In this document: positions 1 to 64,000 of the stretch, piece after piece
Position numbering within the stretch: position 1 is the first letter of the stretch
Layout: every line of letters starts with the position of its first letter
Assembly: GCA_965227295.1 (NCBI GenBank)
Contig: OZ245742.1
Location: forward strand, 928,001 to 992,000
DNA: 64,000 nt
Source of the DNA: Leptonemataceae bacterium
Lineage (GTDB): Bacteria; Spirochaetota; Leptospiria; Leptospirales; Leptonemataceae
Direction: 5' to 3'
Translations under genes and position numbers: made by a program
The notes under the pieces: generated by a model
What the model was told of the DNA's origin: nothing
The model's input: the letters and a program-made list of their open reading frames with translations, nothing else
Database searches by the model: none

Positions 1-92
1 AGGGTTCGTCCCGCCTGCGCATCAGCCTGCAGGCGGGACACTCCCGCGAAGACCTGGACGAAGTCATCGCCGCACTGAATCGAGAATCGTAA
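1..92 (+). CDS. C-terminal fragment of a class II PLP aminotransferase (8-amino-7-oxononanoate synthase-like), truncated by the window edge
   Basis: Frame 3 reads GSSRLRISLQAGHSREDLDEVIAALNRES*, matching the RLRIS..A.H...D C-terminal motif of BioF/Kbl-type enzymes. Its stop overlaps the next ATG (TAATG). Confidence 0.6.
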   Translation, partial: GSSRLRISLQAGHSREDLDEVIAALNRES

Positions 93-514
93 TGTTGTAC
101 TTAACGTTCAAAGCGCTGCACTTTGTCGCGCTCATCGCCTGGTTCGCGGGGATGTTTTACATCTGGCGTTTGTTCGTATATCACGCGGAAACGGATTCCG
201 AGCATGTGCGCAAAACCCTTGCGGTAATGGAACACAGGCTGTATCGCATCATCATGGTGCCCGCGTCGACGGCGACGTTGCTCTTCGGCCTGGCGACGCT
301 CTCCCAGGTGCCGGCGCTGATGCAGAGCGCCTGGATCTGGGTGAAGCTCGCTTTCGTGGCCGGCCTGTTCGCGTTGCAGTTTCTCGCGAATCACTATCGC
401 AAACGCCTGGGCGCCGGCGAACGTTTCGACTCGAAGCGTTTTCGAATCCTGAACGAGGTCCCGACGCTCATTCTAATTGCAGTGGTCTTGCTCGCGGTGT
501 TCAAACCGTTTTGA
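92..514 (+). CDS. hemJ: Protoporphyrinogen oxidase HemJ (CopD/UPF0093 family)
   Basis: KALHFVALIAWFAGMFYIWRLFVYH, MEHRLYRIIM.PA and RILNEVPT...KPF motifs; 4 TM segments. Confidence 0.9.
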   Translation: MLYLTFKALHFVALIAWFAGMFYIWRLFVYHAETDSEHVRKTLAVMEHRLYRIIMVPASTATLLFGLATLSQVPALMQSAWIWVKLAFVAGLFALQFLANHYRKRLGAGERFDSKRFRILNEVPTLILIAVVLLAVFKPF

Positions 515-531
515 TTAAAGGAGATTGGATC

Positions 532-1056
532 ATGTCCGAAGAAACACATCCGCACGTCGTTCACGTCGACGATCTGGAATGGGCCGACATCGGCAACGGG
601 GCGAAGTTCTCGGCCCAGGGCAAACGCCTGGGCGCTCCGGCGGGAGCGGAGAAACTCGGCTGCAGCCTGTACGCGGTGGAACCGGGGAAGTGCGCCTTTC
701 CATACCACGCCCACGCGCACAACGAAGAGGCCATCTACGTACTCGAAGGCGAAGGCACACTGCGCCTCGGCGGTACCGACGGTGAAAAAAAAGTCCCCGT
801 CCGCGCCGGTCACTACGTGGTGTTACCGGGCAATCTCCAGGTGCCGCATCAGTTGATCAACACGGGCACCAGCACGTTGAAGTACCTCTGCTTTTCCACG
901 ACGGTGTTGCCCGAGGTCCTGACGTATCCGGATTCACAAAAGGCCGGCATGATGGTCGACGGCGATCGCGCCCCGCAAAACTGGATGGTGTTTCGAGGCC
1001 GCGGCTTTAAGTTACTGAAAGATGCGGAGTCGCTACAGTACTTCGACGGCGAATGA
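532..1056 (+). CDS. Cupin domain protein
   Basis: PYHAHAHNEEAIYVLEGEG and PHQLIN cupin motifs; AAGGAG RBS before ATG 532. Confidence 0.85.
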   Translation: MSEETHPHVVHVDDLEWADIGNGAKFSAQGKRLGAPAGAEKLGCSLYAVEPGKCAFPYHAHAHNEEAIYVLEGEGTLRLGGTDGEKKVPVRAGHYVVLPGNLQVPHQLINTGTSTLKYLCFSTTVLPEVLTYPDSQKAGMMVDGDRAPQNWMVFRGRGFKLLKDAESLQYFDGE

Positions 1057-1086
1057 TCGCGGCGCCCGGCCGTGATCCGGCGGCGA

Positions 1087-2325
1087 TTACTCCGGGATCT
1101 CCACGAGTACCAGTGCCAGGTCGTCCGGCAACTCGGTGGTCCCGCTGTACTCGCTGCGATAGTCGAGCAGATCCTGGATGATGGCCTGGGGCGTCGACTC
1201 CGGGCGGCCGCGAATGAGGCCGGCGGCGTCTTGAAGATTTAGAGCGTTGCCCGCGGGATCGAAGGACTCTAACAGACAATCCGTGTACATTAAGACGCGG
1301 TCCCCGGGATTCAACTGGATGTTCTGGGCCTGGTAGGTAACACCGGAAAAGATGCCCACCATGGGTTGTGAGGTGTAGATCAGCCGCCCCTTTTCGCTGC
1401 CCCGGCGCACGACGAAGAGCGGCGGATGGCCGGCCGTGAGATACTGCATGCGATAGGAACGATCAATGCGAATCATGCAGAGCGTAATGTAATAATTCCC
1501 GCGGGTAATCTCCAGCAGCTCTTCGTTCAGTGCCGTGGTGATGGCGCCCAGGTCGTCGTTCAGCCCGCCGTTTTCCTGGAAGTCCAGCATGCGCTCGCGC
1601 CCGCGTTCTTCAAAGTGTTTCTTAAACAACGTTTTCGCGGCGATGGAGATGAGACTCGCGGCAACGCCGTGGCCCATGACGTCGCCGATGACGCCGTAAA
1701 AATCACGACCGGTCTCGTAGAATTCCCACATGTCCCCGCCGAGATTTTCCATGGCCTCGTAGAATCCGCCGCAGCGGACCAACTGAAAACGGGAGAAGTC
1801 TCGCGTGAACAACTGACTCTGTACTTTGCGCGCGATGCTCAGTTCGTTCTCCAGGGTTTGTTTTTGTTTTTCGAGCTGATCGTTCTGTTTCTCGATGGTG
1901 CCCAGGGCATCCTCGAGCTCGGTGGTGACCCGCACGAACTCGTCGTAGCCCGCGCGCATGGCCTCGGAATCCTCGCGGATGTCCGTGAGGTTCGTAAGGG
2001 AAATGAGATAGACCCCGGCATCGTTTTCCTGTTCCAGCAGATTGTGCTCCACACGCAGGAAAAGCGTTCGGCCGTCCCGGGCCCGGAATTCCACGTCCAT
2101 ATGCCGGCGCCGACCCTCGTGAATGAATCGAAAGAACTTGTAGGATTGGGCGGGGTCCGCAAAGAGCAGCTCTTCCCACTGCTCGCGATCGATTAACTCG
2201 GACTCAGTGTAACCTAAGAGCGCCCAGAAAGCCGCGTTGGCCCGACGAATCGTACTCCGATCCATGACGAACTGTGGAACCGGCGAACCGTTCCACAACT
2301 GCATGGGATCGGCGGCGATTTTCAT
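1087..2325 (-). CDS. PAS + coiled-coil + PP2C/SpoIIE-type phosphatase
   Basis: N-terminal PAS (ANAAFWALLGYTESELI); ELSIARKVQ, GGDMWEF, GDVMGHGVAAS, AGHPP, YTD and DDLALV motifs. Confidence 0.9.
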   Translation of the reverse strand: MKIAADPMQLWNGSPVPQFVMDRSTIRRANAAFWALLGYTESELIDREQWEELLFADPAQSYKFFRFIHEGRRRHMDVEFRARDGRTLFLRVEHNLLEQENDAGVYLISLTNLTDIREDSEAMRAGYDEFVRVTTELEDALGTIEKQNDQLEKQKQTLENELSIARKVQSQLFTRDFSRFQLVRCGGFYEAMENLGGDMWEFYETGRDFYGVIGDVMGHGVAASLISIAAKTLFKKHFEERGRERMLDFQENGGLNDDLGAITTALNEELLEITRGNYYITLCMIRIDRSYRMQYLTAGHPPLFVVRRGSEKGRLIYTSQPMVGIFSGVTYQAQNIQLNPGDRVLMYTDCLLESFDPAGNALNLQDAAGLIRGRPESTPQAIIQDLLDYRSEYSGTTELPDDLALVLVEIPE

Positions 2326-2702
2326 ACACCCCGAACGTTGGTGAATTTGGACTTCTTTGCAATGACGTCCAGGGCCCGAAAAGAGGCGGTCTGAACCTTA
2401 CGCGACGAGTCATAGCGAAACTCGCACTTGATCTCGCGATCGGCACATTCGCGCAAGAGATGGATGAGCGGCGGGATGCTCGCGGAGTTCATGTAGTCAA
2501 GGTTCGAGAAATCACAGACGAGAGACAGGGCGTCGCTCTCCAGGTCTTCCAGCAACAGATCAAAGTACTGGTCCAGGTACTCGGCAGGATCTGCGGCGTG
2601 GATGGAACCGCTCCAGACCAGGACGAGGCTGCGCTGCTTTTCCACGGCCTCTTCCCGAACTTCGATTTCGAGTTCCTCGACTTTGAGATTCTTGAGTTGC
2701 AT
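2322..2702 (-). CDS. STAS/SiaC-like phosphoacceptor protein
   Basis: LVCDFSNLDYMNSASIPPLI resembles the STAS/SiaC phospho-Ser/Thr loop; its stop overlaps the start of the phosphatase gene. Confidence 0.7.
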   Translation of the reverse strand: MQLKNLKVEELEIEVREEAVEKQRSLVLVWSGSIHAADPAEYLDQYFDLLLEDLESDALSLVCDFSNLDYMNSASIPPLIHLLRECADREIKCEFRYDSSRKVQTASFRALDVIAKKSKFTNVRGV

Positions 2703-2738
2703 GAACGCTCTATGTTTATGTCCGGCCCACGCAGTGTT

Positions 2739-3206
2739 TCATGGATCCAGGGGCCGTCGCGCAACGATCGTAACCGTATCGTCGTCGCCCGTTTCGCAAT
2801 CCAGCGAAAATTCACCCTCATACGCGACGCGAATCAAGCCCATGCGACTGAAACCGTCAGGGTTGTCTCGAATCTGCTCCAGTCGCTCTACGTATAGATC
2901 AAAAGGATTAGATGATTGAATGCGCTTCAGCGTACGGAACAGGGCCTCGCGGTTTTCGGCGTTGTGCGCGGTATTTTTGACGCGAATTTCACAGACCCCG
3001 TTCTCCGTTTCGAAGGAGAACTCCACGGGCTGCGGCTTCTCGCCGTCGGAGTATTTGAGACTATTCTCCACGAGCTCAATGGCCGCGAGCAACGCCGCCT
3101 CACGATAATCCCGCCCCCGGGCGGCCAGGACCTCATCCGCGTTGATGAGCTCTTTAATTTTCTGAATGATGTTCCACTCAGGATCTATTCTCAGCTTAAA
3201 CGCCAT
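2739..3206 (-). CDS. GHKL/HATPase anti-sigma-type Ser/Thr kinase (SiaB/RsbW-like)
   Basis: N-box ELVENSLKYS and G-box-like SRMGLIRVAYE; 155 aa. Confidence 0.75.
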   Translation of the reverse strand: MAFKLRIDPEWNIIQKIKELINADEVLAARGRDYREAALLAAIELVENSLKYSDGEKPQPVEFSFETENGVCEIRVKNTAHNAENREALFRTLKRIQSSNPFDLYVERLEQIRDNPDGFSRMGLIRVAYEGEFSLDCETGDDDTVTIVARRPLDP

Positions 3207-3265
3207 TTCTCTTTCTCCGACGATACTGATGCATTACACGACGACCGTTGCGTCCATCACAAACA

Positions 3266-4822
3266 TCATCTTACGCGCCGCACCAGGGCAAAACTCAAGT
3301 CGTCCTGTAGCACAGAGTCCCCGGCAAACTCTTCTACGGACTCCAAAATCGCGGCCTCGATGTCGTGCAACGGCCGACGTCCGTTCTGGATGAGTACGTG
3401 GCGCAACCGTTCGTCGCCGTAGAGTTCGTGGTTGCGGTTCATGATCTCCACGACGCCGTCCGTGTACAGAAACAGCAGGTCGTTGCGGTTCAGCTTGAAC
3501 TTACGGCGCTTGAGGTCGCCGGTAATATCTTCTTCGATGCCCAGCCACATGCCTTCCGTCGGCAGCGTTTCGATGTCCTGCTTCCGCCCGGCACGATAGA
3601 TCATGGTCTCTAAGTGCAGTCCGGAATATGTGAAGTTACCGGAGCGGTCCGCCCGGTAGAAGCAGCCGGTCATGTAGCGATGCTGCTTGAGCTTCGTGAT
3701 GTTATGATACAATATGCGATTCACCGCCGCGAAGGCCTCGTCCGGTTCCAGTTTCGGCATGAGATCCATGGCGGTGTGAATCGCGGTCTGGGCCATGAGC
3801 ATCGTCAACCCGGCGGAAAGGCCGTGGCCGGAAACATCGCCGATGAAGAACCAGTACATGGAACCGCGGGGACCCTTGACTTCGATGCAGTCGTAGTAAT
3901 CACCGCCGACTTCGTCCGCCGTGCGCATGTAGCCGAAGAACTCATACGGACCGTGCATGCCGTTGCCGGGCAGCAGCGAAAGCTGAATGCCCTGGGCGAT
4001 TTCGAATTCCCGCTTCATGGCCGCCTGGGTCGCGCGCTCCTGCTCCATGTCGCGCAAGTTCACCGACATGGTATTGAACGTGCGCGTTAGTTCTCCCACC
4101 TCGTCCGACGACTTCACGGCAACCTGAACGCCCAACTCGCCGCGAGAGATACTCGTGGCGGCCCGGGCCAGATCTTCAATGGGCTTTGAGATGCGCCGGG
4201 ACATAACGTACGAAACCACCACCGCAAGAACGATGATCACGGCCGAGGCGACGAGCACGATGGACTGCACCTCGTTCACCGGGCCGTAAACTTCATCGTA
4301 ATCGAACTCAAAGACACTGGCCCCGAGATAGATGCGCTCACCCTGATAATGAATAAAGATCGGCGCGGCGAAGCGCAGAACGGTCATGCCCCCGGGTGCC
4401 GTTATCTCCCGGATGTCGAGTTGCTTTTGTTTCGGATCGAGGTCACTCAGGCTTTGCAAGTACGCCTGGAGATCGGCCGCCGCATTCACACCGCTCCGAT
4501 CCTTTTGCGTATGCGCCACGATGCGGCCGTCACGATACACGACGTAGCTCTGCAACAGCCCGCGAATTTGACTATCTCCCAGGCTGCTCAGCGTGCGGCG
4601 CGTGTCGTCATAGATGTCGTTGAGCAACAGCTCGTCTTTCGAGATGCGCGAGATGTTCAGCGACAGATTCTCGCAGACGTCGTTGGTTTTTTCCAGCAGG
4701 ATGCGGCGATACTGAAAGATGGTGATCGACGACAGAATCGCCGTGCTCAAGACCGCAACAAGTGCGGTCAATATCATCAGTTTCTCTTTGATGCGCAGGA
4801 AACGATCGAAGTAATTCAGCAC
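3266..4822 (-). CDS. Membrane sensor with periplasmic domain, HAMP and SpoIIE phosphatase (SiaA/RsbU-like)
   Basis: Two TM helices; HAMP (SKPIEDL...DEVGELTRTFNTM); VGGDYYD, GDVSGHG, YTDGV and DDLS motifs. Confidence 0.9.
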   Translation of the reverse strand: MLNYFDRFLRIKEKLMILTALVAVLSTAILSSITIFQYRRILLEKTNDVCENLSLNISRISKDELLLNDIYDDTRRTLSSLGDSQIRGLLQSYVVYRDGRIVAHTQKDRSGVNAAADLQAYLQSLSDLDPKQKQLDIREITAPGGMTVLRFAAPIFIHYQGERIYLGASVFEFDYDEVYGPVNEVQSIVLVASAVIIVLAVVVSYVMSRRISKPIEDLARAATSISRGELGVQVAVKSSDEVGELTRTFNTMSVNLRDMEQERATQAAMKREFEIAQGIQLSLLPGNGMHGPYEFFGYMRTADEVGGDYYDCIEVKGPRGSMYWFFIGDVSGHGLSAGLTMLMAQTAIHTAMDLMPKLEPDEAFAAVNRILYHNITKLKQHRYMTGCFYRADRSGNFTYSGLHLETMIYRAGRKQDIETLPTEGMWLGIEEDITGDLKRRKFKLNRNDLLFLYTDGVVEIMNRNHELYGDERLRHVLIQNGRRPLHDIEAAILESVEEFAGDSVLQDDLSFALVRRVR

Positions 4823-4882
4823 CGTCCCCGGATCAAACGATGGCCCGCGTGAATTTCAACTATATTTCGGCGCGGCGCGAGA

Positions 4883-6451
4883 TCAGAACGTCTGTGTAAC
4901 CGAGGCCTGCACCTCGTAGAGATCGTCGCCGTACTCGACGTCCTGCCAGACCTTGTAGCCCGTGGCCGCATTGAACCAGCCGAGTTTCGCCTGGAAGTTC
5001 AGATCGCTGAAGACCGTGTAATCGAAACGCAGGTTCCATTCCTCACCGAGAAATTTGTCCGGATCGTTCTGCCGGAGATAGCGCGTGTAAGTGGAGTTCG
5101 CGTCGATGTTCGGCGTGCGATAGGCGTCCAGGCGATAATAATCGATGCGGCCGACCAGGCTGTCGAGGAGACGCATTTTTACGCGCGCGCCCACGGCCTG
5201 CACGCCCGTGAGTCGGCCCAGGCTGAACACGCTGTACCCGCCGGACGAATCCACGCCGAGTTCACTGAACTGGTAGGCCTGGCCCGCCGTGCGAAACTGA
5301 TCCGGCCGGTAATCGACGTCCGAGCCGTCGGGCTCGGTATCGCCGGGCAGGCGTCCGGAACCGCCGGCATACAGCACCGAAACTTCCACACGATCACTTA
5401 CAGGATACTTGAACGACGCCTCCCCGGCGCCGGCGTTCACACGATACTCTTCGCGGAGCGGCGGCTGGAGGGCCTCGGTAAAGTAAGATTGCAGCGGATC
5501 GTCGTCGTTCGCGGCGATGGCTGAGAGTTTCGGGTCCTCGCTCAACGGACGTTCGAAACGTCCCCAGTTGCCGACGCCGTGGAGCATTAACTCGCCCGCC
5601 CCGATCTTAATGGTAACGTAGAGACCACCCCAGTACATGCGCGAAGTCTCTTCGGAGCTGTCGGTAGGATCTTCCGTGGAGGGATCGTTGTCGTTGCGAT
5701 AGACGCCGTAGAGCTCCGTCTGAAAGTCCCGAAACGTCGACCACTTCCAGCGCAACACGCCCTGATTGATGTCGCTGTAGTTCTCGTCGGAAAACCCGTT
5801 CGAGTCGTCGTCGATGCGCGAGTTGTCGATGCTGCGGATGTAGATGGCTTCGAAGCCGGAGTCGATGGCCTCCACCTCGTGCTGCAAACGCACACCGGCA
5901 CCGCTGGTCGCCGTGACGACGCCGCTCGGAGTGGAAAACGGGAAGACCCCGACCTCGGCGCTCGTGGTGTCGGCTTTGTTGTGAAACTTTAAGATCAACT
6001 GGCGGGTTTCCAGGTTCGTGCGCCCGGAGCCGCGTCCGCCGGTACCCGGCCCCGAATTGTCGGTTTCGTCCCTTCCGAACGTAATGTCCCCGACCTCGAG
6101 GCCGTAGAGGATGTCCACGTAGGACGACGGCCGAAACGCCAGGTTGAGGCGAAAGCGAATGCTGTAAAAGTCCTGACTCTCCTTGTTGTCGGAACGATTG
6201 CAGGTCTCCGGTAACGTCTCGCACAGAAAGTACTCGTAGTAACCCTGCTCCGTGCGACGACCCTCGTCTTCGTCCACCGGCGGAGAGGGCAGCGGCAGGT
6301 CCCGCTGAATGTAGATGCCCCGACCGAAGACGCTGCCGTCGTAGTCGAAGCGTTCCAGGAGTTCGGTGTCCTGAGCCTGGAGAGAATGATACGGCACCGC
6401 GAGAAGGAACGCGGCGACGAGAAGAAGGCTTCCTGCAAATCGATACATCAT
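4883..6451 (-). CDS. Putative outer-membrane beta-barrel protein
   Basis: Signal peptide, alternating aromatic beta-strands, C-terminal Phe (SVTQTF). Confidence 0.65.
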   Translation of the reverse strand: MMYRFAGSLLLVAAFLLAVPYHSLQAQDTELLERFDYDGSVFGRGIYIQRDLPLPSPPVDEDEGRRTEQGYYEYFLCETLPETCNRSDNKESQDFYSIRFRLNLAFRPSSYVDILYGLEVGDITFGRDETDNSGPGTGGRGSGRTNLETRQLILKFHNKADTTSAEVGVFPFSTPSGVVTATSGAGVRLQHEVEAIDSGFEAIYIRSIDNSRIDDDSNGFSDENYSDINQGVLRWKWSTFRDFQTELYGVYRNDNDPSTEDPTDSSEETSRMYWGGLYVTIKIGAGELMLHGVGNWGRFERPLSEDPKLSAIAANDDDPLQSYFTEALQPPLREEYRVNAGAGEASFKYPVSDRVEVSVLYAGGSGRLPGDTEPDGSDVDYRPDQFRTAGQAYQFSELGVDSSGGYSVFSLGRLTGVQAVGARVKMRLLDSLVGRIDYYRLDAYRTPNIDANSTYTRYLRQNDPDKFLGEEWNLRFDYTVFSDLNFQAKLGWFNAATGYKVWQDVEYGDDLYEVQASVTQTF

Positions 6452-6488
6452 CGGCTTATGTTAACTATTCCTCAGCGAAGGTTACGCC

Positions 6489-7439
6489 TTATTTCACCCA
6501 GGCGTCGCTTTCCAGGTATTTACGCCGCAGCGCCTCCAGCCGGCCGGTCCGCTGCATCTCTTTAATGAAAAAGTTCATGTACTGTAGAAATTCGGCGTCG
6601 CCGTAGGCGATGACCGGGCACAGGTGTTCCTCCTGGTAAGAGCCGGTAATCGCCACCGCCCGGGTAAGATACTTACCTTCGCGCAGGGTGAGCGCCTGGA
6701 TGTAAACGCCGTCGGCAATGATCGCATCGATGCGACGATTGTCAAAGGCTTCCAGAAGCGCGAACCGATCGGGGAACGGTTCGATGTTGTGTTTTTCGAA
6801 TTGCGGGTCCGAGCGGAGAATGTCTTCGTTCGTGGTGTTCTCGATGACGCCCAGGGCCAGGCGGTCCAGGAAGCGCAAATCCCCCAGAGACTTAAACTTA
6901 CGCTGAGGAAAATCTACGGAGCCGGACTCCGAGGGCAGGCTTTCCCGGGACAACAGAGCGGCCGGCGTGGTGATCAGGTACGGATCGGCAAAACGTACGT
7001 GCCGCGCGCGTCGCAGCGTACTGGAAATGCCGCCGAAGGCCACGTCGATTTCGCCTTCCTGCAACATTTGAAAGAGCTCGTGGATGTTGCCGTACTTCCA
7101 CTCGACGTTGATATCCATCATGGCCTCGCCCAGGGCGTTGCCGAGTTCGACATCGATGCCTGGGTGACCGTCTTTGGGATCTTTGATCCGAAACGGATGA
7201 TAATCCTCGTGCGTTCCGACGCGCAACGTCCCGCGCTGAAATATGGAACGCAACTTCGGACTGGTGGTCGGGAAATGCGCCAGTCCTTCGGTCTCGGTAA
7301 TTGCTTCCGAAGTAGTCGAATCCAGACGCCCATCCTGCTGGGACTGGAGACTTGTGACGGCGAGCGGGGAAAAAGCGAATGCGGCAACGAGGCAGACGAG
7401 CGGTCCAAAGACCGACCGCGCGGAGAGAACACGAAGCAT
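6489..7439 (-). CDS. Amino-acid-type substrate-binding protein (SBP family 3)
   Basis: RGTLRVGT..YHPF, GIDVELG, GEIDVAFGGISSTLRRA...FADPY; signal peptide from Met 7439. Confidence 0.85.
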   Translation of the reverse strand: MLRVLSARSVFGPLVCLVAAFAFSPLAVTSLQSQQDGRLDSTTSEAITETEGLAHFPTTSPKLRSIFQRGTLRVGTHEDYHPFRIKDPKDGHPGIDVELGNALGEAMMDINVEWKYGNIHELFQMLQEGEIDVAFGGISSTLRRARHVRFADPYLITTPAALLSRESLPSESGSVDFPQRKFKSLGDLRFLDRLALGVIENTTNEDILRSDPQFEKHNIEPFPDRFALLEAFDNRRIDAIIADGVYIQALTLREGKYLTRAVAITGSYQEEHLCPVIAYGDAEFLQYMNFFIKEMQRTGRLEALRRKYLESDAWVK

Positions 7440-7491
7440 GATCCACAAATAATCGATCAAACGTAGATTGCAAAGACCTTTTTGCAAAACA

Positions 7492-8181
7492 TCACGCGAC
7501 GATTGTTTGGTTATTGTAAGCGCACGTTCCTTTGACGGGACACTCGCCGCACCGCGGCTCGCGTTTGCGGCACACCTGCGCACCGAGACGCACAATCTGC
7601 GCATGATATTCACCGAGATGCCGCGTAAGTTCGGCACCGCTGTACCGTCGGCGAAACTCACGTTCGACAGCGACACGCAGCAACTCGTACTTACCGAGGT
7701 CCGCACGGCGCCGCGGATCATAACGCTCCAGCCAGCGGAACGTATACGCATCCACCACGAAGAACGGAAGATCGAAAGCGTAACACAGAAACGAGTCCGC
7801 CGTTTCCGGGCCGACGCCGCGGATTTCCAGCAACTCCGCACGCAGAGCATCGGCATTGCCGGAGAAAGCCCGGCGAACCCGCGCGGCAGAGTAACCGTAG
7901 CGAGCATACCAGGCGAGCACCGCCTTAAGTTTGCGCGCCTTATCGTTAAAGTAACCGGAGCTGCGAATCAACGGGGCAATCTCCTCGGCTGAGAGCGCGT
8001 CCAGGTTTCGGGGCGTGAGCAGTTTGCGGCTGCGCAGTTCGGCGAGCGCCTTCGACGCGTTCGTCCAGGCCGTGTTCTGCACGAGGATCGCCCCGGCCAT
8101 AACCTCGAACTTCGTCTTCGCCGGCCACCAGTTCCGCGCCCCGAAATCTTTCAGGAGTTTGTGATACGTGCGCAGGAACAT
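7492..8181 (-). CDS. Endonuclease III-like HhH-GPD DNA glycosylase with [4Fe-4S] motif
   Basis: GAILVQNTAW, GVGPETAD (HhH), VVDAY, C-terminal CRKREPRCGECPVKGTC. Confidence 0.9.
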   Translation of the reverse strand: MFLRTYHKLLKDFGARNWWPAKTKFEVMAGAILVQNTAWTNASKALAELRSRKLLTPRNLDALSAEEIAPLIRSSGYFNDKARKLKAVLAWYARYGYSAARVRRAFSGNADALRAELLEIRGVGPETADSFLCYAFDLPFFVVDAYTFRWLERYDPRRRADLGKYELLRVAVEREFRRRYSGAELTRHLGEYHAQIVRLGAQVCRKREPRCGECPVKGTCAYNNQTIVA

Positions 8182-8191
8182 CTATTAACAT

Positions 8192-9016
8192 CTACGAAAA
8201 GTACCTTACGGGATTCGTGGAGAGCGACGTCAGTTGCACCGGGAGGTGCGGGAACTCTTTGCGCAGATAATCCCGGAGGATTTCACTCGTGAACTGCTCG
8301 GATTCGAAGTGACCGATGTCGCAGTACAGCAGACGCCCCAGGGCATCGAAGAATTTATGATACGTTACATCCGCCGTAACAAAGGCGTCGGCGTTCCGGC
8401 GCAGGGCCGCATCCAACAAAAACGAACCGGCGCCGCCGCACACCGCCACCGTTTCCATGCGCGCGTTCGGATTTTCCCGCGGCGCGTAGCGGATGCCCCG
8501 GCAATCGAAGGCGTCCCGCAGTAATTCCAGCAGCGCCGTATCTCCGGCGAGGGGCTCCGGCAACCGACCGATCATGCCAGAACCGGCCTCGCAAAAAGTG
8601 CCGGCCGGCGGTGTCTCGCCGGGCTTCGGTTCAAGGAAGTCCGCGTCCACCAGACCCAGGCGATCGACGATGGTACGATTGACACCGCTGCGAATGTTGT
8701 CCAGATTCGTGTGGCAGGCGTAGAGCGAAAGGCCGTTGCGTACTGCGAAGAGAATCTGCCGGCTCACGAAATCATCACCACGCAGGTGCCGCCGCGAGCG
8801 AAACCAGATCGGATGATGACTGATGACCAGATTCGCGCCGACCTCGACGGCTTCGGCCAGTACGGCCGGCGTAATGTCCAGAGCGATGAGCACGGCCTGC
8901 ACCGGCGTTTCGGCTTCGCCGACGAGCAGACCAACGTTATCGTAGTCTTCGGCCAGGTGCTTCGGAGCGAGGCGCTCAAGACAGCGGGCCACTTCGGCGT
9001 TCGTGAGTGTTGGCAT
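8192..9016 (-). CDS. Nif3-like dinuclear metal-centre protein (DUF34/YbgI)
   Basis: DYDNVGLLVG, ISHHP, HTNLD, VCGGAG, DIGHFESE. Confidence 0.92.
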   Translation of the reverse strand: MPTLTNAEVARCLERLAPKHLAEDYDNVGLLVGEAETPVQAVLIALDITPAVLAEAVEVGANLVISHHPIWFRSRRHLRGDDFVSRQILFAVRNGLSLYACHTNLDNIRSGVNRTIVDRLGLVDADFLEPKPGETPPAGTFCEAGSGMIGRLPEPLAGDTALLELLRDAFDCRGIRYAPRENPNARMETVAVCGGAGSFLLDAALRRNADAFVTADVTYHKFFDALGRLLYCDIGHFESEQFTSEILRDYLRKEFPHLPVQLTSLSTNPVRYFS

Positions 9017-9109
9017 GGCGTTTGATACGGGGATCCCCGGAACGCAGTGTCAACGAATTGTGCCGTGAAAAATGCAGCATCTGCAACCAGGGCGCCGATA
9101 ATAAACCAC

Positions 9110-9304
9110 ATGGACCCTCGCTACAAGATCTGGGGCCGTGTGGTTCGCATGAGCCATCATCTCGCCGGCATCTGCGATGTCGTGGCCCGGGACCTGGTGT
9201 ACAATCGCGAACGGCGCGAAGCCTGGTTCGCCCGGACCATCGCGTGGAAGCGGGCCCGAATGCTGGAACGCGACACCGACACACAAGACCGCGCTGCTTC
9301 CTGA
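9110..9304 (+). CDS. Small hypothetical protein (64 aa)
   Basis: ORF fills an intergenic gap; no recognisable motif. Confidence 0.4.
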   Translation: MDPRYKIWGRVVRMSHHLAGICDVVARDLVYNRERREAWFARTIAWKRARMLERDTDTQDRAAS

Positions 9305-9444
9305 TCTCCGCATCTCCAGGCTGAAGTATTTACACTATTACACCGTTCTACATATTCAGAACGTGTATTCTCCGCTCCGCGAAATATGCTCGTAAAAAAG
9401 TGATTGCGGGACTATTTCACCGGTTTAACTGAGCACATACCATT

Positions 9445-9783
9445 ATGGAAGTCTCCTGGGAATCCGTAGACGGTGCATGGGTTGTCCGATTGGGCGGGCG
9501 GCTTGATGTTTCCAAATCCGAAGAGCTGGAACGCATCCTCGGAGACATGCTCAACCAGGAACCGCGCCCGCTCATCGTGAACCTGGAAGATGTGTCGTAT
9601 CTCTCGTCGTCGGGAATCGGCGTGCTTCTCGGTATTTACCGCCAGTTGAAAGAACTGGACATGAAGCTCGTGCTCTGCCAGGTCTCACCGGCCGTCGAGA
9701 AGCTGCTCGAAGTCGTCGAGCTCAGCCAGGTTTTCCCCATTTTCGAGCGCGAATCCGAAGCCGTCGCCGCCGTGAAGCCGTAG
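9445..9783 (+). CDS. STAS-domain anti-sigma factor antagonist (RsbV/SpoIIAA-like)
   Basis: VVRLGGRLD, LIVNLEDVSYLSSSGIGVL. Confidence 0.92.
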   Translation: MEVSWESVDGAWVVRLGGRLDVSKSEELERILGDMLNQEPRPLIVNLEDVSYLSSSGIGVLLGIYRQLKELDMKLVLCQVSPAVEKLLEVVELSQVFPIFERESEAVAAVKP

Positions 9784-9812
9784 CGCTCGCGCCCATTCCG
9801 CAGGTTTTTCCT

Positions 9813-11411
9813 CTGAAAGCAAAAGCGCTCCAGTTTCTTTCGCGCCCGGAAATTCGCGGGGCGATCCTCGCCTGCGCCGTTCTTTTCTGTTTCACGAGAA
9901 TCAACTATCTCATCCATCCGCTCATCTGGCCGGACGAAGCGCTCTTTTCGAATCCGGCCGCGGCACTGGTGGAGACCGGCCACTTTCGCACGAATGTCCT
10001 GCGCGGCCTGATCCCCGGCATGGACGAAGCGACGCTCTGGAACTCGCCGCTGCACATGACGCTGCTCGCCGGCGTGTACACGCTGACGGGCGAGAGCCTG
10101 ATCGCGGGGCGCAGCATGTCGCTGCTGTTTGCCTTCGGCGTCGTGTTTTTGTTCGCGAGGATCACCCGGCGATTTTTCGGAGAGGACAACGAAAGCAAGA
10201 CGAGTGGACGGCTGCTCATTCTGCTGCCGCTGCTCCTCGTCTTTGATCTCACATTCCAGCGCTCCGCGAATACGATTCGCATGGACGCCCTGGCCCTGTT
10301 GTTTTTTCTCGGGGCTTACGATTTTTTGACGCGTGAGTTTTACGCCGGCCGGCGGAGTCTGTCGCGACCGTTCCTGGCGGGGCTGTGCATGGGCCTTGCC
10401 GCGCTCACGCATCCCATCGCCATCCTGCTTCCGCCGGTGGTGATTCTCTGGCTCGGACTGCGACCGGTGGCAATCCTCACCGCCGCCCTCGGAGCGGTGG
10501 CCGGCCTGTTGCCCTGGCTGCCGTACATTCTCGCGCACCCGCAAATCTTTTGCGTTCAGTTCATGTCTCAGCTCGTGCGCAAGCAGGACATCCTCTCCGT
10601 AACCGGCGGCGATACCGGCGGCATGTTCGTGGTCTTTACGTCGCAGTACGGCGGATCGTTCTGGTGGATGTTCGGGGCCGCCATCGCCTTCGCGTTTGTC
10701 CTCGGCGCGGGATTGCTGTCACTTGTCGAGGCCGCGCGCTCCCGGGGCCTGCGCGAACTTGTGCGTTCGTCGTTTTTTCGGATTTATCTCTCGTTCGTCG
10801 TCGTCTTCGTAATGGTGCTGTTCGCGTCCGAGGCCTGGTATCCGGTCTACGTCGGTCCGTGGTTTCTGTGGACCGCCGCCGCGCTTTTTCAAAAAGGCGA
10901 GCAAGATCGAACGGCCCGCAGTCGGCGCGTGATTCTCCGCACGGCGCTGATGATCGTCGGCGGTTTCTTGATTCTCAGTTCGCTGGGATTCACCGCACGA
11001 GAACACGGCCGCGGTACGGCGCACCGTGCGGCCGACTTCACGCAGCGCCTGGCCGTTGCGGCCTCATCGTGTGAGTCGGTCTACGTACGCAGCTTTCCCG
11101 ATCCGTACTTCGCGCTGCGGCGGAGCTCTCCGCAAACCGAGGTCCTCGAGTTCGTTCCGGGCAAACTCATCTTCGATCCGGAGCGCATGCCCCTGCAATC
11201 GCTGCGGGAATGCATCGCCCTGCCGGGCGGTCAGCGCGCGTATTTGCGCCGCCGCTTTGCGGAAATCGAATGCTTTCTGCTCAATCCCGCCGACGACTGG
11301 GAGCCGATTCTGCGCGATTATTTAAGAGAAAACTCCAGCGACTTTACGGTCACGCCGATCTCCGCCGAAGCTCCCCTCGCGCCGGCGCGCTTGTTTCGGC
11401 GCATTCGCTGA
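9813..11411 (+). CDS. GT-C fold membrane glycosyltransferase (ArnT/PMT_2-like); start uncertain
   Basis: Many TM helices, IRMDAL and THP motifs. An in-frame TM helix and WPDE motif lie upstream of the first canonical start (GTG 9969), so CTG 9813 is proposed. Confidence 0.7.
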   Translation: MKAKALQFLSRPEIRGAILACAVLFCFTRINYLIHPLIWPDEALFSNPAAALVETGHFRTNVLRGLIPGMDEATLWNSPLHMTLLAGVYTLTGESLIAGRSMSLLFAFGVVFLFARITRRFFGEDNESKTSGRLLILLPLLLVFDLTFQRSANTIRMDALALLFFLGAYDFLTREFYAGRRSLSRPFLAGLCMGLAALTHPIAILLPPVVILWLGLRPVAILTAALGAVAGLLPWLPYILAHPQIFCVQFMSQLVRKQDILSVTGGDTGGMFVVFTSQYGGSFWWMFGAAIAFAFVLGAGLLSLVEAARSRGLRELVRSSFFRIYLSFVVVFVMVLFASEAWYPVYVGPWFLWTAAALFQKGEQDRTARSRRVILRTALMIVGGFLILSSLGFTAREHGRGTAHRAADFTQRLAVAASSCESVYVRSFPDPYFALRRSSPQTEVLEFVPGKLIFDPERMPLQSLRECIALPGGQRAYLRRRFAEIECFLLNPADDWEPILRDYLRENSSDFTVTPISAEAPLAPARLFRRIR

Positions 11412-11503
11412 ATTCGCCTCGATCGAACACGGTCTTTCGAAACGCACACTGCGCCGGGATTTTTTTCGGTGGTACGTCGGCCCCCGCGCCGATGATAACG
11501 TTA

Positions 11504-12205
11504 ATGGCAAGGGCATCGATCGGCTCGGTCGCGGAACGCGACGTCTACGCACTGCTGCGCGTCCTCGAACTGGACGAACTCACTTCCTCGGAAAGCCTGG
11601 AAAGCCGCTTTAAGGCCCTGATCAAACGTTATCATCCGGATCGCAACCGCGACAACAGCGCCTGGGCGAACGATAAAACCCAGGAACTGATCGAAGCCGT
11701 CCGCCTCCTCCGCGATCACATTGAACACCACGGCCCCGTACTGCGCCGGCCACAACGCCAGGCCCGCGCGACTCCGGCACCGCCGAAACCGCGGCGCGCA
11801 CCCTCGTCCTCGTTTCAAATGATCGAAGGGCGGCGCATCAACTACGCTCTGCCTATCGAATGCATCGTAAAGATCGTCGGCGTGCGGGATTCCTGCGTAC
11901 ACCGTGCGTATCCCGGACCTTACTGCGAACTGGACGGCGAACTCTATCCACTGCACAATCTTGAAGGCGAAGACCTGCGCTGGGACGAAGCGTCCTTCGT
12001 GGTGCTCATGCGTTCGCCCCTCCTGCGCGCCGGCATTGTGCTCCCGCGGGAAGCGCGTTTCGCCGGCATCGAAGTCTTTCGATTGAACGAGGCCCTCTCG
12101 CGGAATTCCGCGCATCGGACCCACGGCCTCTGGATTCGTCACGGTACGAAGTACTATCTGTGTCCGTCCGAGTTCATTCAACCGGCAGCCGCGCGTTCGG
12201 CTTGA
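11504..12205 (+). CDS. J-domain protein with a CheW-like C-terminal region
   Basis: RFKALIKRYHPDRN (HPD motif); C-terminal YALPIECIVKIV resembles the CheW N-terminal strands. Confidence 0.75.
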   Translation: MARASIGSVAERDVYALLRVLELDELTSSESLESRFKALIKRYHPDRNRDNSAWANDKTQELIEAVRLLRDHIEHHGPVLRRPQRQARATPAPPKPRRAPSSSFQMIEGRRINYALPIECIVKIVGVRDSCVHRAYPGPYCELDGELYPLHNLEGEDLRWDEASFVVLMRSPLLRAGIVLPREARFAGIEVFRLNEALSRNSAHRTHGLWIRHGTKYYLCPSEFIQPAAARSA

Positions 12206-12235
12206 AGTACCGGCCCCGTCCGCTAAAAGCAGTGC

Positions 12236-13057
12236 ATGGAACCGCATCTCGACGTTCCGCCGGTCCCCCATCCGAAACTGAGCGATCGTTACGGTCTATG
12301 CCCGGAGACCGGCGTCGTTTACTACAAACATGCGCACAACGTAAGTTACGAGGGCGACTATTTCCTCGACGAGTACAAAGCGCAGTACGGCCGCACGTAC
12401 TTCGAAGACGAGACACACCTGCGCGCGCTGAGTCGCCGGCGTCTGGAATTGCTCGCCGGCCGGACCGAGGGTTCGCTCTTCGAGCTCGGCTGCGCCGCGG
12501 GCTATTTTCTGGATGAAGCGCGCCGCGCCGGTTTCGACTCCGTGCGGGGCCTCGAAATTTCCGGATACGCCGCAAAGCATGCGCGCGAACGCCTGGGACT
12601 CGACGTGCAAACCCGGGGCTTTCTCGAAGCGGATGATGCGCCGGCCCGCTACGACGTCGTGGCCGCGTTTTATGTGATCGAACACTTCGCGGAACAACGC
12701 ACGGTATTTCAGAAAATCGCGAGGATGCTGAAACCGGGCGGACGTTTCGTCTTCGCGTTGCCGTCGGTCCACGGCCCGCTCTTCGAGTACGATCCCGCGC
12801 GCTGGGAAGACACGCATCCCGCCGATCACTTCGCGGATTACGGCCCCGGCAGTCTGCGCAAGGCCTTGAAACATTACGGTCTGCGCCTGCTCGCCGCGCG
12901 GCCGTCCTCGTATCATCCCGAAAGGGCGCGGGGCCTCAAAGGCTCACGGCTGTTTCGGCCGTTCTACAAAGCTTACGCCGACTTTGCGTGTTACGGGGAT
13001 ACATTCGAAGGCGTGGCGATAAAGGACGACTCGATCGTCCAAAAAAACGCTCGTTGA
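12236..13057 (+). CDS. Class I SAM-dependent methyltransferase
   Basis: LFELGCAAGYFL, GLEIS, VIEHF, LKPGG. Confidence 0.9.
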   Translation: MEPHLDVPPVPHPKLSDRYGLCPETGVVYYKHAHNVSYEGDYFLDEYKAQYGRTYFEDETHLRALSRRRLELLAGRTEGSLFELGCAAGYFLDEARRAGFDSVRGLEISGYAAKHARERLGLDVQTRGFLEADDAPARYDVVAAFYVIEHFAEQRTVFQKIARMLKPGGRFVFALPSVHGPLFEYDPARWEDTHPADHFADYGPGSLRKALKHYGLRLLAARPSSYHPERARGLKGSRLFRPFYKAYADFACYGDTFEGVAIKDDSIVQKNAR

Positions 13058-13073
13058 CAGAAGCGTTCCTGTC
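13054..13073 (+). promoter_or_regulatory. TTGACA -35-like hexamer overlapped by an imperfect palindrome (candidate operator)
   Basis: TTGACA at 13054-13059; GACAG-aagcgttc-CTGTC at 13056-13073, upstream of the metal-uptake operon. Confidence 0.35.
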
Positions 13074-13089
13074 TTGATTCTCGGTCATC

Positions 13090-13458
13090 GTGTTTCGTAG
13101 ATCGCACACGTTTCGGCTCGGTGCCGTTTGGGCTCTCGCCCTGTTCGCCTCCGTTTCCACGCTGGCGTTCACGCACGAGTACGTAAGCCACGGCCATCAT
13201 GCCGGGTCGTCTCACGCGCATCACGAAACAGAAGATGCCGGCGGCACAGCCCTCATGCCCGGCCGCTCCGCCGACTACGACGCACACTGCGACGTTTGCG
13301 AAGCCCTGGCCCGCACGGTTTCTTTCGCCGCCCTGGAGCGCGCACCCTTTGTAGTCCTGCGTGTCGTCGACGACGGTACGGTCGCAGCCGTCGCCATCGC
13401 CCCTTCCGTGCGCACCTCACGCACGCTCACCTGCCGCGGTCCTCCCGCTCGTTCCTGA
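13090..13458 (+). CDS. DUF2946-like leader protein (signal/TM, His-rich, CxxC, C-terminal RGPP)
   Basis: Hydrophobic N-terminus, SHGHHAGSSHAHHE, HCDVC, ends CRGPPARS. Confidence 0.75.
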   Translation: MFRRSHTFRLGAVWALALFASVSTLAFTHEYVSHGHHAGSSHAHHETEDAGGTALMPGRSADYDAHCDVCEALARTVSFAALERAPFVVLRVVDDGTVAAVAIAPSVRTSRTLTCRGPPARS

Positions 13459-13576
13459 CGGTTCGCACGAGTACCGCTCCGCCGCCGGAATCGGCCCGCC
13501 CGAGCGATGCAACGTACGTACGCGCCGTCTCCCTCAACCATTTTCCGATTTATTCATTATTTACTGAGGTACTTTT

Positions 13577-14242
13577 ATGTTCTTAACATCATCTTACAAA
13601 AAACTAGCATTCGCACTGCCCGCGCTTTTCGCGGCAATTTCCTTCACGCATTGTAGCGGCGTCCTGGGCTCCGACGACAATAGCGACGATGACGCCCTGG
13701 GCGTCGCCCTGCTCGGCGCCCTCGGTCTCAACGCCACCGCCGGCTGCTCTCTGGGCGGAACGACATTCACCGCAAGCGGTGCCGCCTGCGGTACCGGCGT
13801 CGCCACGGGCACCGGCACGCTCACCGCGGCCAGCCTGAAGTCGGATTTCGTTTCCGTGCAACTGAGCTTTCAACTGCTCGATTCGACCTCGTCGCTTTCC
13901 CTGATCGGCGGCACGAACCCGGCCGCGGGCGCCGTATCCTCCGGCAACGCTCCGGAATTTCAGATTACGCCGACCGTAGCCAAACTGCCTTCGGACTCGG
14001 CGACGGGCACCACCGGCCCCGGTGTGGCCGCGGCAACCTGGTGCATCGAACTGCATCTCGAAGAATCGCCGCCGCACATCATCGCGGACAAACAGAGCTG
14101 TTCGGTAAAAGCGACGTCTTCGGTCTCGTACGAAGATGCGAATGAATCGCCGTCGCTTCAGGGCGGTCTGTGGGGCTTCGTGCTGAACAACGCGGCGATC
14201 ACCAGTCTGACGGTGAATACGTCTGAAAACTTCAGCGACTGA
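13577..14242 (+). CDS. Putative lipoprotein
   Basis: Spirochaetal-type lipobox (SFTHC); GAGGT RBS; Gly/Thr/Ala-rich with several Cys. Confidence 0.7.
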   Translation: MFLTSSYKKLAFALPALFAAISFTHCSGVLGSDDNSDDDALGVALLGALGLNATAGCSLGGTTFTASGAACGTGVATGTGTLTAASLKSDFVSVQLSFQLLDSTSSLSLIGGTNPAAGAVSSGNAPEFQITPTVAKLPSDSATGTTGPGVAAATWCIELHLEESPPHIIADKQSCSVKATSSVSYEDANESPSLQGGLWGFVLNNAAITSLTVNTSENFSD

Positions 14243-14265
14243 AGCAAACTCGCGAGATCAACATC

Positions 14266-15528
14266 GTGAAAGCGCTGAAGTTTATCGGCGCGACGTTCGT
14301 CTTTGTGGCGGGCGTCGCGCTGTACGCACAGGAGTCGCCGGGCGATGATACCGTGGCCCAGGCGGAAACGCAGGCAATCGAGGACGCCTTCGCCGAAGAG
14401 TTTGAAGAACCGAATTCCCCGCGCGATAGAGACGAGGAACCGCAAGACGCCGGCAATTTCATGCGGGACGGTCGCGTGCTTGAGCATCGGGACGCCACGG
14501 GCAACACCTATACCCTGGATATCATGGCGGCGGTGGACATGGTGGGCGAATGGGACAACAACGAACCGAAGACGACGCTCAATGAATTCGAGGTTCGCGA
14601 AGTGGAGGTGGGGTTCATTGCCGCCGTGGATCATTTCGCCGAAGGTCACGTCATGATGGCGGCGCATCAGGAGGGCGGGGAATTTCTGTACGAGGTACAC
14701 GAAGCCTATTTTTATTTTCCGCGCTTCTTTTTGCCGAACACTTCGGCGCGCCTGGGTCAATTCTTCTTCGACGTCGGTCGATTAAATTCGATCCACCGTC
14801 ACGACTGGTCGTTTACGAACGCCCCGCTCGTCCACGAAGAACTGCTCGACGAAGAAGGCGCCGTGGATACCGGCCTGGAACTGAGTTTCCTGATGCCCTG
14901 GGAGCTTTTCTGGCAGGAACTCACCGTGGGTGTATTCAACGGCAAAGAATTCGGCCATACCCACGTGAAGGGTCCGACGAAAAACAATCCGCTCTACACC
15001 GCGCATCTCAAACAGTTCGTTCCGTTTACCGCGGAGTGGGGCTCGCAGTTCGGCTTTTCGTATTTACGCTGGCATCCCACCGAAGAACCGCACAAGGTCA
15101 CGCATCAGTACGGCGGCGACCTGTTGCTAAAGTGGGCCGGCGGGCGACGATCGTTCCAGTGGTTGTCGGAAATATGGTATCGCGAAACCCGCGAAAAAAA
15201 CGAACGCCGCTTCGATGATCCGGCCACGCCGATCGAAACGCGAGTGGGCTGGTATTCGTTCCTGGAGTTTCGCTTTCATCCGCAGTGGGGCGCCGGCTAT
15301 CGCTATGACCTGTTCACGAATCCGAACTACGTCAACGAGGACGGCGAGAAGCAAAAACGAAACGGCACCGAGGCCCACTCGATCATGGTGACGTACTATC
15401 CGTCGGAGTTTTCGTACTTTCGCGCAACGGCGGAACGCGCCACGACCCTGGAGACGGGGAAGAACAACTATCAACTGTACGTGCAGGCGGATTTCATTAT
15501 TGGAGCACACCCGGCACATGTGTACTGA
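14266..15528 (+). CDS. Metal-uptake-associated outer-membrane beta-barrel protein
   Basis: Signal peptide, REVEVGF..AVD, GRLNSIHRHDW, PSEFS.FR, C-terminal GAHPAHVY; directly precedes znuA-like gene. Confidence 0.75.
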   Translation: MKALKFIGATFVFVAGVALYAQESPGDDTVAQAETQAIEDAFAEEFEEPNSPRDRDEEPQDAGNFMRDGRVLEHRDATGNTYTLDIMAAVDMVGEWDNNEPKTTLNEFEVREVEVGFIAAVDHFAEGHVMMAAHQEGGEFLYEVHEAYFYFPRFFLPNTSARLGQFFFDVGRLNSIHRHDWSFTNAPLVHEELLDEEGAVDTGLELSFLMPWELFWQELTVGVFNGKEFGHTHVKGPTKNNPLYTAHLKQFVPFTAEWGSQFGFSYLRWHPTEEPHKVTHQYGGDLLLKWAGGRRSFQWLSEIWYRETREKNERRFDDPATPIETRVGWYSFLEFRFHPQWGAGYRYDLFTNPNYVNEDGEKQKRNGTEAHSIMVTYYPSEFSYFRATAERATTLETGKNNYQLYVQADFIIGAHPAHVY

Positions 15529-15566
15529 TCGGCGGGACACCGGAATGCAAGAATAGAGGAAGATGT

Positions 15567-16499
15567 ATGATAATTGCTAAGCGTATTCTATTGTTTGTTA
15601 GTGTGTGTGTATTGGCGATAGGCGGGCCGCTCCAGGCTCGCGATGAACCGCTGCGTGTGGTGACAACCACAACGGACCTGGCGTACATTGCACGGCAGGT
15701 CGGCGGGGACCGTGTGCAGGCGGAGGCGTTGCTTCAGGGCAGCGCCGATCCGCACTACGCCCAGGCGCGTCCCGACTACATCGTAAAGCTCAACAAGGCC
15801 GACGTCTTTGTCGAGGTCGGCCTGGAACTGGAAGTCGGCTGGGCACCGGCGGTCCAGAAGGCCGCACGCAACGCCGACATCCTTCCCGGCGGGAAGGGCT
15901 ACTGCAACGCCAGCGAGGGCGTACGCATCCTGGAGAAGCCGCAGTCCCGCGTGGACCGTAGCATGGGCGACGTGCATGCCCTCGGCAACCCGCACTACTG
16001 GACGGACCCGGTGAACGCGGCTATCATCGCGCGCAACATCCGGGATACGTTCATCCGCGTGAACCCGGCCGGCAAACGCGACTACCAGGCGAACTACGCC
16101 GCGTTTCATCAACGCCTCAAAGAACTCACCGTAGCCCAGGCGAAACTCTTCGCGCCGTATCGCGGTCTGAAGGTCGCTGTGTATCACAAAGAATTTTCGT
16201 ACCTGGCCCATCGCTTCGGTTTCGATATCGTCGCTTCCATCGAAGAGAAACCGGGCGTGCCGCCGTCCGCGGCGTATCTGCGCGAGGTAACGGACCTGCT
16301 CGAAGTCGAGGACGTGAAGATCATTCTCACCGCGCCGTTCAATGATCAAAACTACGCGCGCTCGGTGGCCGAACGGGTCGGCGGCGAAGTGATCGTCATG
16401 CCGCTCTCGGTGAATGCGGAAAGCGGCGTCGGCACCTACGAGGACAGCATCGCCACCATGCTGGCCCGCCTGCGCGCGGCGGCGGATCGATTGCAGTGA
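15567..16499 (+). CDS. znuA: Zn/Mn ABC transporter substrate-binding protein
   Basis: DPHY, GDVHALGNPHYWTDP, YHKEFSYL, EEKPGVPPS. Confidence 0.9.
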   Translation: MIIAKRILLFVSVCVLAIGGPLQARDEPLRVVTTTTDLAYIARQVGGDRVQAEALLQGSADPHYAQARPDYIVKLNKADVFVEVGLELEVGWAPAVQKAARNADILPGGKGYCNASEGVRILEKPQSRVDRSMGDVHALGNPHYWTDPVNAAIIARNIRDTFIRVNPAGKRDYQANYAAFHQRLKELTVAQAKLFAPYRGLKVAVYHKEFSYLAHRFGFDIVASIEEKPGVPPSAAYLREVTDLLEVEDVKIILTAPFNDQNYARSVAERVGGEVIVMPLSVNAESGVGTYEDSIATMLARLRAAADRLQ

Positions 16500-17164
16500 G
16501 CTCCAGTGTTCTCGAAGCACGGGACGTGAGTCTGGCTTACGGCGCAAATGTCTTGCTGGAAGGAGCGAGTTTTAACATTCGTCCGCAAGAAGTTTGCGCC
16601 GTGCGGGGACCGAACGGCAGCGGAAAGACGTCGCTTCTGAAGACGTTGATCGGCCTGCGCAACCCCAATAGCGGCCGCGTCCTGCGCGAGACAAATCTGC
16701 GCATCGGGTACGTGCCGCAGCTGCGCAGCCTGGACCCGGCGTTCCCCGTGAGCGTGCGAGCGCTCTTGAAGATGAGTTTCCCGGGCCTGCGTTACCTGAC
16801 ATCACCGGCCGCACGCAGAGAACGCGCAGTGGTCATCGAAACCATTCTGGAAGAAGTCGGAATTCCGGAGGATGTCCGGCGGCGACAAATTCGCGAGTGC
16901 TCCGGCGGAGAATTCCAGCGGGCCCTGATCGGTCGAGCCCTGGCGCTGCAACCGCAACTGCTGGTTCTCGACGAACCCACGGCCTCTCTCGACTACGAGG
17001 GCAAGGAGCAACTGCTGGCGCTGCTGCAACGAGTGCACAGGCAACGCAGTGTAACGATCTTACTGACTTCCCATGATCTGAACTTAAGCGCGGAGTTCTT
17101 CACGACGCACCTGGAAATCTTTCGCGGAGGGCTCCAGGTGGAGCGGCGGAGCGACAAAGCATGA
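16496..17164 (+). CDS. znuC: Metal ABC transporter ATPase
   Basis: Walker A GPNGSGKT, IGYVPQ, SGGEFQR, LDEPT. Confidence 0.9.
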   Translation: MSSSVLEARDVSLAYGANVLLEGASFNIRPQEVCAVRGPNGSGKTSLLKTLIGLRNPNSGRVLRETNLRIGYVPQLRSLDPAFPVSVRALLKMSFPGLRYLTSPAARRERAVVIETILEEVGIPEDVRRRQIRECSGGEFQRALIGRALALQPQLLVLDEPTASLDYEGKEQLLALLQRVHRQRSVTILLTSHDLNLSAEFFTTHLEIFRGGLQVERRSDKA

Positions 17165-18024
17165 TGGAACTGCTGACTACGATGATCGACGGCCTCGTTT
17201 TCTATCAGGCCCAGGTCTTCACCGGGACCGTGGCCGGGGCGGCCTGCGCCGTACTGGGCGTTTTCGTGTTGCTGAACCGCCAGGCGCTGTTCGCCGCCAC
17301 CATGTCCCAGGCGGCGACGTTCGCCTTCGCCGTCGTGACGGTGCTGCACGGCCTGGGAGCCCACGGTGCCGGGAACAGCCACCCGCAAGATACCTGGCAG
17401 ACGCCGCTGCTCGCCACGATCTTCATGATTCCGTTTTTTCTAATGCGCCGCCGCGGCCGCTTTCCGGACGCGGCCCTGGTCGGCGGCATCGTCCTGTACT
17501 CCGCGGCGTCACAAATCCTCACGGTTACGACCGGCCTGCATACGCACCTCCTTGCCGCGTACTTCGGAAACATCTTAACTGTCAGCGATACGGACTTAGC
17601 CTACACCCTGCCCATCGTCGCAATCTGCACGGTACTTTTCGTATTGCTGTACCGTTCGTTCGTCGCGGTGTCCTTCGACCGCGATCATGCCCGGCTGGCC
17701 GGTTTACGCGCGACGGCGATCGAAACGAGTTTCTTCGTAATCCTCTGCGTGCTGGCCACGCTCACCATTCGTCTGCTCGGCGCTTTTTTTGCACTGGCGC
17801 ACCTGGTGTTGCCGGCCCTCGCGGCCCTGGCGGTTTCCCGCAGTATCGCCACCGCGGTCCTGATCGCCTTCGTGATCTCGGTGACGACGACGGTGCTCGG
17901 CTTCGGCCTCTCGTTGTTCCCGATCTCCCTGGCGGGCGGCGCGGTCGTGAATCTGCCCACGTCGAGTGTGATCATCCTGCTGCTCTGTTTCTGCGCCGTC
18001 GTCCCGATCTTTCGCCGCGCATAG
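17161..18024 (+). CDS. znuB: Metal ABC transporter permease (ABC-3)
   Basis: CAVLGVFVLL, YFGNILTV, SFDRDHARLAG; multi-TM. Confidence 0.85.
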   Translation: MMELLTTMIDGLVFYQAQVFTGTVAGAACAVLGVFVLLNRQALFAATMSQAATFAFAVVTVLHGLGAHGAGNSHPQDTWQTPLLATIFMIPFFLMRRRGRFPDAALVGGIVLYSAASQILTVTTGLHTHLLAAYFGNILTVSDTDLAYTLPIVAICTVLFVLLYRSFVAVSFDRDHARLAGLRATAIETSFFVILCVLATLTIRLLGAFFALAHLVLPALAALAVSRSIATAVLIAFVISVTTTVLGFGLSLFPISLAGGAVVNLPTSSVIILLLCFCAVVPIFRRA

Positions 18025-18071
18025 TCGCGGAAACTCATTGCCGCAACGGACCGGCCGCGTTTACTGGAATC

Positions 18072-18644
18072 GTGAAGTCCTTTTTACAGAAGTTCGCGGT
18101 ACCGCCGCTTTTTCTCCGCCGGCTGGTTGCCAGGCTCATCGACTACGCCGTGGTCGCGGCGTCCCTCGCGGCAATCCTGCTCGGCCTGGGGCTGGCACTG
18201 CGTCTTCTTGAAGTATTGAGCGATGTGGTCGACTTCTCCGGCTATCGCAGTGTGGTCATCATGCTCGGCACGCTGGTGGCCGTGGTGATTACGGGGCTGG
18301 CCGTACCGGCCTGGTGGAATCTGCGTTGCCTGCGCGCTTCGGGCCAGAGCATCGGCAAACGTCTCGCGGGTCTGAGGATCGTCGAAACGGATCAGCCTGC
18401 CGCTCAGGCGCCGGCCTTGCGCGTGGCGATGCTGCGCATGATCGCGCCGGCGGTTCCCACGGTAGGCGGATTGTTTTTGTATCTCTTCGCCGCGGACTTC
18501 GGCGGATCGCAGTTCATGCTGAATCTCACTCTGTATCCGCTGGTGCTGCTCTACTACGCCGGGCGCTACGGTTCGGCTTTCTTCGACGCGGGCGGCCGGG
18601 CCTGGCACGATCACCTGGCCGGCACGCGCGTGGTGGAGGCGTAA
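18072..18644 (+). CDS. RDD family protein
   Basis: RRLVARLID, GQSIGKRLAGLRIV, RAWHDHLAGTRVV. Confidence 0.9.
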   Translation: MKSFLQKFAVPPLFLRRLVARLIDYAVVAASLAAILLGLGLALRLLEVLSDVVDFSGYRSVVIMLGTLVAVVITGLAVPAWWNLRCLRASGQSIGKRLAGLRIVETDQPAAQAPALRVAMLRMIAPAVPTVGGLFLYLFAADFGGSQFMLNLTLYPLVLLYYAGRYGSAFFDAGGRAWHDHLAGTRVVEA

Positions 18645-18650
18645 GTTCGT

Positions 18651-19334
18651 ATGATTTGCCGCCTCATTTTACTAATATCATTTGGAACGACCTTAGCGAG
18701 TTGCAGCATGACGAACGCCCAATCCACCGTAAACTCCGAAATCGCCCGTCTGTCCGCGGACCCCGACTACGTCGACGTCAGCGAAATCGACGGCTTGATC
18801 CTGGACCTGCGCTACGCGTCTCCGAATAACTTCGTCGGCCGCGACGTTTACGGCGACTTCGATCGTTGCTTTTTACACCGCATCGCCGCGGAAAAACTAC
18901 AGGCGGCCGTAAAAAATCTGGGCTCCGCGAAACCCGGCTGGAAGTTCTTGATCTTCGATTGCCTGCGCCCGCGCACGGTGCAGCGAATTCTCTTCGAAAA
19001 AGTGAAAGGCACCGCCCAGGAAAAGTACGTCGCCGATCCGGACAAGGGCAGCATCCATAACTACGGCTTTGCCGTGGATCTTTCCCTGGCGGACGAACAC
19101 GGACGTGAGATCGACATGGGCACCGGCTTCGATTCGTTCGAGGCCGTCGCCGAACCGCGGCGGGAAGCGGAGTTCCTGAAGAGCGGCGAGCTCTCGCAGA
19201 CGCAAGTTGCAAATCGAATGATCTTACGCGATGCCATGACCGGCGCCGGCTTTATTCAGTTGCCGTACGAGTGGTGGCATTACGACGCCCTGCCGAAGAG
19301 CGACGTGCACGGCAAGTTTCGGATCGTGGAGTGA
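18651..19334 (+). CDS. D-Ala-D-Ala dipeptidase (M15D, VanX/DdpX-like), lipoprotein
   Basis: LRYASPNNFVG, FDCLRP, SIHNYGFAVD, EWWHY; lipobox LASC. Confidence 0.9.
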   Translation: MICRLILLISFGTTLASCSMTNAQSTVNSEIARLSADPDYVDVSEIDGLILDLRYASPNNFVGRDVYGDFDRCFLHRIAAEKLQAAVKNLGSAKPGWKFLIFDCLRPRTVQRILFEKVKGTAQEKYVADPDKGSIHNYGFAVDLSLADEHGREIDMGTGFDSFEAVAEPRREAEFLKSGELSQTQVANRMILRDAMTGAGFIQLPYEWWHYDALPKSDVHGKFRIVE

Positions 19335-19346
19335 GGGCGGCGCACG

Positions 19347-20564
19347 TCAGTGCGGACCGAAGTCCAGCTCCACGGCCGGCGGATACAGGCGCGGAAAGAG
19401 ATAGCCCACCATCTTGAGCGGGAACTTAACGAACACTGGACCGCGCGGGGTGTCCGAACCGAGATAGTTCTCATCGATCAGTTTCTTTAAGAGCCTCCGG
19501 GCGTTGCGTTCATGCAGGCCTGTAATACGGGCCACTTCGCCCCGGGGAATCGATCCGCGCAGAACGGCGTCGCGCAGAAAATGAAACGACTCCGGCGGCA
19601 TTCCGGATCGATTCACGTAGCGATGCAGGCGCTCGCACAGGCCGTCGAGTTCAAGCAGGTCACTCATGTAACGAACCTGATCGAGGCATGTCTCTAAAAA
19701 GTACATACAGAAATCCGCGAGTCCGCTTTCACTTAGTTTGCCGCGGCCGTCCAGGTCCCCCTTGCGCGGATGATCGGCGGCGGCCAGTTGGAATTTATAC
19801 GTATCGCCGCCGCGGGCCAATCCCCGTGACGGTGACCACAAACCGCCGCCATCCACGCCGGCTTTGATCAAACACGCGCGCGTAAACAATCGCGTAATCC
19901 GACCGTTGCCGTCCAGGAACGGATGAATCCAGGCGAGCCGGTGATGGGCCGCGGCCATGTACGCGATGCGAACGTCGTCGCGGATCGCCTTTGCATAGAA
20001 ATCGCGAAAGCGCTTCAAAAATTGCCGCAGGGCTCTCGGTGCCGGTGGATGATGCCGGCCGACCGTAACGTGATCGCTGCGAATCTTACCGGGAACCACC
20101 GTGGCGGCCTTCTTCGTCTCGGGGTCCTCCACGATTCGGTAGCGCCCGGGCAGACGCTCGTAAAACTCGCGGTGCAGCCAGCAGAGAAACTCCGCGCTGT
20201 ATACATCGAACTCCGGCTCCGCGGCCAGACGCCCTTCGAGGAGCATCTCCACATCGATATGCGCCTTGCCGATCAACACCAGGTCATATTCGCTGGAATG
20301 CTCCGGATACTCTTTCGACAGCGCGCGTTCGATCGATACCGGATGTGTATTGTGACCTTCGATGAGGTTCGAGTAGTACGAGTTCATGTTCCGCAGCAGG
20401 CTCGCCACATGCCAGCGCGTGAGCGGGTGCAACTTCGAACCGAGCGCGGAAGATTCCCGGGCCAGATCCCGGGCGACCTGGAGAATACGCTCGCGGCCGC
20501 GTTCCGGGAAGAGGGGCTCCATGGCGACGGGGAGCGAGGGAAATCTGTCCACTAATTTGGCCAC
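19347..20564 (-). CDS. Fic family protein with internal inhibitory helix and probable C-terminal wHTH
   Basis: HPFLDGNGRITR active-site motif; SNLIEG matches (S/T)xxxE(G/N). Confidence 0.92.
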   Translation of the reverse strand: MAKLVDRFPSLPVAMEPLFPERGRERILQVARDLARESSALGSKLHPLTRWHVASLLRNMNSYYSNLIEGHNTHPVSIERALSKEYPEHSSEYDLVLIGKAHIDVEMLLEGRLAAEPEFDVYSAEFLCWLHREFYERLPGRYRIVEDPETKKAATVVPGKIRSDHVTVGRHHPPAPRALRQFLKRFRDFYAKAIRDDVRIAYMAAAHHRLAWIHPFLDGNGRITRLFTRACLIKAGVDGGGLWSPSRGLARGGDTYKFQLAAADHPRKGDLDGRGKLSESGLADFCMYFLETCLDQVRYMSDLLELDGLCERLHRYVNRSGMPPESFHFLRDAVLRGSIPRGEVARITGLHERNARRLLKKLIDENYLGSDTPRGPVFVKFPLKMVGYLFPRLYPPAVELDFGPH

Positions 20565-20789
20565 TGCGGACTGGATCGAACGTCTCCAGAATCGTTATTT
20601 CAAGTAAAAATCTGGGAATTTCTCCAGGTGCCGGAAAAATCTCAACCACTAAATCGTCCTCTAATTCGAGCATGATTCAGAGCACGATACCCACTCTGCA
20701 ATATCAATGTCTACGGTTAGATCATCATGAGGCCCCGAAGCAAACCAATTGATATCAGCCATGAATCGTGCTGAATCGAACTCGTGCGA

Positions 20790-22364
20790 CTAAACATGAT
20801 GCAGCAAGAACCTCAGAATCGACCGCGTCGCAATGCCCGTCGCTTTATCGTCGCTGCTCATATCTCCACCGGCAATGTCCAGGTGAATCACCGGCCGATC
20901 TTCCGGGACACCATTCATTACGAACGCCGCGGCGGTCTGGGCCCCGCGCATCTTGCCCTGCATGGTGTTGATAATGTCCGCGCCGTCTAACTTAGAGGCG
21001 ATGTCCTCGAAATCCTCTTCCGCAAGATCCAGGACCTGCACCCGATCGCCCGCGCGGCGGGCCGCGGCTTCCATGCGGTCGCGCCAGGATTCGTGTTCGC
21101 GACGGCTCATGAGTGCAATCGACATGCCCACGGCGCGCGAGGCCGCGCCGGTGAGCGTGGCCGTGGTAACGATGGCTTCCGGCTCATCTTGCTCCGCCAT
21201 GGCAATGGCGTCGATCAATGTAAGTCGTCCTTCCGCGTCCGTGTGGCGAATCTCCACCTTCTTGCCGCAGGTCGTGTCGACGATGCTGTCCGGCAGCATG
21301 GCGTCGGCGTCGATCATATTCGGCGTGGCGGCGAGATAGGCGCGGACTTCCAGGCCGGGCGGCTTTAACTCTGACAGAGCGTACATTACGCCGAGAACCG
21401 CCGCGCCGCCGGCCATGTCCGCCTTCATGGTGTTCATGAATTCGCCGGGTTTGATTTGATAGCCGCCGGTATCGAAGATTACGGACTTGCCGACGAGGGC
21501 CAGGCGCCGTTTGATCTCACCCTGGGGTTTGTAGCGCAGACGAATCCACTTGGGCGGATCGCTGCTCAACGAACCGCGCGCCACCGTAAAGAAACACGGC
21601 ATGTGCTCCTGAATCCAGCGCACGTCCGAAACGACGTCCAGCTCCAGGCCGCGGGCTTCGAGACTCTCGGCCTCGTTCACCATCGTGTCGGTGCGCTTTA
21701 TGTTGGAAGGCATGTTCACGAGATCCTGCGTGATGCCCCGCGCTGTACACATCGCCGCGATTTCCGCAAGCATCTGCTGCGACTGCGCGGGCAGGTTCCC
21801 CTGCGCCACGTAAAAGATGACCTTACCGATGCGCGGCCCGTCTTTGCGCGCTTCCCGCGAACGATACGTATGCTGATAGATCGCGCTGCCCAGCGCAAGC
21901 AGCGCCGAATCGAAGGGCATATCCATGCCGGCCGCGACCACGCCGATCTCACCGATTTGATCCAGGCGCAAATGCGCGGACAGGGCCTTCGTACACGCCG
22001 CCTCCAGGCGGTGCGCCGGCAGATCGGCGTTGCCGCAACCGAAAACGATCACGCGTTTGGCGCCGATGCCCTGCAACATGGACGGCGACGGAAGATAGAG
22101 TGATTTGCCGAAGGCACCGCCGAAGCTTTCTTCTTCGAGGAAACTCTGTAGAGCGCCGTTGCTGCGTTCGTTGAGATCCTTGAGGGCGTCGTTCCATCTC
22201 ACGATGGTTTCGCCGGCGCTGTTCTTTTCAGTGAAGGCAGGAACCAACAGGACGTCGGCGGCGGCATCGGCCGGGCTCGCGGCAGTCGTGGTTTCGCGAA
22301 TGTCGAGATCAATGCGTGTAACGGGCATGGGATAACACTTTTCTAACGAAATGCTCACCGGCAA
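20790..22364 (-). CDS. pepA: Leucyl aminopeptidase (M17); start may be Met 22328
   Basis: LVGKSVIFDTGG, MKADMAGG, TDAEGRL, ATLTGA, HLDIAG. Confidence 0.88.
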   Translation of the reverse strand: MPVSISLEKCYPMPVTRIDLDIRETTTAASPADAAADVLLVPAFTEKNSAGETIVRWNDALKDLNERSNGALQSFLEEESFGGAFGKSLYLPSPSMLQGIGAKRVIVFGCGNADLPAHRLEAACTKALSAHLRLDQIGEIGVVAAGMDMPFDSALLALGSAIYQHTYRSREARKDGPRIGKVIFYVAQGNLPAQSQQMLAEIAAMCTARGITQDLVNMPSNIKRTDTMVNEAESLEARGLELDVVSDVRWIQEHMPCFFTVARGSLSSDPPKWIRLRYKPQGEIKRRLALVGKSVIFDTGGYQIKPGEFMNTMKADMAGGAAVLGVMYALSELKPPGLEVRAYLAATPNMIDADAMLPDSIVDTTCGKKVEIRHTDAEGRLTLIDAIAMAEQDEPEAIVTTATLTGAASRAVGMSIALMSRREHESWRDRMEAAARRAGDRVQVLDLAEEDFEDIASKLDGADIINTMQGKMRGAQTAAAFVMNGVPEDRPVIHLDIAGGDMSSDDKATGIATRSILRFLLHHV

Positions 22365-22450
22365 TTCTAAAAAAGAAGAACATCTCCATTTCCCCGCGGC
22401 TCTAAAAACGGTGGCAGGATCTCCTGCTTCTGCTAGAAACGCCCGGTATC

Positions 22451-22939
22451 ATGTCTCGACACTCGTACAGTCGCGTACGTTCTCTACGCTCCGGACGCTC
22501 GCGCTTCGCCGTCGTGAGTTTTGCAGTTCTGCTGCCGCTCGCCGTCTTCGCGCTACCGCCCATGCTGCCGCTGGAGCAGCGCGCCGCGGGTTCGGAGATC
22601 GTCATCGTCGCCCAGGTCAGCGACGTGCGCCGGGTCCCCTTCAACGAGATCAGCGAAAGCGTAACCGCCCGGGTAAAGGTCGAGCAAACGCTCAAGGGCG
22701 CGACGCCGCCGGAGTTTGAGCTGGCCTTCCTGGTTTTTCCGCAGACTTTTGAAAAACACCTGCGAAAGCCCATGGGCAACGGACGGTACATCCTCTTCTT
22801 AAACAATCGCACCGTCATCGACGCGGACGGCAACACCGGCGAGGCCATCGTTTTGTTCGAACCGCGGCCCTTTGCGTTTTTCCCGTACAATGAGCAGTCG
22901 CATCGGGAACTCGAGGAAATCATCGCCGCCTCCTCGTAA
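22451..22939 (+). CDS. Secreted hypothetical protein
   Basis: Signal peptide followed by a beta-rich domain (EIVIVAQV...ARVKVEQTLKG...YILFL). Confidence 0.65.
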   Translation: MSRHSYSRVRSLRSGRSRFAVVSFAVLLPLAVFALPPMLPLEQRAAGSEIVIVAQVSDVRRVPFNEISESVTARVKVEQTLKGATPPEFELAFLVFPQTFEKHLRKPMGNGRYILFLNNRTVIDADGNTGEAIVLFEPRPFAFFPYNEQSHRELEEIIAASS

Positions 22940-22992
22940 GCTCTAATATCACTTTAAACAAATCTAATCGAACTCGACCCAGGAGAAAGACC

Positions 22993-25458
22993 GTGATTCG
23001 AAACCGTCGTTACCCTCTACGCTTCATTCTGGCGGGAACAACCTTTGCCGCACTGTTGTTCACCGTTCCGCTACTAACCCAGGAAAGCTTCGACCCGAAC
23101 AGCGTGCAGCCCACCGGCTGCCAGGGCAAAGGCGGCAAGTACGACTGCGGCATGAAGCCGCCGTCCGCGGAACGCATGGCGTCGATCCCGCTGGCACCCT
23201 CGGCGCAAATTCGCCACCGCGGCCTGCCTTCGCGCGTGGACCTCAGCGGCAACATGCCGCCCATCGGCAACCAGGGTCAGCAGGGTTCCTGCGTCGCCTG
23301 GGCCACCGGCTACGCGCTGAAGTCGTATCACGAACGCGTGGAACGCAACTGGTCCTACGACTCGCCGGTTACCGGCGGTGCGGGCAATCGCGTCTTTTCT
23401 CCGGCGTACATCTACAATCAAATCAACGGCGGCCGGGACGACGGCTCGGTCATCGCCGACGCCCTCGCCCTGATGGTGCGCAGCGGCGCGGCTCCGTGGT
23501 CGGCAATGCCGTACAATCCCAACGACTATCGCACGCAACCGCCGCGGGCGGCGCATCAGGCGGCGGCAAACTATCGCGCGCAATCTTACAAACGCCTGGA
23601 AGCGCACAACATCGACAGCATCAAGGCTGAACTTTCCAAAGGCAACCCCGTGGTCTTCGGCATCGGTGTAGACGATGCGTTTTATCAGGTGAAGTCGGAA
23701 GTCTACGATCGCAACAGCGGGCAGTTCTACGGCGGTCACGCCATGACCCTGGTCGGCTACGACGACAGCAAGCGCTCGCCGAACGGACACAGCGGCGCGT
23801 TTAAGATGATCAACTCCTGGGGCACGTCCTGGGGCGACCGCGGCTATGCCTGGATTTCGTACCGCCACTGGGTGGCATCGCAGCCCTGGGCCCTGGTCAT
23901 GTATGATCGTACGGACAGCGACAACGATTCGCCGGACGAACCGGAACAACTCGAAGACCTCGACGACGAACAGTTGCAACCGCCGGCCCAGGTCAACGCC
24001 TCGCAGGGAACGTTTAAAGACAAGGTCGTGGTCAACTGGGCGCCGGTAAACGGGGCCGTGGTCTACGTCGTGGCCCGCGCCGAACCGACGAACCGCGACA
24101 ACTTCGAGTACGTCGGCTACGCGCAGGAGACCAGCTACGAGGACACCGCCGTTCAACCGGACGTCGCCTATCGTTACATCATCGTCGCCGCGGCGGATCG
24201 CGAGACGTACAGCGATCCGCAACGCTCGCCCATCGCCGAGGGTTACGCAAAGTCGCAACAGCAGGTTACGCGGCCGGGTCAGGTTACCGGTATCAACGCG
24301 CGTGTGAAGGCCGTCGCCGGTCGCGGCGCCGTTTCCATCAACTGGACCGACACCCCGGGCGCCACGAGTTATCAGGTCGTGCGTTACGACGCGCGTTCGA
24401 ACAAGTGGGCGGTCATCTCGCGCTCCACGCGCGGTACTTCGTTCTCCGATTCGAAACCGGTGGCCAACCAGACGAACTACTACAGCGTCCGCGCCGTGAA
24501 TCGCGCCGGCCAGGGCCCCTGGGGCGACCCCGCCTCGGTGGACATCGGCGGCCAGAGCACGGCACCGGAAATCCCGACGGGCATAACTGCAACTCAGGGT
24601 ACGTTTAAGTCGAAGATCGACGTCTCCTGGAACAGCGTGCCCGGCGCCTCGGCCTACTACGTCTTCCGTTACGATTATAACGAGGAAGAGTGGCAGGGAC
24701 CGAAGACCGTGACGTCCAACTCGTTCTCGGACGATCATCCGTCCGTGTCCAGCGGGGCGTGGTTCGCCTACATCGTCGTGGCGGGTAACGAGGCCGGCAA
24801 CAGCGACTACAGCGAACCCGTGCTCGGCAAAACGAATCCGAACGCCACTCGCGCGGGCATGGTCCTGCCGGCGCCGGAAGACGTGAAGGCGAAGATCGGC
24901 GAGGACGGCTCCATCACCATCTCCTGGAAGAAAGTGAAGGGCGCCGATGAGTACTACGTCTTCCGGAAAAAAGAGAAGGCCGACGAATACGAATTCGTGA
25001 CCGGCGTCCCCGGCCTGAAAGATCGCTACATTGAAAAGTTTCCGGGAGAACCCGGCGAACTCTACTACTATGTGATCCGCACCAAGTCGGCCCTCGGCGG
25101 TGAGTCCGAGAACTCCGAGGCCGTCGCCGGATTCATCAACAAGCAACGCGATGCCGTTCGCCATCGCTTCCTGCCCGGCAAGGGTATCGAGCGATTCACC
25201 GGTAAGTGGACGGCCATGTCCTGGTCCGGCGGCGCCCCGACTCAGTACGAGGCCGACATCTCCGCGAACGGCGGGGACTTTACGATCTCGATGCAGTCCG
25301 GCAAGGGCCGCGCGAAAACCTACAAGGGCAGCTACGTTTCCGAGAGTGACATCATGGAAACGAAGGACATCAAGCTGGTGCTAACTGATGTCGAGGGAAC
25401 GTTAGTCGCAACGATTTATGGACGAAACGACAAGACTGTTACGTTTACGCGGCAGTAA
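22993..25458 (+). CDS. Secreted C1A (papain-like) cysteine protease with about 4 fibronectin type III repeats
   Basis: QGQQGSCVAWA, GGHAMTLVGYDD, INSWGTSWGDRGY; repeated P..V.A.QG....I.V.W....GA..Y units. Confidence 0.9.
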   Translation: MIRNRRYPLRFILAGTTFAALLFTVPLLTQESFDPNSVQPTGCQGKGGKYDCGMKPPSAERMASIPLAPSAQIRHRGLPSRVDLSGNMPPIGNQGQQGSCVAWATGYALKSYHERVERNWSYDSPVTGGAGNRVFSPAYIYNQINGGRDDGSVIADALALMVRSGAAPWSAMPYNPNDYRTQPPRAAHQAAANYRAQSYKRLEAHNIDSIKAELSKGNPVVFGIGVDDAFYQVKSEVYDRNSGQFYGGHAMTLVGYDDSKRSPNGHSGAFKMINSWGTSWGDRGYAWISYRHWVASQPWALVMYDRTDSDNDSPDEPEQLEDLDDEQLQPPAQVNASQGTFKDKVVVNWAPVNGAVVYVVARAEPTNRDNFEYVGYAQETSYEDTAVQPDVAYRYIIVAAADRETYSDPQRSPIAEGYAKSQQQVTRPGQVTGINARVKAVAGRGAVSINWTDTPGATSYQVVRYDARSNKWAVISRSTRGTSFSDSKPVANQTNYYSVRAVNRAGQGPWGDPASVDIGGQSTAPEIPTGITATQGTFKSKIDVSWNSVPGASAYYVFRYDYNEEEWQGPKTVTSNSFSDDHPSVSSGAWFAYIVVAGNEAGNSDYSEPVLGKTNPNATRAGMVLPAPEDVKAKIGEDGSITISWKKVKGADEYYVFRKKEKADEYEFVTGVPGLKDRYIEKFPGEPGELYYYVIRTKSALGGESENSEAVAGFINKQRDAVRHRFLPGKGIERFTGKWTAMSWSGGAPTQYEADISANGGDFTISMQSGKGRAKTYKGSYVSESDIMETKDIKLVLTDVEGTLVATIYGRNDKTVTFTRQ

Positions 25459-25461
25459 TCC

Positions 25462-25577
25462 CCCGCCCGGTGGACCACCCCTCCTCCGCCGGCCGGTCGC
25501 AATCGCCATCCTGGCTTTAGCGACCGGCCGGCAGACCTCCTGTCTGCCTGGCGAAGAAGGGGTGGCACACGGGCGGG
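25462..25577 (-). repeat. Branched palindromic element A with GGA-loop hairpins on the minus strand
   Basis: Outer stem cccgcccg-gtg..ccacccct / aggggtgg..cac-gggcggg; inner stem gccggccggtcgc/gcgaccggccggc; hairpins at 25505-25515 and 25530-25548. Confidence 0.8.
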
Positions 25578-25673
25578 CCGACACCGCATAAACGATAAGG
25601 CCTGATCAGCCTGGTACACCGAATCTGCTCTCCGAATTCTTCGCACGGCAATCATTCAAAAAACCTTCCCGGC

Positions 25674-25862
25674 TTTTCTGAGATTCAACCGGCTCGCTCT
25701 TTCTATCAGCTCGTGTTGCCCACCCCTGCCTCGACAGGCGGGCATGGATGCCCGCCACCCCGGACGATAAGGCATGGACGCCGCTTCGGCCGGGGCGAGG
25801 CGGGGGTGGGCAGCACGAGCGCCTGATAGCAGAGCAGGCGAGCCGGTGGACTTTTCAGAAAA
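25674..25862 (+). repeat. Branched palindromic element B with GGA-loop hairpins on the plus strand
   Basis: Arms ttttctga..accggctcgc..ctatcag.ctcgtgttgcccacccctgcctcg / cgaggcgggggtgggcagcacgag..ctgatag..gcgagccggt..tcagaaaa; hairpins at 25737-25756 and 25771-25782. Confidence 0.8.
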
Positions 25863-26559
25863 ACGGATTCGCTTTTTTTTCTTCGAAGATCCGCGTAAAT
25901 TGACCGTGCCCGGGAATCACTGCTGTCCCATCATCCATTGTAAACAACCGCTCTTTGATGCTCTTGAAGATCAGATCCGTATCCCCGCCCGGCAGGTCCG
26001 TGCGGCCGATGCCCATGCGAAAGAGGGTGTCCCCCGAGAACACCAGTCCGGCCCCGTCCAGTTCGAAACAGCACGAACCCGGCGTGTGACCCGGCGTATG
26101 CAGAACGTTTAACTTTCCCTCTCCGAATTCTAAGCCTTCTTCATCGCTCAGGTGATGATTGATCGTTTCCTCCGCTTCCTGGACCGGCAGGCCGAACATC
26201 TTGCACTGGGCGGGGAGCGCGTTGTAGAGAAACATGTCGCCCTCGTGCAGCGCCACCCGTACGTCGACGGCCTTCGCATTTTGCTGCTCGCCGGCTTTCG
26301 CGGAACAACTGCGCGCGTGCTCCGCCACCTCGTGCGTGCCCAGCACGTGATCAAAGTGCGCATGCGTGTGCACGATCCAGCGGACCCGGGCTCCCTGCTC
26401 TTCCAGCAGCTCAATGATGCGCGGGGCCTCGCCGCCCGGATCGACGACGATCGCCTCCCGACTGCTTTTACAGATGAGAATGGAGCAGTTACAGCCCAGG
26501 GGCGCCACCGGGAAGGTGAAGAGTTCGAATTTATCGCTTGAGTTTCGTACGGCCTGCAT
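25855..26559 (-). CDS. MBL-fold metallo-hydrolase (glyoxalase II/YcbL-like)
   Basis: THAHFDH, HTPGHTPG, FSGDTLF..GIGRTDLPGG, PGHG. Confidence 0.92.
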   Translation of the reverse strand: MQAVRNSSDKFELFTFPVAPLGCNCSILICKSSREAIVVDPGGEAPRIIELLEEQGARVRWIVHTHAHFDHVLGTHEVAEHARSCSAKAGEQQNAKAVDVRVALHEGDMFLYNALPAQCKMFGLPVQEAEETINHHLSDEEGLEFGEGKLNVLHTPGHTPGSCCFELDGAGLVFSGDTLFRMGIGRTDLPGGDTDLIFKSIKERLFTMDDGTAVIPGHGQFTRIFEEKKANPFF

Positions 26560-26565
26560 AACGGA

Positions 26566-26889
26566 TTACAACGTGATCTTCAGTTTTTGGTCTATGTCCG
26601 GATTGGGCGCGGTTTTGAACAATAATACAAAACACGCCGTGGGCATGCGCTCCACCGGACAGGGCGTCGCGAGGATTTCTCCTTCGCAAAGCAGCACGTC
26701 CGGCTCCTGCACGTCGTACGGCACGAAGATCAAGAACGGCTGGGCCTGTTCGCAGGCGAGGAGTTTCGCCTGAAAGGCGGCGTTCACCCGCAACTGCGCG
26801 TCCCAGGCCCGCAGCACGTTATCGGTGCGGCTGCAATACGCAAACAGCAACACCGACAACACTAACACGATCGTGCGACGAACGGACAC
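26566..26889 (-). CDS. Small Cys-rich lipoprotein
   Basis: VSVRRTIVLVLSVLLFAYC lipobox plus four further Cys; GTG start inferred. Confidence 0.55.
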   Translation of the reverse strand: MSVRRTIVLVLSVLLFAYCSRTDNVLRAWDAQLRVNAAFQAKLLACEQAQPFLIFVPYDVQEPDVLLCEGEILATPCPVERMPTACFVLLFKTAPNPDIDQKLKITL

Positions 26890-29704
26890 AAACAAGAAAA
26901 GCGGGCATCGAACGGGACGACAAGTACTTCCGTGGCCCGGCCTCGTGCTGGTGATCCTGACGCTGGCGCCCACCGCGCTCTCCGCACAGATCACCGCGAA
27001 GGGCATTGTGCGCGACGGATCGACGGAAGCGCCCATCGCCGACGCCCGGGTGATCATCTTCGAAACCCGGAGCGCCGTCTTCAGCGGGCCGGACGGTACG
27101 TTCGCCGTGGAAGTGCCGGAGCCGGGATTCTACACGTTCCGCATCGTAGTCGGCGGCGAAATCCAGCAGCTCCGCCGGCAGATCCGTTTCGAAAACCAGG
27201 AGTTCACGCTCTACTTCGGCGAGCGAGCGCCGCAGCAGGAAGACGAAGCCGACGTCGAAGAGGGCGCCATCTCCATCGTCGGACTCAAGGATCAAACGAA
27301 ACTGTCCCGCTTTAGGTTCTCACGAGATGAGATTAAGCGCCTGCCCGGCGTCTACGGAGATTCTCTCAAGGCCGTGGAGACGTTGCCCGGCATCAGCGCC
27401 GCGCCGCCGGTGGGTGTTTTGCCGTCCTCGAACCCGCTGTCCAACTCTACAATCTCCAGCTTCGGCGTCGGCCCGCCGTACAGCAATTCTCAGACCGGCG
27501 TGCTCGTAATCCGCGGCTCCGGCGCCCGGGCGTCAGCGTTCTTTCTCGACGGACTCAAAATTCAGTACCCCTTTCACCTGGGCGATCAATCCAGCGTCAT
27601 TCACAACGACTACATTCGGAACGTGGACGTCTATACCGGAACGTATCCCGTGCGTTACGGCAACTCCACCGGCGGCATCATTTCGATCGAAGGGCCGACC
27701 AAAGTCGAACGCACCACGACACACATCAACGTCTCCATGTTCAAGTCCGATGCGTTCATCGAAACGCCGCTGCCGTTTCTGCCCGGCGAGATGTACTTCG
27801 TCGGTTCCGCCCGACAATCGTATCCGAACTATCCGTTGTTGATTCTCTATCCCGAAGCGATTCCCGCGAACGCGAAGTACGCAAACTATCAGGACGGCCA
27901 GTTCAAACTGGGCGGCAAGTTCGGCAACAACCACGAGTTCGCTCTGCTCTACTTCGGCGCGCGCGACATCCTCGACTACGCGCGCTCGGTGGACGAACTT
28001 TCCAGCGACGAGAGCGGAGGTCTCGGCGGAGCGGGGGGCGCCCTCGGCGGCGCGGCCGGGGGCGGTGGCCTCACGGACCCGGACACCGAGGGCAGTCGAC
28101 CGCCCGTGGGCCTGGACCGTTCTTTTCATACGCAGGGTCTGAGCTACGCGTACAGCTACGGCGGTTATTTCCGTACCACCATCTACGCGCAGGTTAGTAG
28201 ATTCAAAGAAGACTTCGAGCTGGACTTTCGTTCACCCTTCACGGGAGAAACCATCTTCGGCTACGAGGTTCTCGACGCGCGGCGGGAGTTCCAGGTGCGC
28301 GATGAGATCCAGTACGAACTCATTCGCAAGCACGCTGTGTTGAATCTCGGCTTTGAATACAACGACTATCGCTGGGAGTTATCCCTCGATAACTTTTCGC
28401 CGCAGCAGAGCGTCAATCCGAACACACCGGACTTCGTGGAGGTCGTCAACGATCTCGTCGAGAACGATCCCACGTTCCGGGCTCTATTGGACGGCGATCG
28501 CACGAACTTCAATCTAAACGCGTACTTCGCCGAGTTGGAGCTCGCCTTCTGGCGTTTCCGCCTTACTCCGGGAGTCCGCCACGAGTACTACAGCCTTTCG
28601 AACAGCACCGGCCTGGGCCCTCGCGCGGGGGTGGAATTCAACATCCCCGAAACGGATACCGTGTTACTCGCCGGAGCCGGACGTCACTTCAACGTACCGA
28701 CGTCGCTTTCCTTCGTCTCGGTAGAGGCCGGCAATCCGTACTTAAAGATGGAAGAGTCGGATCATCTCGCCGCCGGCATCGAGCAGAAGTTCGGCAAAGA
28801 GTGGTTGTTCAAGCTGGAGGTCTTTCGCAATTACTTTCGGAACCTGGTGGTGGAAGATCAGTTTATTGTGATTCCGCTTTCGCCGCGTACAAATCGTCGC
28901 GACCAGGTGACGAATGCGCAAAACATCATTGAAGAGCCGTTTGAGAATCGCTTTCTGAACTACTCCAACGACGGCGAAGGTTTCAGCGAAGGCTTCGAGG
29001 TTTATCTGAAGAAATCCCGGCCGCCGGGCAGCAGCGGCTGGTTCGGCTGGATCAGCTATACGAACAGTATCGCGAAACGCAACAATCACCAGCCGCGGCT
29101 GAGCACCGAGGAACGCCAGGACTTAGCATCCCGCAACGCCACTCGCTCGATCCTCTCGTACGTCGAAGTCGACGACATCATCTGGTATTACTACGACACC
29201 GGCGAAAGCGAGTTCTTCTATGACAACGACCGCGAGGAACTTTACGACCTGGACCGCACGCATCAGATCAGCTTCGTGCTCAACTACAAGTTCAACGCCG
29301 AATGGCAGATCGGCTCACGCTGGCGTTACTCCACGAACGTTCCGTTCACGCCGATTGTCGGTAACCAGGATGTTTTCAATCTACCCGTGGTGGACCGGCC
29401 CACGTTTCTCGCGCGCTACAGCGATCGCTACAACTCGGATCGCCTGCATCCCGTCCATCAACTGGACATCCGCCTGGATCGTTTCTTAAATTACGGCTGG
29501 GGTTATGCGAACTGGTATGTCGAACTGATCAACGTCTACGCCCGCCGCAATCCCGAGAGCGAGAACTTCTCGTTCCTGCTGCCCTACAATCGCGGAAGCA
29601 ACCCGTCCATCGTCTACGAATCCACGTTCATCGAAACACCGGCGGGCGGCGGCCGCAAGTGGCTCTTTCCGCTGATCAACCTGGGTCTGGAGTTAAAATT
29701 TTAA
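26873..29704 (+). CDS. TonB-dependent receptor with N-terminal carboxypeptidase-regulatory-like domain; start uncertain
   Basis: EIKRLPG..GD..KAVETLPGI, IRGSG, YPVRYGNSTGGII plug motif, LTPGVR, C-terminal LGLELKF. Confidence 0.9.
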   Translation: MRRTDTNKKSGHRTGRQVLPWPGLVLVILTLAPTALSAQITAKGIVRDGSTEAPIADARVIIFETRSAVFSGPDGTFAVEVPEPGFYTFRIVVGGEIQQLRRQIRFENQEFTLYFGERAPQQEDEADVEEGAISIVGLKDQTKLSRFRFSRDEIKRLPGVYGDSLKAVETLPGISAAPPVGVLPSSNPLSNSTISSFGVGPPYSNSQTGVLVIRGSGARASAFFLDGLKIQYPFHLGDQSSVIHNDYIRNVDVYTGTYPVRYGNSTGGIISIEGPTKVERTTTHINVSMFKSDAFIETPLPFLPGEMYFVGSARQSYPNYPLLILYPEAIPANAKYANYQDGQFKLGGKFGNNHEFALLYFGARDILDYARSVDELSSDESGGLGGAGGALGGAAGGGGLTDPDTEGSRPPVGLDRSFHTQGLSYAYSYGGYFRTTIYAQVSRFKEDFELDFRSPFTGETIFGYEVLDARREFQVRDEIQYELIRKHAVLNLGFEYNDYRWELSLDNFSPQQSVNPNTPDFVEVVNDLVENDPTFRALLDGDRTNFNLNAYFAELELAFWRFRLTPGVRHEYYSLSNSTGLGPRAGVEFNIPETDTVLLAGAGRHFNVPTSLSFVSVEAGNPYLKMEESDHLAAGIEQKFGKEWLFKLEVFRNYFRNLVVEDQFIVIPLSPRTNRRDQVTNAQNIIEEPFENRFLNYSNDGEGFSEGFEVYLKKSRPPGSSGWFGWISYTNSIAKRNNHQPRLSTEERQDLASRNATRSILSYVEVDDIIWYYYDTGESEFFYDNDREELYDLDRTHQISFVLNYKFNAEWQIGSRWRYSTNVPFTPIVGNQDVFNLPVVDRPTFLARYSDRYNSDRLHPVHQLDIRLDRFLNYGWGYANWYVELINVYARRNPESENFSFLLPYNRGSNPSIVYESTFIETPAGGGRKWLFPLINLGLELKF

Positions 29705-29721
29705 CTTAACATGTTAAATCT

Positions 29722-30486
29722 ATGAAAACCATGCAACTGACAACGTTCGCGTTCCTGGCCGGATTGCTCGCCTGCGCGCCCGTCGAGCAACGCGACGACG
29801 GCCCCGAGGATGCGTTGAATGCCGCCGGCCTGGCCACGTACCTCGCAGCGGCTTCCGGAGACTGCGTGCAAATGATCCGGGCCGGCGACAACCTCGGTCG
29901 ACTGAGCTGTACGCGGACACCGCCGTCGAACTGCGCCGTGGATCGCATCATCGACCTGGGCGGCAACGCCATCGTAACCGTGGAAACCGAGCAACGATAC
30001 ACCAACGCCTGGGCGCGCATCACGGATACGTATCCGTTCTGTCAGGTCACCGCGGCCACGGCGGTGCAAACGGGGATATTTACCGCGACGACCGACGACG
30101 CGATCAAGAACCTCAATGAAAGCGTGTATCGCGTCGTGAACAACTGCGACACCCTGCGCAACGAAAACACGACCCCGCTCGTTTCGGAGACCGAACACGA
30201 GTTTCTAATTTCACCGCGCGGCGTACTGGCCACCCAGGCCTGGGCGCTGAGCCAGAATTTCGTGAACAATGATCCGGAGGACGGCACCGAGGATCCCGCC
30301 ATCGATTGTTATCTGGCGTTGACGTTCTTTGAATGGGAGCGCACGTTGATCCAGGCCGTGTCGAACACGGAGCGCGTGAATCAGACCCTCTGCCTCTACG
30401 GATCGACGGCAGCCGGGAACTTCCCGTGCAGCGAACAGGAGCGGCTCATCCTGCATCCGTTCGACTTCGATCCCACCACGCTGTAA
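29722..30486 (+). CDS. Cys-rich lipoprotein
   Basis: Lipobox LLAC; multiple Cys; directly follows the TonB receptor. Confidence 0.7.
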   Translation: MKTMQLTTFAFLAGLLACAPVEQRDDGPEDALNAAGLATYLAAASGDCVQMIRAGDNLGRLSCTRTPPSNCAVDRIIDLGGNAIVTVETEQRYTNAWARITDTYPFCQVTAATAVQTGIFTATTDDAIKNLNESVYRVVNNCDTLRNENTTPLVSETEHEFLISPRGVLATQAWALSQNFVNNDPEDGTEDPAIDCYLALTFFEWERTLIQAVSNTERVNQTLCLYGSTAAGNFPCSEQERLILHPFDFDPTTL

Positions 30487-30509
30487 TAACATTGTCTCAG
30501 AGTAACTTA

Positions 30510-31082
30510 ATGGAACAAAACAATCTACAGCACATTCGCGCGTCCCTCAGTTCCCGGGACTGGCACGGCCCGGATTGCTGGGGCTGCGGCCCGCAGTCGC
30601 CGGACGGGTTGCACGCCGACTTTCGCTTCGATGAGGACAGCGGCGAGGTGCGCTTCGCGTACCAACCGCGCCCGTCTCATCGCGGGGCGCCGGGGTACGT
30701 GCACGGCGGCGTGCTCGCCGCAGTTCTGGATGAGGCCCAGGGCGTACTCTGTTATCATCTCGGTCACGCGGTGATGACCGAACAGCTCCACGTCAAGTAC
30801 CACAAGGCCACGCCGCTCTTCGACGAATTTCACGTGCGCTGCTGGATCACGGCGGTTCGTCGACGCCGGGCCTATACGAAAGCCGAACTGCGCGGCAAGG
30901 GCGGCGAACTGCTCGTCAGCGGTCGGGGCTCCTGGTACATCCTCGCCGAACGCATAGTCAAACGTATGTTCTCCGGCGAGTTCGAGAGTCACGCTCATGA
31001 GTTCGAAGTGATGCGCGCCGTGCTGGAAGAAAACCGCAAACGCGCGCGGCAGATTCGCCGGAGGATTCGCGATTCACGTTGA
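30510..31082 (+). CDS. PaaI/hotdog-fold thioesterase
   Basis: CWGCG...GL, GAPGYVHGGVLAAVLDE. Confidence 0.88.
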   Translation: MEQNNLQHIRASLSSRDWHGPDCWGCGPQSPDGLHADFRFDEDSGEVRFAYQPRPSHRGAPGYVHGGVLAAVLDEAQGVLCYHLGHAVMTEQLHVKYHKATPLFDEFHVRCWITAVRRRRAYTKAELRGKGGELLVSGRGSWYILAERIVKRMFSGEFESHAHEFEVMRAVLEENRKRARQIRRRIRDSR

Positions 31083-31102
31083 GTGCGCCGGCGATCCGAA
31101 AT

Positions 31103-32449
31103 TCAATCTTCCTGAGATCGTTCCCGAAAGCCCGCCGCGAAAATCACAAACGCCACGGCAATCAACACGGCGCCGACCCAACAACTCAGGCGAATCCCGA
31201 AGTCGTCGCCGCGATCTCTGCCGAGCAGCGCGAAGGACGCAAACATTCCGGCACCGAGGGTTACGCCCGTCTTTAAGCTGAAGTTACGCCCGGCCACGAA
31301 CATGGCGTCGCTGCTGTGGCTGCCGGCGCGATCGGCGCAGTCCGCAACGACCGCCATGGTCAGCGCAAGCATGGATCCCAGCGGCAGCCCGGCCAGGAAG
31401 AAAACGACGAAGGCCTGCACAAGCGCGGGAATCGGAGCGTAGGCTTCTCCGAGAAACGAGACTAACATCAACAACACACCGAGCAGCACGAACGTACCGA
31501 GGATCACGGCTTTTTTTCCGAAACGTTCGGACAACGCGTCCGCCACCGGCACGGCCCCGAGCGACGACGGTACCATCACGGCCATCAGTGCGGAGAACCA
31601 ACCGTCGTCCAGTTCGAGTAAGACCGTCGCATAGTAGACGGCGCCTGCCTGGACCATCTCCACGCAGGCCATGAATATGGCGAAGGCGAGCAGAAATACG
31701 GCAAAATCTCGATTGCGGAGCACGCTTGCAAACTCACTGTAAAAGGAAGTTAGCAAGCCCGCATCGTCCTCCTGTTCCGGCAGAGCATCCCGGCCACGCA
31801 GGGCAAAGATCGGCACGAGCATTAGAACGAACGCGAGGACGCACAGAACTACGAAGGCCCACTGTCGGGACACGAAACCGGCGACGCCCAAGGACTCGAA
31901 GAGTGTCCAGAGGAGCGGAGCCTGTCCCGCCGTTAGGATGCCCAGAGCCTCGCCTCCGCCCTGGAACGCGCCGTAGCGCAGGCGTTCATCCTCATTCGAA
32001 CAAACCGACGTCATGTGCGCGAGCAGCGGAGTCAGAAACGCACTGAGGGCCGTTAAGAGGATCGCAAAAACAATCGTAACGTAAATGATGTTGGCCGGAC
32101 CGGGATTCGCATTCGGTGGAAAAAACAACAGCGCTCCCGCTGCGGCAGCAGGCAACGCGGCTTTTTCCAGGAACGGCAGACGCCGGCCGCGCCGATGCCG
32201 GGACCGGTCCGATCGATGCGCGATCCAGGGATCTACAATAATATCCCACAACCGTACGCCTATGAGAATCAACGCAAGAACACCGACGCCCCCGAAGACC
32301 GGTTCCGTGGGCAACAGCGGCTTCAGGTTTTCATGCGCCGGCGGCAGGTAAAAATGAATGAGATACAACGCCGAAAGATAAAACGGAATCGTGTATCCGG
32401 CGGAACCGAGTAAATAAACGATCGGTGAAATGCGCTTCGTGTCGGCCAT
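31103..32449 (-). CDS. MFS transporter (MelB/GPH-like)
   Basis: RLWDIIVDPWIAHRSDR...GRRLPF, SERFGKK; about 12 TM. Confidence 0.85.
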   Translation of the reverse strand: MADTKRISPIVYLLGSAGYTIPFYLSALYLIHFYLPPAHENLKPLLPTEPVFGGVGVLALILIGVRLWDIIVDPWIAHRSDRSRHRRGRRLPFLEKAALPAAAAGALLFFPPNANPGPANIIYVTIVFAILLTALSAFLTPLLAHMTSVCSNEDERLRYGAFQGGGEALGILTAGQAPLLWTLFESLGVAGFVSRQWAFVVLCVLAFVLMLVPIFALRGRDALPEQEDDAGLLTSFYSEFASVLRNRDFAVFLLAFAIFMACVEMVQAGAVYYATVLLELDDGWFSALMAVMVPSSLGAVPVADALSERFGKKAVILGTFVLLGVLLMLVSFLGEAYAPIPALVQAFVVFFLAGLPLGSMLALTMAVVADCADRAGSHSSDAMFVAGRNFSLKTGVTLGAGMFASFALLGRDRGDDFGIRLSCWVGAVLIAVAFVIFAAGFRERSQED

Positions 32450-32455
32450 GTTCCT

Positions 32456-34021
32456 TCAACGCGCCCGCAGCAATCGCTCGAGCGCGGCCTTCTTCTTTCG
32501 CGACAACCGCAGGTACTCCCGCGCCCGGCCATGGGTCGGCTGCAATAACAGGGCGCGTTCGAATTTCAAGATCGCAGCGTCGTAGCTCCGTTCCTCGTAA
32601 TCATCGATGCCCGCACGGACCAGGGGCTCCACGCGGCCGGCATGGCTGCGCCGCAGGTCCGCCAGGGCCGCGTGCGCGCTGCGGTTTTCCGGCAGAACGC
32701 GCACGGCTCGCTGATATTTCTCAACGGCCTCAAAGATGCGGCCGTTCTTTGCCAGTCTGCCGGCGGCCGCACTCTCGCTTTCCGACAGGGCGCGGCGGGC
32801 ATCCACGGAACCGCGCCGGGCCTCGACCAGGCCGGGGCTGATCCTCAAGGCGTGCTCGTAGTCGTTCAGGGCGGCCGCGTAACTTTTATTGATCATATGT
32901 TTACGCGCGGACTTCAGCAACGCCCTCGTGCGCGGCCCGGAGATACGCTCCACCGCCAGGCTGCGATACGTGGATGCGTGACGATTTCCGGGATCCTGCT
33001 CAAGGATTGCGTCGAAGATGCGCCGGGCAGATTCAAACTCCCCCCGATCATACAAACGAACCCCGGCGGCAATCAAACGCGTGGTGCGCGCCCGACGGCG
33101 AATGTAGTCCGGAAACTCGATGCCCTGAGCGCCGGCGTAATCTTCATTCAAATGAATCGCAGTATACTCCGGAAAGGCGAATCCTTCCGCCGCGCACGTG
33201 GACTCCCCACGCAGCAAACGTTCCGCCATGCGACCGGTCACGACGCCCACGTTCCCGTAGTCCGGCGTCACCGCAAACGTCGCCCCCGAACGTACGAGCG
33301 AAGCAAAGTTCGCCATCAACACAATGCCGTTCTTTCGGCTGAACGCTGAAACGGCGGCAAAACTTCGGCGATTGTAGAGCGGATCATTGACGACCATAAT
33401 TGCGTCGGCCTGGTCGCGAATTTCCTCCAGCGCCCGGGCCAGCTCATCGGCGTCACGAACCCGGAGCGATTCGTAGTAAAGGCCATGTTCCAGGTCGGTG
33501 TAGCGACCTTCGTCCGCGCGAAAACGTCCCTCCGGCGTACTGTAAAAGGCGAAGACGCGCTGAGCATCCGGTCGGCTGGCCTTGAGAACGCGAAAGAACT
33601 CGCTCATGCGAATATCGAGGCCCACGCCGCAGGATCCGGCAACGTCCTCCCCGAGGCTGCGCGGCGCATCCACCATCGAGAGCAACACCGGCGTTCGTCG
33701 TAAAGCCTGTAGCGCCGCCCGGCTCGCGGCCGGGCCGAAAGAAATCAGCAGCGGATAACCCTCGGATTCGATCGCCTGGAAGTACGCGGCCGCGCCGCCG
33801 TCCTGTTCCCGCAAGCGATCCAGGTACTCCACCCGCAGTTGCGCGTTCACCGACGAACGCAAACCACTGAGCCCGGCAGCATAGATCGACGTATCGGAGG
33901 ATAACAAGACCGCCACCGGGTTTATGACGGGAACGCGGTCCTGCGCGGGCGATGGTTGGGCCCACAACAGAAACCAAAAGGCGCCGAGGAGACGCCGGGG
34001 AACGAATGCGCGAAATTTCAT
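32456..34021 (-). CDS. ABC-type substrate-binding domain fused to TPR repeats
   Basis: Signal peptide; DAIMVVND, LVRSGATFAVTPDYGNVG...G.MA; C-terminal TPRs (ALLLQPTHGRA). Confidence 0.75.
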   Translation of the reverse strand: MKFRAFVPRRLLGAFWFLLWAQPSPAQDRVPVINPVAVLLSSDTSIYAAGLSGLRSSVNAQLRVEYLDRLREQDGGAAAYFQAIESEGYPLLISFGPAASRAALQALRRTPVLLSMVDAPRSLGEDVAGSCGVGLDIRMSEFFRVLKASRPDAQRVFAFYSTPEGRFRADEGRYTDLEHGLYYESLRVRDADELARALEEIRDQADAIMVVNDPLYNRRSFAAVSAFSRKNGIVLMANFASLVRSGATFAVTPDYGNVGVVTGRMAERLLRGESTCAAEGFAFPEYTAIHLNEDYAGAQGIEFPDYIRRRARTTRLIAAGVRLYDRGEFESARRIFDAILEQDPGNRHASTYRSLAVERISGPRTRALLKSARKHMINKSYAAALNDYEHALRISPGLVEARRGSVDARRALSESESAAAGRLAKNGRIFEAVEKYQRAVRVLPENRSAHAALADLRRSHAGRVEPLVRAGIDDYEERSYDAAILKFERALLLQPTHGRAREYLRLSRKKKAALERLLRAR

Positions 34022-34030
34022 AACATCATT

Positions 34031-34993
34031 TCACTGGATATTAATGCGCCCCTCGATCAACGGGCGGGCCGGCGTTCCCTGCATCGTAAGATTCATAAGG
34101 TACTCCAGAACAATGTCCTGATCCACGCCGCGGTCCTCGGAGAGTACTATTACGGTCCCGTCGTTGGAAACCTCCGCCTGGTTCGGGTCGAACGTCGGGT
34201 GGCCGTCATTGCCGCGGGCAATGAAATCGCCCAGGGCGAGGACGTAAGAATTGCAGGCCGCGCTGAGAGTGAATGTCGAACACGAGGCCGCGCCGCCGGA
34301 CCAACCGACGGACGGATCGCCGTCGGCGTTGTCGTAGATGATGGAACCGTTCACAGTCAACCGCACCACCCGTCGACCCGGCGTGGTGATCTGCAAACTA
34401 TCCGACGCAGCCGAACCCGAAGTAATCTGGGCCTGGTTCGCCACACGAACGTCCATCTGCAAGTTCGAAGACAAATGCAAGAAGCGTCCGTTCCCCGCCG
34501 ACTGAGTGAAGAAGCAGTTTCCGTGCTGCGCGCCGTCGGCATCGGCGTCGGCGCCCTCCAAAGCGGTGGCCGTGGTACCGAGGCGCGAGACGCCTTCTTC
34601 CAGTGACTGCTTCAACCGAAATGCCGCAATGCGAATCTGAAACACACGATCCCGAAAGAAAATCGTCTGCGCGATTTGCTCACCGGTAACGGTGCCGGCC
34701 GGAATGAAATCCAGCCCCTGGTCGTCGCGAATGGCTCCGCCGTTAAACACGGCAATGCTTGAGCCGGTCTGCGCGGCGAAGGCATCGGTGACCAGGTTGC
34801 CCATGCGCGTTTCGCAGCCCAGCATCCAATCGCTGCGCAGGTTGAGGTTCGAGTCCACCTGCGCCGAACCGATGATGCGCGGAATGCCCGCCGCGGCCAG
34901 CAGTGCGTCCAGAGGATCCTCCGGCTCGCGTTCGATGCAAGCGCTCGTCGCGGCGAGGATCAGAAGCAATATGAAACGTTCGGCGATGCGCAT
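34031..34993 (-). CDS. Lipoprotein containing only the 5'-nucleotidase C-terminal domain
   Basis: Lipobox TSAC; ETRMGNLVTDA, FNGGAIR, LKQSLEEGVS, DFIARGNDGH; no metallophosphoesterase motifs. Confidence 0.8.
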   Translation of the reverse strand: MRIAERFILLLILAATSACIEREPEDPLDALLAAAGIPRIIGSAQVDSNLNLRSDWMLGCETRMGNLVTDAFAAQTGSSIAVFNGGAIRDDQGLDFIPAGTVTGEQIAQTIFFRDRVFQIRIAAFRLKQSLEEGVSRLGTTATALEGADADADGAQHGNCFFTQSAGNGRFLHLSSNLQMDVRVANQAQITSGSAASDSLQITTPGRRVVRLTVNGSIIYDNADGDPSVGWSGGAASCSTFTLSAACNSYVLALGDFIARGNDGHPTFDPNQAEVSNDGTVIVLSEDRGVDQDIVLEYLMNLTMQGTPARPLIEGRINIQ

Positions 34994-34999
34994 GGGACC

Positions 35000-37789
35000 T
35001 CAGAAAAAGTAACTTCCCTTAAGTTCAATATAGCGACCCTCCATGGGGATCGATCGATTCTTGAATGCGTTGGCCGCCGTATTAGCGTCGTCGTAGACCC
35101 TGAAATCCATGACGTTGAATACACTCAACTGCAAGCGAAAATTCTCGAAAACACGATCGCTCGTTGCGATACTCGTATTCCACAACGCATACACCGGAAA
35201 ATAAAAGCGCCGTTCCTCCTGGGTCTCGAACGGAAAACGATAGTTCGACCAACGCTCGGAAGAAACGTGCACGGCGTTATGCCAGTCCACGTACGGTCCG
35301 AGCCCCAACTGCACGCCGACATTGGCCCGCCACTGCGGGACAATCAAACGAAACGTGCGCACTTCGCGGGGAATCTCCTCGTTTTCCGGAAAGACGCCGC
35401 CCAGGTCCTGCACCCGAAACCAGGAATAGTTCACGTAGGCATAGTAACGCGGGCTGAGGCTCAGACGCACCTCCGCTTCCAGACCGCGAACATTAATGCC
35501 GTTTAAGTTTTTGTACAGATCCTCGGTTCCGGGAAAGGTATCGGAAGTATTCGTGCCTTCGATGTTATCTCGAATCCGGGTATCGAAGAAACTGCTGCTA
35601 ATCGAAAGCGGCTTCCAGGGCGTGCGATATTCAATGCCGGCCTCGTAGGTACGCACGGTTTCCGGGCGCAGGTCCGGATTTCCGAAGACGCCGCCCTCCT
35701 GGAAGCGTTGGGTTTGATCGAACAACTCCTGAAACGTTGGCGCGCGGAACGCTTCGCCGTAGAGCAAACGAAACGCAAGGCGACCGTACTCGGAATCGTC
35801 GACCGGGGTCAGGACCGCCCCGCTCTTCGGACTCAGCTCTTCGCCGAAGTCGCTGTAATTGTCGTAGCGAACGCCGAGCGTTAAAGAGAGCCACTCAAAG
35901 GGATCCCAGTTATCTTCGAGGAAAGCCCCGGTAACGAGGCGCTCGCCGTTCTGGTTCTTCGGTAAATTGTCGTAGTCGGCCGAAATCAGAAAGATGCGAT
36001 TAGTGTCAGTACCGGCAAAGTTCTTCTCGATGGTAAAGTTCGAAACTCGCAGGCGTTCGATTTGCAGGCCGATCAACAACGCGTTAGTGCGGGCAATGTC
36101 GATCTGCGAGACAAACTCGGTACCGAACGTCGAGGAATCGTAGGCTACATTCTGCCGCGGGCTTGCGCCCACATGATCGAGATCATCGGCGCGCTCCACC
36201 TGTGTATCGTCCTCGCGGTAGAGTGTATCGAAGTAAAGTTTGCCGCGCGCCGATACTCGCGAGGCGAATCGCAACTCATCGAAACCGACATCCACCAGGC
36301 TCAAGCGCTGCGTGGACTCCGACTCCGGACTGAGTTCCTGCAACTCGCCGACGTGCGGCCCGCGCTTCTCGGCGATGGTCTTCAACGAAACGTAGAAGCG
36401 ATCGTCCGTGCGCGCGTCGAAAAAGAAATTGCGCTGCTGTTTGCGGTCATTGGTACGAATCGTCGTCGCGAGCGGCAACGGCAGAACCGTGGCGCAGTTC
36501 ACCCGACGCGCCACATCCTCGGTGTCGTTCCAATCGTCGGGATTGCAGGTATCGTCGTGTTCGATGTGAAAAGTCTGGCGCTTCGCCTCGTACGCCGCCG
36601 CGTAGGCGCTGAGCGTCCAGTCGCCGCTGCGGTTACCGAAGAACACCGACGGTTCATACGCGGAGATGCGGCGGTCCGTCGTGCTGCGATCGGGAAAGGT
36701 CTGCGATTCGAACGTGGAATAGATGCCGCCTGTCCGTAGCGACACATCTCCCGAAAGGCCCTCGTCCCGAACGAGACGCCGCGTGATGACGTTGATGACA
36801 CCGACGAAAGCGTTCGTCCCGTGAATGGAGGAGCCTGGACCGCGCAGAATTTCCACGCGTTCCACGGCGTCCGCGCGAATATCGAGAAAGGTCGAGCCGT
36901 CGTAGAAGTTATTGATGCGATGGCCGTCCAGAAGCAACAACACGCCCGATCGCGAACGAATCCCGCGCAGCGAAATCTTAAAGAAACCAAACTGATCGTA
37001 AAACGTTTCAATGCCGGGCACGGCCTTGAGGATGTCCGTCAGGTTTCGTGCGCCGGATTGCACAATCTCTCGACGGCTGACCACGGTAGCCGTAGCGGTG
37101 ACGCGGTCCGCACCCCGCTCGGAAGGGGAACGCACGCGCTTCGAAACGATGGAAACCTCTCGCGATCGTTCTCCGATCATGCGAAAGATCTCTTCTTCTT
37201 CCGAAGCCGAACCGCCCCCCGGCTCCCGCCGATCGCGCAAAGGAAAATCAAAGCGTTTCGAGATGGGATCAAAGGCCACGTGTTCGTTCACGTTCGCAAA
37301 ACGTTGGCGGCGTTGCGGATTCGAGTCCAGGCGCAGGATGATCTGCCGGCTGAAATCGTCGATGCTCTCACCGTCCGCGCGTTGCAGCGCCGCGCGATCG
37401 ATCTCGATCCCTTCCAGATCGGCGAGCGGATCTCGCACCGCCACCGCGTCGATGACGATGCCCTCTCCGGGATGATAGATCTGTCCGTAGATTTCCAGGT
37501 TGCCCGAAGGCATGCGCCGGGCATAGCCGCTGACGAAAACAAAGGCCTCTTCGGGAAGATCGTCGCCGGGCCGCAAACGTTCAACTTCCCGCGTGCGATA
37601 TCCGGCTTCCTGAAGGGCGAGCGCCAGGTTGGAGCGAATCTCCTGCAACGGCAGGGCGTCGGAGTCGGCCGGCTCTTTGCCGTCGTACACGGCAATCTCG
37701 CCGATGAGGATCAGGCCGTCCGGCCGGGCAACCAGGTCGGTCGCCGGCAGGATCAAAAACAAAAACAGGGCCGCGGCGGATCGAAGCAT
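35000..37789 (-). CDS. TonB-dependent receptor with N-terminal extension
   Basis: SGARNLTDILKAVPGI, VERVEILRGPGSSIHGTNAFVGVINVIT, GEAFRAPT, NPDLRPE; C-terminal Phe. Confidence 0.92.
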   Translation of the reverse strand: MLRSAAALFLFLILPATDLVARPDGLILIGEIAVYDGKEPADSDALPLQEIRSNLALALQEAGYRTREVERLRPGDDLPEEAFVFVSGYARRMPSGNLEIYGQIYHPGEGIVIDAVAVRDPLADLEGIEIDRAALQRADGESIDDFSRQIILRLDSNPQRRQRFANVNEHVAFDPISKRFDFPLRDRREPGGGSASEEEEIFRMIGERSREVSIVSKRVRSPSERGADRVTATATVVSRREIVQSGARNLTDILKAVPGIETFYDQFGFFKISLRGIRSRSGVLLLLDGHRINNFYDGSTFLDIRADAVERVEILRGPGSSIHGTNAFVGVINVITRRLVRDEGLSGDVSLRTGGIYSTFESQTFPDRSTTDRRISAYEPSVFFGNRSGDWTLSAYAAAYEAKRQTFHIEHDDTCNPDDWNDTEDVARRVNCATVLPLPLATTIRTNDRKQQRNFFFDARTDDRFYVSLKTIAEKRGPHVGELQELSPESESTQRLSLVDVGFDELRFASRVSARGKLYFDTLYREDDTQVERADDLDHVGASPRQNVAYDSSTFGTEFVSQIDIARTNALLIGLQIERLRVSNFTIEKNFAGTDTNRIFLISADYDNLPKNQNGERLVTGAFLEDNWDPFEWLSLTLGVRYDNYSDFGEELSPKSGAVLTPVDDSEYGRLAFRLLYGEAFRAPTFQELFDQTQRFQEGGVFGNPDLRPETVRTYEAGIEYRTPWKPLSISSSFFDTRIRDNIEGTNTSDTFPGTEDLYKNLNGINVRGLEAEVRLSLSPRYYAYVNYSWFRVQDLGGVFPENEEIPREVRTFRLIVPQWRANVGVQLGLGPYVDWHNAVHVSSERWSNYRFPFETQEERRFYFPVYALWNTSIATSDRVFENFRLQLSVFNVMDFRVYDDANTAANAFKNRSIPMEGRYIELKGSYFF

Positions 37790-37840
37790 TCACCACTCTC
37801 CGCTCGCCGACGAGCCGGAGGATTGCTGAACATCATAGAC

Positions 37841-38266
37841 TCAGCGACGCTTTTTGGGAAAGCATTCTTCGATCATGTAGTTCCATTCTTTGACGAAATT
37901 CTTGAGCATGCGCGTCGCCCACTCGGGTCCGAGGTGCGAACGCAACCGTTGCAACTCGTCTACGAGATCCGAATCCCGGTGAATGAATTCCAGACCGGCA
38001 CGATTTTCGCCGGCACTCTCAAACAGTACAAGGTTGTTTAGATCCAGGTCGTAGAACTCGGCGAGGGCATAGAGTGCATCGAGGGTCGGCCGGGTTCGAC
38101 CGAGTTCCATTTTCTCGTAGAGATTGCCGGAGCGCTCGTAGCCGGTCGCGTCGAATATAGCCTTCGCCAGTTCATCGGTGCTCAGACCTTTCTCTTTGCG
38201 CAAAGACCGAAGTCTGCGCCCGACTCGTTGCAGGTCCAACCCGGACACAGAGACATAAGCAGGCAC
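37841..38266 (-). CDS. XRE-family HTH transcriptional regulator
   Basis: VGRRLRSLRKEKGLSTDELA...KMELGRTRPTLDALYALAEFY. Confidence 0.85.
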   Translation of the reverse strand: MPAYVSVSGLDLQRVGRRLRSLRKEKGLSTDELAKAIFDATGYERSGNLYEKMELGRTRPTLDALYALAEFYDLDLNNLVLFESAGENRAGLEFIHRDSDLVDELQRLRSHLGPEWATRMLKNFVKEWNYMIEECFPKKRR

Positions 38267-38331
38267 CCGGACTTCTACGACAAGGTACCGCGCACGAAGC
38301 CTCAGAGAATTTTTAATAATTTATATAATTT

Positions 38332-38348
38332 TCTGAAGAATCTTCAGA
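38332..38348. promoter_or_regulatory. Perfect 8-1-8 palindrome in an AT-rich promoter region (candidate operator)
   Basis: TCTGAAGA-A-TCTTCAGA next to an AT tract containing TATAAT-like hexamers, upstream of the XRE gene. Confidence 0.5.
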
Positions 38349-38442
38349 GTTCCGGAGGGGGTGCTTAATGATATTACCGGACCGCGCAAAGAACGAGAGT
38401 GAGGCTCACATGTGCCGGCTCGCGCCCTCTGCGCGGCGTACA

Positions 38443-38649
38443 TCAACCCGACTTTCCGCGCGTGGAAAGGCGAAACGGAAAGTAGAGCGGACAGAATGAA
38501 ATCAAACTCGTCAGAAGAAAGATCACCGCAATGGCGCCCAGAATGACGGCGACGGTTCCGGAAATGACCCCGGTAAAGTACAAAACGCCGACAGCTACGG
38601 CCAGCAGCGCCCGCACCACGCGATCTACAGTACCCATATTCTTGTTCAT
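38443..38649 (-). CDS. DUF2892 (YgaP-like) small membrane protein
   Basis: MNKNMGTVDRVVR...FCPLYFPFRLST; GGAG RBS. Confidence 0.9.
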   Translation of the reverse strand: MNKNMGTVDRVVRALLAVAVGVLYFTGVISGTVAVILGAIAVIFLLTSLISFCPLYFPFRLSTRGKSG

Positions 38650-38753
38650 GGTAAAACTCCTGCGTGTTCGTAATATCGAAACACGGCCTTGAGGATAACA
38701 CACCGGGTCGAAGGCTTCTGTGATGTCGGTCACAGAGCCGAAAAAAAGTTCGA

Positions 38754-39440
38754 CTAACCGGCGTCCCCGCCGACCCGACGGAGAGCCTCCGCATCGACGA
38801 TGCGCACGGCATGCCGCGACAGCTCGACCAGGCCGCGATGCTCAAAGTCTTTGAGGATACGACTTACGACTTCCCGGGAGGCGCCGACGTCGGCCGCCAA
38901 CTGCTGATGTGTAAGATCCAGTACGTCACCCGTCGAAGATGCGCGGAGGTTTACCAGGCGAGCCGCCGTCCGCGCGTCCACCCGCGCAAAGGCCACACCG
39001 CTCACCGTTTCAATGACCGCCGCCAGACGTTGCGCAAAGATCGAAAAGACGTAATCGCGAAAGAAGTCGTGGGCGTGCATCCAGCGACGAAAGGCCGCGG
39101 CCGGCACCAGAATCAAATCCGCCCCGGCGCCTTCCACAACAGCAAAAGCCGGGAAGGCCCGCTCCGAGAGCAGACACGACGCGGTGAGCACGCAGCCCTC
39201 GCGTTCTTCAATGCGATACAACGTAATCTCACGGCCGGACTGTCCGCTCTTGTAGACTCGAACGCTGCCGCGTGCGACCAGGGGCATGAATTCGCAGGCG
39301 TCTTCTTCGAAGGCTAAAAACTCGCCGCCCGAAAACGACTTCACCAAAACGGCGCGCTCGAATTCCTTCCGAAACCCAGCCGGCAGGTCGCGACCGGGAA
39401 AGGCCGCACTCAGAAAAATGCGCACGGACTGCTGCACCAC
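38754..39440 (-). CDS. Crp/Fnr family regulator
   Basis: GSVRVYK...GREITLYRI..GCVLT; HTH THQQLAADVGASREVVSRILK. Confidence 0.9.
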   Translation of the reverse strand: MVQQSVRIFLSAAFPGRDLPAGFRKEFERAVLVKSFSGGEFLAFEEDACEFMPLVARGSVRVYKSGQSGREITLYRIEEREGCVLTASCLLSERAFPAFAVVEGAGADLILVPAAAFRRWMHAHDFFRDYVFSIFAQRLAAVIETVSGVAFARVDARTAARLVNLRASSTGDVLDLTHQQLAADVGASREVVSRILKDFEHRGLVELSRHAVRIVDAEALRRVGGDAG

Positions 39441-40106
39441 TCAGAGTTCCGGAAGTTTGTCAAACCAGCTCTCGATGACCTCATCGACGTCTTCCGCCTT
39501 CACATCCCGCACGTTCTTCGAGGCGCTACCAGACGCCAGCACGGCCCCGCTTTCTACGTCCGTAAGTTCGCCGGAGAACGTGATGTTCGCCTCCGGTCGG
39601 GGCACAATCAGAATCACCGGCATAACACAGGCCAGAATCAATGGATAGTCAAAGCCGTCCTTCTTGCGAATGGTCAGCTTGCCGGTGTAGACAGCCCGGG
39701 CATCCAGCAGGCGGCCGATCCTGGTCGGATCTTCGGTGAGACCGCTTTGCTGAAAGGCCTGTTCTTTGAGGACGGACTGAATCCGGCGACGCTGGATCGG
39801 CGCGAAACCTTTCTCAAGTAAGTTGCGATTGATCGAATTTACGAGGAACTCCTGAAAACGACCGCGCACATCTTCGCGCAGAACTTCGTTACCGGTAACC
39901 TGGTTCAGGGTGTCACTCATGTTCAACATGAGCGCATTCATAAACGAGTCCGACTCGGTCTGTGCGACGGCAACGTCCACCACGGCCACGACCCGGCGTT
40001 CCTTCAACAACGACGCCGAGCCGTACTTAACATTGGCCGTCGCCGCGGCGCATGCGAACGTAAACGCCAACAGCACGGCGCCGGTGATTCCTCGAAGTAT
40101 ATTCAC
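39441..40106 (-). CDS. CsgG/HfaB-like lipoprotein
   Basis: Lipobox FTFAC; RIQSVLKEQAFQQSGL..RIGRLLDA; DVESGAVLASG. Confidence 0.65.
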   Translation of the reverse strand: MNILRGITGAVLLAFTFACAAATANVKYGSASLLKERRVVAVVDVAVAQTESDSFMNALMLNMSDTLNQVTGNEVLREDVRGRFQEFLVNSINRNLLEKGFAPIQRRRIQSVLKEQAFQQSGLTEDPTRIGRLLDARAVYTGKLTIRKKDGFDYPLILACVMPVILIVPRPEANITFSGELTDVESGAVLASGSASKNVRDVKAEDVDEVIESWFDKLPEL

Positions 40107-41413
40107 AGTTTGTCCTCGCTCTGAAAGCGCACCGCCACCGAATGGCCGTGCTCCTGATCGAAACCTTCGTGCGCGCTCATCAGTAAGATCGGATTAAGGG
40201 AAGTTTGCAGACTTTCTTTTGTGGGATACTGATACGTGATACGTTTCATGTAGGTTTCCACGCCCAGGCCGGAGTAAGCGCGCGCCGCGCCGCCGGTGGG
40301 CAGGACGTGATTCGTGCCGCTGTAGTAGTCGCCCAAAGCCACCGGGGCGTAGTGACCGAGAAAGACGCTGCCGGCGCTCGTGATCTTCTTCAGATCCTTT
40401 TCCGGGTCTTTCGTGCAGATCTCCAAATGCTCCGGCCCCCATTCATTCGAAAAACCGAAGGCATCTTCCAGGTCCTCGAAGACCACGGCGAAAGAATGAT
40501 CGCGGATGCTTTCTTCTTTCATGGCGCGGCGCTTCGGTCGCTCGTCCATGCCGCGTTCAATGGCCCGGCCCACTTCTTCCGCGAAGGCAAAGCTGTTCGT
40601 GAGCAGCACCGCCGGCGAGTCTTCGCCGTGCTCGGCCTGGCTCAAAAGATCCGCCGCGGCGAACTCGGCGTTCGCCGTTTCGTCGGCAATGACGATGACC
40701 TCCGACGGGCCGGCCGGCATGTCCATGCGAATCAAACCGCGCATGGTTAAGAGTGATTTGGCCGCCATGACGTAGCGATTGCCCGGGCCGGCAATGACCT
40801 GCACGCGTTCGCCCCCGAGACCGAAGGCGGCTGCCGCCACGCCCTGGGCCCCGCCGGACTTGAGCACACGTTCGCAACCGACCAATCTTGCGCAGAAAAG
40901 TACGGCCGGATCCACCGAGCCCTCCTCGTCAGGCGGCGTAATGACCAGTACATGTTGTACACCCGCCGCGAAAGCCGGGATCAAGCCCATGAGTACCGAG
41001 GACGGATACGAGGCCTTGCCGCCGGGAACATAAATGGCCGCGCCGTCCACCGGAACGTAGCGAAACCCCAGGCGCGCGCCGGCGACCGTCGTCTCGTGAT
41101 CGGCCAGGGCCCGGCGCTGGGCATCGTGAAAGGCCTGGATGTTCTTCGCCGCGGCGCGAAAGGCGTCTTTGAGTTCGGGAGAGAGTTTCGCTTCCGCGGC
41201 GGCGAATTCCCGCGGCTGCGCGAACAGATTGTCTAACTTTACCCCATCGAACTTTAGCGTGTATTCCCGGACCGCCGCCTCGCCTTCCTGTTCCACGCGC
41301 CGCACGATCTCCTCGACGACCTGCGGGGCCTGCTGGTCCTCGGAGGCCGCGCGCAGCATGAGCTTCGCCCGGTCCTCCGTGCTCAACTCGTTGGCTCGAT
41401 AAATCCGCAGCAT
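40103..41413 (-). CDS. hisD: Histidinol dehydrogenase
   Basis: YVPGGKASYPSSVLM, GPGNRYV, DMPAGPSEV, SQAEHG, PEHLEI, GDYYSGTNHVLPT. Confidence 0.97.
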   Translation of the reverse strand: MLRIYRANELSTEDRAKLMLRAASEDQQAPQVVEEIVRRVEQEGEAAVREYTLKFDGVKLDNLFAQPREFAAAEAKLSPELKDAFRAAAKNIQAFHDAQRRALADHETTVAGARLGFRYVPVDGAAIYVPGGKASYPSSVLMGLIPAFAAGVQHVLVITPPDEEGSVDPAVLFCARLVGCERVLKSGGAQGVAAAAFGLGGERVQVIAGPGNRYVMAAKSLLTMRGLIRMDMPAGPSEVIVIADETANAEFAAADLLSQAEHGEDSPAVLLTNSFAFAEEVGRAIERGMDERPKRRAMKEESIRDHSFAVVFEDLEDAFGFSNEWGPEHLEICTKDPEKDLKKITSAGSVFLGHYAPVALGDYYSGTNHVLPTGGAARAYSGLGVETYMKRITYQYPTKESLQTSLNPILLMSAHEGFDQEHGHSVAVRFQSEDKL

Positions 41414-41414
41414 G

Positions 41415-41837
41415 TTACGATTCCCCCTGCACCGTCACGACCACGCGCCGCGCTCCGCCGTGGTCCCGGTGCTCGCAAAGATAGATTCCCTGCCACGTTC
41501 CCAGATTCAAACGCCCCGAGCTTACCGGAATGCTCAGCGCCGGCCCGATCAAGACGGCCTTGATGTGCGCCGGCATGTCGTCCGGGCCCTCGGTGGTGTG
41601 GCGATAGTAGGGCTCGTTCTCGGGAACGTGATGATTGAGATAGGACTCGATGTCCGTGCGCACATCCGGATCGGCGTTCTCGTTAATGGCCAATGAGGCC
41701 GACGTGTGCTGAATAAAAAGATGGCAGAGGCCCCGGCGCACTTCACGAAGTTGCGGGAGAGCCTGGAGGACTTCATTGGTTACCAGGTGAACGCCCCGGC
41801 CGCGCGGCCGGAGCTGGATGGTTTCCTGGAACCACAT
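41415..41837 (-). CDS. yjbQ: YjbQ/UPF0047 family protein
   Basis: HTSASLAINENADPDV, EGPDDMPAHIK, LGTWQGIYLCEH. Confidence 0.93.
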   Translation of the reverse strand: MWFQETIQLRPRGRGVHLVTNEVLQALPQLREVRRGLCHLFIQHTSASLAINENADPDVRTDIESYLNHHVPENEPYYRHTTEGPDDMPAHIKAVLIGPALSIPVSSGRLNLGTWQGIYLCEHRDHGGARRVVVTVQGES

Positions 41838-41853
41838 AATGGTAAGAAAACTG

Positions 41854-41926
<73 letters not shown>

Positions 41927-41950
41927 GATAAAATCAATACGGTTGGATGA

Positions 41951-42226
41951 TCAGGCCGCGGCTTTTTTTGCTTTGTTCAGCAACAGCGCCAGACGGCTCT
42001 TCTTGCGAGCGGCGTTGCGGGGATGCACCAGGTGCGTGCGGCCCGCCCGGTCCAGGAAGCGCTCGTAAACGCGGGCAATCTTTTCCGCTTCTTCGAGCTT
42101 GCCTTCTTCGACCAGCTTGTAGACCTTTTTGTGGAAGGTCCGCAGGCGGGCACGTTGCTGGCCGTTCTGCTCGTTGCGCCTCTTGATGCGCCGGATGTCT
42201 TTCTTTGATGCTTTTAGGTTCGCCAC
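41951..42226 (-). CDS. rpsT: 30S ribosomal protein S20
   Basis: MANLKASKKDIRR...N...LRT...HPRNAARKKSRL. Confidence 0.95.
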   Translation of the reverse strand: MANLKASKKDIRRIKRRNEQNGQQRARLRTFHKKVYKLVEEGKLEEAEKIARVYERFLDRAGRTHLVHPRNAARKKSRLALLLNKAKKAAA

Positions 42227-42449
42227 TGTGTTCGCCGAAATTACGCCGGTCGCACGCTCCCGAAAGATTGTCCGGACCGACTTTTTGAAAGGACAGGAAT
42301 TTCCACCTGCCGTCGTGCGTCAAGCGGAACCCCGGTGGAATCCGCCTGGACAGCGTATCTTTTTTTGGGAAAAAATATTCACAAACAGGCCGGGGGATTA
42401 TGTCGAACGTGATTCCCTGTCGCCGACGATGAACTGAATAGACCCATGT

Positions 42450-43703
42450 ATGGGCACGCGAGAAACAATGATCGATAGAGCCTGGCAAATCACCAACGCC
42501 ACGATCGTCTCCGGGGACCCGGCCGACGAAGTCCGGCGGACCTCCGGCCTGCGCGTTCAGGGACGGCACATTGAGGCGGTCATGGACGCCGGGGAAGAGC
42601 TGGATGACCTGCTCACCCTCAATCTACACGGCCTGGCCGTATTTCCCGGCCTCATCAACAGCCACGATTCCCTGCTGGCGACATATCACGCTTACACTCC
42701 CGAGGACCGCCCCTGTCTCAACTGGCTCGCCTTCGACAACCAGCTCAAGGCCTCGGCTCTCTTCAAGGAACGCATGCTCCTCGGATCGGCCGATCTGTAC
42801 CTGCTGGGGGCCTACCGAAACCTGGTGGCCGGAACCACGGCTGTCGTGGACCACATTCCCCACTTCGTCCGTCGCCCGCTGACCGAGCAGACTCCCATCG
42901 CCCTGCTCGACGACTTCGGCATCTCGCATTCCATTTGCTCGTACTCGCTGGGCTGGGGCGACGGGGCGCGGCGCGAGTACGAACGCGCTGCGGAAAATGA
43001 TCTGCCCTACATCGTACACATCGCGGAGGGATTCGATGCCGAAAGCGCCGGCTCCCTGGCACAGTTGGACGCCGAAGGCGGGCTCGGCGAACACACCGTC
43101 CTGGTCCACGGCCTGGCCCTGTCGGATCAGGACCTGAACCGCATCGCGGAGGTCGGGGCCAGCCTGGTATGGTGTCCGGTCAGCAATCTTAAAATCTACG
43201 ACCGGACCATGCCGGTGCGGAAGGCCCTGGAACGGGGCATCAACGTCTGTCTCGGCTCGGACGCCGCCATGTACGGTTCGGCGAATTTGCTGGCGGACCT
43301 GGCCGCGGCGGCGCAGCACCTGGAGCAACACGGCGGCTTTGACGGCGCTCAGTTGAGCGCGATGGTCAGCACCAACCCGGCCCGGGCCTTTCGCTGGAAG
43401 GATCGCGGCCACCTCCGGCAGGGCGGCCTGGCGGATTTTTTCGTACTGCGTGGAAAGGATCCGGTCGACCCGCATCGCTCCCTGACCCACGCGGAACTGA
43501 GTGAGGTCTATCTCGTGGTCCGAAACGGCCGGCCCGTTTACGGCGACGAATCCCTCGAAAAAGTATTCACGGAAGCCGGGGTGATTTTTGATCGTCTGAG
43601 CATAGGCGGTCAGTCGAAAATCATGGAAGCGGGCCTCAAAAAACTGCTGGAAAGCATTCGCTCCGTTACAGGAAGATCAGACGACTTCCATTTTTTCACG
43701 TAG
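42450..43703 (+). CDS. Amidohydrolase superfamily protein (deaminase-like); start may be Met 42468
   Basis: PGLINSHD, HIAEG, VLVHG, WCPVSN, LGSD, NPARA, GGLADF. Confidence 0.85.
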   Translation: MGTRETMIDRAWQITNATIVSGDPADEVRRTSGLRVQGRHIEAVMDAGEELDDLLTLNLHGLAVFPGLINSHDSLLATYHAYTPEDRPCLNWLAFDNQLKASALFKERMLLGSADLYLLGAYRNLVAGTTAVVDHIPHFVRRPLTEQTPIALLDDFGISHSICSYSLGWGDGARREYERAAENDLPYIVHIAEGFDAESAGSLAQLDAEGGLGEHTVLVHGLALSDQDLNRIAEVGASLVWCPVSNLKIYDRTMPVRKALERGINVCLGSDAAMYGSANLLADLAAAAQHLEQHGGFDGAQLSAMVSTNPARAFRWKDRGHLRQGGLADFFVLRGKDPVDPHRSLTHAELSEVYLVVRNGRPVYGDESLEKVFTEAGVIFDRLSIGGQSKIMEAGLKKLLESIRSVTGRSDDFHFFT

Positions 43704-43726
43704 GTCACGGTGAATCAGGTCTAGAG

Positions 43727-44824
43727 ATGCCCATCGCACGCAATTACACCGGCGGTTCCATTGTCTATTTTCAGGGTGATACCGGGAACGAGGTCTACGT
43801 CCTTCAGAAGGGGCGGGTGGCCCTCATTTCCACCGCGCCGGAGTCCGGCGAGGAAATCAAAGAAGAAGTAAAGCTGGGCGAGTTCTTCGGCGTGAAGTCC
43901 AGCGTCGGCGGCTATCCGCGCGAAGAGACCGCCCAGGTCCTCGGTAAAACCACCGTCATCGTCTTTAAGTCCGAGGAGTTCGAGCAGTACTGCCTCAAGA
44001 ACACGCGTCTGATCATGACGATGCTAAGAGTCTTTTCCCGGCAGTTACGGGACGTGCACCGCGCGGTGCGGGAAATCCTGAAGGCCGACGAGGCCCGCAA
44101 CACCGCCGCCGAACTGCTGAATACTGCTGAGTCTTTTTATCGCAACGGCAACATCGATCATGCGATCTACGCCTTCGGAAAGTACCTCGAGTACAATCCC
44201 AACGGCCGCAACGTTTCCCGCGCCGAGGAACTACTGCAAATGGCAAAGAAGGGCATGACGTATCCGCCGACGTACCCTCCGCCGCAACCGGAGGCCGAGT
44301 CCCATGATGACGGCACCGAAGAGGCGGCCCGCAAGTCCAACGTAAACCGCGGGCTCATGAACGCTAATTCCGCCCTGGACGATCCCTTCGCGCTGAACGT
44401 CGATGACGGTCCGGCTCCGACGAAAAAATCCGAGCGCCGCATTACCCACGCCTTCGAAGAGGGTCTGAAGTTCGCCGAGGAAAAAGAGTACGAAAAGGCC
44501 GTCCGCTCCTTCGAAGAAGCGCTGCAATTCTCCAACCTGAAGAACGACGCCGAACAGGCCGCCTTCGCTCAGGCCCACTACGAGCTGGGGCATGCCCAGT
44601 TGTTGGGCGGCCACGTCGAAGAGGCCGGTAACTCATTTTCGAATTACATTAAGAAGTTCCCCACGGGTGAGCACGTCAAGGACTCGATCTATCAACTCGG
44701 CGTCGCCGCCGAAGCCCAGGGCAACATGGATCGCGCGAAAACGCTGTATCACAAGGTCGCCACCATGCCGCCGCCGGACGACGTCACCCAGTCCGCCCGT
44801 AAACGTCTGGAGCAACTCGGATGA
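43727..44824 (+). CDS. Cyclic-nucleotide-binding domain + TPR protein
   Basis: [24 protein letters not shown]...PREETA; TPR helices ([16 protein letters not shown]). Confidence 0.85.
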
Positions 44825-45468
44825 CGATGCTGCTGCCGGAATCCCTCTTCGATAAGTTCGGAATCACCTTTGAACCCGGACAACTCGTGTTCTGTGAGTA
44901 CGAGCCGGGCAACGAGTGCTTTTTCATCCAGGAAGGGCGCGTCAAGATCACGAAGACCGTGGGCAACTCGCAGAAGACTCTGGACGTCCTCGAACAGGGC
45001 GACTTCTTCGGTGAGATGGCCATCCTGGAAGAGGAACCGCGCAGTGCGTCCGCCGTCGCCATCGATACCGTCCGGGCGCTGAAGTTCAACCGCGCGAACT
45101 TCGACTCGCTCATGAACGGCCAGCCGCAACTGGCCTACCGCCTGCTCGTAATCTTCGCGAACCGCATCAACGATGCGAAGCGACGCCTGCAAATCTTGCT
45201 GCTGGACGATAACCAGGCCAAGATCGCGGACGTCTTCGTCATGCTTTCTGAAAAACATCCGGAGCACGGTCACTCCACGAAGATAGTGCTCAACGTCACG
45301 GTGGACGACGTGGCCGCGTGGTGCGGTCTGCCGGCCCCGGAAGTGCAGCGCGTCGTCAGCGGCTTTGTGAAACAGGGCAAGCTGGAACTCTTCGCGGACC
45401 GCATCGTCATTAACAATATCAACGACTTCTCCCGCGTCGTGGCTTCGAAGCGCAAAAACCTGTTGTAA
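44821..45468 (+). CDS. Crp/Fnr-like cNMP-binding regulator
   Basis: [17 protein letters not shown] phosphate-binding cassette; C-terminal HTH-like region. Confidence 0.88.
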
Positions 45469-45483
45469 TCTCCGCGCGCGGCG

Positions 45484-47082
45484 ATGCCATTGCATATGGC
45501 GCTGCGAAATGTATTAATTTCACTTCTGTTTATCTTAGTGAGTGTTCCCGTGTTTGCCGGGCCCCAGGACGGTCTGCCGGAACCGGGCGAGGAATGGGAC
45601 CGCTCCACCCCGCGCCGTTCGTTGCGACACTTCCTCGATACCTGTCGGGACAACCGCTACGATCAGGCCGCGTACCTCCTGGATCTGCGCAGCATTCCGT
45701 CCGAACAGCAGGCTCGGGTGGGCCCGGTGCTCGCCCGCAAGCTCAAGTTCGTTCTGGATCAAACCTACTGGTTCGACTACGAAGTAATCTCCGACGAAGA
45801 AAGCGGCGACGTCGAAGACAACTTGCCGAACGTCGATCGCATTGCCGAGGTTCCGTACGGACGCAGTGCCATCCCCATCACCATGACCCGGGTCCGCCTG
45901 GACGACGGTTCGCGAGCCTGGCTCATTTCGTCGACAGTCATCCAGCGCGTGCCGGACATGTATCGCGTGTACGGCGCCGAGTGGGTCATTCGCTACGTGC
46001 CGCCGGCCTTCGCCGAGATTCGCATCTGGGAAATGTATCTGTGGCAATGGATCAGTCTCGGCACGGCGCTGCTGACGGCCCTCATCGCCGGCTGGCTCAT
46101 CTCGTTTCCGGCGATCTGGCTGATCACATTCATCGCCCGGCGCACGGACTTTCAGTGGGATGATCTTTTGATTCACGCCATTCGGCGGCCGGTGTGGTTC
46201 CTCATCGCCGCGCTGATCGTCAACGGTCTCATCAACTATCTCAAGTTCGCGAAGCCGGCCCAGGAGACGGCGGACGGCTTCGTCGGTTCGTCCCTGATTC
46301 TTATCGTCGCCTGGACCATCTCACGCTTCATCAACATTCTCTCGCGCACGTTGCAAACGCGCTTGCAGGAAGGCGACACGAGCCTGCAGGCCCGCGGCAT
46401 GCGCACGCAGGTGATCGTACTGCGCCGGGTCATCAACATCATCGTGTTCATCATCGCCGGCGCGTTGATTCTCACGCAGTTCGAGATTCTGCGCCGGGTG
46501 GGCATGTCGCTGCTGGCCTCGGCCGGGGTCGCGGGGGTTGTCATCGGTCTCGCCGCGCAAAAGACGATCGGCAACGTGCTTGCGGGCATTCAACTGGCGA
46601 TTACGCAACCCATTCGCATCGGCGACACGGTGATCATCGAAGGCGAGTGGGGATTCATCGAAGAGATCAACTTAACATACATAGTAGTTAAGATATGGGA
46701 CTTGCGGCGCCTGGTCGTGCCGGTCCCGCACTTTCTCGACCGGCCGTTTCAGAACTGGACCAAGGTCAGCCCGGATCTGCTCGGCACGATCTACTTCTAC
46801 GCGGATTACTCGACGCCCGTGGAGAAAGTCCGCGAGGAACTGGAGCGTTTCGTGAAAGGCCGCGACGACTGGGACGGCAATGTGGCCGGTGTCGTGGTTA
46901 CGAACGTTACCGAAAACACAGTGGAGATTCGCGCGCTCATTTCAGCGAAGGACGCCACGGACCAGTGGAACCTGCGCTGTGCGGTGCGCGAACACCTGGT
47001 CGGTTTTCTGCGTGATCTCGAAGGCGGCAAGTATCTGCCGAAGCAGCGCATCGTGGGTTCGCTGGAACAGCAGAAGATGTGA
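45484..47082 (+). CDS. mscS: Mechanosensitive channel, MscS family, with periplasmic N-domain
   Basis: LLASAGVAGVVIGLAAQKTIGNVLAG, PIRIGD, G.IEEINLTY, NWT. Confidence 0.9.
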   Translation: MPLHMALRNVLISLLFILVSVPVFAGPQDGLPEPGEEWDRSTPRRSLRHFLDTCRDNRYDQAAYLLDLRSIPSEQQARVGPVLARKLKFVLDQTYWFDYEVISDEESGDVEDNLPNVDRIAEVPYGRSAIPITMTRVRLDDGSRAWLISSTVIQRVPDMYRVYGAEWVIRYVPPAFAEIRIWEMYLWQWISLGTALLTALIAGWLISFPAIWLITFIARRTDFQWDDLLIHAIRRPVWFLIAALIVNGLINYLKFAKPAQETADGFVGSSLILIVAWTISRFINILSRTLQTRLQEGDTSLQARGMRTQVIVLRRVINIIVFIIAGALILTQFEILRRVGMSLLASAGVAGVVIGLAAQKTIGNVLAGIQLAITQPIRIGDTVIIEGEWGFIEEINLTYIVVKIWDLRRLVVPVPHFLDRPFQNWTKVSPDLLGTIYFYADYSTPVEKVREELERFVKGRDDWDGNVAGVVVTNVTENTVEIRALISAKDATDQWNLRCAVREHLVGFLRDLEGGKYLPKQRIVGSLEQQKM

Positions 47083-47096
47083 GCGAGGCGACGAGC

Positions 47097-48257
47097 TTAC
47101 TTCAGGCGATCCAGGGGTGTATTCGCTTTCAGCACGCCCTTGAGATCGTCCCAGGTTAAGAGTAGATCAATTCCACCTAAGACGTACGGTCCGACCTCGT
47201 AGGGATTGTAGACGAACGTAATGCCTCGCCGGTCCACAAAAAAGTTGTCCGGCACCGGCAGGCGATCCACCAGTAGACCGTACTCTTCCATGGATTTACC
47301 CGCCTCGTACTTCGCGCCCTCTCCGTATTTTTTTACGAAGACCCGTTCGAGGATCGGCGGTAGTTTTGTTTTGTAGCCGTCGCGGAAAAGATCGGCCAGG
47401 CCGAGTTCCTTGCCGTTCGTCAGGTCGAAGACGTAGTAGGCCGAACCGTAGTTGCCGTGGGCCCCGCCGGAAAACGAGTAAGTGAAGTGCTCCACCGAAA
47501 CCAGGTCCCGATCGTTGAAGCGCACGGACGCGCCGTGATCCTGGCTCCAGGAAAAATACGGAGCGTCGTCGCCTGCTTTCCAATCGGGCAGGACGTTCTC
47601 ACGATACTCGGCGGCGAACTCCGCGGCGAGGTTGTCCAGCGCCAGAGTCGTGGACTTCTTCGGATCGAATGATTCGCCGAAGAAAGCGCGCCCTAATATC
47701 TTGCGAATGGAAGCTACGACCGGTGTTTCCTTTGCCCCGGGCGGACGGGGCGCGAGGTACAGGGCCCGGAACTCGCCCTCGGGAGACTTGTTGCTTTGTT
47801 TGCTCAGCTTGATGCTCCGCGTCAGCGGATGCGCCTCGAAGGCCAGGCTGCGGCTGTAGTCTTCTTTCATCGTGAACGGAAGATCTTTCTTCGGCTTCGC
47901 AGATTTCCAACGCCCTTCGATCACAAGCTGCTTGCCATCAGCGGGCCAGTCGGCTTCGAAGACGTTCTGCAAGCCGCCCTCTCCGTTCTCGGTCATGCGC
48001 AGCTTTCCGTCTTTCACGCTCACCGTGAGTTCTATGGGCGCGCCGATTTTTTCGTAATAGTAACTCGCCTGAACCGGATCGCCGCCGACGTTGCTTGTCC
48101 GGCTCAGAAGATCGAGTCGGAACTCATGTTTACCGTCGATCTTTCCGGAAAAATGGGCGTAGAACGGCTGCTCAGGAAATTTCGACTTTTTCTCGGAGGA
48201 CAAGCCGGTGAACGCGAGGCCGAGAATGAGGGCAATAAGCAGGGATCGTTTCATCAT
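47097..48257 (-). CDS. Secreted DUF3298/DUF4163 (RsiV/PdaC-like) protein
   Basis: Signal peptide; YSFSGGAHGNY, FDLTNGKEL.LADLF, NFF...ITFVYNPYEVGPY. Confidence 0.85.
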   Translation of the reverse strand: MMKRSLLIALILGLAFTGLSSEKKSKFPEQPFYAHFSGKIDGKHEFRLDLLSRTSNVGGDPVQASYYYEKIGAPIELTVSVKDGKLRMTENGEGGLQNVFEADWPADGKQLVIEGRWKSAKPKKDLPFTMKEDYSRSLAFEAHPLTRSIKLSKQSNKSPEGEFRALYLAPRPPGAKETPVVASIRKILGRAFFGESFDPKKSTTLALDNLAAEFAAEYRENVLPDWKAGDDAPYFSWSQDHGASVRFNDRDLVSVEHFTYSFSGGAHGNYGSAYYVFDLTNGKELGLADLFRDGYKTKLPPILERVFVKKYGEGAKYEAGKSMEEYGLLVDRLPVPDNFFVDRRGITFVYNPYEVGPYVLGGIDLLLTWDDLKGVLKANTPLDRLK

Positions 48258-48585
48258 ACTGGACATAACACATAACCGCCGTGCTTGCACACGGCAATTA
48301 CGAATTTGGACGGCCAAATCGCAGACGATGTTGCGATTTTTCCCCGAATCAGCAAGTGCCCGAGGGCCTTTATTCACACTGCAGCGACGCAAACATGCAA
48401 AAGAATTGGGCACGCCTCAGGGCGGCATGACGTCCGCGAATCTCGTCACGGGAACCTTGGGCAGCGCCTTGCCGAACAATGACTGCATCACTGCTGCGAA
48501 CTAATGTGTTCGGCAGATCAAGAGTCGATAGTCGAGCAGTTTGGGGTGAAAATTGTGAAGTCGGCCGGGTAACGATAACGGGGTT

Positions 48586-48838
48586 TTTTATGCTACGGCT
48601 GAGCGGGAGTTGTGGTATGCCGTTTTGTTAAGAATGCTGCGTTCGACCCGGACGCTGGTTTGCGACTCAGCTACCGCAGCGTTTCTTGCAACGAAGACGC
48701 CGGGGACTTATGCTTTCCGCCGATGCGGAAAGCCGGCGGTTCAGAACTCTCGCTGAAGCGAGAATTCTGCCGGTGCGCCTTACCACATTCCCCGGCATGA
48801 CCTCCGTCCGTTAGCTGGAACCAGCTGTGCCCATAAAA
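48586..48838. ncRNA. Candidate structured RNA or miniature element (unassigned)
   Basis: Several nested complementary segments in a ~640-bp gene-free interval (see findings). Confidence 0.35.
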
Positions 48839-48901
48839 GTCTTAATATACGTTGGCCTTGACTTACACCATGATTCGGGGCGTGCTTGAACCCCGCATAT
48901 C

Positions 48902-50860
48902 TCAAATCAACTCGGGATCGCTGACGACTTCCACCATGGACGGCCCGTTGTACGCGAGCGCCTTTTGAATGGCGTCGTCCAGTTGCGCTGCGTCGGTGAC
49001 ACGAATCCCCAGGCCGCCGCAGTTTTCGGCGTACTGTGCGAAGTTCGGGTTGTGCAGATCAATCTGCCAGGGATCGAAGTGACCGGCGAGTTGCTCTTTG
49101 CGAATCTTCGCAATCATGCTGTTGTTCAGCAAGATGTGCGTGATGTTCATGTTGTACTTGACCGCCGTCAGAAACTCGCCCATGTACTGACCGAAGCCGC
49201 CGTCGCCGGTCACCGCGATAATCGGACGTTTGCCGCCCTTCGGTCCGTTCTCGGCCGCCCAGGCACCCATGGCCGCCGGAAAACCGAAGCCGATGCTGCC
49301 CAGGTACCCGGACATCAGCACGGACTGTTCCGTGCACTCGAAGTACCGGCCGAACGAGTAGGTATTGTTGCCGACGTCCACGGCAATCACCGCGTTCTTC
49401 GGAATCGTACGATTCATGGCGGCGAAGATCGCCGAAGAACTGACGCCCTTGCCACGGTCTTCGCCCAGGCGTTTTTCTTTTTCCGCGCGCCAGATCCTCC
49501 AGCGCTCCGCGACTTCGTTCGTCTGATCCGTAAAGTTCGTTTTGCCGGTGAGTTCGTCCGTAAGCACATCCAGCGTTACGCCGATCTCGCCCCACATGGG
49601 CACGCTCACCGGATGCACCTTGCCGAGCATCATCGCGTCGAAGTCCACCTGGATGATCGGCTTTTTCTTTTCGATGCCGGTGTGATTCGAAAACGAAGCA
49701 CCGAGCACGATCAAACAATCCGACTCGTTCATGAACCAGGATGCGATGGGCGTGCCGCTGCGCCCGAGCACGCCGCAGCCCAGGGGATGTTGATCGCTGA
49801 TGATGCCCTTGCCCTTGAACGTGGTGAGCACAGGAATCTTGAACTTCTCCGCGAACTCGCGCAGCCGGTCACGATGAAAGCGTGCGCCGTGACCCACGAT
49901 AATCACGGGTCGTTTCGATTTCGAAAGCAAATCCACGGCATCGACGACGGAACTCTGCGGCGGCGCAATCTCGCGTCCGGCAACGCGACCTTCCGGACCG
50001 GACGGTTCCGCGCCTTCCGGGGCGGGCAGCACCTGAACTTCGTCGGGAAAGATCAGCGTCGATACGTCGCGCTTGAGAATGGCATTCTTCAACGCCAGGT
50101 TCATAAGTTCCGCGTGTTTCGAGGATTGCAGCACGGTCTGTAACCATTCGGCGACTCCGTCGAACGCGGCCTTAAGATCCACTTCCTGGAACGCGCCGGG
50201 GCCGAGGACCTGCGTATCCACCTGACCGGTCATGGCAAGAATCGGTACGCGATCGACTTTCGCATCCCACAATCCCGTAAGCAAATTCGTGGCGCCCGGC
50301 CCGGCAATCGTAAGACACGCCGCCGGACGTCCCGTTAGCTTTGCGTAGCCCGACGCCGCGAATGCCCCCGCACCCTCGTGACGAATCGTAATGAACTTAA
50401 GCCGGCCCGCTTCTTCTTCGCGACGCAAAGCATCAGCAAGACCGAGACACGAGTGACCCACAAGACCGAAGCAGGTATCGACGCCCCAGTTCGTCATCGT
50501 CCGCGCCATAACGTCGGCCACCGTGGTTACGTGCGCCTGTTCCTCGGCCATGCCGACGTAGAAACCGTCGCTACGTTCTTCGACGGGATACGTTTCGATG
50601 CCGTCATCGTAACCGCCGGGCGGCTTGCCCGTCTGTGGGTCGAAGTCCCAGCCGTGCCAGGGACAACGCAACATGCCGTTCTCGATGGAGCCTTCGCCCA
50701 GCGGACCACCCTGGTGCGGACAGGCGTTGTCCAGGGCGCTGATCTTTCCGTTGCAATGCGTGACGCACACGGTCTTGTGTCCCGCCACGGCCGTCTTCAC
50801 GCGGCCGTCGGGAAGCTCGTCTTTACCGGTGAGGATTTTGTACCATTTTAGTTCTGACAT
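48902..50860 (-). CDS. Rieske [2Fe-2S]-fused ThDP-dependent enzyme (pyruvate oxidase/acetolactate synthase family)
   Basis: CPHQGGPLGEG...CPWHGWDF; RHEGAGAFAA, GPGATN, GDGG...NN ThDP motif. Confidence 0.92.
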   Translation of the reverse strand: MSELKWYKILTGKDELPDGRVKTAVAGHKTVCVTHCNGKISALDNACPHQGGPLGEGSIENGMLRCPWHGWDFDPQTGKPPGGYDDGIETYPVEERSDGFYVGMAEEQAHVTTVADVMARTMTNWGVDTCFGLVGHSCLGLADALRREEEAGRLKFITIRHEGAGAFAASGYAKLTGRPAACLTIAGPGATNLLTGLWDAKVDRVPILAMTGQVDTQVLGPGAFQEVDLKAAFDGVAEWLQTVLQSSKHAELMNLALKNAILKRDVSTLIFPDEVQVLPAPEGAEPSGPEGRVAGREIAPPQSSVVDAVDLLSKSKRPVIIVGHGARFHRDRLREFAEKFKIPVLTTFKGKGIISDQHPLGCGVLGRSGTPIASWFMNESDCLIVLGASFSNHTGIEKKKPIIQVDFDAMMLGKVHPVSVPMWGEIGVTLDVLTDELTGKTNFTDQTNEVAERWRIWRAEKEKRLGEDRGKGVSSSAIFAAMNRTIPKNAVIAVDVGNNTYSFGRYFECTEQSVLMSGYLGSIGFGFPAAMGAWAAENGPKGGKRPIIAVTGDGGFGQYMGEFLTAVKYNMNITHILLNNSMIAKIRKEQLAGHFDPWQIDLHNPNFAQYAENCGGLGIRVTDAAQLDDAIQKALAYNGPSMVEVVSDPELI

Positions 50861-50882
50861 CGTAAGATTCCTTCAGTATCCC

Positions 50883-51336
50883 TTTGCCACAGAGGCACAG
50901 AGGACACGGAGTTTTTTAGATTCTAAAGCGATGAACGCCGTCTTTTAAGAGTGTTGATTTGAAATTGATGATCAGTCCGATGTTATATCCGCCCATGCGC
51001 ATATAGCTCAGGATCTGCGCTTCGAATACTGGTTCCATGCGCTCAACGCTCTTCAGTTCCACAACAACGCGTCCTTCCACGAGAAGATCGAGTCGATACT
51101 CTCCAATTTCCCGGTTCTTGTAAAACACAGGCAGTCGTTTCTGTCGTTCATAGCCGATGCCCCGATCATCCAACTCGATCGCCATCGCTTCTTCATAGGC
51201 CGATTCCAACAACCCGGGCCCGATCGTCCGATGCACTTCAATGGCTGCGCCGATAATCCCGCCGGTTAACCCACTCTCTTCCACATTACCACCCCATCCA
51301 ACACAAACTCTGTGTCCTCTGTGCCTCCGTGGCAAA
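50883..51336. mobile_element. Inverted-repeat-bounded GxxExxY cassette
   Basis: 32-bp inverted repeats at 50883-50914 and 51305-51336 (30/32 match) enclose a single ORF. Confidence 0.65.
50916..51284 (-). CDS. GxxExxY protein (PD-(D/E)xK nuclease-like)
   Basis: GPGLLESAYEEAM; YRLDLLVEGRVVVELK; AQILSYM..G..INF; GTG start after a G-rich RBS. Confidence 0.93.
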   Translation of the reverse strand: MEESGLTGGIIGAAIEVHRTIGPGLLESAYEEAMAIELDDRGIGYERQKRLPVFYKNREIGEYRLDLLVEGRVVVELKSVERMEPVFEAQILSYMRMGGYNIGLIINFKSTLLKDGVHRFRI

Positions 51337-51341
51337 AGTTC

Positions 51342-52955
51342 CTAAAGCGCCGTCACCCCGGCATATTCGATTCCGGTAAGATAAGCCATATCACGATCCA
51401 GCGTAATCAAATCGTCTTTCGTGAATTTGTTCAGATGATCGTGGCCGCAGGCACGGGCCATGACCTGCATCAACTCTACCGTGGCCTCGAAAAAGGTTCT
51501 CAGACGCTCCGCGCTCTGATCGATGATCAGGCGTTTGCGTAACTCCTCTTTCTGCGTCGCGATGCCCACCGGGCAGTTGTTCGTGTGACACGCCCGCATG
51601 CCGAGGCAGCCGATGGCCTGGAGCGCGGCGTTGGAAACAGCGATACCGTCCGCGCCCAGGGCCAGGGCCTTGACGAAGTCCGCCGCGGTCCGCAACCCGC
51701 CGGTAATGATCAACGTCACGTCGCCGCGGCCGAGTTTATCTAAGTGCAACCGGGCGCGAGCTAAGGCGGGGATCGTCGGCACGCTGATGTTGTCTCGAAA
51801 AATGAGCGGCGCCGCACCGGTACCGCCGCCGCGCCCGTCCAGGATAATGTAGTCCGCTCCGGCCTGGAGCGCGAAGTCGATGGTGTCTTCGATGTGATTC
51901 GCCGAAATCTTAAAGCCGATGGGAATGCCCCCGGTATGCTCGCGAATTTCTTCGGCGCAGGCCGCGAAGGCCCCGGGGGAATCGAACTTCTCGAAGCGCG
52001 GCGGCGAGATGGCCGGTGTGCCGGGCTTCAGCTCCCGCACTTCCGCGATGCGGCCCTGGACCTTTTCTCCGGGCAGATGTCCGCCGGTGCCGGTCTTCGC
52101 CCCCTGGCCGGCCTTAAAGTGAAATGCCTGTACATTAGTAAGCTTCTCGATGCTGTAGCCGAACTGCGCCGAGGCCAGTTCGTAAAAGTAGCGCGAGTTG
52201 TTCTCGCGTTCTTCCGGCAGCATCCCGCCTTCGCCCGAACAAATGCCCGTGCCGGCCAGCTCCGCACCTTTCGCGAGGGCGATCTTCGCTTCTTCGGAAA
52301 GCGCGCCGAAGCTCATGTCGGAGACGAACAGGGGTATGGAGAGTTGCAGCGGTCTTTTCGCCCCGGGGCCGATCGTAATTTCCGTACCAACCTGCGCATC
52401 GTCAAAGAGCGGGAGACGATGTAACTGCGCCGTTTGAATCTGGATGTCCTCCCACCTCGGAAGATCCAGACGACTTACACCCATGGCGGAAACCGGGCCG
52501 TGGTGGCCGGTCTTCTGCAGGCCGTGCTTTGCGAGATGTTGAATGTCGTTGTTGTTGTACTCGTCCGGCCCGCCGTGCACATCGGCATACTGACCGAGGT
52601 ATTCCTCGCGATTGTAGGGCTGCGGGTTGTCCCGCTCCCATTCCGCGATTTCGTCCTCGTCGACCAGGACTTCGTCGGCTTCGATCCAGGCCGAAAACAT
52701 CCGGAGACGTTCTTCGTTTTTGTACGCGCTGATGCCGCTTTTGTACTGGTAATCCCAACTGTGCAGACCACAAATGAGATTGTCCCCGTCGATGAAACCG
52801 TCCGCCAGCATGGCGCCCCGATGCAGACAGCGACCGTAGAGCACGGAAACCGCAGCATCGTACTTAATCACAACTAAATCAACATTAGCCACGAGCGCCG
52901 CCGTGGGCTGCAACGTTTCCAGCTCCGAGAATTTTGCTATGGCAGTCTTTCTCAT
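51342..52955 (-). CDS. Rieske-fused FMN-binding glutamate-synthase-like protein (no glutamine amidotransferase domain)
   Basis: RCLHRG...ICGLH Rieske; SDMSFGALS, SGEGG, GQGAKTGTGGHLP, DGRGGGTGA, CLGMRACHTNNCPVG. Confidence 0.92.
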   Translation of the reverse strand: MRKTAIAKFSELETLQPTAALVANVDLVVIKYDAAVSVLYGRCLHRGAMLADGFIDGDNLICGLHSWDYQYKSGISAYKNEERLRMFSAWIEADEVLVDEDEIAEWERDNPQPYNREEYLGQYADVHGGPDEYNNNDIQHLAKHGLQKTGHHGPVSAMGVSRLDLPRWEDIQIQTAQLHRLPLFDDAQVGTEITIGPGAKRPLQLSIPLFVSDMSFGALSEEAKIALAKGAELAGTGICSGEGGMLPEERENNSRYFYELASAQFGYSIEKLTNVQAFHFKAGQGAKTGTGGHLPGEKVQGRIAEVRELKPGTPAISPPRFEKFDSPGAFAACAEEIREHTGGIPIGFKISANHIEDTIDFALQAGADYIILDGRGGGTGAAPLIFRDNISVPTIPALARARLHLDKLGRGDVTLIITGGLRTAADFVKALALGADGIAVSNAALQAIGCLGMRACHTNNCPVGIATQKEELRKRLIIDQSAERLRTFFEATVELMQVMARACGHDHLNKFTKDDLITLDRDMAYLTGIEYAGVTAL

Positions 52956-52969
52956 GAATCCCTCGTAAG

Positions 52970-53818
52970 TTAGCCGATGAGGTCGAGCAAACCGTCCACT
53001 GCGCCTTCCAGAAAACCCCGCGTGCGTTTTTGCTGATCACCGCTGCCGGCAATCTCCTTCGAGGACAGCAACGCCCCGACCCAGCCGTCGGTATTCCAGC
53101 GTCCGGCCGGTAGCTCCGGCAATGTATCTTTGTCCGGATACGGCCAGGGCGTAACGTACCAGTACGGTACCGGGGTGCCACCGTCCCCCGGCGAAACACC
53201 GGCGCCGACGCTCACGCCGTCTTCGCCGCCGGGCTCCGAGGGTTTCTTTACGGTAATCAGCGTGGCAAGATCGAAGTGATGCGGCCACAGCTTGATGGGC
53301 GACGCCCCGCTATGCTTCGCGGCGATGTCTTTTAATAGAAGAAACGTATTCGAAAAGTACAGACTCACCGCCTGCATGTTCTCGGCCTGGCCGGGATCAA
53401 AGCGCGCGCCGTTTCCCAGGGGATGGCCGGGAAAATCCCCGTACTCCGACGCTTTGAACTCCGCTGTGTCCACGCCGTGTTTCGTGAGGGCGTCCTTCAT
53501 CCACTGCATGCCGTCGTCCAGGCTGCGATCGAATAGGGAAATCTTTTCGAGCGGGACACCGCCGTCCGCGATCAAGGCGAGCGTAAGCCCTTCGAAAATC
53601 AACGCCGCGCGCAGGCCCTTGTGATTTTCGAAGGGCATCCCCGTAAGAGCATGCAGGGCAGGATCGTACTCCAGCGACATTTGACTGTAGTCCGCCTGGT
53701 TCGGCAAAAGCGAATCGCCGGCGGACCCCACGGGCTGAACGGCGTAGTGAAGCTGAAGACGAGCTTCGACAAGGCGCTCGGGATCGTTTTGGAAATCGTT
53801 CCAGGTCTGATGGTTCAT
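52970..53818 (-). CDS. Hypothetical protein (DUF5996-like)
   Basis: RLQLH.AVQ, SPIKLWPHHFDLA, GVSPGD...PYWYV.PWP. Confidence 0.65.
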   Translation of the reverse strand: MNHQTWNDFQNDPERLVEARLQLHYAVQPVGSAGDSLLPNQADYSQMSLEYDPALHALTGMPFENHKGLRAALIFEGLTLALIADGGVPLEKISLFDRSLDDGMQWMKDALTKHGVDTAEFKASEYGDFPGHPLGNGARFDPGQAENMQAVSLYFSNTFLLLKDIAAKHSGASPIKLWPHHFDLATLITVKKPSEPGGEDGVSVGAGVSPGDGGTPVPYWYVTPWPYPDKDTLPELPAGRWNTDGWVGALLSSKEIAGSGDQQKRTRGFLEGAVDGLLDLIG

Positions 53819-53950
53819 ATGCAGAGACGGGATAGGTTTGATTCGGCGTGACGATCTTACAATATTTTCACTGACTTGAGCTGTCTCAGCGAGAAGCGTC
53901 CATACAAATTTTGCTGGCCCGCCACGACAGACGCATGATCCCTGGAATGG

Positions 53951-55159
53951 ATGCGCGGTTGTACTCTGCTCCCGTTCATTCTATTGTTTTCCGCCTGCAT
54001 ATACGGCCACCCCGTTACGGGTCTGCTACCGGACAGCGAGGACGGCTCCGACGATCCCGTTGTCGTACTGGCCCTGGCCGCGGCCGGCCTCACGACCGGC
54101 GGCAACGTTGTCGGCGATACCACGCCGGCGGTTACCGGCCCTGTCGTAGCCTCGACAATGCCCGCCGATGCCTCGACCGGCCAGCGTCTGCTGGGCAGCA
54201 TCTCGGTAACGTTCGGCGAGGCGGTGGATCCTGCGACAGTCACGACCAATACGACGGATACGAACTGTTCGGGAACCTTTCAGGTTTCGGCCGATGCCTT
54301 TGCGACGTGTGTAACAATGTTCGCGTCGCCGTCCACGAGCGACAACACCACGTTCAACACACGCCCGTCCATCGCGCTCACCGAGGGAACGACGTACACA
54401 CTGCGTATCGCCGACGGCGTAACGACAGGCGACGGCCAGTCGGTAACTTCATCTTCGGTAAAGTTTCGCGCGTTCACGCCGCTTGAGGACGTCGGCTCCG
54501 GCAGCATGCGACTCTGGGTTAAGGCGGACGCCGGCGTCTCCACATTCGGCAGCGACGTCAGTCAGTGGGACGATCAATCGGGGCGGGGCAATCATTTCCT
54601 GCCCGTAAGCGCCGGCACGGAACCGACCTTTACGGCCGTGGGAATCGGCGGTAAGCCGGTCGTGACGTTCGGCGGCAGCGACGAGATGGAGAGTCCGTTC
54701 AACGAAAGCGACTTCGACGCGGCCGTATTTTCCCTGTTCGCCGTGGCGGCCAGCTTCAATACCGGAGCAATTTTCGGAAAATCGGACCTGGCCGGTTCCA
54801 CGACGTTCCGGCGCAAACTGGAACTGCACGCAAACTCCTACCGCGCCGGCGACAATGCCGACTCCTTCTCATTGACCGGCGGCATCGTCGGACCGGATCA
54901 AATGATGGCCGTCATCGGCCGCGGCAACTCGGATCACACCTACTCGGTCAACAACGTCACCCTGACGACCGCAACGACGGTGGCCGACAGCGATTTTAAC
55001 AACGGCCTCGCCCGCATCGGCGGCCTGGAAACCAGTGAACGCCTTAGCGGAAACATTGCGGAGATCCTGTTTTACAACAGCCCCCTCTCCGATGCCGAAC
55101 GCGTCGAAGTCGAGTGTTACCTCAGCGACAAATACAGACTGGCGCTCACTAACTGTTAA
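53951..55159 (+). CDS. Surface lipoprotein with Ig-like (Big_5) and LamG/ConA-like domains
   Basis: Lipobox FSAC; PVVASTMPAD...ISVTFGEAVD; LWVKAD...VSQWDDQSG; GNIAEILFYN.PLS..E...VE.YL..KY. Confidence 0.8.
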   Translation: MRGCTLLPFILLFSACIYGHPVTGLLPDSEDGSDDPVVVLALAAAGLTTGGNVVGDTTPAVTGPVVASTMPADASTGQRLLGSISVTFGEAVDPATVTTNTTDTNCSGTFQVSADAFATCVTMFASPSTSDNTTFNTRPSIALTEGTTYTLRIADGVTTGDGQSVTSSSVKFRAFTPLEDVGSGSMRLWVKADAGVSTFGSDVSQWDDQSGRGNHFLPVSAGTEPTFTAVGIGGKPVVTFGGSDEMESPFNESDFDAAVFSLFAVAASFNTGAIFGKSDLAGSTTFRRKLELHANSYRAGDNADSFSLTGGIVGPDQMMAVIGRGNSDHTYSVNNVTLTTATTVADSDFNNGLARIGGLETSERLSGNIAEILFYNSPLSDAERVEVECYLSDKYRLALTNC

Positions 55160-55921
55160 TCACAGCACGGGCAGATTTGTACTGACGGCACCCCAGACGA
55201 TCATGGCCTGGGCGGTATAGTAAGTACCCAGGATCCAGGCACCGGCGACCGGAAGGGGTTTTACGAAACGATTCCACGCCCAGAGAGAATCGGAGACGCA
55301 GAAGAACGCAGCGCCCAGCACGAACCAGGGCAACGACCGCGCGGAAACGGACGGCGGCATGCCGGGATTCGCAATGCGCTCGCCGATCCACAAAGCCCAG
55401 TCCGCGGAAAAAGCCGCGGCGAGCATGGTGCCGATCAGCACGGTGTAAGCGAACGCCAGCGGGAGGCGATGACGTTGCTCGGGCAGAACCTTGCGGCGCA
55501 ACACGGCAGCGTAGATCACGCCGAGGACGGCGATGGGAACGATCGCGATACCGAACAACTCGGGTGTGCCTTCGAGCGCCAGCACCACCGCGTAAACGAT
55601 GTGACCGAGGGCAAAGGCCGTGAAGCCGATCAAAAACGTACGCTTCCACAACAGAAAGACATCGCCGAAAAAACCGGCCACCAACCCGACGAGAATACCC
55701 AGACGCAACGGAACGAGGGCCGGACTCACCGGCTGCGCCGGATGCACCAGGTCCAGCACGAACCAGAGGATCAGCCATACGATAGGCGGGGTCTTCATCC
55801 ACCAGTACACCCGGGGCTCGGAACGCAGATAACGTTCCCGGCTGAACACGGCCACGGCGGACAACCAGATTGTCACGACGGCGTACAGAATCGGCTGATG
55901 AAAGAGTTCCAGATCGGCCAC
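55160..55921 (-). CDS. Lysoplasmalogenase-like YhhN family membrane protein; start uncertain
   Basis: GDVFLL, F..GH..Y, GA.FF.VSD, TYYTAQ. Confidence 0.85.
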   Translation of the reverse strand: MADLELFHQPILYAVVTIWLSAVAVFSRERYLRSEPRVYWWMKTPPIVWLILWFVLDLVHPAQPVSPALVPLRLGILVGLVAGFFGDVFLLWKRTFLIGFTAFALGHIVYAVVLALEGTPELFGIAIVPIAVLGVIYAAVLRRKVLPEQRHRLPLAFAYTVLIGTMLAAAFSADWALWIGERIANPGMPPSVSARSLPWFVLGAAFFCVSDSLWAWNRFVKPLPVAGAWILGTYYTAQAMIVWGAVSTNLPVL

Positions 55922-56068
55922 GCTAAGCAATGCGACATATCCGGGAAGAACATTTGCAGAACCGGGCCCGACGGCTGTTCCCACCCAATACACTTGACAT
56001 ACGGCATAGCGGAACTTTCCTGAGCTTGCCACTCAACGCACACAGGCCATCTAACAGGTATCCACACC

Positions 56069-56500
56069 ATGAAAAGATTCATCAAAAAGATTCTCGTGCC
56101 CATCGACGGTTCGGAAACGGCCAAAAAAGCACTGGAAATCGGTCTGGCCATCGCCCGCTCGGCCGATGCCAGCCTTACGGTCATTGAGGTCGTCGAGGAA
56201 TTCGGCCCCCTTCCCGGTTACTACGAAGCGGCGCCTCCCGGCCGCGATCGTGTGAAGTGGATCTCCGAGCAACGCTTCGAAGCCATCCACCCGGTCCTCG
56301 ACGAATCCTCCGTCAAGTGGGACCGCGTCGTCCGGGAAGGCTACCCCGCCGACACCATTGTCGAATACGCCCGCGAGGGCAGCTACGATATGATCGTCAT
56401 CGGCTCCCGCGGTCTCTCCGCGTTCGGCCGTTTCTTGATGGGATCCGTCTCGGACCGCGTCGTGCATCACGCCCCGTGCAGCGTGACCGTCGTGCGTTAG
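56069..56500 (+). CDS. Universal stress protein (UspA family)
   Basis: [34 protein letters not shown]. Confidence 0.93.
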
Positions 56501-56518
56501 TCCCGTCTGTATTAATAG

Positions 56519-57553
<1,035 letters not shown>

Positions 57554-57574
57554 AAATCGGCGCACCTCCTCGTC

Positions 57575-58777
57575 ATGGCCAAACATCTATTCATCGAAAA
57601 CCTGCCGGACCTGCGCGGCAAAAAGGTCGCCGTCCGCGTCGACTACAACGTTCCGCTGAAGAACGGCGACGTCACCGACGCGCGGCGCATCGAGGCGTCG
57701 TTGCCCACCGTGCGTTATCTGCAACAGCAGGGCGCACGCACGTTCCTCATGTCGCACCTGGGTCGACCGAAGGGCCAGGTCAAAGAAGAACTGCGCCTGG
57801 CTCCGGTGGCTGCGAAACTGGGCGAGCTACTGGGCGCAAAGGTCGCTTACGTCCAGGACTGCGTCGGCGACGAAGCGCAGAAGGCCGTCGACGGCTTAAG
57901 TGACGGTGAAGTGTTATTACTGGAGAACGTGCGTTTCCATCCGGGTGAAGAAAAAAACGATCCGGAGCTGGCGAAGGCCCTGGCCCACGGCGCCGACTAC
58001 TTCGTGAACGACGCCTTCGGCACGGCCCACCGCGCCCACGCGTCCACCGAGGGCATTACGCGCTTCGTGCAAAAATCGGCGCACGGGTACATCATCCGCG
58101 ACGAACTGGAGTACCTGGGCGGCAAGCTGGACAATCCGGCGCATCCGTACGTGGCCATCTCCGGCGGCGCAAAAATCTCCGGCAAGATCGACCTCATCGA
58201 AAATCTCCTGCCCCGTGTGGACCAATTGCTTGTCGGCGGCGGCATGACCTACACGTTTCTGAAGGCCCAGGGCTACGAGATCGGCAAGTCCCTGCTCGAA
58301 GAGGATAAGATCGATCTTGCGCGCACTACCATCGAAAAGGCCGGTTCGAAACTCGTGCTGCCGAAAGACTCGGTTATCTCCAATGAGTTCGACTTCGGCA
58401 GCGGCCACGTCGGCGCGTTGCAAACCGTGGCGTCGGCAAACATCCCGGCGGACGCCTACGGTCTGGACATCGGGCCGCAGACCATCGAAGAATTTCGCAA
58501 GATCTTACTCGCCGCGAAAACGATCGTCTGGAACGGCCCCATGGGCGTGTTTGAGATCGAAGCCACGTCAAAGGGTACATTCGCCATTGCCGAGGTTCTG
58601 GCCGAGGCTACCGCGAACGGCGCGGTGACCATCATCGGCGGCGGCGATTCGGCGGCAGCCGTGGAAGCGGCCGGCCTGGCCGATCAGGTCTCGCACGTAT
58701 CCACGGGCGGCGGGGCCACGCTGGAATTTCTGCAGGGCCTGGAACTGCCGGGCGTCGCGGCCCTCAGTCCGGCCTGA
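57575..58777 (+). CDS. pgk: Phosphoglycerate kinase
   Basis: RVDYNVP, SHLGRP, NDAFGTAHRAHAS, WNGPMGVFE, STGGGA. Confidence 0.98.
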   Translation: MAKHLFIENLPDLRGKKVAVRVDYNVPLKNGDVTDARRIEASLPTVRYLQQQGARTFLMSHLGRPKGQVKEELRLAPVAAKLGELLGAKVAYVQDCVGDEAQKAVDGLSDGEVLLLENVRFHPGEEKNDPELAKALAHGADYFVNDAFGTAHRAHASTEGITRFVQKSAHGYIIRDELEYLGGKLDNPAHPYVAISGGAKISGKIDLIENLLPRVDQLLVGGGMTYTFLKAQGYEIGKSLLEEDKIDLARTTIEKAGSKLVLPKDSVISNEFDFGSGHVGALQTVASANIPADAYGLDIGPQTIEEFRKILLAAKTIVWNGPMGVFEIEATSKGTFAIAEVLAEATANGAVTIIGGGDSAAAVEAAGLADQVSHVSTGGGATLEFLQGLELPGVAALSPA

Positions 58778-58836
58778 GCCGGCCTGGGCGCGAAATCGGG
58801 CTGGACAGCCCGTCCGGCTCTGCCTTCATTCGGAAC

Positions 58837-59601
58837 GTGGCCGGTCACGATGTAGAAATCGAAAGTTCTTTTGTGGTCTTTTCCGGGCGTGTCCTCGACT
58901 GGCTCGGCAACTTCGATTCCATCGCGGGTTATGCCTGCGGCAAAGCCCGGCAACAAAGCATCCGGGACGTCTACTTCGATACCCCCGCTGGAGATCTGGA
59001 AGCCCGGCGCATCGCGTTCCGTCTCCGTCGCAAGGACGAGACTGTTCTGCTGACCGTGAAAGGACCGGCGCTGCAAAGCGGCAGCGAGGGCACCACGCGC
59101 GAAGAGATCGAGCGGCCCTGGTCCGCCGGGGCACTCGAGGAAATCGCCGGGTACCTGCGGCAGCACGGCGTAACCCTGCAACTCCCCGAACCCCTGGCCG
59201 GCTATCCCGAAGAAATCCTGCAAACCGCCGGCCTCGCCATCGTGCAGGATCGGACCTGCGACCGCCTCGTCCGCGATCTCTACGACAGCGAAGATCGTGC
59301 CGTCGTCGAACTCGCCGTGGATCGCGTGCACTACCGCTTCGGCGAGCGCACCATTGAACACACGGAAGTGGAACTGGAAAGCCACGGCGACCACGCCGCC
59401 GATCTTCAGCGCATCGTCGCCGGGTTACGCGAGCATTTCGGCGCGACGCTGAAGTCCTGGGAGTACGGCAAGATCGCCACCGGTAAGGCCATCGAGCAAC
59501 TACTGCAGAACGGCGATCTGGACCGGCATCACTGGCTCGACGAACACGACCGCCTCAAGGCCCCGGCGTACGAACACGTTCGCGGCCTGTTGCACGCTTG
59601 A
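58837..59601 (+). CDS. CYTH domain protein
   Basis: VEIE, DVYFDT...L, RLR...LTVKG, REEIE, EVELE. Confidence 0.8.
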   Translation: MAGHDVEIESSFVVFSGRVLDWLGNFDSIAGYACGKARQQSIRDVYFDTPAGDLEARRIAFRLRRKDETVLLTVKGPALQSGSEGTTREEIERPWSAGALEEIAGYLRQHGVTLQLPEPLAGYPEEILQTAGLAIVQDRTCDRLVRDLYDSEDRAVVELAVDRVHYRFGERTIEHTEVELESHGDHAADLQRIVAGLREHFGATLKSWEYGKIATGKAIEQLLQNGDLDRHHWLDEHDRLKAPAYEHVRGLLHA

Positions 59602-59602
59602 G

Positions 59603-60136
59603 TTACGGCTGATCGATGGGATCCGGGCAAACTTCCTTTAATCTGCACTTAGCACACTCGTTGCCCAAAAACACCGCCTCGTACTGATCCATCATCCGCC
59701 GCACCAGGCGCGGCTCATCGGTAATGATTCCGGCCTCGAAGTTCCGCCGGTCCCGGTGCTTCGCGCCCATGCCGGCGCCGGTAACGTTCGCCGAACCGAT
59801 GTACGCCCGTTTACCGTCGATGATCAGCGTTTTGAAATGCACGCGCGGGCACAGCAGTCGCTCGAAGCGCTCGGAGTCGGTGAGGGCCGGATAACGATCG
59901 AAGCTGCGACGAAAGCGCGGCCCGGGTTCTTTCGCATGCAGCAAACGAATCTCCACGCCGCGTTCCACCAGGGCGGCCAGTCCCGCGAGCCACGGTGCAA
60001 AACGACGGCCGCTCTGTACGTGAAGATCCTTGAGATCGGCCGTGCCGATCCACAGAAACTTTTTTGTGCTTTGCGGTATTGCTTCGAGTAGAAAGCGTTC
60101 GTAAAGCTCTTCGTTGAGTACGAGTTCCGTCGCCAT
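59603..60136 (-). CDS. Single-HKD phospholipase D/Nuc-family protein with C-terminal Cys cluster
   Basis: HFKTLIID...IGSANVTG, RNFEAG; CAKCRLKEVCPDP. Confidence 0.85.
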   Translation of the reverse strand: MATELVLNEELYERFLLEAIPQSTKKFLWIGTADLKDLHVQSGRRFAPWLAGLAALVERGVEIRLLHAKEPGPRFRRSFDRYPALTDSERFERLLCPRVHFKTLIIDGKRAYIGSANVTGAGMGAKHRDRRNFEAGIITDEPRLVRRMMDQYEAVFLGNECAKCRLKEVCPDPIDQP

Positions 60137-61016
60137 GTTTCGCTGGTTCGTTTCCGTTGTCGCAGTCTTCTATGAGTACGTGCGTGCGCTCTCGCTGGAT
60201 GTCGTCGCGGGCAGCCTGGCCGGCGCTGCTCTGGCCGTCGTCGTCTGTGAGACGAAGATGCCTCTCGCCTGGTGGTTGCTTCTGCCGCTGATCGTGTGGA
60301 TCATCTACAGCACGGATCATCTCCTGGACGCCCGGCGCATCGGGCCCTCGGCGACGACCTTCCGTCATCGTTTCCATTATCGTCACTTTCGCGTGCTGGG
60401 CCTGGTCACCTTTCTCGCCGCCGTCCTGGCCGCGCATCTGATCTTCTTCGAACTCACGCGCTACCCGCGTATCTTCTTCGCCGGCCTGTTCCTCGGAACC
60501 CTGGTGCTCGCGCATCTCGGACTGGCCCAGGTCACACGCTGGCGCGGCTATCCGGCGGAACTGCTGATCGCCGCGCTGTACACCATCGGCATTTGGTTCG
60601 GGCCGCTATTGCAACGAGACCAGGGCATCACCGGAACCGCCGTGCCCGCGATTCTGCTCGGTTTCTTTCTCGCGGCCTTCGGGAATCTGCTCGTGTTTTC
60701 CCTGTTCGAACGACACATCGACGCGCGTGAAGCACCGAATACGATCGTGCTCGCCGGCGGCCCGGTGTTCGCTGAACGCCTGGTTCGATTCTGCGCGTTC
60801 GGCGCGGTGCTCGGCTATGTTGCGATCGGACTATCGCAGAACGACGACCTGGCCCGGGCGGCGGCTCTGATCGTTGCTATGACGGCGATGATACCGGCCG
60901 TGGTGTACGCGGGGCGTTCGTTTTTCGGCGAACACGAACGCTATCGCATTGTCTGTGATGGAGTGTTCTTGCTGTACGCACTGCCGTACGTCTGGCAAGA
61001 GCTTGCTAACAGTTAG
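60135..61016 (+). CDS. UbiA-like polytopic membrane protein
   Basis: LSLDVVAG, WIIYSTDHLLDA...RH.FH; about 8 TM. Confidence 0.65.
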   Translation: MFRWFVSVVAVFYEYVRALSLDVVAGSLAGAALAVVVCETKMPLAWWLLLPLIVWIIYSTDHLLDARRIGPSATTFRHRFHYRHFRVLGLVTFLAAVLAAHLIFFELTRYPRIFFAGLFLGTLVLAHLGLAQVTRWRGYPAELLIAALYTIGIWFGPLLQRDQGITGTAVPAILLGFFLAAFGNLLVFSLFERHIDAREAPNTIVLAGGPVFAERLVRFCAFGAVLGYVAIGLSQNDDLARAAALIVAMTAMIPAVVYAGRSFFGEHERYRIVCDGVFLLYALPYVWQELANS

Positions 61017-61028
61017 CAAAACGTAGTT

Positions 61029-62141
61029 ATGAGCGGCCTTGATTTTCTTCCGGACTTCCCCGTCTTCGGCGGCCTCTTGTGTTTCCTCCTGGCCGCCGGT
61101 GAGCTGGTAAGCAGCCGCCGGCGCACGAAGGACGTGCATCGGCGTTCGTCCCTGTACTTCGCCGGTTTTCTGATGTGCCTCGGCATCATCATTCTGCACG
61201 GCTATCTCATTGTATCGCGCCACATGCTCACGCACACCTGGTTCTATTCCGTGCAACTCGGTCCGGCGTATCTGGCCGGCCCGTTGTTCTACGCAACCTT
61301 TCGTACGGCCCTCGACGGAGAGCAAACCCCGCGCATGCACGCATGGCACTGGTTGCCCGGCGGGGCGGCATTCCTGCCGGGCCTGACGATCATCCTTCAG
61401 AGCACGGAAGCGAAGATCGCGCGGGTGCAACATACGTATGCCGGCGGCACAAGCCTGGAATTCTGGCTGGTCGTCGGCGCCTTCGCCCACTTCGCCGCTT
61501 ATGCCGGAGCGCTGATGCTCTACGCCGCCCCGGGTCTGCGCGCCGCCCACCGGGACACGATTCTACCGAGGGTTCCCTGGATTGCCGGCTTTGCCGTTGC
61601 GGGTATCGGCATTTCGGCGATCAGCATCGCCGTGTTGCTCGGCGGCGCCGTACGCGCGCTCTCGGTTTCGATTCACTTCATGACCTTCTGGTTGCTTGTG
61701 CAGTATCTCACGTCCCGGGCATATCCGGATTTTTTCGAGATCGCCGGGACGGAAATGCGGCGGGGGAGCTATCGGCTTTCGCGCCTGGGCGGCCTGGACC
61801 TGAACGAACTGGAGCGCAGACTGGAACGCCTCATGCTGGAGGAACGGATCTATCTGCAAGAGGAACTGAGCATCGCGGACCTGTCGCGTTTTCTCGGCGT
61901 GAGTGTGCATCAGCTCTCGGAGTTCTTTAACAAGAATCTGGGCGTGAATTTCGCGAACTACGTAAACCGCTATCGCATACGGGAAGCGCAGCGCCTGCTG
62001 CGAGAACGCGAGGATCTTACGATCCTGAACATCGCGTACGAGGTCGGCTTTAATTCGAAGTCCGCCTTTCACACGGCCTTTCAACGTCACTGCGAAACCA
62101 CGCCATCGGAGTACCGGCGCAAGGCTCGCGTCAAAAATTAA
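61029..62141 (+). CDS. Membrane-anchored AraC family regulator
   Basis: N-terminal multi-TM region; C-terminal NFANYVNRYRI...IAYEVGFNSKSAF..AF. Confidence 0.92.
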   Translation: MSGLDFLPDFPVFGGLLCFLLAAGELVSSRRRTKDVHRRSSLYFAGFLMCLGIIILHGYLIVSRHMLTHTWFYSVQLGPAYLAGPLFYATFRTALDGEQTPRMHAWHWLPGGAAFLPGLTIILQSTEAKIARVQHTYAGGTSLEFWLVVGAFAHFAAYAGALMLYAAPGLRAAHRDTILPRVPWIAGFAVAGIGISAISIAVLLGGAVRALSVSIHFMTFWLLVQYLTSRAYPDFFEIAGTEMRRGSYRLSRLGGLDLNELERRLERLMLEERIYLQEELSIADLSRFLGVSVHQLSEFFNKNLGVNFANYVNRYRIREAQRLLREREDLTILNIAYEVGFNSKSAFHTAFQRHCETTPSEYRRKARVKN

Positions 62142-62199
62142 TCCGTCCGGAATTATACAACGAAACGATCCGCGGTCGCTACAGTGTTAACATGCGACC

Positions 62200-63174
62200 A
62201 TGAACGATCGCGACTACTGGAAACGTTACTACGACAACGACACCGTCCGGCGCAGCGAAGCGCTGCGCAGTGAACACCGCGTCCCATCCGGCGACGTGAG
62301 TTTGCATGTGGATGTCTATCGCCAGCCGGACGATACGGCGCCGCTGATCCTGGTGAATCACGGCGGCGGCGGATACTGCCGCATCTTCGTACACGTGGCG
62401 CTGCGTTTGTTTGAACGCGGCTATACGGTGGTCCTGCCCGACCAACGCGGCCAGGGCTATTCCGAAGGGGATCGCGGAGACTTCGTCGCCGGAGATTTCG
62501 TGGCGAACGTCATCGACGCCGCGCACTGGTGCCGCGCGGAATTTCCCCGCGCGCGTTCTTTTGCCATGGCCGGCGGCAGCGTGGGCGGCGCACTCACGTA
62601 TGCCGCGGGGGCCGCCGGGGCTCCCGTGGACGCGCTGATCTGCCACAATCTCTACGACTTCGGCACGGCCCGGGACGCCCTCGCCGTTTCCCGCCTGGCG
62701 TTCCTCAATCGCATTCCGGGCGCGGCGCGCATCGCGACGGCAATCCTGCGCTTCACGGCGAGGTTGTTCCCGCGCTTGCGCATACCGTTTCACTGGTTGG
62801 GTTCGTTCGAAACGATGGTGGACGAACGCGACAGCGGCTTCTTCGAAACGTGGCGCGAGGACCCCGCACCGATTCGTCGCGTAACGTTGCGCTACATCGC
62901 TTCGATGTCCGCGACTCCGCCGGCCGTCCCCTTCGCGGACAACCGAATACCGGTGCTGGTGCTCAATCCCGTTCGCGATCGCATGACGCATCCGGCCGTC
63001 ACTCGCCGCAACTTCGAACGTCTGGGCGGACCGAAGCAGTACGCCGAACTTCCGTTCGGCCACTGGTCGCTGAGTCCGGCCTTCGCCGATGAGTGGTGCG
63101 AGCTGGTGGACAAATTTCTGCGCGACACGAACATGCAGCGTGCCGGAACGAAAGCTCCCCGCGTACAACTTTGA
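62200..63174 (+). CDS. Alpha/beta hydrolase (lysophospholipase-like)
   Basis: NHGGG, DQRGQGYSEG, GGSVGG nucleophile elbow, D...GH. Confidence 0.85.
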   Translation: MNDRDYWKRYYDNDTVRRSEALRSEHRVPSGDVSLHVDVYRQPDDTAPLILVNHGGGGYCRIFVHVALRLFERGYTVVLPDQRGQGYSEGDRGDFVAGDFVANVIDAAHWCRAEFPRARSFAMAGGSVGGALTYAAGAAGAPVDALICHNLYDFGTARDALAVSRLAFLNRIPGAARIATAILRFTARLFPRLRIPFHWLGSFETMVDERDSGFFETWREDPAPIRRVTLRYIASMSATPPAVPFADNRIPVLVLNPVRDRMTHPAVTRRNFERLGGPKQYAELPFGHWSLSPAFADEWCELVDKFLRDTNMQRAGTKAPRVQL

Positions 63175-63835
63175 CCGCCTCGCCGGAATCTACGACGTGC
63201 TGCTGCAAATCACGTCCGGCCGGCTCATCGCACGCAGTCGCCGGGCGCTGCTGTCGCATCTTTCACCTGGCCGGCATGCGCTCATTGCCGGCGAAGGTAC
63301 CGGCGAATTCCTGGCCAACCTTGCCGTATTGGGAATCTTTCAACACATTACCTGCGTGGATCTTTCACGCAAGATGCTGCAGCGCGCGGAGCGGCGGCTC
63401 AGGAAATTGCGGAAGATCCGTGGAAAAAACGCGCAGAATGCAACGGCTTCCTTCGTCGAATTCGTTCAGATGGATTTGCGCCGGGAAGTTCCCGTCGCGC
63501 CGGGGTCCGTGGACCTCGTCGTAACGAACTATTTTCTCGACGTCTTTCCAGAGGATGAACTCGAAGTTGTGATGAATCGCCTGGACAACTCGCTCGCCGC
63601 CGGCGGAGTGTGGTACTTCAGCGACTTCGTCAACCGGCCGCGCTGGAAATTTCTGAGACTCATCTTCGCTGTCGGCGTACGTATGTTGTATTTCGTCTTC
63701 GGATGGACGACGGGCATGGTGAACACCCGCCTTCCGGAGTACGATGACCACTTCGCACGCCTGGGCTATACCCTGGAAGCGGAGCGCAGCCTCTTCGGAG
63801 GTCTGCTGGCGTGCCGGCTTTATCGAAAGCCGTAA
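63140..63835 (+). CDS. Class I SAM-dependent methyltransferase
   Basis: FDRLAGIYD, LIAGEGTG, VDLSRKML, TNYFLD, SDF. Confidence 0.85.
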   Translation: MPERKLPAYNFDRLAGIYDVLLQITSGRLIARSRRALLSHLSPGRHALIAGEGTGEFLANLAVLGIFQHITCVDLSRKMLQRAERRLRKLRKIRGKNAQNATASFVEFVQMDLRREVPVAPGSVDLVVTNYFLDVFPEDELEVVMNRLDNSLAAGGVWYFSDFVNRPRWKFLRLIFAVGVRMLYFVFGWTTGMVNTRLPEYDDHFARLGYTLEAERSLFGGLLACRLYRKP

Positions 63836-63895
63836 ACATTTTGATTGTAATCGTATGCAATACGTTGTATCTGACCTGGACAGGGTAACACCCGC

Positions 63896-64000
63896 GTGCT
63901 GACCGAAGTACTGAAGAAAGACGACTACGCCATCCTGCTTATCCAGGAAGATCAGCTGAACTTCACGGCCGGTCCCGGCCTGCGCCAGAGCATCGCCGGA
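63896..64000 (+). CDS. N-terminal fragment, possibly a STAS-domain protein; truncated by the window edge
   Basis: GTG-started open frame MLTEVLKKDDYAILLIQEDQLNFTAGPGLRQSIAG runs off the window. Confidence 0.45.
   Translation, partial: MLTEVLKKDDYAILLIQEDQLNFTAGPGLRQSIAG

Follow-up and report, generated by a model that had tools for sequence, protein, structure and literature searches.

A GxxExxY nuclease gene between heptamer-built inverted repeats in a spirochaete operon, and its relation to gene-less hairpin elements and intervening sequences

Why should a small gene for a predicted nuclease, tightly enclosed by two inverted repeats, lie between two genes of an operon? The locus belongs to the window, by which we mean the whole analysed stretch of 64,000 nucleotides from a Leptonemataceae bacterium (Spirochaetota; contig OZ245742.1, positions 928,001 to 992,000). 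A preliminary description of its letters saw in this unit a distinct class of tiny mobile or homing element or, alternatively, an mRNA intervening sequence whose repeats form a helix. Three questions arise, namely whether the unit is an insertion, whether its repeats occur elsewhere, and whether repeats and nuclease belong together.

The cassette, its gene and its site

The features concerned are listed below in window coordinates, in the order of operon transcription.

51342..52955, minus strand: upstream host gene (context only), Rieske plus glutamate-synthase-type FMN domain (PF01645, 3.1e-91; PF00355)
50883-51336, 454 bp: whole cassette (arm, ORF, arm) between the two operon genes
51305..51336, minus strand: 5' arm in the sense of the operon transcript, inverted repeat of 32 nt, member of genome family A (see below)
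51285..51304, minus strand: 20-nt spacer with Shine-Dalgarno-like GGGGTGG ahead of the GTG start, as read from the sequence
50916..51284, minus strand: GxxExxY / PDDEXK_3 nuclease gene, 122 aa from GTG, stop codon TAA at 50916-50918
50883..50914, minus strand: 3' arm, which pairs with the 5' arm and closes the folded transcript
48902..50860, minus strand: downstream host gene (context only), Rieske plus thiamine-diphosphate enzyme, pyruvate-oxidase-like (PF02776, PF00205, PF02775, PF00355)

An inverted-repeat search agrees with the arms as first described: they match at 30 of 32 positions (94% complementarity over 32 nt), with 390 nt separating them. Both indeed contain three CAC(A/G)GAG heptamers, spaced 8 and 9 nt. 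The 5' arm starts with TTTGCC, continues with CACGGAG, CACAGAG and CACAGAG, separated by G and by GA, and ends with TTT; the reverse complement formed by the 3' arm in the transcript consists of CTCCGTG, CTCTGTG and CTCTGTG, separated by TC and by C and followed by GCAAA. When the predicted cassette transcript is folded, the 32-nt arm stem closes the fold.

The close fit noted earlier is likewise correct. A single nucleotide separates the stop codon TAA from the left arm, 20 nt separate the likely GTG start from the right arm, and the latter ends 5 nt past the stop of the upstream gene. The ribosome-binding site of the downstream gene is spared, as 22 nt including GAAGGAA are left ahead of its ATG. 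The open frame as such extends over 50916-51335 (minus strand) if counted from a TTG located within the arm; the GTG at 51284-51282 is the more likely start. The ORF had been described as AT-richer than its neighbours, and its G+C content is 50.4% against 59.6% and 59.8%, with GC3 of 0.57 against 0.73 and 0.74.

The two-unit heptamer pattern is found at two places in the 64-kb window, which are the two arms, whereas 0.00 are expected from 100 shuffles. That an inverted repeat surrounds an ordinary small gene by chance or through an assembly artefact is practically negligible as an explanation, given this expectation, the intact presence of the stretch in contigs of two public runs and the recurrence of the architecture at 63 of 79 loci in other genomes. 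Three public runs were examined for contigs at the cassette, and one of them yielded nothing. None of the contigs has an empty site; they comprise source-like contigs and, at the arms, pieces of other family-A copies.

Empty sites were sought in 40 relatives, for which the last 199 residues of the upstream gene product served as query. Orthologues of this gene are present in five of them. The Rieske-TPP gene directly follows in three (G001, G002 and G008), and the other two have a different downstream gene. Intergenic gaps measure 108, 79 and 82 nt, respectively, versus 486 nt in the present genome (G000), and both arm and ORF are absent from the orthologous gaps of the three genomes. All three relatives with the same gene pair thus have the operon without the cassette, which provides the empty site that an insertion predicts. 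G001 and G002 belong to the genus of G000, and relative to these same-genus genomes the 454-bp unit is an insertion. Each of the two has a single GxxExxY gene, located elsewhere and accompanied by decayed or different arms.

At one such locus (L021, G001:C2), two direct copies of an arm composed of CACGGAT units lie downstream of the GxxExxY gene and a piece of the complementary arm lies upstream, an arrangement that is the reverse of the usual order. As to the host operon, both of its genes encode large enzymes with a Rieske [2Fe-2S] domain fused to the N-terminus; this unusual pairing is conserved in at least four genomes.

Inside the cassette, no sigma-70-like site was detected upstream of the ORF. 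The sole site of this kind in the region (window 50920-50948, minus strand, TTAAAA-17-TAGAAT) falls at the very end of the GxxExxY ORF, within its last codons, and is directed towards the downstream host gene, and one site is no more than shuffles contain.

The ORF product matches the GxxExxY profile TIGR04256 (1.5e-41, 141.4 bits, cut-off 35) and PF13366 (PDDEXK_3; 1.3e-40, 138.8 bits, cut-off 22). The latter is the sole Pfam match of the ORF, in agreement with the earlier statement that it contains no HUH motif. Residues G18, E21, Y24, D60, E70 and K72 are invariant in 19 sequences, and the AF2 model (pLDDT 96.6) displays an alpha-beta core with PD-(D/E)xK-type fold. Judged by these residues and by the confident predicted model, the enzyme is intact. 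The nearest solved folds are all weak matches (lambda exonuclease, Cas4, RecB-type domains and Hjc resolvase; best E-value 3e-3): Foldseek returned no match at E <= 0.001, and no sequence relative of the protein was found among solved structures. Neither were relatives found in viral contigs or matches in PHROGs, and PADLOC reported nothing beyond a faint Cas4 match for the second GxxExxY copy of the genome.

Some long public forms of the protein appear as one-off "fusions" to CN hydrolase, aldehyde dehydrogenase, NUDIX, B12-binding and other unrelated housekeeping enzymes. These are probably gene calls reading through an arm. One-off fusions of this sort would be expected of cassettes placed tightly and co-directionally at gene ends.

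Two arm families in one genome

The genome is a single contig of 5.94 Mb with exactly two GxxExxY genes, the products of which share 47% identity. The second gene is located as follows.

C1:1864534-1864881: second GxxExxY gene, between two co-directional genes, with an inverted repeat of 33 nt (29/33)

The second copy is thus also flanked by an inverted repeat, a possibility that the preliminary description had proposed to check. Its arm sequence, ACTCCGAGGACCGAGG.., is unlike that of the cassette arms in the window. Two families of arms can be distinguished. Family A is built of CACRGAG units and comprises 40-44 arms, the count varying with the regular expression used; family B (CCGAGG units) comprises 255. 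Each GxxExxY gene is enclosed by another family, the window copy by A and the second copy by B. Solo and gene-less copies of the arms, which had been suggested as something to search for, exist genome-wide in both families. A minor arm variant (ACCACCGAGG...) is without a gene of its own.

Arms frequently form close pairs with spacers of up to 250 nt, 74 in total (11 of family A and 63 of family B). In every one of them a purine-rich GAG-arm precedes a pyrimidine-rich CTC-arm, and the reverse order was found in none. All 74 gene-less pairs are intergenic and occupy all intergenic contexts, including those between divergent genes; rough gene calls placed two pairs "inside genes", and the ORFs there proved spurious. 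These gene-less elements are about 130-140 nt long and fold to long hairpins. Genes are found inside elements only in the two GxxExxY-bearing copies. A scan free of any motif yielded 127 inverted repeats of at least 22 nt in this genome; 70 of these have spacers of 30-250 nt, and 54 of the 70 belong to family A or B. The arms of the window cassette are therefore members of a genome-wide family of gene-less hairpin elements.

Likeness between short and full elements ends 30-40 nt from each end; in family B, a subterminal GGGGAAGATGG stretch also belongs to the shared terminal part. Among the 71 gene-less elements long enough to be compared, interiors are mostly unrelated, with 16 weak pairs and 50% G+C. 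No direct repeat of 2-9 nt was detected at ten boundary offsets in the 63 + 11 elements, so that the earlier remark on missing target-site duplication at the cassette extends to 74 family members. The only signal at element boundaries is a palindromic GC that is part of the arm. Two candidate explanations of the short elements were discarded. Their origin as deletion derivatives of the full cassette has no support beyond the arms, and a role as terminators was rejected as the T-run before the stem and the A-run after it merely lengthen the stem.

Several additional arrangements were observed. Several solo family-A arms (G000:C1:1975566-1975720, 3648761-3648920, 5361000-5361164, 5855360-5855528 and 1559400-1559568) directly adjoin, on the inner side, another repeat, which is GC-rich and about 150 nt long (..GCGCAGCGCGGAGGACCGCAGCGAAGC.., with GGGAACGCCCAAAAAAA at its end). 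Pieces of this repeat also form long inverted repeats, for example at 3764058-3765330 and 3908530-3908718, and it looks like a third family that combines with arms. At G000:C1:2557164-2557360, a family-A element contains a nested inverted repeat of CGCGGAG type (CACCGCGGAGGCGCGAAGGACGCGGAGAG ...), that is, an element within an element. Finally, four perfect CACAGAGG units at G000:C1:1341838-1341868 form a solo array that has no partner arm in its vicinity.

Gene-less elements with terminal inverted repeats are familiar from other bacteria. Correia or nemis elements of Neisseria and other MITEs are intergenic, 100-200 bp long, bounded by terminal inverted repeats and devoid of genes; transcripts of Correia and nemis elements form long hairpins and are reported substrates of RNase III. 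MITE copies share their whole length, usually together with a target-site duplication. The elements described here resemble them in being gene-less, intergenic and terminated by inverted repeats. They differ from MITEs in that arms alone are shared, no duplication is present and a protein-coding full-length partner exists.

A closer parallel in genomic behaviour is provided by REP elements and RAYTs. A RAYT is encoded by a single-copy HUH/Y1 transposase gene flanked by inverted REP repeats, each a short GC-rich palindrome. As in REP/REPIN-RAYT systems, a repeat scattered over the intergenic regions of the genome also flanks, in inverted orientation, a gene present in single copy; each repeat family has one such gene, and its members pair into hairpins. 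The differences concern the enzyme, which is a PD-(D/E)xK nuclease and not an HUH/Y1 transposase, and the repeats, which are tandem heptamer arms of 30-45 nt and not one short GC-rich palindrome. Moreover, interiors of pairs are unrelated here, and the GxxExxY gene does not occupy a conserved locus within the genus.

This parallel raises the question of whether the hairpins have been domesticated, that is, whether they serve the host as mRNA stabilisers, attenuators or nucleoid sites, as has been proposed for REPs, with GxxExxY as a vertically kept maintenance enzyme. The occurrence of one gene per arm family, the distance between the two proteins of this genome (47% identity) and the far better conservation of arms than of interiors would all suit such a role, and these three traits resemble those reported for single-copy RAYTs in a published study (PMC5581495). 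Vertical maintenance agrees poorly, on the other hand, with the missing window copy at the orthologous site of two same-genus genomes, the location of their own copies at other loci with decayed or different arms, the foreign composition of the ORFs and the distribution of family B. The pattern of the latter has 340 matches in G000 and at most 13 in each of 40 other genomes, so the family is essentially confined to this genome. We regard domestication as improbable.

Gene-arm pairing in other genomes and its relation to intervening sequences

To what extent gene and arm occur together was determined at the loci of the 80 best relatives of the window protein, in contigs from one genome per species. 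This sample, biased toward relatives of that protein, includes Verrucomicrobiota, Acidobacteriota, Chloroflexota, Planctomycetota, Chlamydiota, Bacteroidota, Proteobacteria, Methanothrix and others. Flanks sufficient for the arm test were available at 79 of the 80 loci, and arms were accepted when the inverted repeat across the gene scored more than 2 points higher than any of 30 shuffles. By this criterion, arms flank 63 of 79 GxxExxY loci as compared with 5 of 133 control windows displaced by 800 nt; the 63 loci represent 58 distinct arm pairs with kin among them, and are hence dependent. The arms have a median length of 33 nt and lie at median distances of 28 and 22 nt from the profile match. 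At least two CRCNRAG units (CACAGAG, CGCAGAG, CGCAAAG, CGCCAAG and similar) are present in 59 of the 63 arm pairs, and in 54 of these 59 they are located upstream in the sense of the gene. GxxExxY genes and arms made of CRCNRAG units thus pair across many phyla. In the more diverse GxxExxY loci of the relatives of G000, arms were found at 10 of 19, with more varied units. That other GxxExxY genes would carry such repeats, a point on which the preliminary description had made its proposal depend, is thereby borne out in both samples; the rule is strong for the subfamily of the window protein and weaker further out.

The association is also apparent at the level of whole genomes. Among 41 genomes, comprising G000 and its relatives, at least 10 matches of the two-unit CRCRGAG pattern occur in 10 of the 16 with a GxxExxY gene versus 1 of the 25 without, a comparison between dependent kin in which the threshold of 10 was set after the numbers had been seen. 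The same pattern read backwards gives at most 8 matches in these genomes.

Two unusual cases deserve mention. A relative without a GxxExxY gene has strand-biased CGCAGAG clusters (G007:C5:116743-117230 and C10:143889-144295) that resemble tandem arrays and not inverted pairs. In a Waddliaceae genome, six contigs (L058, L060, L061, L063, L069 and L072) contain the same GxxExxY cassette. Beyond the arms, the flanks of these six are identical wherever they were compared (over about 120 nt on the upstream and 95 nt on the downstream side), which indicates copies of a larger multi-copy repeat, and recent spread of the cassette was rejected as their explanation. One of the six contigs (L058) was scanned against Rfam and gave no match.

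Flanking genes vary; they differ between the two copies in G000 and among the 80 loci. Among 70 wide-range loci with both neighbours assigned, the GxxExxY gene is co-directional with both in 34 and opposed to both in 10. Rfam has no match at any of the 40 GxxExxY loci tested out of these 80, and none of them is in an rRNA gene. With insertion sites so numerous and unrelated, the designation as a homing element in the usual sense has to be abandoned. Homing endonuclease genes of introns and inteins are comparable insofar as a small nuclease ORF resides in an element harmless to expression of the host gene. There is, however, no self-splicing host element here and no single conserved target site, and insertions are situated between genes and not within them.

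The alternative likeness proposed at the outset, to ORF-bearing intervening sequences (IVS) of 23S rRNA, holds at the level of architecture. A study on Coxiella (PMC4990558) describes a selfish 23S IVS of 428-444 nt, the terminal inverted repeats of which form a closing stem of 28 bp. In its 5' region, AGAAGA and three tandem heptamers (GACAGAT) precede the S23p ORF, and RNase III cuts inside the stem; the same study calls the origin and mobility of this IVS unclear (PMC4990558). The window cassette and 23S IVS (Coxiella, Leptospira; TIGR02436) accordingly have in common a unit of about 430-450 nt, a terminal stem of about 28-32 bp, a small ORF in the loop and a 5' arm of tandem heptamers after a purine-rich AGAAGA-like stretch. 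The differences are that an IVS lies in an rRNA helix and the cassette in an intergenic gap of a protein-coding operon, that the IVS encodes a four-helix bundle and the cassette a PD-(D/E)xK nuclease, and that the cassette has heptamers of the CRCNRAG class along with dozens of gene-less copies. The 23S gene of G000 itself is uninterrupted (end-to-end model match, 2915 nt), and TIGR02436 has no match in this genome.

Arms of tandem units are not peculiar to Coxiella. They were found at 15 of 26 TIGR02436 (S23p, four-helix-bundle) loci, namely at 4 of 9 in relatives and at 11 of 17 in a phylum sample. Their units are 6-9 nt long (AGTTACA, AAAGTCG, TAGTTCA), and one locus has the GACAGAT unit known from Coxiella. 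Units of the CRCNRAG class occur in 0 of 13 four-helix-bundle arms versus 59 of 63 GxxExxY arm pairs. Four-helix arms, too, are multi-copy in their own genomes: those of G072 have 52 matches there versus 0-11 in four other genomes, those of G101 23 versus 0-1 in other genomes, and those of G087 126 versus 2-8. The GxxExxY genes of G072 and G087 have arms of GCCACAGAG type and not the heptamers of the four-helix cassettes in the same genomes; arms of this type persist even in genomes that are AT-rich and employ other heptamers in their four-helix cassettes. Arm sequence thus tracks the ORF family, and this speaks for either specific recognition or strict co-inheritance. A profile search detected no GxxExxY gene in G101 (98% complete), G003 and G023, all of which have cassettes encoding four-helix bundles, proteins that are not enzymes, so a cis-encoded nuclease is not required by this design.

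These observations bear on an explanation confined to RNA, according to which the arms form a helix for RNase III or another double-strand-specific RNA nuclease, GxxExxY is selfish cargo with an unrelated job, and a host or unlinked factor spreads the arms. The common design with the RNase III-cut IVS of Coxiella speaks in its favour, as do the unrelated four-helix-bundle ORFs in equivalent cassettes (15 of 26 loci), their multi-copy arms, once in a genome without any detected GxxExxY gene, and the orientation biased to the host operon. A helix alone would not fix primary sequence, yet 59 of 63 arm pairs share CRCNRAG units across phyla and G+C contents. Further, mismatches between arms show no excess of changes compatible with G-U pairing on the sense strand (59 versus 71), and selection on a sense RNA helix is hence not visible. 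Nor would this explanation lead one to expect gene-less elements in every intergenic context, including between divergent genes, or arm-type repeats that go with the presence of a GxxExxY gene. We consider an RNA-only function rather unlikely.

In terms of classification, the element combines the design of an IVS with genomic behaviour similar to that of REP/RAYT, with a different enzyme and different repeats. The features that define membership in the known groups are absent from it, that is, location in rRNA, an S23p ORF, an HUH transposase, target duplication and a shared interior. The description as a distinct class is less apt than that as a branch of the IVS-type cassette design.

A nuclease superfamily survey lists the function of PF13366 as unknown, and one published passage that mentions GxxExxY names it only as a neighbouring domain. 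Our search found no paper on the GxxExxY / PF13366 family; four arm strings are in no paper found, and a search around RAYTs and REPINs returned REP work only. Within these searches, from which subscription journals and supplements are excepted, the association of GxxExxY with arms and the gene-less families are not in print.

A possible mode of action and propagation

The explanation that we consider probable, if far from certain, is a selfish palindromic cassette of IVS type that rides on operon transcription and the predicted nuclease of which acts on its own arm family as a RAYT does on REPs. Lacking a promoter of its own, the cassette would be transcribed together with the host operon. 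Such dependence on host transcription is indicated by the lack of a promoter-like site before the ORF, by the co-directional bias (34 versus 10) and by the read-through "fusions". The arm helix of about 32 bp in the operon transcript could then serve, by analogy with Coxiella, as substrate of the RNase III of the cell, and cleavage would release a hairpin-ended nuclease mRNA uncoupled from the operon. The terminal stem of the folded transcript, the presence of an RNase III gene in G000 and the same arm design in the IVS of Coxiella cut by this enzyme are consistent with this RNA step.

At the DNA level, the nuclease would recognise and cut its own arm family in trans, and the arms would thereby spread or become homogenised. 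Such spreading would resemble the action of RAYT on REP/REPIN, albeit with a different enzyme fold. Action of the nuclease on its own arms in DNA is the weakest step of the proposal. Conserved arms together with unrelated interiors and missing duplications do not fit cut-or-copy transposition of whole units and are unlike MITEs or REPINs derived from a master copy. Repeated cutting inside arms followed by repair from other copies would, as a conjecture, fit both the conserved arms and the unrelated interiors.

A wider generalisation is possible, and we put it forward tentatively, as being less probable than not. GxxExxY proteins might be the missing enzymes of a pan-bacterial, and also archaeal, class of heptamer-armed palindromic elements that includes the ORF-bearing 23S IVS; each would cut its own CRCNRAG arms, repair would spread the arms, and RNase III would excise the element from RNA. 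A bolder version, in which the nuclease itself would cut the RNA helix by analogy with the distantly related tRNA-splicing endonucleases, appears very improbable.

The family PF13366/TIGR04256 is large, prokaryote-wide and of function listed as unknown, and our results provide it with a concrete partner, a DNA or RNA sequence beside most copies in the sample. Three puzzles become linked in this way: the role of the GxxExxY nuclease, the source of abundant intergenic hairpin repeats and the nature of ORF-bearing rRNA IVS. If the enzyme is specific for the tandem heptamer array, it would represent a sequence-directed nuclease that is compact, at about 120 aa, and for which natural variants of specificity exist. 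With regard to its possible oligomeric state, many of the public GxxExxY proteins (P0001-P0050, P0053-P0103) are 265-300 aa long and resemble tandem doubles of the domain, as if a dimer were the working unit.
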